This document shows positions 1 through 64,000 of a stretch of DNA of 64,000 nucleotides, in pieces. A program made the translations under genes and the position numbers. This stretch comes from an uncultured Acidobacteriota bacterium. GTDB lineage: Bacteria > Acidobacteriota > UBA6911 > RPQK01 > JAPXNP01. The stretch is from contig CAVZRV010000011.1 of assembly GCA_963777605.1 (NCBI GenBank), positions 288,001-352,000 on the forward strand, given 5' to 3'. Each line of letters starts with the position of its first letter. Positions within the stretch are counted from its first letter, which is position 1. The notes under the pieces were generated by a model. That model searched no databases. It was not told the origin of the DNA and was given only the letters and a program-made list of their open reading frames with translations.

Positions 1-1
1 C

Positions 2-1681
2 CGATTGCGCCGGATCTACGCCGTACAGCTCGAACATCAGATCATCCCAGTCGAGCCGGTCGCCGTCAGGTTCGTATTCCCATACTCCCACCCGGCTGGA
101 ACGTGCAGCCAGCCGGAGCCGTTCTTCACTTTCCCGAAGCGCCTCCTGGGCCTTCCTGCGCTCTGTGACATCCAGGAACATCGCGGCGATTTCCCCAGGC
201 CAGGTCTGGAACGCCGTGACCTGAAACGCTCCGCTGATCCCAGCGTCATCGTAGAGGACCTGCTCAGATTGCCAGGGTCTGCCTTTGATCGCGGTTTCCC
301 GGTAACCGTCTGGGACGTCGGTTTCGGCAATTCCCGGGAAAGCCTCCTCGATGGTCTTGCCGATGAACTGCGAGTTGTCCACACCGAGAATCCTGTCCGC
401 GGCCGGGTTCGCGCCGACGAAGACCAGACGATCATCATCCTGCAGTTGATAGAGGTGAACACCCAGGGGCGATGAACTCACGAAGTTCTGAATTCGGCGG
501 GTTGCCGATTTCACTTCATTTTCCGCACGGCGACGGCGACCGATGTTCACCGCAAGCAGAATAATGACCCCCGACTGCAATCCCAGGATTCCGAGGCCCA
601 GCCAGAAAAAGCGGGCGTATTCCGAGAAAAAGCTGGGGATCCGGTTCACAATTCGACTGTCTGGCGGAATCAGCGAAAGATCGATTCCGAAGTCCTCCAG
701 CCGATTGGCATCAAACACGTAGTGATTCTCCGAATCCTCGGCAATCGGAATCTCGCTGGGGAGTGTCCCTCCCAAGACGCGGAGGGCCAGTTGGCCCGCC
801 AGCTTTCCATGCTCGAAACCGCCATTCTCACTTCCGCCAACGATTCCCTGGCCCAAGTCACTGATCGACGGACTGTAAACCGGTGCCGGACTCGCTTCCG
901 CGATCAGGCGATGAGCGCGTTCTGCCGGGAAGTAGAGGTTCGAGGCGTCCCGCGTGAACCCGGTCGTGAGCACCAGGGAATCGGCGGGGACCGCTTCAAG
1001 TCTGGGGAGTATCTCGTCGAGGGTGAGTTTGCTGCCGTCGAGAAACTCGAACGGGAGTCCATCGCGCTCCCGGGCGACTCGCTCATAGGTGTCTCGTTGT
1101 TCACGACCAATGACCGAGTTATCGGAAATAACGACAACCCGTGAAGTTTCGGGATGGAGTTTCAAAGTGAGATCGAGGATGGGTTAACTGTCGAAAACTT
1201 CTTCCACTCCGGTATAGGATTGACGAGGAAGTTGCCGGATCAGGTTCAGGTCGTTGACTCCGCAGAACACGACCGGGACATCGCCGAACAGGGACTCGCG
1301 GTGACGAAGCAGGAACAGGAGAGCTGCATCATCGGTCGATATGATCAGGTCGAAACGCGTCGTTTGGTATTTCTCCGCAAGGTACGAAATCAGGTAATTC
1401 GAATCCTGGGTTTGAGACCGTTTAGCATCGAGGTACTCAGTCCAGACTTGGACCTCGGCCGGAAAGTCCTTCAGCGAGGAGAGAATGCTCGATACCAGGT
1501 CGTCGGTCCAGGGGTAGCCGACGTGATAGGAGTTGAGAAGCAGAACATTGCGCGGCCCTTGCTCCGGTTTCGGGGCGACGGAATCGCCCTCTCTTTGAAT
1601 TCCTGCTGAATTCAATACGCCAAACTTCAGGAACAAGATCAGTGCAAAGAACCAAAGGGCTGCAGGTTTGCCACTGCTCAT
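2..1681 (-). pseudogene. Membrane sensor (ABC-type substrate-binding-like domain + TM + PAS domains), probably a hybrid histidine kinase; in-frame TAA at 1184-1186; runs off the left end
   Basis: N-part VLLLNSYHVGYPWTDD...EYLDAKR reads through the stop in the same frame (EVFDS*PILDLTLKLHPETSRVVVISDN). It then has a TM helix (FFWLGLGILGLQSGVIILLAVNI) and PAS linkers (FLDVTERRKAQEALRESEERLRLA...VGVWEY). Confidence 0.8.
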
Positions 1682-1951
1682 GCTTGCGACCAATTATACG
1701 TTGCGCTGCCTGGGAAATGCCCCTTCTTTATTGAAAGGATTCAGGTTTTCAGAGACCAACGGTTGCCGATGGCTCCCGGCCCGGGCGAACGAGAGAAGAT
1801 GGGAACCCCACTGTCCGATGAGTGTTTCATCCCGTCAATTCGTACCAGACCATAAGAATTATCCTTTATCCTTAGCAGCTTAGAACGGAAATCGGTGCGT
1901 GTCACGGATTTCCTTCCCGGAACGCGAAGAGCAGAGTAGAATTGCGGAAAC

Positions 1952-3553
1952 ATGGAGTTGCTGGACGACCTGAGGCTTTATGCCCGCTTTGCCCGTGGCC
2001 TTCCGGGATTTCTTCGCAACCCGATCACCCAGAACGAGGCCGAGCAGACCGTAACCAGGCTGATTCGCACCCGCGAGGAGAACTTCCTCCGTCTGGTGAA
2101 GCGGGCTGTCTTCGGGAACCCCGGGAGTCCTTACCGGATCATGCTCGAAATGGCCTCGTGCGGATACGAGGACCTGGTCAAACTGGTTTCCTCCAAGGGG
2201 CTGGAAGAGGCGCTGAGCCAGTTGCGAGATGCCGGGGTCTACGTCACCTTCGAGGAATTCAAAGGACGCCAGCCGCTCGTGCGCAATGGGCGGGAAATTC
2301 CGGTCGGCGTCCGGGCCCGGGCATTCGACAACCCTCATCTCAGAAAACACTACTACTCCGAGAGCGGTGGATCCACGGGCGTCGGAACGCGGGTCGGTCA
2401 CGACCTCGAACACCTTTCTGTTGTCGCAGCCCACGAGATGCTTACCTACAACGCCCACGGCGTGCTGGATCTACCGAAAGCCCTTTGGAGAGGTGTGCTC
2501 CCGGATGGGAGCGGCATAGACAATGTGCTTCGGACCAACCGCTTTGGACATGGTCCCGAACGCTGGTTCACGCCGGTCATGCCGGGAGATCTCGGGCGAG
2601 GCCATTTCAAGTACAAACTGGCCACCTACTTCACAGTCCTCGTCGGACGGGCAGTCGGAGTCGCCATCCCCTGGCCCGAACCGGTCCATCTCGATCACGG
2701 CGAGGTAATCGCCGAATGGGCGGCTCAGACGATCCGGGAACGTGGTGGATGCCTGCTGTTGGCTCCGGTGAGCCGTGCGCTGCGGATCGGCCTTGCTGCC
2801 TACGAACGGGGATTGGACCTGAACGGCTGCGTTTTCCGCATTGCGGGTGAATCGGTCACTCCTGCCAAGGTCAAAGGGATCACGCGAACCGGAGCGCGCA
2901 TCTTCACGAGCTACGGGTTCTCCGAGGCCGGGCGCCTGGCCATGGGGTGTGCCAACCCATTCGATCACAATGACGTGCACCTGCTGAAGGGAATCTGTGC
3001 CGTAATCCAGCGGCCCCGCCGGGTCCCGGGCACCGAGATCGACGTCGATGCCTTCTACCTGACCTCCCTGATGCCGACAACTCCCCGGATCCTGTTGAAT
3101 ACGGAGATCGACGACTATGGAATCCTCGAAAAACGGGACTGCGGCTGCCCGCTCGGGAAACTCGGGCTGGATCTACACCTTCGGGAAATCCACAGTTTCT
3201 GTAAATTGACCGGCGAAGGGGTCACCTTGGTCGGCAGCGAGATGGTTCGGATCCTGGAAGAGGTGCTTCCAACAAAATTCGGAGGCAGTTCTCTCGACTA
3301 CCAGTTGATGGAGCAAGAGGACGAGAACGGGCTCACACGGATCAGCCTGCTGGTCCACCCGGGAGTCGGGGAGGTTGATGAGAGCCTCGTCGTTCAGACG
3401 GTACTTGAATCGCTTTCACGGAGCAGCGTCGCGGCCGGGGCGGCCAAGCGCATCTGGGGACAGGCGGGCACGCTGCGGGTTCGTCGTGAGGCGCCTATGT
3501 GGACTGCCCGCGGAAAGCTCATGACGCTCCACGTGGCCAAGCGACTGTCCTGA
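1952..3553 (+). CDS. Phenylacetate-CoA-ligase-like (PaaK/ANL superfamily) adenylate-forming protein
   Basis: 533 aa; ANL-like motifs SESGGSTG, SYGFSEAG, DDYG...CGC and C-terminal TARGKL. Confidence 0.65.
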   Translation: MELLDDLRLYARFARGLPGFLRNPITQNEAEQTVTRLIRTREENFLRLVKRAVFGNPGSPYRIMLEMASCGYEDLVKLVSSKGLEEALSQLRDAGVYVTFEEFKGRQPLVRNGREIPVGVRARAFDNPHLRKHYYSESGGSTGVGTRVGHDLEHLSVVAAHEMLTYNAHGVLDLPKALWRGVLPDGSGIDNVLRTNRFGHGPERWFTPVMPGDLGRGHFKYKLATYFTVLVGRAVGVAIPWPEPVHLDHGEVIAEWAAQTIRERGGCLLLAPVSRALRIGLAAYERGLDLNGCVFRIAGESVTPAKVKGITRTGARIFTSYGFSEAGRLAMGCANPFDHNDVHLLKGICAVIQRPRRVPGTEIDVDAFYLTSLMPTTPRILLNTEIDDYGILEKRDCGCPLGKLGLDLHLREIHSFCKLTGEGVTLVGSEMVRILEEVLPTKFGGSSLDYQLMEQEDENGLTRISLLVHPGVGEVDESLVVQTVLESLSRSSVAAGAAKRIWGQAGTLRVRREAPMWTARGKLMTLHVAKRLS

Positions 3554-3576
3554 CCACTTCGGCGGAAGGAAGCAGC

Positions 3577-4029
3577 CTATCCCGGCGGCCCGAAAAGCCA
3601 CCCTCCGTACAGAGTGACTCCCAGTCCCTTCTCAACCAAACCGGCGAGAAATCCCCAGAGGAGAACCGCGGCGAAAAGCGCGGTCGTCCAATTGGACCTT
3701 GCTCGAATACGGAGAAAGAGGCCAACAAAGAGCGACGAACCCCAACTGAAACCGGCCAGGAAGATTCCCATCACCAGCGCCAACAAGGACGCGAAGACTT
3801 CGACGACCTCTCCATTGGGGACCAGAAACCCTGGCTTGTGGGCGACGGCCGCTTGGCCCCGGCCGGACAACTCGCGCCAGAATTGGATCACGATCAGACC
3901 CAGGGTCAGCACCGACACCGGCGCAGGGAGGAATCGCCCGACCGGACTCAGCGCGACGCCAGAGACCAGAAAGAAGCCGGCGGACAATGCGAGTACGACA
4001 GTCATCGGCCTGATTCGGGCCCCGCTCAC
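3577..4029 (-). CDS. tctB: Tripartite tricarboxylate transporter small subunit (TctB family)
   Basis: GTG start overlaps the tctA stop (GTGA); about 150 aa with 4 hydrophobic segments; ends GLGVTLYGG. Confidence 0.7.
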   Translation of the reverse strand: MSGARIRPMTVVLALSAGFFLVSGVALSPVGRFLPAPVSVLTLGLIVIQFWRELSGRGQAAVAHKPGFLVPNGEVVEVFASLLALVMGIFLAGFSWGSSLFVGLFLRIRARSNWTTALFAAVLLWGFLAGLVEKGLGVTLYGGWLFGPPG

Positions 4030-5534
4030 GGACGCTCCTTTCTTCGCTCGCGTCCGCCGTAAGCGGCAAGAAGAAGGCTCGCGAGAAACAACCCGAGGAG
4101 TACCAGGAGGATGGGACGGTTCAGAAAACTGATCCGGTCCAAGCTGTAAAGGCTGGCCGTAATGTGAAAGTACCGCTCCAGGTGAGGTCCAAGAACGAAG
4201 GCGATCACCAGTGGGATCCGCGGCCAATTCTCCCGCTTGCAGAAATAGCCAAAGATACCGAATGTTACCGCCGTGAGAATGTCTGCAAATTCACCCTGAT
4301 TCAGGTAAGCACCGAGCAGTGAGAGCACGAGCATGAAGGGCACCAAGGCCTGGGTCGGAAGGACCGTAACCCGGACAAGCGGGTTGACCATGGCCACGCC
4401 GATCAGCGACGTCAGCCAGTTCGAGAGGAAGAGCGACCAGACCAGAACGAAAACGAGGCTCAAATCGGACGTGAGCAGTTCCTTCCCCGGCACCATTCCA
4501 TGTAGGGTCAGTGCGACAAGGAGAAGGGCGGTGCCCCCTCCACCCGGGATCCCAAATGCCAGCGTAGGCACAAGTGCCCCGGCATCTTTAGCGTCGTTCG
4601 CAGCTTCAGACGCGAGTACTCCGCGGATGTCGCCTTCACCAAAACGGGAGGGTTGAGAAGCGGTCTGCATCGCGTGGCCGTAGGCCACAAAACTGGCCAC
4701 GGTGCCGCCAATCCCTGGAATCATTCCGACGATAGTTCCGATTACCGAGCTTCTGAGAAAGAGGCCAAAGTTCCGAAAGACCGCGAGCATTCCCTCTATC
4801 AGGCTGCCCCCCAGTTCTTCGATCTGTTCCTTGCCCGAAATCGTCCTCCGTCCCGAGGCGGCCAGGAAGATGGTCTCGGCGATCGCAAAAACCCCCAGAA
4901 AGAAGGGGATCATGCCGATCCCGTCCTGGAGGTAGAGGCTTCCGAAGGTAAAGCGGGCCTCAGCCGTACGTGGGTCGAGTCCAACCGTCGAAAGCAGAAA
5001 GCCCAGGCCGACCATCGCGAGACTCTTGATGAACGAGCCCCGGCTGGCGAAAGCCAGCGTCACCATGCCCCAGATAATCAACACCAGAAACTCAGGAGGA
5101 CCGACACTGAGGACAACATCCCCAAAGAAAGGGATCAGAATGATCAGAACCAGAATGCCGAAGCTCGATCCGAGCGCCGAGGAGAGTGCCGAACAGGCGA
5201 TCGCCGTCTTGGCATGTCCCATCCTCGCCAGGGCGTGACCGTCCAGAACGGTTGCGGCGTTGGATGCTTTTCCCGGGATGTTGACCAGGATGGCCGTGAC
5301 CGATCCCATAAAGGTGGCACCGCCGAGCAACGCCCCGAAAAGCAGCATGATGGGCACCGGTTCCCAGGAGAGCGTGAACGGGATCGTTAGAGCCATCAGG
5401 GTCAGTCCACTGACACCCGGCATCATTGCCACTCCCATCGCAAGGACTGTCCCCAGCACCGGGTAGAGAATGTTGGGCCAACTGAATACGACGGCAAAAC
5501 CGTCCCAGGCGGCCTGGAGGATCGGATCCATCAT
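4026..5534 (-). CDS. tctA: Tripartite tricarboxylate transporter permease TctA
   Basis: 502 aa, polytopic; TctA signatures AILVNIPG...AATVLDGH, GMIPGIG, ASEAANDA...LVPTLAFGIPG. Confidence 0.92.
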   Translation of the reverse strand: MMDPILQAAWDGFAVVFSWPNILYPVLGTVLAMGVAMMPGVSGLTLMALTIPFTLSWEPVPIMLLFGALLGGATFMGSVTAILVNIPGKASNAATVLDGHALARMGHAKTAIACSALSSALGSSFGILVLIILIPFFGDVVLSVGPPEFLVLIIWGMVTLAFASRGSFIKSLAMVGLGFLLSTVGLDPRTAEARFTFGSLYLQDGIGMIPFFLGVFAIAETIFLAASGRRTISGKEQIEELGGSLIEGMLAVFRNFGLFLRSSVIGTIVGMIPGIGGTVASFVAYGHAMQTASQPSRFGEGDIRGVLASEAANDAKDAGALVPTLAFGIPGGGGTALLLVALTLHGMVPGKELLTSDLSLVFVLVWSLFLSNWLTSLIGVAMVNPLVRVTVLPTQALVPFMLVLSLLGAYLNQGEFADILTAVTFGIFGYFCKRENWPRIPLVIAFVLGPHLERYFHITASLYSLDRISFLNRPILLVLLGLFLASLLLAAYGGRERRKERP

Positions 5535-6661
5535 GCCCCCCCCGAACGCGGCGGCGGTCTCAGACCACGGACCTGGTCCAGTGCCGCCGCCAAAACGGGA
5601 AGAAAGCGGTCAACTCTCTCTCGAGCATCCACGATATCGGCACGGGCCTCGGCGCCCGTGCCGATATCGATCGAGCGATCCCCCTTCTGCACGACCCCGA
5701 GAAAACCCGAATCTCGAAGCGTCTCGAGTAATTGTGCTTCGAGACAGTCCCTGAGATCCGAGGAAAGGCCTGCGGGACCCGCAATGACCCGCCCTGCCCC
5801 GATCAACCGAATCAAGGCTCGACCGTCCCTGAGCAACTGCTGCCGGTCAACCCGCGGATTTACCGGGCGGGTGGCCAAGACTCCCGAACTACCTCCAAGG
5901 ACAGGCAGATCGGGGGGAACGCCGTCCAGGCCGTGGGTGTCGTCGTCGATTAACAAGATTGGATTGAGCTCGCGGTTCCCAATGCGGTCAGCGAGTGATT
6001 CCCAGCTCAAGGCAACCAGATCAACTTCTCCTCGAATCGCCGCAAGGCTCGTCTCTCGGCTGCCCCCGTAGCCCGAAACGAAAACAACATCGACTCCGAG
6101 CAAGTGAGAGGTTACCGCGGCGTCAATGAAACTGACACCCCCAACATTGTTCAACCCGAAAACCAGCGGCCGACGCCGGGCGATGTCGAGAGCCGCATCG
6201 ATATTACTGATTTGGGACCTGGATCCCGACACCCAGACATGACGGCTCCGGGCGATCCGGCACAGGAACTCGAAGTCGGCAAGCGGGTCCGGACAGCCTG
6301 GAGTCCCGCTCAAGAAGGCTGCCAGTAGTCCCGGCGCGCTCATGATTCCCAGAGTCATGCCGTCAGGAGGAGCCATTTTAAGGCTCCGGGCACCAACGAT
6401 TCCGCTGGCTCCCGGAATGTTGTGAGGACGCATCACCAGCCCGAACCGGCGCTCCAGGAAGGGCTGCAACATCCGGGAGAACGTGTCTGAACTGCCGCCG
6501 ACCGCGTTCGGAATAATCCAGCGCAGGGACCGAGACTCGGGAAGCCCGCATGGACGAGGCGCACCTGCCCATCCCGAAACGGGCCGGGGGACAGTCCCCA
6601 GCACCGCAAAACATGGCACCACCATGGAAAGGAAGCGCCGCCGATCTGTTCGGGACTCCAT
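5531..6661 (-). CDS. tctC: Bug/TctC-family substrate-binding protein with Tat-like signal
   Basis: WIIPNAVGGSSDTFSR, NIPGASGIVG, APPDGMTLG, GYGGS...AAIRGEVD; RRRFL after the Met at 6661; directly upstream of tctA. Confidence 0.8.
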   Translation of the reverse strand: MESRTDRRRFLSMVVPCFAVLGTVPRPVSGWAGAPRPCGLPESRSLRWIIPNAVGGSSDTFSRMLQPFLERRFGLVMRPHNIPGASGIVGARSLKMAPPDGMTLGIMSAPGLLAAFLSGTPGCPDPLADFEFLCRIARSRHVWVSGSRSQISNIDAALDIARRRPLVFGLNNVGGVSFIDAAVTSHLLGVDVVFVSGYGGSRETSLAAIRGEVDLVALSWESLADRIGNRELNPILLIDDDTHGLDGVPPDLPVLGGSSGVLATRPVNPRVDRQQLLRDGRALIRLIGAGRVIAGPAGLSSDLRDCLEAQLLETLRDSGFLGVVQKGDRSIDIGTGAEARADIVDARERVDRFLPVLAAALDQVRGLRPPPRSGGA

Positions 6662-6798
6662 TCTGTCGATCACCTTCCAGCAGGCCTCCCAGTCAGGCAT
6701 GGTCAAAAGCGGTGGTTTCCGGTCGATGCCCCACAAGTCGTCATATTCTAGCGGCTTCCACTCCGGCGGTTCCAGCACACGAGGATCTATTCCGGGGC

Positions 6799-6827
6799 TT
6801 GCAATTTTCCGTTGCGCCGACCAGAAT
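6799..6827 (+). promoter_or_regulatory. Putative sigma70 promoter of the TonB receptor gene
   Basis: TTGCAA-N17-CAGAAT. Confidence 0.4.
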
Positions 6828-6921
6828 GGCCCCCAAAATCCATCGTGCCGGGTACGAGCGGAGGCGCTGAGCGTCCGGCTCCATCAGCTCAGCCTGCGCA
6901 GGTGGTGAAGAACATCAAATT

Positions 6922-9900
6922 ATGAGTCGATTTTGCGCGGGTGCCTGCCGCCTCCTAATTACCTGCACCCTTCTCATTTCTACGGCTGACGCCCAGCGAG
7001 CCAGCGGAAGTATTTCGGGAACTGTCCTCGATTCCGACGGCCGCCGCGTTCTGGAAGCGGCTGTAACGCTGAACAGCGCGGCAACGGGAAGGGTCTGGCA
7101 CACGCGCGGCAACGAACTGGGAGTTTACCGGTTCGCGGGCCTCGAGCCCGGAACCTACGAGTTGAAGGCCAACTTTCAGGAACTCACTTCCGGAACCATT
7201 ACCGGAGTGACCCTTGACGTCGCCCAGGAGTTGATCCTGGACCTGACTCTAAAGATGGGCCTGACGTCACAGGACGTTTCCGTTTACGCTGACACTCCCG
7301 TTACCGACGTTGGATCGATGACCCTGAGTCGGGTGATCACGGGCCCCGAAGCGACTGAACTACCCTTGAACGGCCGCGACTTGACTCAACTCGCGCTGCT
7401 CGTTCCCGGCGTTCTGGAAAGCCGGGGGAGCACCCGGGACATCAACGTGGGCTTCGGTAAGAAGATCTCGATTTCGGGCTCCCGACCCAACCAAAACCTG
7501 TTCACGATTGACGGCACCGATTCGGGAGACTCGCTCAACAACACCCCGGCTGGAGCCAACGGACAGTTGACCGGGGTAGAGACGATCCGGGAATTCCGGG
7601 TTGCCACCAACACGTTGAGCGCGGAGTACGGCCGAGCAGCCGGGGGAGTAATCAACATCGTTACCCGTTCGGGATCGAATGACCTGAACGGATCGATCTT
7701 CTACTTTCACCGAAATGACAACCTGGATGCCCGCAGCTTCTTCGACACTGCCAAACCGGAGTTCCGAAGGCATCAGTTCGGTGGGTCCGCAGGCTTTCCC
7801 CTGGTCAAAGACCGGACTTTCGTCTTCGGCAGCTACGAGGGTTTGCGAGAATCCAGGGGAGTCACGCAACTGGCTTACGTTCCCGACAAAGAGGTGCTGC
7901 AAGCGGCAGCCGGCGACTCGATCTTTTTTCCGGCTGCCGATCGGAGCGTGAACCTTAGCTCCACAGTCGCCCCCCTCCTGCGACTATACCCGCTACCGAC
8001 CGGGCCAGAAGTCGTTCCGGGTAGCCACATCGCGGAGTACCGGGGAATCCTCGACCGCCGGGCCAACGAGGACTTCGCCAATTTCCGTGTTGATCACGTC
8101 CTGTCTGAATCAGACGCGCTGTTTGGGCGCTACCTCTACTCCGGATCGACCTACGTTCTTCCGGTGCTGTATCCGGACTATCCCAATCTGGCGACCAACG
8201 CACGTCACCTGTTCACTGTTGCCGAAACCCACAGTGGGAGTTCGGGCTCGGTCAACGAGTTTCTGTTGGGATTCAACCGAAGCGCTCCCGAAGAGCAGGT
8301 GCCCCAACCTCCGTCTGATCGAAATATCCCCTTCATAGCCGGGCGCGAACTGGGTTCCCTTCGAGTCACCGCCGGAAGCGGCCTCCCTGCTCTGACCGAG
8401 GTGGGAACCGACCGGACCGACCCCAAGTCGTTCCACAACCAAACTCTCCAAGTGAGCGACAACCTGTCGCTGGTGCGAAGCAACCACACTCTCAAGGTCG
8501 GATTACTCTTCGAGCGCTTCCACTACGACGGACTGTCGGAAAGCCGTACCCGGGGACGCCTCGAGTTTCGCAACCTGATTGACATGCTTGGCGACGAGCC
8601 GCGTCGGATTGAGGGAGCTTCCGCCCGATCCGACTTTGAACGGCGCTTTCGACAGTCCCTTTTCGGGGCTTACCTGCAGGACGACTTCAGGGTGAGCCCG
8701 ACGCTGACCCTGTTCGGCGGAGTTCGTTGGGAATTCGTGACGACGCCTCGGGAAGTCGAGGGGCGTGTTTCCAACTTGACCGACTACCTCGATCCCGAGG
8801 CCGTTCTGGTTGTGGCGGAAGAACGCTATGCCGATCCCCAAGCTGCGCTGCCGCGTGTTTGCTGCCGGGAGCTGTTCGATAACCCAACCCTCGGCAACGT
8901 CTCCCCTAGAGTCGGGTTCGCCTGGGACTTCCTCGGCACTCGCATGACAGTCCTTCGAGGCGGGTTCGGGATCTTCCACGATCAGCCGCTGTTCCATATC
9001 TACCGCAGCCAGGTGTTCCGGTCCCTCCCATTTGTCGAAACGACCTACCTGAATGCCGGAGAGTGGCCCGGGGGTGCCACGGTAGCCTCGTTGCCTCTGG
9101 ATCCCAGCCTCTTTTCGTCACCCTCCGGAGCCCAGGACACCGAGGCGATCCAGTATGGGCTGCGAAGCAGCTATGTGATGCAGTACAACCTCAATCTCCA
9201 GCGTGCACTGGGACGACTCGCGAGCCTCAGCGTCGCCTACGTCGGAAGCCGGGGAGTCAACCTGTTCGGCCGGGCCGACACCAACCTGGCGTTACGAGAG
9301 ACGCTTCCGGACGGTACGATTTACTTTCCGAGCAACGAGCGCCAGAACTCGAATTTTGGCTCGGTAAGGACCCTCTTCCAGGGCATCAACTCATGGTACA
9401 ACTCGCTCCAGGTCCAGTTCGGACGACGATTCGAGCGGGGCATCGGTTTCTGGTCCAGCTACACCTTTTCGCGATGCCTGGACGAAGCCTCAGGGACCGG
9501 GGGCAGGCAGGAACAACAATTCGGCCAGACTCGGCCCCTTGATCCGTTCGATCTTGCCCGCGACAAAGGGCTGTGCGATTACAACGTCCAGCAAAACTTC
9601 GTTCTGAGTCACCTGGTCTCCCTTCCTTTCGGGAATGGACTCAGCGGCATATCCAGGGTCTTACTGGCCGACTGGAACCTGAACGGGATCCTCCACCTGG
9701 CATCGGGGATCCCTTTCACGCCGTCGATCGAAGGCGACCCGGACAATGACGGCAGCGAAGACAATGGGGCTCGGCCCAACCTGGTCGGGGACCCCATGTC
9801 GGGTTCGTGCCCTCTGGGTGGCCAAGTGGGCACGGCGGACTGTTGGTTCAATCCGTCAGCGTTCGCGTTTCCAGGCAAGGGTTTTCGCGGCAACCTCGGC

Positions 9901-10173
9901 CGAAACACCCTGATTGGCCCGGGACTGGCTTCGTACGACATGGCCCTCTCGAAACGACTTCCACTGGCCGGCGAATTTCAGCTGGAGGTTCGGCTGGAAG
10001 CCTTCAACCTCTTCAACCACACTAATCTCAACCCGCCGAGCAACAGCGAGGATGGATCGCAGATCTTTTCGGAAGACGGGACCCTGGATCCGACCGGAGC
10101 CATCATCCGCGCTCGCTCGGGCACCTCGACCGGGCCAAGGGAACTGCAATTCGGCCTCCGCCTCATCTTCTGA
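6922..10173 (+). CDS. TonB-dependent receptor with N-terminal carboxypeptidase-regulatory-like domain (Oar-like)
   Basis: 1083 aa; signal peptide, GSISGTVLD, LPLNGRD, SAEYGRAAGGVINIVTRSGSN, YLQDDFRV, C-terminal QFGLRLIF. Confidence 0.92.
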   Translation: MSRFCAGACRLLITCTLLISTADAQRASGSISGTVLDSDGRRVLEAAVTLNSAATGRVWHTRGNELGVYRFAGLEPGTYELKANFQELTSGTITGVTLDVAQELILDLTLKMGLTSQDVSVYADTPVTDVGSMTLSRVITGPEATELPLNGRDLTQLALLVPGVLESRGSTRDINVGFGKKISISGSRPNQNLFTIDGTDSGDSLNNTPAGANGQLTGVETIREFRVATNTLSAEYGRAAGGVINIVTRSGSNDLNGSIFYFHRNDNLDARSFFDTAKPEFRRHQFGGSAGFPLVKDRTFVFGSYEGLRESRGVTQLAYVPDKEVLQAAAGDSIFFPAADRSVNLSSTVAPLLRLYPLPTGPEVVPGSHIAEYRGILDRRANEDFANFRVDHVLSESDALFGRYLYSGSTYVLPVLYPDYPNLATNARHLFTVAETHSGSSGSVNEFLLGFNRSAPEEQVPQPPSDRNIPFIAGRELGSLRVTAGSGLPALTEVGTDRTDPKSFHNQTLQVSDNLSLVRSNHTLKVGLLFERFHYDGLSESRTRGRLEFRNLIDMLGDEPRRIEGASARSDFERRFRQSLFGAYLQDDFRVSPTLTLFGGVRWEFVTTPREVEGRVSNLTDYLDPEAVLVVAEERYADPQAALPRVCCRELFDNPTLGNVSPRVGFAWDFLGTRMTVLRGGFGIFHDQPLFHIYRSQVFRSLPFVETTYLNAGEWPGGATVASLPLDPSLFSSPSGAQDTEAIQYGLRSSYVMQYNLNLQRALGRLASLSVAYVGSRGVNLFGRADTNLALRETLPDGTIYFPSNERQNSNFGSVRTLFQGINSWYNSLQVQFGRRFERGIGFWSSYTFSRCLDEASGTGGRQEQQFGQTRPLDPFDLARDKGLCDYNVQQNFVLSHLVSLPFGNGLSGISRVLLADWNLNGILHLASGIPFTPSIEGDPDNDGSEDNGARPNLVGDPMSGSCPLGGQVGTADCWFNPSAFAFPGKGFRGNLGRNTLIGPGLASYDMALSKRLPLAGEFQLEVRLEAFNLFNHTNLNPPSNSEDGSQIFSEDGTLDPTGAIIRARSGTSTGPRELQFGLRLIF

Positions 10174-10290
10174 AACTTCAATCTGGATGAGTTGAACGAC
10201 CTGGACGATATGGACGCGTCTGAACGGAGATTCGGGCGAGCGGTAGAACTCAGAAGCCGTGGCTCTCGGCTGGATCCTGGATACCCCGAT

Positions 10291-10316
10291 TTCAGAACGC
10301 GAGTGTCAGCGAGCGC
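10291..10316 (+). repeat. REP-like element, left arm of an inverted pair
   Basis: TTCAGAACGCGAGTGTCAGCGAGCGC is 25/26 identical to the reverse complement of 12267-12292. Confidence 0.75.
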
Positions 10317-10410
10317 GGCTCCGGACGATGGTAAGTCACCGAAGTGCTGCCGGAGGCCGGAACCGCGGGATGGAGTCAAGATCCAGGATTGGCAATGGAT
10401 GAGAGTTCGG

Positions 10411-12262
10411 CTAGGGGTAGGGATAGCGGTTGGTCCGCTACCCCTCCCTCCGAACCCGGCGTCGGGTTCTCCCGGACCGGGCTCTCCAGTTGGTGGTTCA
10501 CCTCGAAGAGGATTGAGTGGCCGAGTCGTAGGCTGCAGTCAGGGAGAACAGCCTGCGCTCGCGGAAATAGGCGTTGGGCCAGCGTTGGTAGTCGGCACCC
10601 CGCGCTCGTCCGCGGAGACCGTGGCGTTTGCGAAGAATGGCTCGGAGCCGTCCGCGCACCCAGATATCGACTTGCTCAAACGTACGGCGGTTACTGTGTT
10701 TGTAATAGCCAAACCAGCCCCGCAGTCGCAGATTCACAAGTCGGATGATCGCGTCCAGACTCCGCCCATTCGCCCGCTTGGTCAGCGGCTTCAGATTGGC
10801 GCGAAGCTTCTGCATGCTCTTCTTCCGAGGATACTTGACCAGCCGCGGCAGTCCGGACCTGCCTGCTTGAAAGTGGTACCCCAGGAAGTCAAACCCGTCC
10901 TCGTGAAGATCCACGATTCGGGTCTTCTCCGGATGCAATTCCAGCCCCACCGCCTCCATCCACTCCGCCAGCAGTCGCCACGCCCGGCGGGCTTCCTGCT
11001 CGCTTCGGCATAGGATCACCAGATCATCGGCATACCGGATCATCACGAAACCGGCTTGCTCCATCCGGTGGTCCAGTGGATTGAGATAGACGTTGGCCAG
11101 TAGTGGACTGATGACCGCCCCTTGCGGACAGCCTTCCTCCGGCGTCCAGTGCCGCAGCGCCTCGAAGATCTCCTGTTTCAGGAAAGCCTCGAGCAACTCC
11201 AGCACGCGTCCATCCGCCACTTGTCCCTGGATCTCCTCCCGAAGCCGGGTGTGGGAGATTCGGTCAAAGTAGCTGCGGATGTCCGCATCGACCACCCAAT
11301 AGTGGCCGCTCTGGATCGTCTGCTGCACCTGCCGTAAGGCATCCTTGCATCCGCGCCCCGGACGAAAACCCAAAACTTCGCACGGCGAACGTTTCCTCAA
11401 AGATCGGTTCCAATACATTGCGTAGTGCCGTCTGCACTACCCGATCCCGCACCGTCGGAATCCCCAGCGGCCGCTTCTCGCGGCTGCCCGGTTTGTCGAT
11501 ATAGCTTCGACGGATTCCCTGCGGGCGGTAGGTCCCGTTCTTGAGGCTGTCGTGCAGCCGTTCCAGTTCCTCGTCCAGGCGCTTGTCGAACTGCTCGACC
11601 GTGACATGGTCCACTCCCGCCGCTCCCCGGTTGGCCTTCACTTTCGCAAAGGCCGCCCCCAAGTTGCGTCGACCGTAGACCTTGTCCATCAGGCTGAACC
11701 AGGCTCCTCCTTTCACTCCCGTTTCCAGGGCCTTCAACATCCGATCCGTCCATACGCTGCGTTCCGCCCAGTCCCACCGGGACCCGGCTTCTCCGACTTG
11801 TTTAGTCTCAGACACTGCCGTCGGTTGCTCTTCGCTGCCCATGTCGTCTCGTCTCCACCTTCCTGTCCCCCTTCGCTCCAGTCCCATTACAGGACCTTCA
11901 TCACTACTATGAGGACTCGGACTCCTGTCCGACCCTCTCCCGGGTGGGCAGGTCTCCCCACGCTCGCGTCGCATTGCCTTCTGTCGCCGTTCCGTCTCCA
12001 ACCACGCCATGTCCCGCCCTTCTCTCTTTGACAGCTACCCATATAGAGGAAGAACCGTCCTTTCGGATCAGGCTTCGCCATTCCACTGCAGGCTCGCCCA
12101 GACACATCGCCGAATCGAGTTCCTCGCGTACGGACCGGTGACTCACCTCCTGTGCCCCCCACCCCGTCTCACGACGGCGCAGTAACATTCGGTTACAGGC
12201 CCGGAGAGCTCTGGCCTGGGAGGGACTTTCACCCTCCTGACAATGCGCGCCTGTGGGCGCGC
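10411..12262 (-). mobile_element. Group II intron (IIB-like), 1852 nt, RT-encoding
   Basis: 5' end GCGCGCCC...GGGTGAAAGTCCC. EBS1 GGTAGC (12039-12034) pairs with the exon end GCTACT. D3 lies near 11870-11916. D5 is GAGCCCGGT...ACGCCGGGTTC. D6 has the bulged A 8 nt from the 3' end (...CCCTACCCCTAG). Confidence 0.9.
10498..11842 (-). CDS. ltrA: Group II intron reverse transcriptase/maturase, no En domain; +1 frameshift at about 11365-11368
   Basis: VKANRGAAGVD, KRPLGIPTVRDR, (S)FGF/RPGR, DADIRSYFD, PQGAVISPLLAN, RYADD, GFDFLG, X domain LRGWFGY. Removing one T from TTTT restores SFGFRPGRGC. Confidence 0.9.
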
Positions 12263-12266
12263 AGTA

Positions 12267-12292
12267 GCGCTCGCTCACACTCGCGTTCTGAA
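12267..12292 (-). repeat. REP-like element, right arm, abutting the intron 5' splice site
   Basis: Minus strand TTCAGAACGCGAGTGTGAGCGAGCGC; ends 4 nt from the intron start. Confidence 0.75.
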
Positions 12293-12405
12293 CACCGGCC
12301 GAGTGCCAGGTCCGGTCTCCGCCCGGCCCAGTTTCACTCTCTGAAGATCCGTACAAGGGCGCGGGGGCGGGGCTGACCGCAGCGAAGAGCGGACCATCTC
12401 CCGAG

Positions 12406-13509
12406 TCACCTCAGTTCGAGGTGGTTTGCCGGCGAATCACGAGGCGTCTGGGTCGATTTCGAGCCAGGTTCATCGCTTACGGGTTGCGCCAGCCCGGCTT
12501 TGACCAGGTCAAACAGGTAGATCCCGTCTCCAGTTCCCGGAGGGGAGTCGGCGCGCGATTCCTGGAACGCGAACATCAAACCGTCATCTCGCACGACCGG
12601 GTTGGACGCCCGAAAACCGGGCACGTCGGAGAAATGGGTCAACCGGACGAGGTCCCGTCCGGTCCCGTCCAGCTTCAGACGATAAATGTCGATGTAGGCG
12701 GTTCCCATCGGGTGGTGGCGATCACTTTCAACCAGCGTGTACTCGCCGTCGGGAAAGACCCCTTCCGGCTCGTCGTACTGATTCGGAGCCTTGGAGTAGT
12801 TGATGAGCTTGTCCGACTCCAGGTCGCAGCCCATAACCTCCGCCGTGAAGACTCCGCTGTCGGTCATCCCGTACTGGGACCAGATCAACTCCCTGTCATC
12901 CGGCGGTCGAAAACTCTGCGGTTCGACCATTCCCTCATACTGGATCCCGTCAACCACCACGTCGCGGTTGTCGACGACCTGCTTCCTATGCAACAAGACG
13001 GGATCGCCGTTCCGATAGACAATGTCCCCAACCCAGATTTTCTCCTGCTTTGCCGTCCAGGCCACCTTGAGTTGCTGACGGGAAACCGCGCACCCTTCGG
13101 CAACCAGCACATCCTTGAACACTTTCGGAGGTCTTGTCAGGCTCTTGTCGAGGATTTGCAGGTAGGTCTCCTGACGGCTCGGTCCCCCGGTCAGCAAGTA
13201 GTCACCGTTGGACAGGTAGAGGGCCCGGTAATACCCCCAACCCTCCGGGCGCTGGTAATGAAGCGAGATCGGCTTGGTCTGGCGGGTTCGGATGTCGATT
13301 TCAAATACGTCTCCGCCTGCCTCGGTCAGGTAGAGGATCTTAGTGCCGTCCAGGGACCAGTCGGGGCGTTCTCCAAAATCGGTCAGTCGCGTGATGTATT
13401 GGGGCAACTTGCTCGGTGGAAAGGAAGAAGCATGAGCCAAGGTCGAAGTCAGCCCGCTCAACAGCAGAACAAGGAATCCCCGAATCAGGATGCGACAAAC
13501 TGTCTTCAT
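12406..13509 (-). CDS. Exported TolB-like beta-propeller protein
   Basis: 367 aa; signal peptide; PD40-like repeats (RLTDFGERPDWSLDG, EPEGVFPDG, RLTHF...ASNPVVRDDG). Confidence 0.7.
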   Translation of the reverse strand: MKTVCRILIRGFLVLLLSGLTSTLAHASSFPPSKLPQYITRLTDFGERPDWSLDGTKILYLTEAGGDVFEIDIRTRQTKPISLHYQRPEGWGYYRALYLSNGDYLLTGGPSRQETYLQILDKSLTRPPKVFKDVLVAEGCAVSRQQLKVAWTAKQEKIWVGDIVYRNGDPVLLHRKQVVDNRDVVVDGIQYEGMVEPQSFRPPDDRELIWSQYGMTDSGVFTAEVMGCDLESDKLINYSKAPNQYDEPEGVFPDGEYTLVESDRHHPMGTAYIDIYRLKLDGTGRDLVRLTHFSDVPGFRASNPVVRDDGLMFAFQESRADSPPGTGDGIYLFDLVKAGLAQPVSDEPGSKSTQTPRDSPANHLELR

Positions 13510-13680
13510 GCTCTATTCGCCTCCACGTCGCAGCTTGGTACTCCTCGTCAAGAACGCGCCTCCAAGGTCAACGTTGCAGGAGTCTGGTTCAAGCCTACTC
13601 CACCTGATTCCTTTGCAGCAGTGTACCCCTTGGCGATCCGCGTTGCGAGGGTCCGTCCCGACCCTTTTCCCACTTACAAT

Positions 13681-13709
13681 TTGACCCGGAGGCACAACCG
13701 ACTTACGAT
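13681..13709 (+). promoter_or_regulatory. Putative sigma70 promoter, near-leaderless
   Basis: TTGACC-N17-TACGAT, 9 nt before the ATG at 13719. Confidence 0.5.
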
Positions 13710-13718
13710 CAGATTTAT

Positions 13719-15077
13719 ATGTCCTCAAAAGAAAAGTTCGTCCGTTCCAAAGTCACTCGGCGAGACTTCATTCAGTACGGGGTAGCCGCCGGTTCACTGG
13801 CCGTGGGGTTTCCCGCCATCATCAGCGCGAGATCACCCAACGACAAGCTGAACATCGCCGCCATCGGCGTCGGCGGCCGGGGAGCCTCCAATCTGAAGAA
13901 CGTTTCGTCCGAAAACATCGTCGCCTTGTGCGACGTCAACTCCACCTATCTCGACCGGGCCCACGAGAAATTTCCCGGTGCTCGAACCTACCGGGACTTT
14001 CGGAAGCTTTACGACAACGCTTCCGACATCGACGCCGTGGTCGTGAGCACGACGGAGCACACTCATCCCTTCGCCACACTTCCCGCCCTCAAGATGAAGA
14101 AGCACGTTTACTGCGAGAAGCCTCTCAGCCACGACGTAAATGAAGCCCGGATCATTACCAAGGCAGCCCAGGAAGCGGGCGTCGCGACCCAGATGGGAAC
14201 CCAGATCCACGCCACCGACAACTACCGCCGGGTCGTGGAACTGGTGCAGTCTGGAGCCATCGGGCCGGTTCGCGAAGCCCACGTCTGGGTTTCGCGTGCC
14301 TGGGGACGCCAGACCGAGCAGGAAGCCCGACTCCACAACGACATCGTCTTCGTTCGCGAGCGCCCGGCCGAAAGCATGACTCCGCCGGCCGACGTCGACT
14401 GGGATCTTTGGATCGGCCCTGCGCCGTTTCGACCCTACAACGACGTGTACTTGCCCGGACCGAAGTGGTACCGGTGGTGGGACTTCGGAAACGGGACCAT
14501 GTCCGATCTGGGCAGTCACTGGATCGATCTTCCCTTCTGGGCGCTGGATCTTGACCGTCCCCTGACGATCGAGGCAGACGGCCCCGAACCGCACCCGGAG
14601 ATTGCACCGGCATCCATGTCGGCCCGCTACACGTACGGGCCGCGTGGCAACCGTCCCGGCCTGACTCTGACCTGGTACCAGGGAACAATCAAGCCGGAGA
14701 TTCTGAAGTCGGGGACGATTCCCCAGTGGTCAAACGGGGTGCTCTTCGTGGGCGACTCCGGCCTTCTGCTGGCCGATTACAGCAAGCACACGCTGCTGCC
14801 TGAAAGGCAGTATCGAGACTTCCAGCCCCCACCGCAGACGATTCCCAAATCGCTTGGGCACCACGCAGAGTGGATTCACGCCTGCAAGACCGGAGCACCG
14901 ACGACCTGCCACTTCGGCTATTCCGGACCTTTGACGGAGGCAAACCACCTCGGCAACGTTGCCTTCCGAGTGGGAAAGAAGATCCAGTGGGACGCCGAGA
15001 ACATCCGGGCTGTCGGATTACCCGAAGCGGATCCGTTCCTCCGTCGCTCCTACCGCGACGGCTGGTCACTCGCCTAG
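13719..15077 (+). CDS. Tat-signal Gfo/Idh/MocA oxidoreductase
   Basis: TRRDFI twin-arginine motif; IGVGGRG; HVYCEKP; DWDLWIGPA; WWDFGNG..DLGSH. Confidence 0.9.
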
Positions 15078-15130
15078 CCTGACTCCCTTCGCCGGGCCGC
15101 AACCGTTCGGCCCGGCGAGGGACGTGGAAT

Positions 15131-16195
15131 ATGAATTTCGACCAACTCATCTCTTCCGTCACGCTTTTCGTCCTGGGCCTGATCTTCGCGCTCCTGCCTC
15201 ACGCGACTCGACCCGACCTTTTCTTCGCAGTGACTGTCCCCCGGGAATTCCCGAGAAGCGCACTCGGAATACGCATTGTCCGCCGCTTCCAGTTCGCCGT
15301 CTTCGGCGTGACCATTATCGCCATTGCCCTGGCCTTTGCTCCCTTCGGACGTCCCGGTCCGGCATACCAGTTTCTCCTGCCCCTGGGCCAACTGACATCG
15401 GTCCTGGTCGCATTCCTCCTGGCACGCCGGGCAGTTCTCCCCCATGCGGTGGCTCCGGAACGAACCCGGGATGCCGGCCTTCGGAATCAGCCATCCGTGA
15501 TCCCCGGCGGGATTCTCGCGGCCGCAGGTCCCTTGTTGCTGATAGCGGCTTCGGCGGTCGCAAGCCTGACCTGGCCGGAGCGACTTCCGAATCGACTGCC
15601 GATCCATTTCGGGCTGAGCGGTCCCGACCGGTGGATTGACACTTCCCCGGCAGGCTTGGCCCAGTTCTTTCTGCTCGTCGGTTCCGTGCAGGTCCTCTTC
15701 CTGCTCATAACCCTGGGCCTCTCAAAATCGGTCGGACGCGCCGCCGTAACAGGCGAACGAGGAGCCGCGGAAATTCGCTTCCGCCGGATGACGATCGGAA
15801 TGCTGCTCTTCACCAGCTACTTCCTGGCCATTCAGTCCTGCCTGGTTCTGGTCATTGCCGATGGCGCATTTGCAGGGACACTGATGAACATCTTCGGGTT
15901 GACCCTCGTTGCCGCCGTCCTCATCTGGATCGTCATTCTGATTCGGATGGGCCAGGGAGGAAGCAGAGAGATCGGCGACGGCGCGCCAACCCGCGAGACC
16001 GGCCCCCTGGGCGACCGCCGACCGGACAGCACCTGGAAACTCGGACTTTTTTACTACAACCCGGAGGACCCTGCCCTCTTCATCGAAAAGCGCTTCGGCA
16101 TCGGCTACACGGTCAACTTCGGAAACCGGTGGACCTGGGTAGTCATTCTCGTGCTGGTTTCGATCCTGGTGGCCGCAGTTCACTTTCTGGGTTGA
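15131..16195 (+). CDS. DUF1648/DUF5808 membrane protein
   Basis: Multiple TM helices; LPNRLPIHFGLSGPDRW; WKLGLFYYNPEDPALFIEKRFGIGYTVNFGN. Confidence 0.8.
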   Translation: MNFDQLISSVTLFVLGLIFALLPHATRPDLFFAVTVPREFPRSALGIRIVRRFQFAVFGVTIIAIALAFAPFGRPGPAYQFLLPLGQLTSVLVAFLLARRAVLPHAVAPERTRDAGLRNQPSVIPGGILAAAGPLLLIAASAVASLTWPERLPNRLPIHFGLSGPDRWIDTSPAGLAQFFLLVGSVQVLFLLITLGLSKSVGRAAVTGERGAAEIRFRRMTIGMLLFTSYFLAIQSCLVLVIADGAFAGTLMNIFGLTLVAAVLIWIVILIRMGQGGSREIGDGAPTRETGPLGDRRPDSTWKLGLFYYNPEDPALFIEKRFGIGYTVNFGNRWTWVVILVLVSILVAAVHFLG

Positions 16196-16208
16196 ATTCC
16201 CGGTGAAC

Positions 16209-16237
16209 TTGTGACGCGATCGCTCCTCGTCTAAAGT
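16209..16237 (+). promoter_or_regulatory. Putative sigma70 promoter, leaderless
   Basis: TTGTGA-N17-TAAAGT, 6 nt before the ATG at 16244; no SD. Confidence 0.45.
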
Positions 16238-16243
16238 AGACGG

Positions 16244-17695
16244 ATGACGGCCGAAGAACCCCATGCCCGGATTTCTCTCATCCTGTTTGTACTCCTCCTC
16301 GGATGGGGCTCGTGGTCCTGCTCGACGCGGACTCCCCAGGAACCCGCGGTCACGGCAAGCCCTCCGAACCTGGTCTGGATCATGGCTGACGACCTCGGAT
16401 ACGGAGACCTGGGCAGTTACGGTCAGAAGATCATCCAGACACCACGTCTCGACCGGATGGCCACTGAGGGCATGCGATTCACGCAGTTTTACGCTGGCGC
16501 CACGGTTTGCGCTCCTTCGCGGTCTGTCCTGATGACAGGGCAACACACCGGGCACACCTTCGTCCGCGGGAATGCCGGTGGAAATATGCTAATCCAGACG
16601 CTGCGGCCGCAGGACACCACGGTGGCGGAAGTTCTCCACGGTGCGGGATACGCCACCGCCCTGATCGGCAAATGGGGCCTGGGCGAACCGGGCAGCACCG
16701 GACATCCTCTCAAGAAAGGCTTCGACTACTTCTTTGGCTACCTGAACCAGGTTCACGCCCACAACTACTACCCGGAGTTCCTCTGGCGAAACGAGGAACA
16801 GGTGCCGCTGCACAACGTCGTAACCCGGTCAGAAGGCACCTACGGCGGCTTCGCGGGAGGCTATGCCACCAAGAGGGTCGATTACAGCCATGATCTGTTT
16901 GCCCAGGAGAGCCTGGACTGGGTCAAACAGCACGCCGGGGGACCTTTTTTCCTCTACCTCGCCCTGACCATTCCCCATGCCAACAACGAGGGCACGCGGG
17001 GTACCGGCAATGGGGAAGAGGTACCAGACTACGGTATTTACGCCGACAAGGACTGGCCGGATCCCGACAAGGGACAAGCCTCCATGATCACCCGGATGGA
17101 CCGAGATATGGGCCGACTGCTCGACCTCATCCAGTCCCTCAAGATCGACCGGAACACCCTGGTCATCTTCACCTCGGATAACGGGCCCCATTCGGAAGGT
17201 GGCAACAACCTGGAGTTCTTTGACGCCAACGGGCCCTTGCGGGGGAAGAAGCGGGACCTCTACGAGGGTGGCATTCGGGTTCCGCTCATCGCCTGGTGGC
17301 CGGGGACGGTTGCCGCCGGCACCACGTCGGATCACATCGGGTATTTCGGAGACCTGATGGCAACGGCAGCTGACCTCAGTGGAACCCAGGCGCCGGCCGA
17401 TATCGACAGTATCAGTTTTCTTCCCACCCTGAAGGGAGAGTCGGACCAGCAGGCCACGCACGACTACCTCTACTGGGAATTCTACGAAGGAAGCGGCGGA
17501 GCCCAGGCGGTTCGCCAGGGTCCGTGGAAAGCGGTTCGCAAGCCTGGCCAGACCGGCCCGGTCGAACTGTACAACCTGGATGAAGATCTGGGGGAAGAAC
17601 ACGACGTGGCGGCAGAACATCCCGATATCGTCAGCCGCCTGGTTGGGCTGATGGACGAGGCCCATTCGCCCAACCCAAATTGGAGTTTCCAGTAG
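16244..17695 (+). CDS. Arylsulfatase (S1, Cys-type formylglycine)
   Basis: [15 protein letters not shown]; [11 protein letters not shown]; GKWGLG; FTSDNG; LYEGGIRVP. Confidence 0.93.
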
Positions 17696-17765
17696 CGTCC
17701 CGAGTCAACTGGGCCCCCGGCGGCGCCGAACCATTCAGAGAGTGAAACTTGCCCGCGTGTGCTGA

Positions 17766-17843
17766 ACCGCGACGGCGCCAAGACGCCAAGATCTTCTTTG
17801 TTTTCAATAATCGATACTCTCGGCGACCTTCGCGTCTTGCGGT
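17766..17843. repeat. Imperfect intergenic inverted repeat (REP-like) between convergent genes
   Basis: ACCGCGACGGCGCCAAGACGCCAAGA ... TCTCGGCGACCTTCGCGTCTTGCGGT with an AT-rich loop. Confidence 0.55.
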
Positions 17844-17971
17844 GAAAAGCTAAGCCTCCGATCGAAGTCCCAAGAAGTCGGGGAGACCAACAACCCGGCA
17901 GGTCCTGCACCGATGGAAAGTGCCGGGCCCAGTGGGACACGGGGCGACCGGAGTAGAGTTCTCGACCTGCC

Positions 17972-18559
17972 CTACCGATCGATCTCTCGGCGAATCGTTT
18001 CCTCGAGTTCAACAAGGTTGATCCGGCCTTCGTGCCTGTAGACGATCTTGCCTTTTCGATCCACGAGCACGGTGTAAGGGAGTGTCTCCGTCCACTTGTC
18101 GTCGAAGGTCTTCATCATCATGTAGGTGTCCGAGTCCCCCATCAAGAAGTTCCGGGACTGCGGCTGATAACGGGCCAGAAATTTCTCTACTCCGGCCTGT
18201 TCATCGGCCTGGTTGGCAGAGACCGTCACCAACTGCAGGCCGCTGTCCCCGTACCTCCGGCTGAGTTCAATCAATTCGGGAAACTCCTCCACGCACGAAC
18301 CACACCAGGTGGCCCAGAAATTGACCAATCGGAGGTTATCCGCCTTGGCTTTGCGAAATTCCTTCAAGGCTTTCGCAGAGACGATTTCAACTCCGATCCC
18401 TCTGGTATCGGAGGGCCCGTTTTCTGCATGGATCCCGGTGAACCCGGTGGCCAGGGCCACCAGAACGGCGGCCACGACCGCCCCAAGTGCGAGGCGCGGA
18501 GAACCGGCCTGCGGCGAGCCATTCGCCCGATCTGAAACATTGCTCTTCAACTGTTTCAT
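17972..18559 (-). CDS. TlpA-family thiol-disulfide oxidoreductase
   Basis: N-terminal membrane anchor; LVNFWATWCGSC; LPYT cis-Pro loop; AGGAGG SD. Confidence 0.88.
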   Translation of the reverse strand: MKQLKSNVSDRANGSPQAGSPRLALGAVVAAVLVALATGFTGIHAENGPSDTRGIGVEIVSAKALKEFRKAKADNLRLVNFWATWCGSCVEEFPELIELSRRYGDSGLQLVTVSANQADEQAGVEKFLARYQPQSRNFLMGDSDTYMMMKTFDDKWTETLPYTVLVDRKGKIVYRHEGRINLVELEETIRREIDR

Positions 18560-19059
18560 GAAAACTCCTCCTTCTCAGGTCGTTTGCCCACACGGGCAGA
18601 CCGTCCGCGCCACGTGCCCATCCGAAACCGGTACGGTAATGGGATGAAGAGGCTGTTCGAAATGGAAGCCGGGTGACCCGCTAGTCACCCAAGAAGACTT
18701 TGGTGAAACATATCGCACGTTGCGTTCCACTTCGAAGGGACTATTGGATAACCCGCCTAAGCGTCTGAATTTGAGCATCTTGCGGTTCAGAGTCTGCAGC
18801 AAAGAATGGACTGGAACACCCCAAAGCCGTAATAATCCCCTTAATCGATATGAATTATTCCCATAGGATCTACGATCGCCGAGAGACAACTCGCGACTCG
18901 ACTGACTGAACAATCAACTCAACTCGCCCTCGCCGGCCCTGCACGGCCTGATCCTGTTGGAGGCACGCGCGTTCGGGCTGATTCAATGGTTTGGAGGGTC
19001 GACCGGTTGCGCGGTTGCGTGGAAGAATACGGTCTTCGACCCGGGAATCCGGCCGCAGC

Positions 19060-19767
19060 ATCGCGAAGGCTGCTCTGCTTGCCACGGGCGGAAGGAGATG
19101 ACGATGGGCAGGAGTGAGTGGCACGGGCATGAAGCGCTGGATCGAACGACGCTCTCGATCCGATTCCAAGCTCCGGGAACCGGAACCGGGATCGTAATTC
19201 CGGGCGTGCTCTATCACGGAAACCCTTCCGGCGCGCGAAGCGGAAGAACCCCGGTCTATACCGGCACCGCGGGGGACACCTCGGTTTACGAGGAGCACCG
19301 GCTCCCGATGCCTTTCGTGAGTTTCGAATTTCCTGGAGTGGGCCCAACACGCCGCGGACCTGGTCCTGACTTACCTCGTCGTCTGGGACATCGATCTCCC
19401 AGCGGGTCGGCTGCGGGATCACAACTTCAAGACCCGGGGTTGGACTGCCGTCTCGGTCCAAAATCAGCACATCGACGTCTACGGCGTGCTGATCGCACCC
19501 AGCCTTTACCGACTCGGCCAGTTGACCGGGCGGCCCGAACTGAAGGTCCTCGCCCAGTTGATGTTCAGATCGTGCGGGCAGCTAATCGACCCCTCCGGAA
19601 GCCAGGGTGAACAACCCCAGCACACGAATTACGCACAGCATGGCGAGGTAACCAGTGCCTTTGGCCATCGCGGCGGATACGTCGAAAGCTGGACGGTCTT
19701 CTGGATTACGGCGCATTTCCTGAACGCCGCAGCCCAGTTCCAGGAACTCGGGCTGACACTTCGGTAG
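19060..19767 (+). pseudogene. Internally deleted remnant of a large putative carbohydrate-active protein
   Basis: IPGVLYHGNPSG...YEEHRLPMPFVSFE is joined out of frame at about 19330 to FLEWAQHAADLVLTY..WDIDLP..FKTRGWTAVSVQNQHIDVYG...*; no convincing start. Confidence 0.55.
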
Positions 19768-19776
19768 CCGGCCTAT

Positions 19777-19806
19777 TTGACCTTCCCTGGGCCCAAGGGC
19801 CAGAAT
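19777..19806 (+). promoter_or_regulatory. Putative sigma70 promoter, leaderless
   Basis: TTGACC-N18-CAGAAT, 7 nt before the ATG at 19814. Confidence 0.45.
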
Positions 19807-19813
19807 CAGATTG

Positions 19814-22546
19814 ATGACATTTCGAACCGGATCAGCCGCAGTCGCGATTACCCTCATCTCCTTGTTCATCCAGGTTGGATGCCAGATGGGTGAAACCGAA
19901 GAGATGACTCCTGAATCTGCGGTCGGAAAAGTCGGGGAGAACACCTACCTCACGCCGACAAACCAGGTCCTGACTCCCGCTGGACGACAGATCGATCTTC
20001 CCGGTCTGCGCCCGCAGGCGCTTGCCCTGAGCCCAGACGAGCGAATCCTGGTGACGTCAGGCAAGAACAACCGCCTGATCGTAATCGATCCGGTAACAGC
20101 CGAGGTCCTGGAGCAGGTTGACATGCCGGGCGAGTCGCTCGAAGCAGCGGAGGCTGCCGGCAAGATCACCGGCGACGGTCAAGCTGAAGAGGATGCTGGC
20201 ACAGACCCTGGGGCCAGACTGAGTCTCACCGGCCTGGTCTTTTCGCCAGACGGAAGCCGAATCTACCTGTCCGACGTGCAGGGGGCCGTGAAGGTCTTTT
20301 CCGTCGACAACAACCATCGGGTAAAAGGACTGGGAACAATCTTACTACCCGAAACCAGCCTGCCGTTGCGCCGTGCTGCAGTTCCGGCAGGGCTCGCGCT
20401 TTCCCCGGACGGGGGACGACTCTACGTTGCCGGCAACCTCAGCAACAGGCTCTTCGAAGTGGACACTGAAGGCGGTGACGTCTTGAGGGAATGGCAGGTT
20501 GGAGTCGCACCATTCGATGTCCTGGTCACCTCCGGGAAAGCTTACGTCTCGAACACCGGAGGAAGGCTTCCGACCGACGGGCCGTCCGCACCGGCCGGAC
20601 GAGGCACCCGTGTGAGGGTCGACCCGGTGCGCTACATCGCGAGCGAGGGGTCTGTTACCGTGATCGACCTGTCATCGGGCGAGGTTACCAAAGAGATCAT
20701 GGTCGGGCTTCATGCATCGGCTTTGGCTGTCTCACCCGACGGCGCCTATGTCGTTGTCGCAAACTCGGGAAGTGACACCCTCAGCGTCATCGACACGCAC
20801 ACCGACCAGGTCGTCGAAAAGATCTGGGCCCGGCAGTCCCCGGCCGACCTTTTCGGGGCCCAGCCCAACGCACTGGCGTTTGATCCCGACGGAGAACGGC
20901 TCTTTGTCTGCAACGGCACCCAGAACGCCGTCGCCGTGATCAAGTTCGAACCCGAGGATCGTGAATCGAGGGTCATCGGATTGATCCCGGTCGGCTGGTT
21001 TCCCGGAGCGGTTCTTTACGATCACGAACTGGAGACCCTCTGCGTCGCCAACCTCAAGGGCTTCGGAGTAAACAAGATCTTCGCTCCCGGAGAGAAGTTC
21101 AAGCTCCGGACGAAAGACTTCTTTGGCACTCTGTCGCTGGTTCCGGTTCCTTCGGTCGATGAACTTGCCCAGCAGAGCCAGCTTGCCCTTCAGAACATGC
21201 GCTACCCCTACCTGGAAGAGGCCCGTCTGCCGGCCCGACCGGGAAGGCCCGCGGTTCCCGTCCCGGAAAGGGTCGGCGAGCCCAGCACGATCAAGTACGT
21301 CGTCTACGTGATCAAGGAAAACCGCAGCTACGACCAGGTGCTGGGAGATGTCGCCGAAGGGAACGGGGATCCCGAACTCTGCACCTTCGGGGAGGAGTAC
21401 ACTCCCAACCAGCACAAGCTGGTCCGTGAATTCGCGCTACTGGACAACACCTATTGTGCCGGGGTGCAGAGTGCGGACGGGCACCAGTGGACCGACAGCG
21501 GAATCGCCAACGAATATATGGAGCGCCAACTCACGGCCGACTACCCTCGAAGCTACCCGGGGGGGAAGTCTGCGGGAGATTCCGACGCGCTCGCCTGGTC
21601 GTCTTCCGGGTTCATCTGGGATCACCTGATCGCACACGGCCTGACCTTTCGCAATTACGGCGAATGGATGCAGTCCGAGTCAGGATGGAGAGACCAGAAA
21701 AAGGCGGGAGACCCGGTCTGGTTCGATTTCTGGGAGGACTTCAGGACCGGTTCGACCCGAACTCGCCTTGCCTGTCGACCGGCTATCGAGTCGCTTCGCG
21801 AGCACAGCAAACTGGACACTACCGGCTTTGACCTGCGCGTCCCCGACGTCATGCGTGCCCGGGTCTTCATCGAGGAACTCCGCGAATTCGAGGCCAAAGG
21901 AACGATGCCCCGGTTCATCCTGGTCTTCCTGCCCAACGATCACACCGGCGGAACCAGGGAGAGTTATCCGACTCCGGGGGCTCAGGTCGCCGACAACGAC
22001 CTCGCCCTGGGGATGATCGTGGAAGCGCTGAGCCACAGCCGGTTCTGGCCCGAAGTCTCCCTTTTCGCCATCGAGGACGACCCCCAGGCGGGATGGGACC
22101 ACGTCAACGGGTACCGGACAACCTGTTACCTGGCCGGACCCTACGTCAAGCGCGGACAGACCGTCAGCACGAACTACAACCAGACCAGCCTGATGCGAAC
22201 GATGGAGCTGATCCTTGGCCTGCCCCCGATGAATCAACTCGACGCAACCGCTTCGCCAATGTTTGACTGTTTTACGGAAAGCGCCGATCTGACCCCGTTC
22301 GACAGCGTTCCAAACCGGGTTCCTTTAGACCAGATCAATCCCGCGCCGGACAAGATCGCGGACCGGATCCTTCGTGAGGATGCCATGGTCTCCGCCAGTC
22401 TTCCCCTCGACAAGGAAGACCAGTGTCCGGAGGACATTTTCAACCGGATCCTCTGGCGGGCAATGAAGGGATCCCGAACTCCCTATCCCGAATGGGCCGT
22501 GGCCAGGTATGAGGAAGACGAAGAGCCCGAGATCTTCAATTTCTGA
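19814..22546 (+). CDS. YncE/YVTN beta-propeller + phosphoesterase (alkaline-phosphatase-like) lipoprotein
   Basis: Lipobox-like VGC; YVTN repeats; YVIKENRSYDQVLGD, SADGHQW, LPNDHT, EDDPQAGWDHV. Confidence 0.88.
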   Translation: MTFRTGSAAVAITLISLFIQVGCQMGETEEMTPESAVGKVGENTYLTPTNQVLTPAGRQIDLPGLRPQALALSPDERILVTSGKNNRLIVIDPVTAEVLEQVDMPGESLEAAEAAGKITGDGQAEEDAGTDPGARLSLTGLVFSPDGSRIYLSDVQGAVKVFSVDNNHRVKGLGTILLPETSLPLRRAAVPAGLALSPDGGRLYVAGNLSNRLFEVDTEGGDVLREWQVGVAPFDVLVTSGKAYVSNTGGRLPTDGPSAPAGRGTRVRVDPVRYIASEGSVTVIDLSSGEVTKEIMVGLHASALAVSPDGAYVVVANSGSDTLSVIDTHTDQVVEKIWARQSPADLFGAQPNALAFDPDGERLFVCNGTQNAVAVIKFEPEDRESRVIGLIPVGWFPGAVLYDHELETLCVANLKGFGVNKIFAPGEKFKLRTKDFFGTLSLVPVPSVDELAQQSQLALQNMRYPYLEEARLPARPGRPAVPVPERVGEPSTIKYVVYVIKENRSYDQVLGDVAEGNGDPELCTFGEEYTPNQHKLVREFALLDNTYCAGVQSADGHQWTDSGIANEYMERQLTADYPRSYPGGKSAGDSDALAWSSSGFIWDHLIAHGLTFRNYGEWMQSESGWRDQKKAGDPVWFDFWEDFRTGSTRTRLACRPAIESLREHSKLDTTGFDLRVPDVMRARVFIEELREFEAKGTMPRFILVFLPNDHTGGTRESYPTPGAQVADNDLALGMIVEALSHSRFWPEVSLFAIEDDPQAGWDHVNGYRTTCYLAGPYVKRGQTVSTNYNQTSLMRTMELILGLPPMNQLDATASPMFDCFTESADLTPFDSVPNRVPLDQINPAPDKIADRILREDAMVSASLPLDKEDQCPEDIFNRILWRAMKGSRTPYPEWAVARYEEDEEPEIFNF

Positions 22547-22707
22547 TCGTGACACTTCGGCGAGCTGAAAATATCGACGCCGTTTGATACACTTCTGGAA
22601 ATATCAATCTCAAGGTTCATCCAACCAATCTTCGAGCTGCAAGAACTTGAGTTCCCGGGTTCCGTCCCGTTGGCTGAATTTCGGCTTTAAATCGCCACAG
22701 GAGGCAG

Positions 22708-23103
22708 TTGATGAAAGACGACGTCGAGGACGAACTCACTCGGATTCTCGATTCCGGACCTGAAATTCCATCCAGGATTCGGGGCCTTCTGGAGAACGTC
22801 GTCCGGGTCCCGGGCAAATGCAGCAGAAAATTGCGCGCGCAGATTCTGATGCGAGCGGCAACTCTTTCGATGGGGAATGCCGGCGCTGAGGTCCCCGGCA
22901 ACATGAAGAAGTACCTCGACAAGGTCACACTGTGGGCATACAAGGTGACTGACGAGGAAGTCGATGCACTTCGAGAAGCAGGTCACTCCGACGACGAAAT
23001 TTTCGAGATCACTATTTGCGCGGCTCTCGGTTCAGGATTTGCACGCTACCAAGCTGGCCTGGCTGCCGTAGAGGAGGTATTGAAACATGAGGATACCGTT
23101 TAG
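22708..23103 (+). CDS. Small AhpD/CMD-like helical protein without CxxC
   Basis: GGAGG SD; YLDKV..AYKVTDEEVDALREAGHSDDEIFEITICAA; overlaps the next gene by 17 nt. Confidence 0.7.
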   Translation: MMKDDVEDELTRILDSGPEIPSRIRGLLENVVRVPGKCSRKLRAQILMRAATLSMGNAGAEVPGNMKKYLDKVTLWAYKVTDEEVDALREAGHSDDEIFEITICAALGSGFARYQAGLAAVEEVLKHEDTV

Positions 23104-23683
23104 AAAACGATTGGGCCGAATCCAGAAACTGAGTCTGGCATTCTGGAATGCGATCATCGGCGACATTCCGGGGCCGATGCTGGTGGTCTCGTATCGGAAG
23201 GAATTCTTCGGTGACTACTGGGCGCCCTGCATGCAGGAAGGGATGCGACGCGCTCGGCACTGGACCAGGGGCGAGGTCGAGTTGTTCGCGGCTTTTACGT
23301 CCCGGGTGAACTCCTGTGCTTATTGAACTTCGGCGCACGCCGCAGTTGCGGTGAGAGGGCTCGATCCCGAAGTAGTTCAAGCAGTCCTAAGCGACTGGAA
23401 ATCAGCTCCAATTGACGGCCGCCTGAGAGCCGCGCTCGCGTTTCTGGAGCGGGTGACCCTGGAACCCACCCAGCTTTCCGATCCGTCTCTCATCAAAGCA
23501 ATGCTGAACCAGGGAATCCTTGAAGAAGGCGTTCGGGAGTTGCTCTACGTCTGCTTCCTCTTCAACGTCCTCGACCGCCTGGCTGACGCCTGGGACTTCG
23601 ACCTACCCACCGGAAAGAGTGCCCGTCGGATCGGTTTTCTGGCCCACCGACTCGGGTATGGAATCGCCCGCCTTCCCGGGTGA
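23087..23683 (+). CDS. AhpD/carboxymuconolactone-decarboxylase-family peroxidase-related protein, probable selenoprotein (CxxU)
   Basis: The track ORFs 23087-23326 and 23351-23683 are in frame. Read-through gives ELFAAFTSRVNSCAY-U-TSAHAAVA, so TGA sits at the second Cys of the ExxxxxxSxxNxCxxCxxxH motif. Confidence 0.85.
23338..23353 (+). promoter_or_regulatory. Candidate bacterial SECIS hairpin
   Basis: CGCCGC-AGTT-GCGGTG stem-loop starts 11 nt after the in-frame TGA (23324-23326), with GU in the apical loop. Confidence 0.65.
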
Positions 23684-23687
23684 ATAC

Positions 23688-24002
23688 TCAGGGCACGGAC
23701 TCCCGGGACCGCCTTCGGGCATCGAGAGCCTCCTGTTTTCCGGCAACCCGGGGACGGGACCTCCGATCCAGAATCATCGCCAGAACAGGCACCAGGATCA
23801 TCCCTCCGGGAAGCGCAAAAAGTCCGATTACCGGGAGAGATTTTCCCAACGCCTTGAGGTGTCGCCGGAGGGCAACTCTGTCTTCGGCAGTCCAGTCGTT
23901 GCGGTTTCGTCGTTTCATGAGCAAGGCGACGAACCCCTCCAGGTGCTCCGCTTCCGCGTAGACCATTGTTCGAAATCGATTCAGGATTCTTCTCGGACGC
24001 AA
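23688..24002 (-). CDS. Small hypothetical membrane protein
   Basis: 104 aa; LLMK.RN..WT.ED...LFALPGGMILVPVLA, one TM hairpin. Confidence 0.6.
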   Translation of the reverse strand: MRPRRILNRFRTMVYAEAEHLEGFVALLMKRRNRNDWTAEDRVALRRHLKALGKSLPVIGLFALPGGMILVPVLAMILDRRSRPRVAGKQEALDARRRSRESVP

Positions 24003-24044
24003 GCAGGCATGTCCTATCCGCGTTTCCTCAACGGACTCGCTGTT

Positions 24045-24434
24045 CTACTTGAGAGCGGACCTGAGGTTCGAATCCACGTTCAGGATATGTTCCGCCACCC
24101 AGCCGCTCATGATCTGGAAGACCCGTTCTGCCAGTTCCCTCACCGTCTGGCTGGTTCTCAGTACCGAGTTCAGCTCCCGAATGATCTCCTGGTGCAACGC
24201 ACGGTGCTCCGCCAGGCTGGAAAAGCCGCTCTTTTCCATCAACTCCTCCTCAGTAGTGAAATGGTAGTCAACATAGGCATAGAGCTTAAAGAGCAGATCC
24301 CGCAACTCCTCCTTGTTGGGACTGTCTTTGAGACTGGCCGCCCGTCTGGCGAGACTGAAAAGGTGCTTGTGCTGCGTGTCGATCGTCAGGTCGCCTATGG
24401 CATATTGAGGATTCCATTCTAAACCCGAGGGCAT
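24045..24434 (-). CDS. Single-domain bacteriohemerythrin
   Basis: W...Y.IG...IDTQHKHL, YHFTTEE, EHRALH, HILNVD: the di-iron ligands are present; AGAGGAG SD. Confidence 0.9.
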   Translation of the reverse strand: MPSGLEWNPQYAIGDLTIDTQHKHLFSLARRAASLKDSPNKEELRDLLFKLYAYVDYHFTTEEELMEKSGFSSLAEHRALHQEIIRELNSVLRTSQTVRELAERVFQIMSGWVAEHILNVDSNLRSALK

Positions 24435-24761
24435 CTGGATTTCTCCTCTCTTACTTCCCAAACACTCACTCCAATTCACGAAAAATCGCTGAAAAGACCA
24501 ACCAAAACTCACCGTCCCGAGTCAAAGAAGATACGGGCACAGGAGATCCGAGGGACATGTCTACTTCCCCTCCCAGAAAAGAGTGTTCGAAAGGAGAATG
24601 TCGGGATGGCGCTAAACCAATCATTCCAGTTTTTCGTTGCTCACAGTGCGAATTAAAGAAACTCAAAAGACCGGAGATCCGCTGTGACAGCATTCCCGAA
24701 TTCGTGAGTCCAATCTAAGTATCGGTACCCGGACCGGGATCCATGAGAGGAGATTCAAAAT

Positions 24762-26033
24762 ATGCAGCAGGACGGAGCCTCGATGGACCGGGCAGTAGCC
24801 AGGTCCGGAAGATGGCTTGCGCGGCTGGTGATCCTTGGGATAGTCGTTGTTTTGGTCACCTGCGGCTACCTGTTCTTCCCCAATATGAGCCGCTGGGTGT
24901 CCGCGGACCGGTCGATCGAAGCAGACCGCTTGCGGATCGGAACGGTCACTCGCGGAGACCTGGTCCGGGAAGTCTCGGTTCAGGGAAAGATCGTCGCAGC
25001 CGATCAACCCACGCTCGTCAGTCCTGCACAGGGGGTCGTCTCTTTCACAGTAAAAGCCGGCGACGTGGTCCAAAAGGGGACTCCACTTGCCGGTGTCGAG
25101 AGCCCCGAACTCCAGAACAGCCTCGAGCAGGAGCGCTCCAAGCTGCTCTCCGAAAGGGCCGAACTCGATCGAACGCGGATCGCGAACCGCCAAATTCAGC
25201 TCCAGGATGAGCAGGAGATTGCCCTTCTCGAGGTTGAGCTCCGGGCCGGCCAACGCGCCATGGAACGGGCCAGGGCCCTGTACGAAGAAGGACTGGGCAG
25301 TTCGATGGACTACCAGAAGAGCCTCGACGAGCTGGAGGTGGCCCAACTCGAGCTCAATCATGCCCGGGAAAAGACGAAACTGGCCCAGGAAACCATGCAG
25401 TTCGAGGTCAAGACCAAAGAATTGGAGTTCCAGCGTCAACAACTGGCAGTAACGGATCTGGAACGAAAGGTGGCTCAACTGCAGGTGGTTTCCCCGGTGA
25501 GTGGAATGATTTCCCGGATCGAGATCAAGGACAAGGACACGGTTCAGCCCAATCAACCGCTGTTCCGGGTCGTCGACCTGTCTCGTTTCGAGGTCGAAAT
25601 CCTGGTCCCCGAGAACTATGCCGACGAAATCGGGCTGGAAACGGAGGCTGTTATTTCCTATGAAGGGCGCGAGTTTCAGGGCCGGGTCAAGTCCCTGTCC
25701 CCGGAAGTCGAAAACAGTCAGTTTAGAGCGATCGTGACCTTCTCCGACACCGCCCCCGAGAACCTCAAGCAAAATCAGAGAGTCAATACTCGCCTGGTGA
25801 TGGACCGCATTCCCGGAACGCTCAAGGTGGCTCGGGGTCCCTTTCTCGAAAGCATGGGAGGACGACAGGCCTACCTTGTCCGGGACGGGGTAGCCGTGCT
25901 GAGACCCATCACGGTCGGAGCATTGAGCTTGACCGAAGTCGAAGTCACCTCCGGCCTTGAACCCGGCGACGAAATCGTGCTGTCGGATCTGAGCCGCTTT
26001 GACGGGGTGGAGAAGCTACTGCTGATTCAGTAA
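24762..26033 (+). CDS. Membrane-fusion (HlyD/MacA-like) adaptor of an ABC exporter
   Basis: N-terminal TM, lipoyl halves (VSPAQGVV, VKAGDVV; VSPVSG), long coiled coil, SGLEPGDEIV. Confidence 0.88.
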   Translation: MQQDGASMDRAVARSGRWLARLVILGIVVVLVTCGYLFFPNMSRWVSADRSIEADRLRIGTVTRGDLVREVSVQGKIVAADQPTLVSPAQGVVSFTVKAGDVVQKGTPLAGVESPELQNSLEQERSKLLSERAELDRTRIANRQIQLQDEQEIALLEVELRAGQRAMERARALYEEGLGSSMDYQKSLDELEVAQLELNHAREKTKLAQETMQFEVKTKELEFQRQQLAVTDLERKVAQLQVVSPVSGMISRIEIKDKDTVQPNQPLFRVVDLSRFEVEILVPENYADEIGLETEAVISYEGREFQGRVKSLSPEVENSQFRAIVTFSDTAPENLKQNQRVNTRLVMDRIPGTLKVARGPFLESMGGRQAYLVRDGVAVLRPITVGALSLTEVEVTSGLEPGDEIVLSDLSRFDGVEKLLLIQ

Positions 26034-26051
26034 TCGGAAGGACTGCGCGCA

Positions 26052-26762
26052 ATGCTGAAAATGGAAAGAGTCACCAAGAAATACCGTGCCGACTCGGTCG
26101 AGACCAGAGCACTGGATGAAATTGACATCGAAGTCGAGGAAGGTGAATTCGTCGCACTGATGGGCCCCTCGGGCTGCGGGAAGACAACTTTCCTGAACAT
26201 AGCAGGGCTGCTCGACAGCTTTGACAGCGGCACCTACCGGCTCGATCGCCTCGATGTTTCAAGCCTGAGCGATTCCCATATGTCGCGGATTCGGAACGAG
26301 AAGATCGGCTTCGTCTTCCAGAGCTTCAATCTGATCCCCGATCTCGACGTCTACGACAACATCGACGTCCCCCTCCGGTACCGAGGGATGCCGGCAGCCG
26401 AACGGAGGCAGGCGATCGACTCAGCGATCGACCGCGTGGGACTGTCCGCCCGTAAAAAGCACCTCCCTTCACAGTTGTCAGGAGGCCAGCAGCAGCGGGT
26501 GGCCATCGCCCGCGCATTAGTGGGACGGCCCAGACTGATCCTCGCCGATGAGCCGACCGGGAACCTGGACTCTCAAATGGCCGCTGAGATCCTGGGACTG
26601 CTCCAGGAGATCAACGATGAAGGAGCAACAATTGTCATGGTCACCCACGACGCATCGATCGCCAGGCAAGCCGCACGCCTGATTCACATCAGGGACGGGC
26701 GAGTCAAGAGTGACGATGCCAACGGCGTCACCCAGCTGGCGGTCGGAGCAGCAAACCGCTGA
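26052..26762 (+). CDS. ABC transporter ATP-binding protein (MacB/LolD type)
   Basis: [31 protein letters not shown]. Confidence 0.95.
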
Positions 26763-26787
26763 ATCTGCCTTTCGGGAGGAAGAGCCA

Positions 26788-28101
26788 ATGCTGTTATATC
26801 TAGTCCGAATGGCACTCAAAAGCCTCAAGCGCAACCCCGTCCTGTCCACATTGATCATCGGCGGGATCGGACTCGGGATCGGCGTTTCGACGACCTTTAT
26901 CACCGCTCACTACGTTCTCTCTCAGAACCCGATTCCCGAGAAGAGCGATCGTCTCTACTACGTCGAAATGGACAGTTGGGACCCCAACCGGGGCTGGAGC
27001 GACGAGGATCCAACGGCCGTTCCAACCCAGATCACCTACCGCGACATGGTCGCCGTCATGACGTCAAAGATTCCGACTTACCAGGGAGGCAGTTTCAAGG
27101 CGTTACTCTACCTGCATCCGGACCCCAAGATCGGACGCCCGTTCAAGGCGATTTCCAGGATGTGCTTTTCCGACTTTTTTCACCTGTTCGACGTACCGTT
27201 CCAATACGGCTCAGGGTGGGACAGATCTGCGGATCGAGGCCCGGATCCGGTGGTCGTGCTCAGTCACGACACCAACCAGAAAATCTTCGGAGGCGAGGAC
27301 AGTGTCGGTCGCATGGTCAGAATCGAAGATCGTGAGTTTCGCGTGGTAGGGGTTCTCAAGCCCTGGCGCCCCCTTCCAAAGTTCTACGACCCGCACAACG
27401 GGGCCTTCCAGAAACCCGAGGACATCTACCTCCCGTTCGATCTCTTCCGGCCACTCCAACTCCACAGTGCGGGCAACACCTCCAACTGGAAGGACTTCGA
27501 CTGGGACGATTTCGACGCCTTCCTGGCCTCGGAAGCGGTCTGGATCCAGTTCTGGGTTCAACTCGATTCTCGGACCCAGAAGGAGGACTACAAAAACTTC
27601 CTCGATGCGTACGTTGGGGAGCAGAAGAAACTCGGACGGATGGAGCGGCCGACCAACAACAAGCTGCTCGACGTGCAGGCCTGGCTGGAAGACAGGAGGG
27701 TCGTGCCGGACGAAACGGTGAGCCTCATGGCCATCTCTATCCTCTTTCTCCTGGTTTGCGCCCTCAACCTGATCGGAATCCTGCTCGGAAAGTTCCTGGC
27801 GCGCGCGCCCGAGGTAAGCGTCCGCAGGGCCCTGGGTGCAAGCCGGCGAGCGATCTTCGTCCAATACGTCATCGAATGCGAAACGATCGGCCTGCTCGGA
27901 GGAATACTCGGAGTCGGGTTCTCACTGGTCGGCCTGGAGGCAGTCAACCGGCTCTTCACGGTCGATTTCCAATTTCAACTGGACCAGAAAATGTTGATCG
28001 TCGTGGTGCTGCTGTCGCTCGTGGCGGGACTGGTGGCAGGGATCTACCCCGCCTGGAGAGTCTGTTCAATTCCGCCGGCGGTTTATCTCAGGGAGCGGTG
28101 A
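26788..28101 (+). CDS. ABC transporter permease (MacB_PCD/FtsX)
   Basis: MALKSLKRNP, periplasmic domain, EVSVRRALGASR, GIYPAWR. Confidence 0.9.
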   Translation: MLLYLVRMALKSLKRNPVLSTLIIGGIGLGIGVSTTFITAHYVLSQNPIPEKSDRLYYVEMDSWDPNRGWSDEDPTAVPTQITYRDMVAVMTSKIPTYQGGSFKALLYLHPDPKIGRPFKAISRMCFSDFFHLFDVPFQYGSGWDRSADRGPDPVVVLSHDTNQKIFGGEDSVGRMVRIEDREFRVVGVLKPWRPLPKFYDPHNGAFQKPEDIYLPFDLFRPLQLHSAGNTSNWKDFDWDDFDAFLASEAVWIQFWVQLDSRTQKEDYKNFLDAYVGEQKKLGRMERPTNNKLLDVQAWLEDRRVVPDETVSLMAISILFLLVCALNLIGILLGKFLARAPEVSVRRALGASRRAIFVQYVIECETIGLLGGILGVGFSLVGLEAVNRLFTVDFQFQLDQKMLIVVVLLSLVAGLVAGIYPAWRVCSIPPAVYLRER

Positions 28102-28166
28102 CCTGACTGGTGACCGGTTCGTCCCCTACGGACGGATCACGCAGGTTAACGAAGCGAGGAGTTGTG

Positions 28167-29369
28167 ATGGAACTCGGACCCATTTTCAAGGCGCTGTCGC
28201 GAAACAAGACGAGGTTCGTCCTCATCAGCCTGGAGGTCTCTCTCACTCTGGCAATCGTGGTCAACTGCATCAACATGGTCCTGGATCTGAGGCATCAAAT
28301 GAACCGACCGACCGGGCTCGACGAGGCCGGGATCATAGCGGTCACAAGTCACCCCTTTGCCGAGGATTTCAAAGAAGATGGATACTTTGAGAACGCCCGT
28401 AAGGCGGACCTCAAGTTGCTCCGGAGTCTTCCTGGTGTCAGGGCCGCCGACGCCTTCAGCGCGATACCGCTGAGCGGCTCGGGCAGTTCGACGGGCTACA
28501 AGCCTCTCGGCTCGGAAATGGATACCGTCAGCGTCGGCACATTCGTGTCGGGGCCTTCCGCGATTGATGCTCTCGGAGTTGAACTGGCTGCAGGCAGAAA
28601 CCTCACCGAAGACGACATCAACGACTCGGAGTCCCGAAACGTTCTGGTCACGCGCGCCTTGGCCGATCGACTCTTCCCCGACGGAGATGCCCTTGGGAAG
28701 CAGGTCCAGGGAAGGACCCCGGACAACCCGAGAACCATCGTCGGGATCATTGAGCAAATGCAGGGCTCATGGCCGCACTGGGACAACATCGAGTTCGTCG
28801 CGATCACTCCGGGCCAGCCGGGCGGATTCAACTGGGGCGTGCGCTACCTGGTTCGGGTTGAGCCGGCCCTGGTATCGGAATCGGTCCGTGAAATCGAGGA
28901 ACGACTCCTGTCCCTCAACGACGGACGCAACCTGACCATCGAAACGTTGGCGGACATCAAAGCGAGCAGCTACGAGGACGACCTGGCTGTCATGAAGATG
29001 CTCAGCACGCTGGCGGTCCTCCTTGTACTCGTCACCTCGCTGGGAATCATCGGGATGACCTCGTCGTCGGTGACCGAGAGGATGCATCACATCGGAACCC
29101 GCCGGGCCCTCGGCGCACGCCGAGTGGATATCCTCCGCTACTTCCTGACCGAGAACTGGATCATCACCGGTGTCGGAGCACTGGCAGGGGTAGTGTTGGC
29201 CTTCGGCCTGAACTACGCACTGGTTCGCTGGGTCGAGGGGGTCGCCCTCGACTGGGTGATCGTCGCACTCGGTGTCGCCGGGATGTGCCTCGTCGGTCAA
29301 CTTGCGACGCTGGTTCCGGCCTGGCGCGGGGCACAGATTTCCCCTGCTATCGCAACCCGCAATCTTTGA
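28167..29369 (+). CDS. ABC transporter permease (MacB_PCD/FtsX)
   Basis: MELGPIFKAL, IGTRRALGARR, PAWRGAQISPAIATR. Confidence 0.9.
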   Translation: MELGPIFKALSRNKTRFVLISLEVSLTLAIVVNCINMVLDLRHQMNRPTGLDEAGIIAVTSHPFAEDFKEDGYFENARKADLKLLRSLPGVRAADAFSAIPLSGSGSSTGYKPLGSEMDTVSVGTFVSGPSAIDALGVELAAGRNLTEDDINDSESRNVLVTRALADRLFPDGDALGKQVQGRTPDNPRTIVGIIEQMQGSWPHWDNIEFVAITPGQPGGFNWGVRYLVRVEPALVSESVREIEERLLSLNDGRNLTIETLADIKASSYEDDLAVMKMLSTLAVLLVLVTSLGIIGMTSSSVTERMHHIGTRRALGARRVDILRYFLTENWIITGVGALAGVVLAFGLNYALVRWVEGVALDWVIVALGVAGMCLVGQLATLVPAWRGAQISPAIATRNL

Positions 29370-29378
29370 GCCGTCGAG

Positions 29379-29657
29379 TTAGCTTCCCAGGGGAGGACCG
29401 GGAGGAATCCGGGGTCCGCCCTGCACCTGGCGCCGCAGGGACTCCAACTCCTGGAGAACAGGCCATTTTCCGAACGCCAGCACGCAAAGCATGACGATGT
29501 TGGCAATCGGGACAACCATGAGCAGCCCGAAAGGCCCACCGTAGCCGGCTTTGTCGAAAATCTTCCACCAGATCAGCAGCGCAAGCGCGATGAAGAGGAG
29601 AATGAAGCTGCATCCAAATACACCACCAACCAGTCCGAGAATGTCCTCATTTCTCAA
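29379..29657 (-). CDS. Small membrane protein
   Basis: 92 aa; WWKIFDKAGY.G...L.VPIAN...LAFGKWP; GGGAG SD before TTG. Confidence 0.7.
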   Translation of the reverse strand: MRNEDILGLVGGVFGCSFILLFIALALLIWWKIFDKAGYGGPFGLLMVVPIANIVMLCVLAFGKWPVLQELESLRRQVQGGPRIPPGPPLGS

Positions 29658-29797
29658 TGGCTAACTCCCATTCCTCTGTGGGTTACAGTCTCCCGCCCGG
29701 AAGCAGGGTGAGTCGATGGCTTCAGATGATACCAGCGGGGGCTGAGACTTCGCAGTTTTATGAGCCCAGAGGAAACTCTACCCCGGAAGGAGTTCGC

Positions 29798-31519
29798 TTA
29801 GCGGTCATCTCCAGGATGCCCGGGAACGACGGTACCCGCCTCCCTCTCGATGCCCACAACGTCGGGGTCCTTGTCGATGCGCAGATAGACATCCATGCTC
29901 GTGCGCCATTCCGGCGCTTCCTCGGCCCGCGTTCTGATTCGTACCATCAAGATTCGGGCGGAAGAGTCGGGTATCGCGACCATGGTGCTGGAGGATTCGC
30001 CTCCTTCATGGGGTTGAGACAGGGCGCCCGTTTCGTTGTTCAACTCAAACCACTCGTACTCATAAGCATCGACTGAGGCAATCGCCCGCTCTTCTCCCAG
30101 ATTCCGGAAGGTCAGAGACCGTCCCTCGATCTTGAAATCATCCAGGGGGTTCACCTGCCGGTAAGCGTACTGGACGATCCGGTCCCGCCGCTGCTTGAGA
30201 ATCCTGGAAAGCAGCTCCCCAGCCGCGGGGTCCCGGTAATGAGCTTCACCGACGATCGCGTCGATTCGGGAATCGGAGAAGCGATCGATGATTCGGGCCG
30301 CCCAGAAAGCGTCCTCGGGAAGCATTCGGGAAAACGCCGGGTTGGGGTACTCGGGAACCCAGGACTCAGGCTGAAAGTGGTCGCCTTCAATCCGGCCCAA
30401 TTCCGGGAATTGCAGGGAAGGGTACGGGATCTTCATCCAGGGCCGGTACCAGAATCCCAGCGAAACAGCGGTCTTCAACGTCCAGTCCGGATTGCCCACA
30501 AGATAATGCTCATGACCCGATCGGGCATCCTTCGGAACCGGTCGATCTTCGAAGTCTCGCCCACTCCCAAGCGCGCCCGAGAAATCGGCAAGAAAGTGTT
30601 TCAGGTACCTGTTCTCCCCGTCCGAGTACCACAGGTCACGGGTGACCATCGCATCGCAGTAGCTAAAGTTGAGCCAGGCGGCAAACAGCCGCATTCCACG
30701 AAGTTCGCGTCGGTTCTCGTGCAGGTACAGATCGTTGGGATCGTCGCTCCGACGACCGTGGAACTGGAACTCGCCGACAAACGATCCATTCGGTCCAAGA
30801 CCGGCAGAACCGGCACCCCGCGGCAGGTGAATGGCTACCGCCCGGTAATCGCCGTTTGCCAGGTGAGCCGCCCGTTCCAGCGTGAGATCGACGTACTCCT
30901 GGGTCATCGGAGAAGTCTTCCCCTCCAATTGCAGAATCCGGGCGGTTGGGCTCACTGGAATCCGGGAGGGGTCGATTTCGATCAGGTAGCTCGGCAAGAC
31001 GTGATAGCCGGCAGCATGAAAGACCCGGTTGGCAACTGTGCTGGCCCCGGTAACCAGACCCGGATGTTCCCTGGGATCGAGGATGAGGTAGTAGAGTTCC
31101 CCTCTTCCGTCCCGGACGATCAGGCCTTCCGAGAGCGAGAGCAGCGCCGCCCCGACAAAGGTTAGGCCTCTCGCCGCTTCCGGCCCTCCCGTCATGTCGT
31201 TGCCCCGGGCGATTTGGTCGATGCTCATCGCACGCATTCCGAGCCGGTTTTCGAACCAACTCGAATCGGGGACTTCACCGAGCGTGTTGACATTTTGTGC
31301 CCGCACGAGGGGACCCTTCGCCTCGTGCCCAAAGGTGTTGGTCACGAAGTCCCAGGTCGGACCCAGTTCAACTCGCTCCGGTTTGTTGATGTTCAGGTTG
31401 TCGGGATCACTATGAATCGGATCGTCCGCCAGAAACCTCTGGGCCATCGTCGCCCAGCAGAAGAAACCCGAGAGGGCGACCATCGCGGGGAAGATTCGAC
31501 AGAATCGAACGGCGCTCAT
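29798..31519 (-). CDS. Exported hypothetical protein, putative degenerate kinase-like fold; Omp85 partner
   Basis: 573 aa; signal peptide; DDP..., NVNTLGEVPDSSWF.NR, HENRRELRG, ADFSGALG, PNPAF...DAFWAAR; 8-nt gap to the Omp85 gene. Confidence 0.7.
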   Translation of the reverse strand: MSAVRFCRIFPAMVALSGFFCWATMAQRFLADDPIHSDPDNLNINKPERVELGPTWDFVTNTFGHEAKGPLVRAQNVNTLGEVPDSSWFENRLGMRAMSIDQIARGNDMTGGPEAARGLTFVGAALLSLSEGLIVRDGRGELYYLILDPREHPGLVTGASTVANRVFHAAGYHVLPSYLIEIDPSRIPVSPTARILQLEGKTSPMTQEYVDLTLERAAHLANGDYRAVAIHLPRGAGSAGLGPNGSFVGEFQFHGRRSDDPNDLYLHENRRELRGMRLFAAWLNFSYCDAMVTRDLWYSDGENRYLKHFLADFSGALGSGRDFEDRPVPKDARSGHEHYLVGNPDWTLKTAVSLGFWYRPWMKIPYPSLQFPELGRIEGDHFQPESWVPEYPNPAFSRMLPEDAFWAARIIDRFSDSRIDAIVGEAHYRDPAAGELLSRILKQRRDRIVQYAYRQVNPLDDFKIEGRSLTFRNLGEERAIASVDAYEYEWFELNNETGALSQPHEGGESSSTMVAIPDSSARILMVRIRTRAEEAPEWRTSMDVYLRIDKDPDVVGIEREAGTVVPGHPGDDR

Positions 31520-31527
31520 AGCAACTC

Positions 31528-32901
31528 CTAGAAAACCGGGGCAAACCGAAACTGAAGCCGGGTGCCCTCGTTGCCCCTGGCGACATCCACACGAAGAACC
31601 GTCGAATCGGTCGTCTTGAATCGAAAACCGGCACCAAAGTCACTCTTCAGCGTGTCGAGGTCGAGGCGCTCACCCCGGTTCGCGACGGTTCCGGTCTCGC
31701 CGAAAAGTGCCAGTTCGAATACCCGGGAAGCCTCCCAGCGATACTCGCCCTGAAGCAGCATCAACTTGTCTCCCTGAAACCGAAAGGAGTCATAGCCCCT
31801 GAGTGATTCGCCCCCACCCAACGACGGTTGGAGAAAAAATGGAACCTGGTTCCCTTCTCCGGGGTCGGAATCGACGAAATAGCCCCTTAACGCAACCACC
31901 TGCTGTCGGGATCGGATCGGAAGATATCCCCGGACATCGGCAGCAAAACGGTTGAAATTGAACTGGTCCAACCCGTTCGTGTTGTCGAACCGGTCCCAGC
32001 CAAACGCGACGGAGGACCCTCGATGGGGCACTCGGGGGTGATCCCGGAAATCGAGCAGGAAGGCGTGACGGAGGATGAAATAGTCGGGAGTATCCAGGAA
32101 TCCAGGGAGGTCGACCAGGGGAAAGCGCGCTTCGACAGGTGGATCGCTTCGAGGAACCGCCAGGGTGTTGCCGAGAAACCCGAGCCTCAACGTGTAGCCG
32201 ATCCGCCGGGTAAACTGGTACCCGGTCACCCCTTCCGCAAGTTGGTCTTTGACCCGGTAGCGCGACTGGTTGTCCTTCAGCGAATCCGGCCCGGGCCCGA
32301 AGAACGACTCGTCCGTCCGGTCTCGCCAGCGCAGGTTGGCGTACAGCTTGAACCGGCTGAAGCTCTCCTGTCGAAAATCCCCAAGCTCTTCTATCCCTTC
32401 CGTTTCGAACTTGCGGGAGGGCATCCGCCTTCCCCGGTTCGGGATCAGGCCGAACTGGAGATCGTAGAGCTGGTACCTGCGCCAGGAGTAGAAAGCAGAT
32501 CCCATCACGTCCAGTGAGCCAACAGCACCCGGCTTCCAATAGCGAATACCAAGGGCAGGACCTGATCCGCGCGCTATCCAGTCAACCCTTGGGTGAAATC
32601 CCCGGAAGTTGGCGTCTTCGATCGACTGACTACCCTTCTGGTCGAACCGCTTCAGATACTTCTTCAGTAGCGAATCAGGTGGTGGAGGTTTGACCTCTTT
32701 CCTCCTCGCCTCCCGCTCCTTTCTCAGTCGATCGATCCGGGTCTGCGGTGACGAATCCTGCGGGGCCTGCTTGCGGGATGTTTCCGATTCTGCCTGCGAA
32801 GAGGATTGGGCAGCCGCCATCGATGAGGCGGCCAGACAGATACCGACTATCAGTACCATTCGTTTCGGGATGAGTCTGCAATTTTGAAATCTTCTTCTCA
32901 T
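31528..32901 (-). CDS. Omp85/BamA-TamA-family outer-membrane protein, barrel only
   Basis: 457 aa; signal peptide; LGGGESLRGY loop-6 motif; DFGAGFRF; C-terminal Phe; no room for POTRA repeats. Confidence 0.85.
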   Translation of the reverse strand: MRRRFQNCRLIPKRMVLIVGICLAASSMAAAQSSSQAESETSRKQAPQDSSPQTRIDRLRKEREARRKEVKPPPPDSLLKKYLKRFDQKGSQSIEDANFRGFHPRVDWIARGSGPALGIRYWKPGAVGSLDVMGSAFYSWRRYQLYDLQFGLIPNRGRRMPSRKFETEGIEELGDFRQESFSRFKLYANLRWRDRTDESFFGPGPDSLKDNQSRYRVKDQLAEGVTGYQFTRRIGYTLRLGFLGNTLAVPRSDPPVEARFPLVDLPGFLDTPDYFILRHAFLLDFRDHPRVPHRGSSVAFGWDRFDNTNGLDQFNFNRFAADVRGYLPIRSRQQVVALRGYFVDSDPGEGNQVPFFLQPSLGGGESLRGYDSFRFQGDKLMLLQGEYRWEASRVFELALFGETGTVANRGERLDLDTLKSDFGAGFRFKTTDSTVLRVDVARGNEGTRLQFRFAPVF

Positions 32902-33211
32902 CTGTTTTGCGACCCGTCAGGTCTCCCCATTCGGTACCCGACGAAGACCAAAGCCTCATTCCCCGCCAACTGCTGAGCGCCCTGAAGTCTGGAATCCAGG
33001 GTCCGGAGTCAGAGCTTGGCATGCACCTGCGGATTTCTGAGTCAGGGCACTCGCTAGCATTATACGGACAGCGTAACTTAAAGAGCTAGAAACCCAAGAG
33101 GGTTCACCACCCGGTAAATCCGCAAGCTGGGAACCCAGCCGACGATAATTTGGTTCCATGCCCAACCGGTGAAGCAAGGCGCATTACAATCTGATAGTTT
33201 GTATCCTGATT

Positions 33212-33240
33212 TTGGCTGGAGGCCCGCACCTGTGAAAGCT
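33212..33240 (+). promoter_or_regulatory. Putative promoter of the efflux operon, leaderless
   Basis: TTGGCT-N17-AAAGCT, 6 nt before the ATG at 33247. Confidence 0.35.
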
Positions 33241-33246
33241 CTTTCG

Positions 33247-34530
33247 ATGTTGAGGCTGATTCCACTCCTCGCCATATTCGGCGTCACAGTTGCACAGGGG
33301 CCACCGCGCCGGCTCAGCTTGGAAGACTGCATTGTGCTCGCGGAATCGGCGCCTTCGTCGATTTCCGCTTCCCAACTGGAACTGGAAGCCTCTGGTTACG
33401 CCTTGACCCGTTCTCGTGCCGCCTTCCTGCCGCAGGTCCAGGTTCAAAACGACGTCACGTACAACAACCCACAACGAACCGGTGATCCTTCTGTTCAGAG
33501 TTTCGTCGCGCTCAACGGGATTCGGGAGTACCTCACCGTAGTCAATGCCCAGGTCGAACTGGACACTTCGGGTCGTCTGCGCGCCGATCACGCGCGCGCC
33601 GGCGCCGATCGGGACGCGGCTTCCGCACGGCTGCAAATTGCCCGGAACACCCTGAAGCAGCAGGTAACGATATCCTATTACGGATTGCTTGGCGCCCGCC
33701 GCCTGCACGCAGTGGCGCTTCAGTCGCTCAATGAAGCCCGTGATTTCGAGTCACTCACAAGGCGGCTCAGCGAAAGGGGTGAAGTCGCCCGGGCCGACCT
33801 CGTTCGGGCTTCTGCCGAAACCGCGTTTCGCGAACAGGCCGCACGGACGGCGGCACTCGACGCGGCTTCCGCCAACCGCACGCTCGCATCATTCTGGACC
33901 GCCGAGGTGGACGAACCGGTGCCTATCGAGGACTCCCTCGAAACCCTTCCCGACCCGCCCACGCCGCCCCTGGAAAACGCACCAGGGGACGAGGCGCCCT
34001 ATTTCGTACGGCCCGAGCTCCATCTTTTCGATGCCGAGATCAGAGGATTCCAGGCCGACGCCCGCAGGTCTCGGGCGGACCTCTTCCCCCAGGCTAGCCT
34101 GGTTTACCAGTACGGACTCGATTCCAACCGCTGGGCTATTGCGGACCGGGGTTACGCCCTCTTTTTCAACCTCAACATCCCCGTTTTTGACTGGTTCAAA
34201 GCGCGCAGCGGGTATCGTCAGGCGAGTCTGACCGCAGCCGCCACGACCGAGCGCAGGCAAATGGCCGAGCGCGAATACTCTCGCCAGTACCTCGACGCAC
34301 GCGACCGGGTTAACACCCTTTTCGATCAGATCCCCATTGCGAGGGAACAGGTCAGCCTCTTCGAGGAGGACCTGCGCCTCAGCCGCCTTCGATACAAGGC
34401 GGGGGAGGGCTCTGCTCTCGACGTGGTAACAGCACAGGGTCGCCTTGCCGACGCGAGGATCAACCTCCTCAACACGTTGAAAGGTTTCTGGACTGCGAAG
34501 GCCGACCTGGAGGCGGCGATGGGCAAATGA
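33247..34530 (+). CDS. TolC-family outer-membrane efflux protein
   Basis: LSLEDCI, FLPQV, duplicated OEP repeat, LNIPVFDW, RYKAGEGSALDV. Confidence 0.88.
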   Translation: MLRLIPLLAIFGVTVAQGPPRRLSLEDCIVLAESAPSSISASQLELEASGYALTRSRAAFLPQVQVQNDVTYNNPQRTGDPSVQSFVALNGIREYLTVVNAQVELDTSGRLRADHARAGADRDAASARLQIARNTLKQQVTISYYGLLGARRLHAVALQSLNEARDFESLTRRLSERGEVARADLVRASAETAFREQAARTAALDAASANRTLASFWTAEVDEPVPIEDSLETLPDPPTPPLENAPGDEAPYFVRPELHLFDAEIRGFQADARRSRADLFPQASLVYQYGLDSNRWAIADRGYALFFNLNIPVFDWFKARSGYRQASLTAAATTERRQMAEREYSRQYLDARDRVNTLFDQIPIAREQVSLFEEDLRLSRLRYKAGEGSALDVVTAQGRLADARINLLNTLKGFWTAKADLEAAMGK

Positions 34531-35756
34531 GAACCAGCTTGATACTTGGACTGCTCCTTTCACTTGCCGCCTGCTCTTCGACCGATCAAGAAGCTCCGAG
34601 TCCACTGGTTCAAGTGCGGGTAGCGCCCGTCAAACGGACCCGGATTGAACGCAAAATCGAGGCTCCGGCAACCCTTTATCCAGCTATGGAGGCGACGATA
34701 TCGGCGCGCCTCACCGCCCCGGTCGAAACGATGCCCGTGCAAAAAGGAGATGCCGTTGCCAAAGACCAGGTTCTCCTCTTGCTCGATGCCAGCGACCTCG
34801 AAGCCGAGCGAGCCGAGGCCGAATTTGCGGTGGCTGACGCCGAAGCCAACCTGCACAGGCTGCAGAGTGGAACTCTCCCGGGAGACCTGGAACGGGCGAA
34901 GGGGCAGGTTGAGTCAACCGAAGCCGTCTTGAGCCAGGCCCGCGATACTTACAACCGGCGCAAGGAACTGTATTCCGAAGGAGCCATCCCCCAGAAAGAC
35001 TTCCTCACCAGTGAGACCGCACTTCGCCAGGCGGAGGTCGATTACCAGAATGCCTCCCGGGCGCTGGACCTTCTCGAGAACCAGACCAGTAATCAGGACA
35101 TCAAAATCGCGAAGTTGCGGCGCGATCAGCAGCAGGCCCGCCTCGACCTGATCACGACTCGACTTCAGTTTGCCCGGATCCGCAGCCCCTTCGGCGGCTT
35201 CGTCACCGAGCAGTTCGTCTACCCGGGAGACATGGCTCAACCCGGCACACCGCTCGTGAAGGTATCCGACCTTTCGAGCCTGGTAGCGCGGGCCCAGGTC
35301 CCGGACTCGTCGGCGTCGCCCATCGACGTGGGCCAGGACTGCAACTTCGCGGCGGTCGACTTTCCCGACCAGGCACTGTCGGGAAAAGTATCGGTGGTCA
35401 ACCGGGCCACTGATCCGGTCCGCCGGACCGTCGAGGTTTGGTGTGAGCTCCCAGACCCACCCAAAACGGCCCGCGCCGGATGGTATGGACAAGCCACGTT
35501 CCTTCTCGGAGCCGAGACCGGCCTGGTCGTCCCCAAGTCGGCCGTCCAGTTCGTCGAAGGCACCCACAAGGGAACCGCGATGGTCGTCGACAGCAACGAG
35601 GTTGCCCATTCCAAAGAAGTGGAAACCGGCTTGGTGTTCGACGACGAGGTGGAGATTCTCAATGGACTGTCGGAGGGCGATAACGTCGTCACCGAGGGCG
35701 GCTATGGCTTGCCCGACGGCACCCAGGTCCGACCGGCCAAGGCAGGTTCGAAGTGA
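34527..35756 (+). CDS. RND efflux periplasmic adaptor (lipoprotein)
   Basis: LAAC lipobox; VQKGDAV; IRSPFGGFV; GLSEGDNVVTEG; ATGA overlap. Confidence 0.9.
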   Translation: MRTSLILGLLLSLAACSSTDQEAPSPLVQVRVAPVKRTRIERKIEAPATLYPAMEATISARLTAPVETMPVQKGDAVAKDQVLLLLDASDLEAERAEAEFAVADAEANLHRLQSGTLPGDLERAKGQVESTEAVLSQARDTYNRRKELYSEGAIPQKDFLTSETALRQAEVDYQNASRALDLLENQTSNQDIKIAKLRRDQQQARLDLITTRLQFARIRSPFGGFVTEQFVYPGDMAQPGTPLVKVSDLSSLVARAQVPDSSASPIDVGQDCNFAAVDFPDQALSGKVSVVNRATDPVRRTVEVWCELPDPPKTARAGWYGQATFLLGAETGLVVPKSAVQFVEGTHKGTAMVVDSNEVAHSKEVETGLVFDDEVEILNGLSEGDNVVTEGGYGLPDGTQVRPAKAGSK

Positions 35757-38700
35757 ATCTGCCCGTCGGAGATTTTGTTGAACGCCACTGGCGGGCCCTC
35801 CTGATCGTCTGTCTCTGCTTCGCGCTGGCCGGAATCATCTTTGTCTTCCAGACCCCGATTGCGATATTTCCACAGACAGACTTTCCCCGCATCGTCATCC
35901 TGGTGGACAGCGGGATCAATCCGGTCGACGTCCAGATGCTCTCCGTGACCCGACCCGATCGAAGAAGCGGTCCGCATGGTTCCCGGGATTACCGATGTCC
36001 GATCGGTCACCGGACGGGGATCATCCGAGATCAGTGTCTTCTTCCGGTGGGACGTTGACATTTTCAATGCCCTTCACCTCGTCCAGGGTCGAATTTCCCA
36101 GTTACTCCCGGAACTCCCGTCCAGTTCCCGTTTCTACATCAACCGCCTGACCTTCTCGGTCTTCCCCATGATCGGGTTCAGCATCACTTCTCCCCAGCGC
36201 TCTACGTCGGAACTGTGGGACCGTGCCTATTACGACCTCGTCCCCCGGCTCTACAGATTGCCCGGGATCGCCGAGATCAAGATCGTCGGCGGGAGACCCT
36301 CGGAATACCATGTCGTCGTCGATCCGGAGAAACTGAACAGCTACCAGTTGCCGTTAACCCAGGTTGTCACCGCAATCCGTGACAGCAACCTGATCGCACC
36401 GGCCGGAATGGTTGAAGACAACTACCACCTTTACCTTTCGGGTGTGAACGGCCTGGTTCACGAACCGTCTCAAATCGGGGAAATGGTGGTCGCGACCCTT
36501 GCCGGAACTCCGGTGCGCATCAAGGACGTCGCCATAGTGCAACCGGGGGAGAAACCGGTTTACAACATCGTGACCGCCGATGGCCGACCGGCTGTTCTGA
36601 TCAACATCATGCAGCAGCCGGACGGAAACGCTATCGCTATCGCCGACAGCGTGAAAGCGGAGATGGAATCGATCCGCAGTTCGCTTCCGCCCGATATCCA
36701 GCTCGCGGTCTTCTACGATCAGTCTCTTCTCGTCAGGGACTCTATTTCCGGTGTCGCCGAGGCGATGCTGATCGGGCTTCTTCTCTCGGTGCTGGTCCTT
36801 CTCGCCTTTCTGAAGAACTGGCGGACCACTCTGATCGCTTCGCTGGTGATTCCGGTTGCCATGCTCGTTGCCGTCGTGTTCATGAAGCTCTTCCAAATGA
36901 GCTTCAACCTGATGACCCTCGGCGGGATGGCTGCTGCAGTTGGTGTCGTCATCGACGACGCCATCGTCATGGTGGAAAACATCACCGTCCACCTCGCCTC
37001 GGGCCAGTCTCCCCTGGAAGCTTCCAAGAACGCCATCCAGGAACTCACGCCGGCGCTGATCGGTTCGACCCTGACGCCGATTGTCGTGTTTGCCCCCCTG
37101 ATCTTTCTCGGAGGGATCACGGCGGTATTCTTCCGCGCGCTTGCGTTGACTCTCTCCACGGCGCTGCTGGCCTCCCTCTTCCTGGCCATTTTCGTCACTC
37201 CGGTTCTGGCATCCCGACTGCTCAAACAGACATCGGTGATCGGCACTGCGACCTCGGGTGACGAGATCCACGTTGGAGAAGGGAAAATCCTCCGTTTCCT
37301 GAACGGCAAGTACGAGCGGACCCTCCACTGGAGCCTCGACCACACCCTGGTGATCGTGACGCTCTCTCTGCTCATCTTCGGGGGATCGGTCGGTCTGTAC
37401 CTCACGCTGGGAAGCGGGTTCCTTCCGGAAATCGATGAGGGGGCCTTCGTACTCGACTACGTCATGCCTCCGGGCACTTCCCTTACGGAAACGGACCGTG
37501 TCCTTCGCCACGTCGAGGAGATCCTCCGGAACACCCCGGAAGTGGAAAGCTACTCGAGACGGACCGGGGCGAGGCTTGCCCTGGCCATTGCCGAACCGAA
37601 CACGGGAGATTTCCTGGTCAAGCTGAAGTCGCAGAGATCCCGGGGCCTGGCCGAAATCACCGACGACTTGCGCCGGCAGATCCTCCAGTCGGAACCAGCT
37701 CTCGAAGTCGAGTTCCCCCACATCCTGGAAGACCTGATCGGAGACCTGACATGGTCTCCGGAACCGATCGAAGTGAAGATCTACCAGGATAACGAGAACC
37801 TCGCCGACGAAGCTGCCAGGAAAGTGGAGGAATGGCTTCCGTCGGTGCCGGGAGTGGTCGATGTCGTCGATCAGAATGTCGTGATCGGCCCGTCAGTCAA
37901 CTTCCGAGTTGACCTGGACAGGGCCGGACGCGCCGGGTTCACAGTGCGCGATGTGGCTGACATCGAATCGGCAGTCGTCGATGGAACGGTGGCGTCAACA
38001 ATGATCCAGGGAACCCGGGAGAAAGCGATCCGGGTTCGCTACCCAACCCGGTACCGCAAGTCATTCGACTCCCTCGAGAGCCTGCTGGTCACCTCCCCGA
38101 CCGGGAACACCCTGCCCCTTTCGAGCATTGCGCATCAGGTCAACGAGCCGGACCAGCGCGAAATCCACCGCGAGAACCTGCGTAACATAGCCCAGGTGAC
38201 GGCACAGCTTTCGGGACGGGATCTGGGTTCGGCGATGAGCGAAATCCAGCGGCGGCTCCCCCAGGAAGTTGAGCTGCCGGCCGGAACCGAAATCGGCTAC
38301 GGCGGCCTCTACCAGCTGCAGCAGGAGTCGTTCCGCGGACTCCTCCAGGTCCTGCTCCTGTCGATCCTGCTCATCTTCGTGATCCTGGTCTTTGAGTTCC
38401 GGTCCTTCTCCCACCCGATCGCCATCCTGGTTGCGACGCTGCTGTGTAGTTTCGGGGCCCTGCTCGCACTTCACCTCACGGGATCCACCCTGAACATTTC
38501 CTCCATCATGGGAGCCATCATGGTGGTCGGAATTGTGCACAAGAACGGAATCCTCATGCTCGACGCCGAGGGGCACTTCACCGAGGAAGGGCATCCACTG
38601 AAGGAAGCGATCTTTCTCGCCGGAAGACGCCGCCTTCGCCCCATCCTCATGACAGCCCTGGCCACCATCTTCGGGATGCTTCCGCTGGCTTTCAGGGTCG

Positions 38701-38825
38701 GTTCCGGGGCCGAACTGCTCTCGCCTCTGGCAATCGCGGTCATTGGCGGCGTGGCAGTTTCGATGCTCCTGTCTCTTGTGGTCACCCCGATTCTGTTCTA
38801 CCGTCTCAGAAAGTGGGGACTGTAG
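35753..38825 (+). CDS. RND efflux permease (AcrB/CusA-like); +1 frameshift at about 35954-35956
   Basis: FPQTDFPRIVI, MTLGG..GVVIDDAIVMVEN, RLRPILMT. Removing one C from CGACCCGATC gives VTRPIEEAVRMVPG and joins the two track ORFs. Confidence 0.9.
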
Positions 38826-38845
38826 ACAATTTCCTGGAGAAGCCG

Positions 38846-39706
38846 ATGGACAATCCGGACACAGCCGTGCTGCTTCTTTCCTGCAGGGATCGATCGGGCC
38901 TGGTTTCGCGGATCTCCCACTTCATTTTCGAACGCGGAGGCAACATCGTCGATCTGGCCGAACATGTCTCCCGCAGCGAGGAGATCTTCTCCCTCCGGGT
39001 CGCCTGGGAACTGGACCACTTCTCGATTTCGGCGGACGAACTGGACGATGCCTTCGCTCCTCTGGCCCGGGAATTCCGTGCCGACTGGAAGATTTACCGG
39101 AGGAAGGATCTCTCCAATGTCGCCGTCTTTGTCTCCAGGTACGACCATTGTCTTCAGGACCTGTTGTGGCGTCACCGCGCAGGTGAGCTTCCGTGCCGGC
39201 TGAAACTCATCGTTTCCAACCACCCTGACCTCGAGCCCCTGGCGCAGTTCTTTGCGATCCCTTATCACGTGTCTCCAAAGTCTCCCGAGACGAAGCCAGC
39301 CCAGGAAGAGTGCGAACTGGGGCTCCTGGAAAAGCACGAGATCGACACGATCGTTCTCGCCCGCTACATGCAGGTTCTCTCCTCGGAGTTCGTCGGCCGC
39401 TATCCCAGCCAGGTCATCAACATCCACCACTCTTTCCTGCCCGCCTTTGCGGGAGGCAATCCCTACCGGCAGGCCTACGACCGTGGGGTAAAGATCATCG
39501 GGGCAACCAGCCACTACGCGACCGCCGAGTTGGACGAAGGACCAATCATCGAACAGGACGTGACGCGAGTCTCTCACCGGGACAGCGTCGAGGACATGGT
39601 GCGCAAGGGCCGTGATCTCGAACGGGTGGTCCTGGCCCGCGCCGTCAAAGCCCACCTGGAAAAACGTATTCTGGTGTTGGGCAACAAGACGGTCGTGTTC
39701 GACTGA
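38846..39706 (+). CDS. purU: Formyltetrahydrofolate deformylase
   Basis: ACT domain (SCRDRSGLV), HCLQDLL, VLARYMQVLS, INIHHSFLPAF, GVKIIGATSHY, DEGPIIEQ. Confidence 0.95.
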   Translation: MDNPDTAVLLLSCRDRSGLVSRISHFIFERGGNIVDLAEHVSRSEEIFSLRVAWELDHFSISADELDDAFAPLAREFRADWKIYRRKDLSNVAVFVSRYDHCLQDLLWRHRAGELPCRLKLIVSNHPDLEPLAQFFAIPYHVSPKSPETKPAQEECELGLLEKHEIDTIVLARYMQVLSSEFVGRYPSQVINIHHSFLPAFAGGNPYRQAYDRGVKIIGATSHYATAELDEGPIIEQDVTRVSHRDSVEDMVRKGRDLERVVLARAVKAHLEKRILVLGNKTVVFD

Positions 39707-39709
39707 ATC

Positions 39710-39798
39710 GGGAGTGGAGGGATTAGAGGGTTTAGAGAAGTTGGAGGGTTGGAGGAATGCCCCCTTCCGCCTCTCCAGTCCCTCCAGTCTCCCCAATC
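39710..39798. repeat. Inverted array of degenerate 9-mers downstream of purU
   Basis: GAGTGGAGG GATTAGAGG GTTTAGAGA AGTTGGAGG ... CTCCAGTCC CTCCAGTCT CCCCAATC; can fold into a long hairpin. Confidence 0.55.
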
Positions 39799-39925
39799 GC
39801 CTATTGCCTCTGGTGCCCAACCCCGGGGTAGAGTCTTTCCAAAAAAAGAAGCCAGATGGATTCCCCAATTGCCACTTCGAGGGGAGTCGGGAACGCTCGA
39901 TAATCACGGGCAGCAAGCCGGACGC

Positions 39926-40480
39926 TTAGGCCGCCGCCCCTGCTCGCGAGGAACCGATCTCCACCGGCAGAACCGGTGTTTCGTAGAGCGGACCCTCGGC
40001 GAGTTCAGCCGGAAAGTTCGGAAGGTGGCCAATCCGCGACAGGCTTCTCACAATTCTCAACGGCCTGCCCCAGTCGTCCCAGTCCACGTCCTGCATGTGG
40101 AGAAGTAGGATTCGAGGAGCTATTCGGGCGACAAGATGGGCAAGATGGGAAGGGAAATCAAAAGCTTGGCATCAGGGTCAGTGCTTCCGATATAGCTCAG
40201 ACCCAGGTGGATGGCGGCACCGGTTCCACGCGAGGATGGCTGCACGAGCACGTGACCCGGAAGGTCTCGGCTGAGAAATCGCTCATGGCCCGACCCGAGG
40301 ATGGTGACGACGTGCTCCGGGCGCACGATCGCAGTTGCCCGGTCGAGAGTGTGATCGAGCATGGTTCGCTGGCCCGAAAAAGCACGGAACTGCTTCGGGA
40401 TGTCCCGGCCGAGCCAACGGGTGACAAATGGCTGCAGCCGCGTCCCCTCGCCGCCAGCAAGGACTATGGCCCAATGAGTT
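39926..40480 (-). pseudogene. Mannose-1-phosphate guanylyltransferase-like remnant with the middle deleted
   Basis: HWAIVLAGGEGTRL...PKQF...QPSSRGTG, then a jump at about 40132-40149 to the C-terminal DVDWDDWGRPLRI...* in another frame. Confidence 0.7.
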
Positions 40481-40519
40481 CCGACTCTGCGTGATTGGCT
40501 CTGGATTATGGAAGGGGAG

Positions 40520-40812
40520 AGATTCGCAAAGATGGAAGTCAGGTGGTGACGGACCGTGGCCTCGCTGATGAAAAGGCGCGCCCCGATCTCCTTGTTGCGC
40601 AGCCCCTGGGCTACCAGCGGAATGATTTCGAGTTCGCCGCTGGTCAGCGACCGGATCCGCTCGGCGTCCGAATCCGGCGGGGCACTTCCGCGCCTTCGGA
40701 TCGTTTGAAGCACGCGCGCGGTCAATCCGGGACTGAGCCAGGCATCTCCGCGGCGAACCGTGTCGATGGCTTCGAGGAGGTCTTCGGTGGCCCGGTCCTT
40801 CAGAACCACCCC
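40520..40812 (-). pseudogene. NarL/LuxR response-regulator fragment
   Basis: GVVLK..LLEAI..V..G..WL, LTSGELEIIPLVAQGLRNKEIGARLFISEATVRHHLTSIF; lacks most of the receiver domain and the last HTH helix. Confidence 0.75.
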
Positions 40813-59797: not shown

Positions 59798-60814
59798 ATG
59801 AGCGATTCGCCTCAGTACGATGTGATCACTTACGGCCGGTCTTCGATTGACCTCTATTCCAACAACATCGGCGCGCCGTTCACGGAAATCCGGGAGTTCG
59901 GAGCTTTCGTGGGAGGATCACCGCTGAACATCGCCGTCGGCACGAGGCGACTCGGATTGAAGTCCGCCCTGCTGACCGGGGTGGGAGAGGACCAGGTCGG
60001 CAGGTTCGTCCTCAACTTCCTGGAAAAAGAAGGGGTCGGAACCCGCTACATCCCAAAGATCCGAGGGGCACGGACGAGCGCGGTCCTGCTCGGAATTGAA
60101 CCACCCGACCGGTTTCCTCTGGTTTACTACCGGGACAACTGTGCCGACTCCAAGGTGGGAATCGATGACGTGATGCGTGCCCCGATTGCGAAATCCCGTC
60201 TTTTCGAAGTCTCCGCGACGGCACTCAACGTGGAACCGTCCCGCTCGGCCGCGTTCTTTGGAGCGGAAGAAGCTACCCGTGCCGGGGTTCCGGTCCTGGT
60301 GGACCTCGACTTTCGGGCCGATCAATGGCACGACCCGCGGGCCTACGGGGTCGTCACGCGATCGTTCCTGCAATACTGCACGCTCGCCATCGGAACCGAA
60401 GAGGAAGTCCTGGCGACCATGCTCAAGGACCCCGCCCAGATCCGGATCACCCATCAGCAGATCTCCGCCCCCGAGATCCAGGGCGACATCGACGAATCGA
60501 TCGGTGAACTCCTCGGGGCGGGCCTCAAGGGCCTCATCGTCAAGAGAGGCGAAAAGGGTGCCTCGGTTTTTCTCGACGACGGCACCGTTCTGGATGTCCC
60601 CGGGTTTGCCGTGGAAGTCGTCAACGTCCTGGGGGCCGGGGACGCCTTCGCGAGCGGCTTGATTTTCGGCTATCTGGCGGGCTGGGATTGGTACAAAATA
60701 GTCCGGTTCGCGAATGCGTGCGGCGCCATTCTGGTCACTCGCCACGGATGCGCGAACTTCAACCCGACGCTGGCGGAGGTCGAGACCTTCATCGAAAGCA
60801 AAGGCGGGTTCTAG
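59798..60814 (+). CDS. iolC: 5-dehydro-2-deoxygluconokinase (PfkB)
   Basis: GRSSIDLY, GGSPLNIA, DLDFR, VLGAGDAF, RHGC. Confidence 0.92.
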   Translation: MSDSPQYDVITYGRSSIDLYSNNIGAPFTEIREFGAFVGGSPLNIAVGTRRLGLKSALLTGVGEDQVGRFVLNFLEKEGVGTRYIPKIRGARTSAVLLGIEPPDRFPLVYYRDNCADSKVGIDDVMRAPIAKSRLFEVSATALNVEPSRSAAFFGAEEATRAGVPVLVDLDFRADQWHDPRAYGVVTRSFLQYCTLAIGTEEEVLATMLKDPAQIRITHQQISAPEIQGDIDESIGELLGAGLKGLIVKRGEKGASVFLDDGTVLDVPGFAVEVVNVLGAGDAFASGLIFGYLAGWDWYKIVRFANACGAILVTRHGCANFNPTLAEVETFIESKGGF

Positions 60815-60852
60815 CGAGGTAACAGAAAACACAACCTTCGAGGAGTGTGAAG

Positions 60853-62787
60853 ATGGCAACGAGAAGATTGACTACCGCCCAGGCAATCGTTGAGTTCCTG
60901 CACCACCAGTACGTCGAATTTGACGGCAGAAAATCCAAGTTCGTGAAGGGCTTCTTCGTGCTCTTCGGTCACGGCAACGTGCTGGGACTCGGCCAGGCCC
61001 TGGAGGAAAACCCGGGCGACTTTCAGATCATTCCGGGCCGCAACGAGCAGGGGATGGCCCATGCGGCGATTGGGTTTGCCAAGCAGAAGTTGCGCAAGCA
61101 GATCTTCGCCTGCACGTCCTCAATCGGCCCCGGTGCGGCTAACATGGTTACGGCCGCCGCCACCGCGACCGTGAACCGGATCCCTATCCTGCTGTTCCCG
61201 GGCGACGCCTTCTCCGTCCGCCAGCCTGACCCGGTACTCCAGCAGATCGAACAGCCCCACGACTACTCGATCACCACCAACGATGCCTTCCGGGCGGTCA
61301 GCCGATACTGGGACCGCATCTATCGGCCCGAGCAGGTGATGACGGCCATGATCCAAGCGATGCGCGTGCTGACGAACCCCGCGGACACGGGTGCGGTCAC
61401 CATCTGCCTGCCCCAGGACGTCCAGGGGGAGGCCTACGAATTCCCCGAGTACTTCTTCGAAGAGCGGGTTCACCGGATTGAACGGACGCCGCCGACCGAA
61501 GAGATGATCCAGGATGCCGCCCGTGAGGTCGAACGCTCGAAGAAGCCCCTGCTGATTTGTGGGGGCGGAGTTCGCTACTCCGAGTGCGGAGAGGCCCTGG
61601 CGAAATTCGCCGAGGACTTCAACATCCCGATCGGAGAGACGCAGGCCGGCAAGAGCGCGATTTCCGCGGATCATCCGCTTAACCTTGGTGGCATTGGAAC
61701 GACCGGAAACCTGGCGGCGAACCGGATTGCCAGGGAGGCGGATGTCGTGATCGGGGTCGGCACCCGGTTCACCGACTTCACGACCGCTTCGAAGTGGCTC
61801 TTCCAGAATCCCGGCGTCCGATTCGTGACCATCAACGTCTCCTCTTTCGACGCCCACAAACTCGATGCCGTCCGGGTGACCGCCGATGCCGGCTGCGCTC
61901 TGAATCATCTCGCCGCGGCGCTCGAAGAGGAGGGTTACCAATCCGGGTACGGGAACGAAATCGCGGATGCCCGTAATGCCTGGACCGAGGAGTGGAATCG
62001 GCTTCACTCACTGTCCTTCACCGGGAGCGGTTTCGTGCCCGAAGTCCCGGGTGACCTGGACGAAGTCCTCCCGGAATATTCCGAGGCATTGCGAACCGCC
62101 CTCACCCAGACCCGGGTCCTCGCCGAACTGAACCTCCTTCTCGATGACTCGTCGATCGCAGTCGGCTCGTCGGGAAGCCTGCCGGGCTGCATGCAGAGGA
62201 TGTGGAACGCGCGAAGACCCAACACCTACAACATGGAGTATGGGTTCTCCTGCATGGGATACGAGATTTGCGGAGCACTGGGTGCCAAGTTGGCCGAGCC
62301 GGACCGGGAGGTTTACGCCTTCGTCGGCGATGGTTCGTACATGATGCTCCACTCGGAGCTGATCACATCGATCCAGGAGAACCACAAGATCAACATTCTC
62401 CTGTTCGACAACAACGGTTTCGGCTGCATCAACAACCTTCAGATGGGAATGGGGATGGGGAGCTTCGGTTCGGAATTCCGTTTTCGCAATTCTGCCAGCG
62501 GAAAGACGGACGGCAACCTGATTCCGATCGATTTTGCCCAGAGCGCCGCAGCCTATGGAGCCAAGACCTACAGTGTCCGGACCATCGAGGAACTCCGCGC
62601 TGCGATCGAAGATGCTCGCAGGCAGAAGGTTTCCACTCTGCTCGACATCAAGGTGCTGCCCAAGACAATGACCAACGGGTATGAATCGTGGTGGCGCTGC
62701 GGGGTGGCCCAAACGGCCGAGAAAGAGTCCGTCCAAGCCGCCGGCAGGGAGATGGCCGAAGAGATCCAGAAAGTTCGACAGTACTGA
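60853..62787 (+). CDS. iolD: 3D-(3,5/4)-trihydroxycyclohexane-1,2-dione acylhydrolase
   Basis: [43 protein letters not shown] ThDP motif. Confidence 0.95.
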
Positions 62788-62795
62788 GGTGCACC

Positions 62796-63695
62796 ATGAT
62801 TAACGTTGCCAATGCGCCTTGTTCATGGGGAGTGTTGGAATTCGATCTCGAGGGCAAAACGGCCGGTTTTACCCAGGTTCTGGACGAAATGCGGGAGACC
62901 GGGTACACGGGTACCGAACTGGGAGACTGGGGATTCATGCCGACCGACCCGGACCGCCTTCGCAAGGAACTGGCCTCTCGCGACCTTGAACTTGCAGGCG
63001 CTTTTGTCCCGGTGGCATTCAGCCGGAAGGAGGCTCACCAGCCCGGCATGGAGACTGCTTTGGCCACCGCACGCCTGATGGCTTCCGCCGGGTACGGCGA
63101 GGCCTTCGTGGTTCTCGCCGACGACAACGGCAAGGCCCCGGAACGGACTCGCAACGCCGGACGGATTTCGCCGGAACTGGGGCTCGACAACCAGCGGTGG
63201 GAGACCTTTGCGACAGGTGTGGAACTGGTGGCTTCGCGGGTGAATCAGGAGACCGGTCTTCGATCGGTGTTCCATCACCACGCTGCCGGCTACGTCGAGA
63301 CGCCGGCGGAAATCGACCAGCTGCTGGCCCGCACCAGTGCCGACCTGGTCGGGCTCGTCCTCGACACTGGTCACCTTTCGTTGGGCGGAGGTGACCCCCT
63401 CGACTGCCTTCGCCGGTATTCCGACCGGATCTGGCACGTCCATTTCAAGGACTGCAGCGAAGAAGTTTTCCGGCGATCCCGAGCCGGCGACTGGGACTAT
63501 TTTCAGTCGGTTCAGGAGGGGATCTTCTGCGAACTGGGACAGGGACGGGTTGATTTTCGATCCGTCGTAGACGAACTGCGGGCCCAGAAGTACGAAGGAT
63601 GGATCGTCGTGGAACAGGATGTGTTGCCCGGCATGGGCTCACCGGAAGCCTGCGCCCGACGCAATCGGCAATATCTTCAAACGCTCGGACTCTAG
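62796..63695 (+). CDS. iolE: Inosose dehydratase-like TIM-barrel protein
   Basis: ANAPCSWG, GTELG, FHHH, DTGH, HVHFKD, WIVVEQD. Confidence 0.8.
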   Translation: MINVANAPCSWGVLEFDLEGKTAGFTQVLDEMRETGYTGTELGDWGFMPTDPDRLRKELASRDLELAGAFVPVAFSRKEAHQPGMETALATARLMASAGYGEAFVVLADDNGKAPERTRNAGRISPELGLDNQRWETFATGVELVASRVNQETGLRSVFHHHAAGYVETPAEIDQLLARTSADLVGLVLDTGHLSLGGGDPLDCLRRYSDRIWHVHFKDCSEEVFRRSRAGDWDYFQSVQEGIFCELGQGRVDFRSVVDELRAQKYEGWIVVEQDVLPGMGSPEACARRNRQYLQTLGL

Positions 63696-63709
63696 AGGTA
63701 GCGCACAAA

Positions 63710-64000
63710 ATGAGCAAGTTGACAGTGGGCGTTGCGGGTGCGGGAAGGATTGGAAAAGTACATGTGGGAACCCTCGTTCGGAACTTGCCCGAGGTGCATG
63801 TTGCGGCGATTACCGACCCGCGCGGGGAGGAGGCCCGGAAGGTTGCCGAACAGCACAGCATACCGGCGATCAAGAGGGATTTCGACGAACTCGTGCAGGA
63901 TCCCGAAATCGACGCGGTACTGATCTGTTCACCGACGGATACCCACGCCGACTACATCATCGCGGCGGCCCGGGCGGGAAAGAACATCTTCTGCGAGAAA
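63710..64000 (+). CDS. iolG: Inositol 2-dehydrogenase (partial, runs off the right end)
   Basis: Translated by hand: MSKLTVGVAGAGRIGKVH...IDAVLICSPTDTHA...GKNIFCEK. Confidence 0.88.
   Translation, partial: MSKLTVGVAGAGRIGKVHVGTLVRNLPEVHVAAITDPRGEEARKVAEQHSIPAIKRDFDELVQDPEIDAVLICSPTDTHADYIIAAARAGKNIFCEK

Follow-up and report, generated by a model that had tools for sequence, protein, structure and literature searches.

RESULTS

Organization of the locus

The DNA analyzed here, referred to as the window, is a stretch of 64,000 nt from an uncultured Acidobacteriota bacterium (assembly GCA_963777605.1, contig CAVZRV010000011.1, positions 288,001 to 352,000). Within it, two convergent genes face each other across an inverted repeat that contains an intron. 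The gene on the plus strand (6922 to 10173) encodes a predicted outer-membrane beta-barrel protein resembling TonB-dependent receptors (PF25183, 4.9e-176, plus CarboxypepD_reg). The gene on the minus strand (12406 to 13509), which has the orientation of the intron and lies upstream of it, encodes a protein of 367 amino acids with no Pfam family. The inverted repeat has arms of 33 nt (10291 to 10323 and 12260 to 12292) that are 88% complementary. Their 26-nt cores, the left arm at 10291 to 10316 (plus strand) and the right arm at 12267 to 12292 (minus strand, directly 5′ of the intron in the intron sense), are complementary at 25 of 26 positions, with one position differing.

Such a pair of 26-nt arms bracketing an intron between convergent genes had been described in an earlier reading of the window made without database searches (the sequence-only reading), and its structural account was confirmed as a whole. 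The 23-nt pattern it had given for the repeat matched the window twice with no mismatches and was absent from 100 shuffles. The 98-nt spacer expected on excision of the intron was found as 94 nt (10317 to 10410) plus 4 nt (12263 to 12266), and the 5′ splice site followed the TACT beyond the right arm, 4 nt from it as claimed. The predicted overlap of IBS1 with the arm end was also borne out, the first C of CUACU being the last base of the arm. The 94-nt doublet interior (10317 to 10410, with no strand assigned) aligned with natural empty doublets at C29:122397-122583, C28:118859-119042, and C8:184124-184307. Empty doublets match the joined exons (GCGCTACT|CC...), fixing the insertion point.

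Outside the arms are two modules of a larger mosaic repeat, both on the plus strand: M1 (10170 to 10280; 69 blastn rows in the genome), which starts at the upstream gene's stop codon, and M4 (12320 to 12378; 88 blastn rows).

The intron and its RT/maturase

The intron in the window (copy A) is 1,852 nt long and occupies 10411 to 12262 on the minus strand (5′-GCGCG...CCCCUAG-3′). Its ends, 12262 (5′) and 10411 (3′), were set by comparison of the four genomic copies, the empty sites, and relatives in other genomes, and the delimitation is further supported by the EBS1-IBS1 covariation described below. Domains V and VI were assigned to 10411 to 10486 (minus strand) from a match to Rfam RF00029 (35.9 bits, E value of 8.1e-05) that is below the gathering score of 40; a second model, RF02003, gave 20 bits versus a gathering score of 49, and at gathering thresholds Rfam had no match in the whole window. 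Copy A carries a single substitution at 10464, in the upper stem of domain V. The non-ORF RNA of the intron copies amounts to about 340 to 500 nt, judged by length only. The ends GCGCG...UAG, shared with the relative in genome G032, depart from the group II consensus GUGYG...AY; relatives in genomes G007 and G041 have GUGCG...UAU. We regard the GCGCG...UAG ends as a lineage variant and see in them no reason to exclude the element from the group II introns.

The RT/maturase gene (10498 to 12010, minus strand) is broken in copy A by a +1 frameshift, one extra G at 11371, which splits it into two ORFs (11264 to 12010 and 10498 to 11418). The frame is intact in two of the three other genomic copies, B and C, and the protein tests were done with the intact RT/maturase of copy C (P0001), not with the frameshifted window copy. 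P0001 scored 393 bits against TIGR04416 (cutoff, 300). The domain search found only RVT_1 (1.7e-42) and GIIM (3e-14) and no nuclease domain, in line with the earlier description of the intron as En-less. The top solved structures were IIC reverse transcriptases (6ar1, 3.2e-65; 7uim, 3.1e-60; also 5hhj and 5hhl), which ranked above the next group II maturases, 6me0 and LtrA (5g2x), which we take to be IIB and IIA maturases, respectively. Judged by these sequence and structure matches, the element is an endonuclease-less group IIC (class C) intron.

The arms belong to a dispersed family of doublets

The sequence-only reading had proposed that the arm is a dispersed repeat to be counted genome-wide, and it is: 12 ungapped matches were found at ≤3 mismatches, versus 0 in the control. 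By profile search, the genome has 38 full-length arms. The doublets number 17, and their spacers are 80 to 179 nt long, mostly 99 to 103. Over the 38 arms, the proposed stem halves CGCGAG and GCGAGCG are conserved, and neither the sequence nor the length of the intervening segment is constant. The doublets are extragenic: an ORF of ≥150 amino acids covers half or more of only 1 of 16, versus 273 of 300 random windows. Its 38 arms make this a small family beside the classic REP families, short of the hundreds of copies expected for REP/REPIN sequences. The doublet DNA was present in 1 of the 40 related genomes searched.

The earlier proposal that each arm folds on its own held only weakly. In nearest-neighbor DNA folding against shuffled sequence, the single arm gave −2.2 kcal/mol (z = +1.42), no better than the shuffles, and the conservation of its stem halves is the point in favor. 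Nor is a local hairpin significant in the 67-nt 5′ flanks of copies A and C (z = −0.02 and +1.38). For the empty doublet, folding predicts a long hairpin whose 26-bp stem is perfect (z = −5.3 for DNA and −6.0 for RNA), and this interarm stem ends at the right distance from the insertion point. Arms differ by 2.7 positions within doublets versus 3.28 between doublets, a value reached in 130 of 2,000 permutations. The arms of one doublet are thus not significantly more alike, so the comparison leaves selection for interarm pairing unproven.

A truncated, possibly RAYT-like gene is flanked by two doublets

A linked RAYT/TnpA-REP gene had also been anticipated. On contig C23, the gene for P0002 has arms on both sides (C23:22730-22754 and C23:23285-23309) and is flanked by two doublets. 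Direct family scans of P0002 gave no family match, the score for PF01797 being below threshold. P0002 is 37% identical over 114 amino acids to P0003, whose relatives were gathered by a full HMMER scan; 53 of the 60 members of the P0003 family match PF01797, and the family profile matched IS200 transposase structures with an E value of 0.006. P0002 lacks the C-terminal ~60 amino acids, including the conserved Tyr. The expected gene thus appears to be present in truncated form, and these remote similarities suggest that it is RAYT-like and derives from a divergent Y1 (IS200-like) family.

Two of four intron copies lie at arms of the repeat

The genome contains four copies of the intron (A to D), which are 99.1 to 99.6% alike and whose identity stops exactly at the intron ends. 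Copy C, on contig C23, lies past an arm of another doublet with a 4-nt offset identical to that of copy A. Copy A uses the right arm and copy C the left arm, and the 3′ flank of copy C is the left-arm side of the spacer. Copy C is on the opposite side of its doublet and was therefore inserted independently of copy A. The partner arm of the copy C doublet is now degraded.

Copies B and D are outside the arm repeat, after small ordinary hairpins; the flanks of B are unique, and D adjoins the left end of an IS200-like element. The sequence-only reading had named related intron copies in unrelated flanks as evidence against a repeat-homing element, and by that measure copies B and D count partly against it. 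One contig from a soil metagenome is about 94% like the intron and comes to its end past a 7-bp hairpin that is unrelated to the arms. Contigs from four sequencing runs contained intron pieces only; neither junction was bridged, and none had an empty site.

EBS1 covaries with the end of the 5′ exon

EBS1 (AGUGG) was assigned to 12083 to 12087 (minus strand), in the loop of GCC-UGCAGUGGAAU-GGC, since the sequence of this loop changes in step with the 5 nt at the end of the 5′ exon. The corresponding IBS1 (CUACU; 12263 to 12267, minus strand) consists of the last base of the arm plus TACT and pairs with EBS1 at 5 of 5 positions, with one G-U pair. The first base of the 3′ exon (10410, minus strand), presumed to be IBS3, is a C in 4 of 4 copies and in all relatives examined. 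The covariation of the EBS1 loop with the last 5 exon nucleotides extends over four intron lineages. AGUGG, as in the window intron, is found with CUACU, CUGCU, CCAUU, and CCAAU (genome G000); GAGUG with CACUC (G032); GAACG with CGUUC (G007); and UGACC with GGUCA (G041).

Five of the 38 arms pair fully with EBS1, and two of these five are occupied, versus 0 of the remaining 33; the fully compatible arm at C29:122532 is empty. Since 36,869 sites in the genome fit the same 6-nt rule, two of four copies would hardly have come to arm sites at random. By rough arithmetic that ignores survivorship, the chance is about 4e-8 if 3 arm sites are taken as eligible and about 6e-6 if all 38 arms are. The retained copies are the outcome of site tolerance as well as of targeting. 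The suggestion that the intron combines hairpin recognition with EBS1 is supported in its EBS1 part by covariation in four lineages, and its hairpin part is presumptive. The small number of arms that match EBS1 fully and the weak single-arm fold count against the suggestion.

Related introns lie at the dispersed repeats of their own hosts

In three other genomes (G007, G032, and G041), all six full-length related introns lie 3 to 5 nt after a strong hairpin; upstream hairpins gave z = −4.25, −2.04, and −1.68. These hairpins are themselves dispersed repeats, with 26 copies in G007, 46 in G032, and 49 and 175 in G041, versus 0 to 1 copies of the reversed-pattern controls, and they often occur as inverted pairs with fixed spacing. 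EBS1 matches the tail of the repeat consensus in G007, in G032, and for the 175-copy family of G041. When the 5′ flanks of all copies and relatives were compared as the sequence-only reading had suggested, the expected association was therefore seen for copies A and C, in the arm repeat, and for the six relatives, each at its own dispersed repeat, and was missing for copies B and D. Since the relatives lie beside the scattered repeats of their own hosts, the lineage seems to use such repeats as safe landing pads.

DISCUSSION

Interpretation and alternatives

The repeat-homing interpretation of the sequence-only reading is partly supported, most of the checks proposed with it having turned out favorably. 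We conclude, with a probability of roughly three in four, that retrohoming brought a group IIC intron into a REPIN-like doublet and that the intron prefers this repeat family for landing without being confined to it. A wider claim, that the clade is a specialized parasite of REP/REPIN populations whose EBS1 tracks the repeat tail of each host, is more tentative, and we would put it at a little short of an even bet. If true, a retroelement would be living on nonautonomous elements that belong to a DNA transposase; from the repeat population it would draw a renewable supply of harmless sites, and in turn it would break the hairpins that it enters.

The preferred reading has to be set against generic IIC behavior combined with survivorship, in which any small stem with a short IBS1 match would serve, copies would persist wherever they are harmless, extragenic repeats being one such place, and the repeat would have no specific role. 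The intron reads only 5 + 1 nt, half of its copies follow small ordinary hairpins outside the family, and the ~94% similar metagenomic contig ends after a 7-bp hairpin unrelated to the arms, all of which such behavior would produce; moreover, PMC7306698 describes class C introns as depending less on sequence than on structure. It does not readily account for two insertions at the same offset when only 5 fully pairing arms compete with the 36,869 rule-fitting sites, or for six of six relatives at dispersed repeats, with EBS1 matching the tails in G007, G032, and the 175-copy family of G041. On balance we consider this explanation unlikely, although it is the most probable of the alternatives.

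Less probable still is that the intron obeys the classical after-terminator rule, with the doublet acting as a terminator of transcription or as a regulatory RNA hairpin. The convergent genes on both sides and the long stable hairpin formed by doublet RNA would suit a terminator, the best-known type of IIC target according to PMC4424553 and PMC7161350. This reading was rejected because no T-run follows the arm, the intron is inside the long hairpin and not after it, and the doublets form a conserved multicopy family with fixed spacing; the insertion point also showed no terminator-like site, either in the filled locus or in an empty one, and two doublets flank a Y1-transposase-like pseudogene. 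The arms might instead have traveled with the intron, through duplication of an intron-bearing segment (copies A and C) or as parts of a composite mobile unit, as the ~26 nt of 5′ flank common to copies A and C could suggest. That is contradicted by the 3′ flanks of these copies, which are opposite sides of the doublet interior, and by copies B and D, which have no arms. Given also at least three natural empty doublets and the end of copy identity exactly at the intron ends, we give it almost no credence.

Proposed mechanism

For the preferred reading, insertion after an arm of a REPIN-like doublet, we propose that the endonuclease-less intron retrohomes into two inverted 26-nt REP-like arms about 100 nt apart that can fold into a long hairpin. 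EBS1 (AGUGG) would read the target through 5 bp with the exon sequence CUACU, which starts at the last base of the arm, and the first 3′ exon base (C) would also be read. As for other IIC introns, recognition presumably also calls for a DNA stem that ends 3 to 5 nt short of the insertion point. Candidates are the small hairpin of the arm itself, with its tandem G-A pairs, and the 26-bp interarm stem, so that hairpin recognition in this genome would proceed through one or the other. Because the doublet is symmetric, each arm would offer the site on its own strand. The intron would probably reverse splice into single-stranded DNA, and the site is likely to be neutral.

Relation to known systems

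IIC introns are known to insert after intrinsic terminators, as do B.h.I1, GsI-IIC, and Ta.it.I1. The window intron resembles these in its compact RNA, an RT without an endonuclease domain, a short EBS1-IBS1 pairing, and a one-base IBS3, and its relatives share the position 3 to 5 nt after a DNA stem-loop. It differs in that the stems here are genome-specific dispersed repeats, not gene-specific terminators, and lack a T-run, and in that the window intron has only a very weak local hairpin ahead of it and is enclosed by a long inverted-repeat doublet. The mechanism assumed here is that outlined for group IIC introns in PMC4424553, PMC7306698, and PMC7161350.

IIC-attC introns of the S.ma.I2 type target integron attC sites, which, going by the account in PMC4424553, resemble the doublets in being multicopy imperfect inverted repeats that fold as single-stranded DNA. 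Inspection of the doublet by eye revealed no attC core-site consensus. For attC introns the position is the 3′ edge of the hairpin as a whole; the window intron, by contrast, is just inside the 5′ arm.

The doublets are similar to REPIN-RAYT systems as presented by Bertels and Rainey in 2011 (PMC3116915) and in PMC3337134, being inverted REP-like units that have fixed spacing, form hairpins, are extragenic and genome specific, and occur around what appears to be a Y1 (IS200-like) transposase-type gene. Unlike those systems, the family has only 38 arms, the associated gene is truncated and from a divergent Y1 family, and the doublets are only putatively mobile. Mobile elements in REP sequences were compiled by Tobes and Pareja in 2006 (PMC1525189), whose table has a row for a group II intron of Pseudomonas putida KT2440, 2 of whose 9 copies are REP associated, so a precedent for REP-associated group II introns exists. 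The table gives a count only, and beside it stands no targeting rule, EBS1 match, or lineage-wide pattern. A literature search, incomplete and thus no proof of absence, found nothing beyond this row on group II introns targeting REP or REPIN sequences.

Three kinds of target for bacterial group II introns are set out in PMC4424553: homing sites, terminator motifs, and attC sites. If REP/REPIN-type hairpins dispersed over a genome are used habitually too, they would make a fourth kind, or at the least a distinct subtype of stem-loop targeting. Such a target would explain how an intron with a base-pair specificity of 5 + 1 nt finds many harmless sites, and it would connect selfish DNA of two unrelated kinds. 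The covariation of EBS1 offers a simple, testable rule and, with it, a means of predicting where IIC introns would land in newly sequenced genomes. Copy A itself, having since lost its reading frame, would now move or splice only by means of the protein of the intact copies.

Anatomy of the intron and its four copies

The genes on either side of the intron locus converge, one encoding a TonB-dependent-receptor-like barrel protein (6922-10173, plus strand) and the other a 367-aa protein without a Pfam family (12406-13509, minus strand). Between them lies an inverted repeat with 33-nt arms (10291-10323 and 12260-12292) that are 88% complementary and whose 26-nt cores (10291-10316 and 12267-12292) differ at one position. 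The 23-nt arm pattern proposed in the sequence-only reading matched the window twice at 0 mismatches, and 100 shuffles gave no match. On the minus strand, the repeat encloses a group II intron, copy A (12262 to 10411; 5'-GCGCG...CCCCUAG-3'). No Rfam match at gathering level was found within the window; domains V/VI (10411-10486, minus strand) scored 35.9 bits (E value of 8.1e-05) where gathering requires 40, and a weak match to D1-D4 was also present. The RT/maturase frame of copy A is split (11264-12010 and 10498-11418, minus strand).

A search of the assembly (G000; 53 contigs, 6.73 Mb), in which the window is C11:288001-352000, revealed four intron copies that are 99.1-99.6% alike, the others being copy B (C11:268681-270531), copy C (C23:23314-25164), and copy D (C30:148832-150679). 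Of 1853 alignment columns, 18 were variable. Two changes are peculiar to copy A: a frame-breaking additional G at window 11371 and a domain V substitution at window 10464. An open 511-codon frame is kept in copies B and C, and copy D carries a separate frameshift of its own. Copy A would now depend only on the protein of copies B or C. This intact protein, P0001, contains RVT_1 (1.7e-42) and GIIM (3e-14) domains, with no nuclease domain found in the domain search, and passes TIGR04416 (393 bits; cut-off, 300). Among solved structures, those nearest to it are IIC reverse transcriptases (6ar1, 3.2e-65; 7uim, 3.1e-60; then 5hhj and 5hhl). Ranked below these were the next two group II maturases, 6me0 and LtrA (5g2x), which we take to be IIB and IIA, respectively.

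The intron ends were set from the points where the likeness of the four copies stops, from natural empty sites, and from relatives. The 5' exon of copy A ends in ...GCGAGCGC-TACT and the 3' exon starts with CCGAACTC; the corresponding place in an empty doublet on contig C29 reads GCGCTACT-CCCGACTC. Excision would leave a 98-nt interval (94 + 4 nt) separating the arms, with the splice site 4 nt off the right arm, both in agreement with the sequence-only reading.

A dispersed family of repeat doublets

The sequences flanking copy A are repetitive in the source genome. The arm pattern, predicted to be dispersed, had 12 ungapped matches genome-wide at ≤3 mismatches (reversed control, 0). A profile built from 14 arms and searched with nhmmer at a permissive threshold returned 91 rows, 38 of them full-length arms. 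These include 17 convergent pairs, or doublets, counting that of the window, with spacers that range from 80 to 179 nt and mostly measure 99-103 nt; a further pair, the 18th, has a gap of 981 nt and was dismissed as spurious. Folding an empty doublet gives a long hairpin whose 26-bp stem is perfect (z = -5.3 as DNA and -6.0 as RNA). Doublets are extragenic: an ORF of at least 150 aa covers half or more of the length in 1 of 16 doublets versus 273 of 300 random windows. The family is all but confined to this genome, with a single match in 1 of 40 related genomes. Arms differed at 2.7 positions within doublets and 3.28 between doublets, which was not significant (130 of 2000 permutations).

Each arm had also been proposed to fold on its own. 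The 38 arms share conserved TTCAG-ACGCGAG and GCGAGCGC segments separated by a stretch of variable sequence and length, a pattern that fits the proposed small hairpin with tandem G-A pairs; the nearest-neighbour fold of an arm, however, is at shuffle level (only -2.2 kcal/mol, z = +1.42).

The window doublet is embedded between modules M1 (window 10170-10280; 69 blastn rows) and M4 (window 12320-12378; 88 blastn rows) of a larger mosaic repeat. Its commonest form comprises M1, about 248 bp of small GC-rich hairpins, and M4, about 415 bp in total, and the repeat is frequently found in head-to-tail arrays (e.g., C24:4100-12500 and C8:329300-336500). The receptor gene stop codon (10171-10173) overlaps the first bases of M1, so the mosaic repeat exactly abuts the coding sequence. 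At locus L038 (G000:C8:331900-335600), tandem units carry M4 at a period of 1652 bp, with 1601 bp separating successive M4 copies, and each unit encodes an IS110-family transposase (PF01548, 1.1e-20; PF02371, 6.3e-10), indicating a second kind of mobile element at the mosaic repeat.

EBS1-IBS1 pairing fixes the insertion points

EBS1 was located by aligning the first 460 nt of five introns, which share a conserved hairpin, GGCGAGCC-loop-GGCGAAGCC, whose loop covaries with the last five exon bases. In the source genome the loop is AGUGG and the 5' exons end in CUACU (copy A), CUGCU (C), CCAUU (B), and CCAAU (D). The loop is GAGUG in related genome G032 (exon end CACUC), GAACG in related genome G007 (CGUUC), and UGACC in G041, a MAG labelled Planctomycetota (GGUCA; second copy, GGCCA). 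The first base of the 3' exon is C in every intron compared. The covariation and this constant C together fix the intron boundaries and indicate that IBS1 begins at the final base of the arm. The introns of the source genome (window 12262-12258 and 10411) and G032 have the ends 5'-GCGCG...UAG, and those of G007 and G041 have 5'-GUGCG...UAU; intron position 2 and the last base thus change together, possibly in a single event.

The arms as probable intron targets

Copy C sits after an arm at the identical 4-nt offset (GCGAGCGC-TGCT/, the slash marking the insertion point). Compared with an empty doublet on contig C27, its 3' flank is the left-arm side of the doublet interior, versus the right-arm side for copy A, indicating that copies A and C inserted independently, each on a different strand of a symmetric element. 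EBS1 pairing at all five positions is possible for only 5 of the 38 arms; two of these five are occupied (by A and C), as against 0 of the other 33. Among the three empty compatible arms, the one at C29:122532 has C at +1 and the remaining two have G.

Chance placement would have to contend with 36,869 sites in the genome that fit C[CT][AG][CT]T+C, making two of four copies at arm sites very unlikely by chance; by rough arithmetic that ignores survivor selection, the probability is ~4e-8 with 3 eligible sites and ~6e-6 with all 38. Evidence counter to repeat targeting comes from copy B, in unique DNA after a 4-bp hairpin, and copy D, after a 6-9-bp hairpin beside the left end of an IS200-like element. 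No terminator-like site was found at the insertion point in the filled locus or in one empty locus.

Copy D (locus L003) lies 38 nt past a 125-nt segment; at other loci, this segment supplies IS200-like genes with their left end and start codon. A homologous stretch at C35:35614-35653 has the same hairpin followed by CCACT/C, a perfect EBS1 match, and is empty.

Related introns also follow dispersed hairpins

Ten of 41 genomes (the source and 40 relatives) had a match to P0001 at E ≤1e-60, the close relatives being in G032 (70% identity) and G007 (54%, three copies); two further copies (55-56%) were found in G041 by a pattern scan of reference genomes. The full-length intron copies (G032, 1; G007, 3; G041, 2) all lie 3-5 nt past a strong hairpin (6/6), with z-scores of -4.25, -2.04, and -1.68 for one G007 site and two G041 sites. 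When the flanks of these introns were examined, each 5' hairpin proved to be a dispersed repeat of its own genome (6/6 copies). The G007 motif has 26 copies at ≤2 mismatches (reversed control, 0), and at ≤3 mismatches there are 46 copies of the G032 motif (control, 0), 49 of G041 family 1 (controls, 0 and 1), and 175 of G041 family 2 (control, 0). Empty repeat copies read hairpin-GTTC/CACACAGGG in G007 and hairpin-ACTC/CAAAG in G032, so EBS1 agrees with the repeat consensus in both. The G032 and G041 repeats often form inverted pairs with their tails outward at fixed spacings (about 72 and 116 nt from one start to the next); the intron's landing site is thus outside the pair in those genomes and inside the doublet in the source genome. 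At L056 (G032:C327:4620-4800), a G032 repeat copy runs into the first 9 nt of the intron and from there into unrelated sequence, suggesting that an intron at a further copy of this repeat was truncated or deleted.

A soil-metagenome contig (run X3, record 22) is ~94% like the intron 5' part (window 11870-12263; 25 differing letters in 394 nt) and extends beyond the intron 5' end to a hairpin of 7 bp and a 3-nt loop, followed by 5 nt. It is apparently a further close relative located at a stem-loop.

Relation to known IIC targeting

The relevant parts of three publications (PMC4424553, PMC7306698, and PMC7161350) describe IIC introns as lacking an endonuclease domain, using a stem-loop plus a short IBS1 in place of long pairings, inserting at terminator or attC motifs, and receiving primers from the replication fork. 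For bacterial introns, the review PMC4424553 names three target specificities: homing sites, terminators, and attC. In Tobes and Pareja 2006 (PMC1525189), a table gives 2 of 9 copies of a Pseudomonas putida KT2440 group II intron as REP associated; an intron/REP association had thus been glimpsed earlier. Within an incomplete coverage of the literature, we found no description of a targeting rule or a lineage-wide REP habit of such introns.

Our reading is that targeting in the source genome is a variant of IIC stem-loop targeting that uses REP-type hairpins, to which the intron lineage would apply the stem-loop plus short IBS1 rule. The recognised stem would be either the G-A hairpin within the arm or the inter-arm stem of 26 bp; either would end as duplex at the first IBS1 base, as in the relatives. 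Insertion would split the doublet and should abolish the long hairpin.

Y1-transposase-like genes near the repeats

The ORF of P0002 on contig C23 begins ~70 nt from the arm bearing copy C and is bracketed by arms at C23:22730-22754 and C23:23285-23309; its C-terminal part is a translated degenerate doublet. Residues 12-125 are 37% identical (E value of 1.9e-18) to P0003, a 185-aa protein with two copies on C28. P0003 itself did not reach the threshold of the Y1_Tnp, IS200, or REP-tyrosine-transposase models (E about 0.01-0.03). The P0003 family counts 1844 representatives at E ≤0.001, and 53 of 60 aligned members matched PF01797 (best, 1.3e-12). The family profile matched the IS200-type transposase structures 2f4f (E value of 0.006) and 2ec2 (E value of 0.03) with the HUH motif aligned, and H101, H103, and Y161 are almost invariant. 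On these similarities, P0002 is a predicted divergent Y1 gene, cut off ahead of the Tyr motif, between two doublets. The search for a linked RAYT gene thus yielded a Y1-like gene flanked by doublets, but a truncated one. The arrangement is that expected of a decayed RAYT with REPINs, whose past mobilisation of the doublets is putative.

The two intact P0003 genes (L007, G000:C28:137500-142000) lie within arrays of a different 225-268-bp repeat that has a hairpin-containing 45-nt core, 98-100% conserved; this repeat is present in 11 copies within 4.5 kb and gives 24 blastn rows across the genome. At L062 (G000:C7:1121700-1124000), a gene for a 150-aa IS200/IS605-family transposase (NF033573, 58.4 bits; cut-off, 55) has hairpin modules of the 415-bp family on both sides, including 45-nt inverted pairs 103 nt apart, and may encode the transposase of that larger family.

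Follow-up and report, generated by a model that had tools for sequence, protein, structure and literature searches.

Group II introns, as textbooks describe them, have a purine in J2/3 and end in a pyrimidine. In class C (IIC) introns the γ-γ′ interaction joins a J2/3 base to the last base of the intron, with A287-U412 and A327-U638 as described pairs (PMC3669008, PMC10733145); the known IIC examples thus combine γ = A with a U end. The γ-γ′ pair of RmInt1 (class D/IIB3) has been mutated, and swaps that kept the pair were milder in effect than those that broke it (PMC4238363). RmInt1 also offers another natural 3′ end that is not AY, namely CC with γ = G, where the J2/3 base is still a purine and the last base a pyrimidine. 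Natural starts other than GUGYG have been reported for mitochondrial introns of the annelid Travisia (GCGCG...AY) and for UHB.I2 (UUGCG...GU) (PMC8924214, PMC7923331). The Travisia introns are, however, degenerate and organellar and retain AY, and neither report connects the altered start with an AG end or with a change at a partner position. The active-site chemistry of group II introns is shared by the spliceosome (PMC4424553, PMC6224600), and one review states that a spliceosomal equivalent of γ-γ′ has not been reported (PMC4424553).

Here we describe a group II intron that starts GC and ends AG, on the minus strand of a 64,000-nucleotide stretch of DNA from an uncultured Acidobacteriota bacterium (the whole of which we refer to as the window). 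Whereas the known IIC introns have γ = A and end in U, this intron and its closest relatives have γ = C and end in G, and relative to RmInt1 the arrangement is inverted, the J2/3 base being a pyrimidine and the terminal base a purine. It is very probable, in our view, that this is a retromobile bacterial group II intron with IIC-like habits, one of a natural lineage whose γ-γ′ pair went from A-U to C-G and within which a GCGCG sub-lineage arose later. A literature search found no C-G γ-γ′ pair and no AG-ending group II intron, and such introns may already be listed in the bacterial group II intron database and its papers. The earlier note on this DNA had called the termini spliceosome-like; the four terminal letters are indeed those of spliceosomal GC-AG introns, but the likeness is nominal and extends to the letters only, and unlike in those introns recognition here would be by an intramolecular C-G pair.

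The canonical members of the family (L021/L025 from a Planctomycetota MAG, L029, L032 and about 60 metagenomic loci) are much alike: the ribozyme aligns over D1-DIII and DV-DVI, the reverse transcriptases (RTs) are 50-61% identical, and there is no difference in the EBS1 loop, in the DVI tail CCCUACCCCUA-N or in the +1 C. Most copies are placed right after a hairpin. They read GUGCG / AGA / ...UAU at the 5′ end, J2/3 and 3′ end, whereas the present lineage reads G(C/U)GCG / CGA / ...UAG and carries a flipped distal pair in domain V (DV).

Boundaries, copies and exon recognition

The intron and its immediate surroundings comprise the following features.

10411 to 12262, minus strand: the whole group II intron, window copy, 1852 nt; the block common to the four genomic copies and bounded as in gapless empty copies of the host repeat
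12258 to 12262, minus strand: 5′ end GCGCG; nucleotide 2 is C (12261), which is U in relatives and in 51 of 51 outgroup rows
10410, minus strand: the C that opens the 3′ exon, presumptive IBS3; the same base in every one of the four own copies and in 47 of 61 relatives
12263 to 12400, minus strand: 5′ half of the repeated palindromic element of about 270 bp that hosts the window copy
10250 to 10410, minus strand: 3′ half of the same element
12263 to 12267, minus strand: IBS1, CUACU, with which the 5′ exon ends; pairs with AGUGG
12083 to 12087, minus strand: EBS1, AGUGG, in the loop of the hairpin 12097-12072; covaries with the exon
12034 to 12039, minus strand: GGUAGC, part of the conserved loop motif GGGUAGC; not EBS1

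Read from 12262 to 10411, the intron begins GCGCGCCCACAG and ends CCCUACCCCUAG. Four near-identical copies are present in the genome, all of exactly the same block (T/GCGCG...CCUAG/C), and their flanks have a T before and a C after the intron in DNA that is otherwise unrelated. Where paralogous copies of the host repeat are empty, the sequence runs from ...GCGCTACT directly into CC(C/T)GAC..., and the junction aligns without a gap. Because T and G differ across one joint and G and C across the other, the boundaries cannot be shifted, and the ends at 12262 and 10411 proposed in the earlier note are exact. That note had, however, fixed the 5′ boundary by taking GGUAGC at 12039-12034 for EBS1, and this part of its argument falls: GGGUAGC is a conserved loop motif, kept in relatives whose 5′ exons differ (...CACUC, ...GGCUA, ...GCACG and ...AACCA). 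We find instead that a segment at a single model position (about 177) can pair with the exon end over 5 bp or more in 43 of 53 loci; in the window copy this segment is AGUGG. Among the other own copies, the IBS1 sites of L002 (CUGCU) and L003 (CCAUU) each give five pairs, while that of L004 fails at position -2. On the strength of this covariation, EBS1 would select the 5′ exon through IBS1 in both splicing and reverse splicing. Class C introns have no EBS2-IBS2 pairing, and here the best consistent site for it occurs in 11 of 50 loci, within a variable insert, whereas the EBS1 control gave 40 of 50; this absence of signal is itself weak evidence.

The window copy is a recently decayed member of this four-copy family. 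Three defects are private to it: the GGG run at 11371-11369 contains one G too many, which splits the RT frame, and G is replaced by C both at 10464, breaking a DV pair, and at 11946. L004 is broken by three one-base deletions, one TAG and one TAA, whereas L002 and L003 have intact 503-codon frames and differ from each other at 2 of about 1850 positions (~99.9% identical). Multiple copies at new sites imply that the GC...AG intron is mobile, and the four different sites together with the near identity of L002 and L003 support the view that this form has moved recently; the window copy itself could move at best in trans, with the help of the intact copies. Contigs from four environmental DNA runs contain copies that lack the private defects of the window copy and stop at the same two ends. 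These contigs also include a ~93% relative, and they contain no intron-less allele of the window locus (no 10410-to-12263 joint). No RNA run was found to contain the sequence. A 10594-to-12178 joint seen in one contig of the four runs (side 24) is too weak to indicate an ORF-less derivative. The ligated-junction 14-mer has no exact match in the genome, and its 86 matches at up to two mismatches, against 48 for a reversed control, are uninformative.

The encoded protein and the class of the intron

Three further features are the protein frame and domains V and VI.

10498 to 11842, minus strand: frame of the intron-encoded RT/maturase, with no endonuclease domain; split by the extra G (11371-11369), intact in L002 and L003
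10452 to 10484, minus strand: domain V; distal pair C10475-G10463 flipped (G-C in 69 of 69 outgroup rows), and the private C10464 breaks the neighbouring pair
10411 to 10451, minus strand: domain VI (DVI), with bulged branch A 10418, terminal AG at 10412-10411 and γ′ = G10411; from the fold and the RF00029 alignment

The intron-encoded protein, which lies in DIV, matches Pfam RVT_1 (1.3e-42) and GIIM (2.4e-14) and no other Pfam domain, has a YADD motif and ends about 35 aa past the X domain. The class C introns of O. iheyensis, G. stearothermophilus (GsI-IIC) and E. rectale likewise encode proteins without an endonuclease domain, and the nearest solved RTs are of class IIC (6ar1 at 224 bits, 7uim at 208 bits and 5hhj at 178 bits). 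Class C introns insert just behind a stem-loop or terminator motif. In this family insertion just 3′ of a stem-loop was seen in 31 of 46 relatives and in 4 of 40 control windows, but no T-run follows the hairpins; at the genome's own sites there is a hairpin for L004, a 4-bp stem for L003 and no clear hairpin for the window copy or L002. The family looks IIC-like. Plasmid annotation, as a guide to class, offered only the generic name 'ltrA' at a best identity of 50%.

The DV-DVI model RF00029, which stands for a domain V with an AGC triad and 2-nt bulge and a DVI with a bulged A, is matched by L002, and the alignment stops exactly on the terminal G. L002 scores 42.9 bits and the window copy 35.9 against a threshold of 40, a shortfall due in part to the private DV mismatch, and a search of the whole window with Rfam at the gathering threshold found nothing. 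With the Rfam D1-D4 models none of nine loci reached the gathering score (the best was RF02003, with 32.2 of 49 bits). The DVI fold places A10418 eighth from the end, where the earlier note had put a bulged A, and from this fold A10418 would be the branch point.

The γ-γ′ pair and its lineage

The putative partner of the terminal base lies in J2/3.

11917 to 11919, minus strand: J2/3, CGA, with γ = C at 11919; flanked by covarying DII and DIII helices

On either side of C11919-G11918-A11917, the DII and DIII helices contain compensatory changes in a 10-sequence RNAalifold consensus. With J2/3 fixed as CGA between these helices, γ is C and lies opposite the terminal G, the two (C11919 and G10411) being Watson-Crick complements; the assignment of J2/3 made in the earlier note is thus upheld. 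The γ-G-A layout also matches A420-G421-A422 of P.li.LSUI2 (PMC6224600).

We tabulated γ against the last base in related loci, a comparison the earlier note had proposed. Loci of at most 45% identity (L022-L024 and L037-L055) lie outside this tabulation. A scan of genome contigs gave only five relatives, the best at 59%, and 401 sampled genomes of the phylum gave no relative above 61%. J2/3 is readable in 74 relatives and is AGA in 67, CGA in 5, GGA in 1 and ACA in 1. Both positions are readable in 55 of the 90 related (non-own) loci, of which 52 are A-U (49 by automatic call and 3 by eye, owing to indels in the DVI tail; many of these rows are near-copies of one another), 2 are C-G (L058 and L059), 1 is G-C (L104) and none is mismatched. 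Watson-Crick pairing is thus broken in none of the 55, and the combination of CGA with an AY end, which the earlier note had said would overturn its reading, does not appear among them. A further locus, L105, has CGA with ...CCUUAG/CC (end placed by eye) and is sister to AGA/UAU introns with a support of 100, so that C-G probably had a second origin there. The evolutionary events are few, one in the clade described below, perhaps one in L105, and one to G-C in L104, and the boundaries of L058, L059, L104 and L105 were set by homology and not by empty sites.

The six rows with γ = C form one RT clade (SH-aLRT 99). The tree covers 76 of 94 rows: the window copy, L004 and L025 were omitted by choice, 14 further rows were dropped for want of a 330-aa or longer open frame with ADD, and another 4 because blastp covered less than 330 aa; screens of clades were run without the window copy, L003, L004 and L025, as near-duplicates or damaged. 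The members of the C-G clade from elsewhere, L056-L059, are diverged relatives at 70-77% RT identity. Open frames of 462, 450 and 468 aa are present in L057, L058 and L059, while that of L056 spans only 355 aa and L057 has an aberrant 3′ end. In place of the AY consensus an AG end is found in all four own copies and in L058 and L059, and in place of GUGYG the four own copies, L057 and L058 start GCGCG, with relatives starting GUGCG or GUACG. L059 retains GUGCG and so has the form GUGCG...AG. The protein database shows about 25 clusters at 68-88% identity, and the sub-clade is therefore not a singleton. Within the clade dN/dS is 0.09-0.21, indicating purifying selection on the RT. The covariation of γ with the terminal base, the intact L002 and L003, the state shared across the clade and these dN/dS values together bear out the earlier note's view of a functional lineage as opposed to decay or error. 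They support the C-G introns being a working natural lineage, whose splicing we infer solely from DNA insertion boundaries and comparison. In such a lineage the introns would end in AG because γ-γ′ switched from A-U to C-G, and, judging by covariation, the C11919-G10411 pair would place the 3′ splice site.

Other accounts of the unusual ends can be weighed against this one. We note that a GUGUG (12280-12276) is present 18 nt upstream of the proposed start, and were this the true start, or were the true end some AY, GC...AG would be an artefact of annotation. We give this almost no credence, since the 18 nt from 12280 to 12263 are missing in the other three intron copies and uninterrupted in empty copies of the repeat, the GUGCGCC of relatives aligns with GCGCGCC at position 1, and the EBS1-IBS1 pairing stops at 12263. 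The ends could also reflect random damage in a dead copy, with no functional meaning, and the split RT frame and C10464 of the window copy, its score below the Rfam threshold and the broken state of L004 would all fit such decay. Nevertheless, the defects of the window copy are private to it, the two intact copies carry identical ends, the same ends recur in open-frame relatives at 70-74% RT identity, and the RT of the clade is under purifying selection; decay is thus very improbable.

We also regard it as unlikely that the J2/3 C and the terminal G are both neutral and coincide without pairing, the 3′ site being set through EBS3-IBS3 and the branch-point distance alone. The switch within the clade is a single evolutionary event, γ-γ′ is not engaged in the crystal form of P.li.LSUI2 that precedes the second step (PMC6224600), and RmInt1 mutants in which pairing was kept still lost some activity (PMC4238363). 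However, pair-breaking mutants of RmInt1 had a larger second-step defect (PMC4238363), and all three departures from A-U that we observe (in the clade, in L104 and probably in L105) remain complementary, with no mismatch among the 55 loci. Moreover, γ is A in 67 of 69 outgroup rows and hence is not a free position. We therefore favor a γ-γ′ pair that changed at both of its ends. Such an inverted pair in a natural, mobile lineage of many members would mean that γ-γ′ is read as a pair and not as particular bases, a reading supported by the living GUGCG...AG intermediate and by at least one probable independent origin. It would also mean that a natural group II intron can end in AG and remain viable, and that splice-site recognition by a ribozyme can be rewired, the end bases going from GU...AU to GC...AG with the internal partner changing in step. 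Pipelines that find ends by GUGYG and AY, and the Rfam DV-DVI model, will misplace or under-score introns of this kind.

Nucleotide 2 and possible active-site contacts

The remaining changes that set the GCGCG members apart fall in an internal loop of D1.

12181 to 12190, minus strand: 5′ strand of the D1 internal loop, GAAUGUUACU; U12184 in place of the usual A (A in 59 of 63 outgroup rows)
12152 to 12162, minus strand: 3′ strand of the D1 internal loop; ε′ is G12155-C12154, and G12156 stands in place of A (A in 63 of 63 outgroup rows)

The C at nucleotide 2 in the GCGCG members coincides with both changes in this ε′/λ loop, U12184 and G12156, the latter at what we take to be the λ position; the base equivalent to 12184 is U in all GCGCG members and A in L059. 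The flipped pair in the distal stem of DV is presumably the location of λ′, and in the lineage DV pairs have gone from G-C to C-G without being broken, a sign of selection on the RNA. Tentatively, and with more doubt than confidence, we suggest that in this lineage the contact network of the ribozyme active site has been rewired step by step and with compensation. In a step common to the whole clade, γ-γ′ would have gone from A-U to C-G along with the flip of one pair in the distal stem of DV. In a later step, confined to the GCGCG sub-lineage that includes the copies of this genome, nucleotide 2 would have gone from U to C, with A to G immediately 5′ of ε′ and A to U on the opposite strand.

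Should direct contacts underlie these co-changes, a specific base-base interaction of nucleotide 2 with the ε′/λ loop (U2/A to C2/G) is predicted. To our knowledge it is not among the tertiary contacts usually listed for group II introns. On the same condition, the lineage would offer a natural group II model for a terminal AG that is read by an active-site nucleotide; a 2015 review points to the lack of such a comparison with the spliceosomal ACAGAGA box. The co-change of nucleotide 2 with two loop bases, seen against 51-63 comparison sequences, also provides a mutational hypothesis, cheap to pursue, on what keeps the first intron nucleotides in place. It is the location of the changes that is informative and not their number, as other clades also alter between 0 and 6 near-invariant columns. 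We considered whether a helical extension of ε-ε′ might explain nucleotide 2 and rejected this, for the antiparallel register sets nucleotide 2 opposite model position 110 and not 107. The ε-ε′ interaction itself can form, G3 and C4 being able to pair with G12155-C12154, and the assignment of ε′ is backed by the GUACG relatives, which have GU at ε′ in four of four cases.

Boundaries of the intron and the state of its copies

The genome that contains the window (53 contigs, 6.73 Mb) carries four copies of the intron, namely the window copy, L002, L003 and L004. When these are aligned with 100-nt flanks, T/GCGCGCCC...CCCCUAG/C (slashes mark intron ends) is common to all four, whose surroundings show no other relatedness. 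The window copy lies inside a repeated element of ~270 bp, and unoccupied copies of this element (L007 and L018; ...GCGCTACT/CC...) align gaplessly over the insertion junction. Since the preceding T differs from the last base, G, and the following C from the first base, G, there is no freedom to shift the insert to either side; a GUGUG at 12280 has the look of a canonical start but was rejected because it is part of the repeat. The intron coordinates that an earlier note had proposed from the sequence alone are thus exact, and the bulged A lies where that note had put it.

Features of the window copy and its site
12262..10411, minus strand: group II intron, 1852 nt
~410 nt, minus strand: D1-DIII ribozyme part
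within DIV, minus strand: reverse transcriptase/maturase frame (Pfam RVT_1 and GIIM)
12087-12083, minus strand: EBS1, AGUGG, pairing with CUACU/
12050-12025, minus strand: loop UAUAUGGGUAGCUGUCA with GGGUAGC, conserved across the family
10484-10452, minus strand: DV
10451-10411, minus strand: DVI, with the bulged A of its fold at 10418, eighth from the end
12263-12400 and 10250-10410: halves of the repeat element on either side of the intron (unoccupied copy at L007:1339-1609)

A search of the window with Rfam gave no match at the gathering threshold, for the intron or for the repeat; at a permissive threshold RF00029 (DV-DVI) aligned to 10486..10411 with 35.9 bits (threshold 40), its last aligned base being the terminal G. 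We note that the DV loop in this family has 5 nt (GAGAA or GAGAU), where the Rfam consensus has a GNRA tetraloop.

In L002 and L003, which differ from each other at just two positions of the intron, the frame of 503 codons is intact and includes YADD. Three changes are private to the window copy and absent from environmental contigs: the run at 11371-11369 has gained a G, which splits the RT frame; a C replaces G at 10464, disrupting a DV pair; and a C likewise replaces G at 11946. L004 carries in-frame stops and three deletions of 1 nt each. The family is therefore recently mobile and the window copy a decayed member. An intron-less allele of the window locus, which the earlier note had suggested seeking, was not found among the DNA-run contigs aligned to the stretch.

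The gamma-gamma' pair in the intron and its relatives

The first base of the J2/3 trinucleotide (gamma) pairs with the last intron base (gamma'). We aligned D1-DIII of ten sequences, L002 and nine relatives at 50-61% RT identity; in the RNAalifold consensus, compensatory changes occur at 66 of the 100 pairs. J2/3, which reads CGA in L002 and AGA in the nine relatives, is flanked by two covarying helices, the one that closes DII and that of DIII. Its gamma-G-A layout is that of J2/3 in P.li.LSUI2 (A420-G421-A422; PMC6224600). From this position and this match gamma is C11919, facing the terminal G10411 as gamma', in agreement with the earlier note.

Relatives in reference genomes have RT identities of at most 61% and all read GUGCG/AGA/...UAU; the protein database holds a closer sub-clade of ~25 clusters at 68-88% identity (next, at most 62%), and a metagenome scan yielded 78 related loci. 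When 90 loci other than the genome's own were mapped onto profile HMMs of the ribozyme, J2/3 was readable in 74, as AGA (67), CGA (five: L056-L059 and L105), GGA (L104) or ACA (L096). Both gamma and gamma' were readable in 55. The tabulation that the earlier note had called for gives 52 A-U (49 by automatic call and, by eye, L027, L030 and L034, in which an indel in the DVI tail had thrown the automatic call off), two C-G (L058, L059), one G-C (L104) and no mismatch, the A-U rows not being independent since many are near-copies of each other. L096, where the conserved G of 'GA' is altered, still keeps an open frame of 474 aa and ends normally in ...UAU.

In a quick IQ-TREE RT tree (76 rows, LG+G4), L002, L003 and L056-L059, all with C at gamma, group together in a single clade (SH-aLRT 99). 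L105, whose end by eye is ...CUCCUACCUUAG/CC, branches as the sister of the AGA/UAU introns L111-L113 (support 100) and so is probably an independent origin of gamma C. The clade's more distant members have open frames of 462 aa (L057), 450 aa (L058) and 468 aa (L059), with only 355 aa in L056, which is cut by contig ends; dN/dS is 0.09-0.21, with dS near saturation. The earlier note's reading of the covarying gamma and gamma' as the mark of a functional lineage, rather than of decay or error, is supported by the number of copies, the intact reading frames, the signs of selection and the changes that are compensated. At L057:1822-1900 (GCGCG/CGA) the 3' strand of DVI stops at CCCUAC and is followed by unrelated sequence, which marks a truncation of the copy or else a joint in the assembly.

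The rule given in reviews is 5'GUGYG...AY3', with shifted splice sites as the exceptions listed (PMC4424553). According to the RmInt1 study (PMC4238363), gamma is a purine, A-U and G-C are equally common in nature, and mutants that break the pair are affected more severely than those that keep it. GCGCG starts are described for degenerate annelid mitochondrial introns that retain AY (PMC8924214), and UUGCG...GU for one bacterial intron (PMC7923331). Neither a C-G gamma-gamma' pair nor an AG end turned up in full-text searches of the literature, the intron database and supplementary files lying outside their scope.

Changes at the 5' end and around epsilon'

L059, which combines a GUGCG start with CGA...UAG, is an intermediate form. 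Columns with at least 93% conservation among 51-69 outgroup rows but altered in every member were sought in an unbiased screen, which returned the following and no others. Restricted to the GCGCG members are nt 2 (U in 51/51 outgroup rows, to C) and model positions 79 (window 12184; A in 59/63, to U) and 107 (window 12156; A in 63/63, to G), at all of which L059 is ancestral; common to the whole clade are gamma (A in 67/69, to C) and one DV distal-stem pair (window 10475/10463; G-C in 69/69, to C-G). Because the same screen found 0-6 altered columns, most of them pairs that compensate within helices, in ten other clades that served as controls, the number of changes is ordinary and their location alone is informative. 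Epsilon' occupies model positions 108-109, which read GU in place of GC in the four readable GUACG relatives. We take position 107 to be the lambda of ai5gamma and the DV distal-stem pair to be lambda'. Lambda-lambda' connects epsilon-epsilon' with the DV distal stem, according to a review (PMC4424553). A testable hypothesis that arises concerns a possible contact of intron nt 2. The near-identical L082, L085 and L087 have U at both 79 and 110 and retain GUGCG, which hints that the two strands of the D1 internal loop may also covary with each other.

Exon recognition, insertion sites and class

The earlier note's observation is real except for EBS1, which it had assigned to GGUAGC (12039-12034). 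That hexamer belongs to the loop motif GGGUAGC, which is kept in relatives whatever their exon sequence, and was rejected. When D1 was searched for a segment able to pair with the end of the exon, EBS1 fell at one model position in 43/53 loci, where it covaries with the exon (GAGUGA with ...CACUC/, UAGCCA with ...GGCUA/, CUUCUU with ...AAGAAG/). EBS1 forms five pairs at the L002 and L003 sites and fails at position -2 of the L004 site. The GGGUAGC loop may be alpha', judging by eye from L029 (GCAAC faces GUUGC) and L032 (AGCGUG faces UACGCU); a further possible partner, by complementarity, is CUACCC in the 3' strand of DVI.

Several features of the family point to class C (IIC): there is no endonuclease domain in its IEP, the solved RTs closest to it come from IIC introns, EBS2-type pairing could not be detected, and a hairpin lies 1-6 nt before the insertion site in 31 of 46 distinct 5' flanks of relatives against 4 of 40 control windows, a habit that a 2015 review ascribes to class C only (PMC4424553). 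Two observations count against it: no Rfam D1-D4 model attains threshold, and the window copy and L002 sites lack a clear hairpin. The family is thus IIC-like and is not filed as class C.

GC-rich flank hairpins occur at L021, L029, L058, L059, L072, L128 and others, and no T-run follows the relatives' hairpins. The ~270-bp repeat, matched in full or in part at 53 places in the genome, folds as single-stranded DNA with a 26-bp stem (dG -64.9 kcal/mol, z -5.9), and the insertion point of the intron is 4 nt 3' of that stem's 5' arm. Near 2457 of the related locus L080, an intron end ...CCCCUAU is followed by 4 nt (CUA and G) and a GUGCGCU start, and the contig carries two DV-DVI matches, which suggests tandem or nested intron copies.
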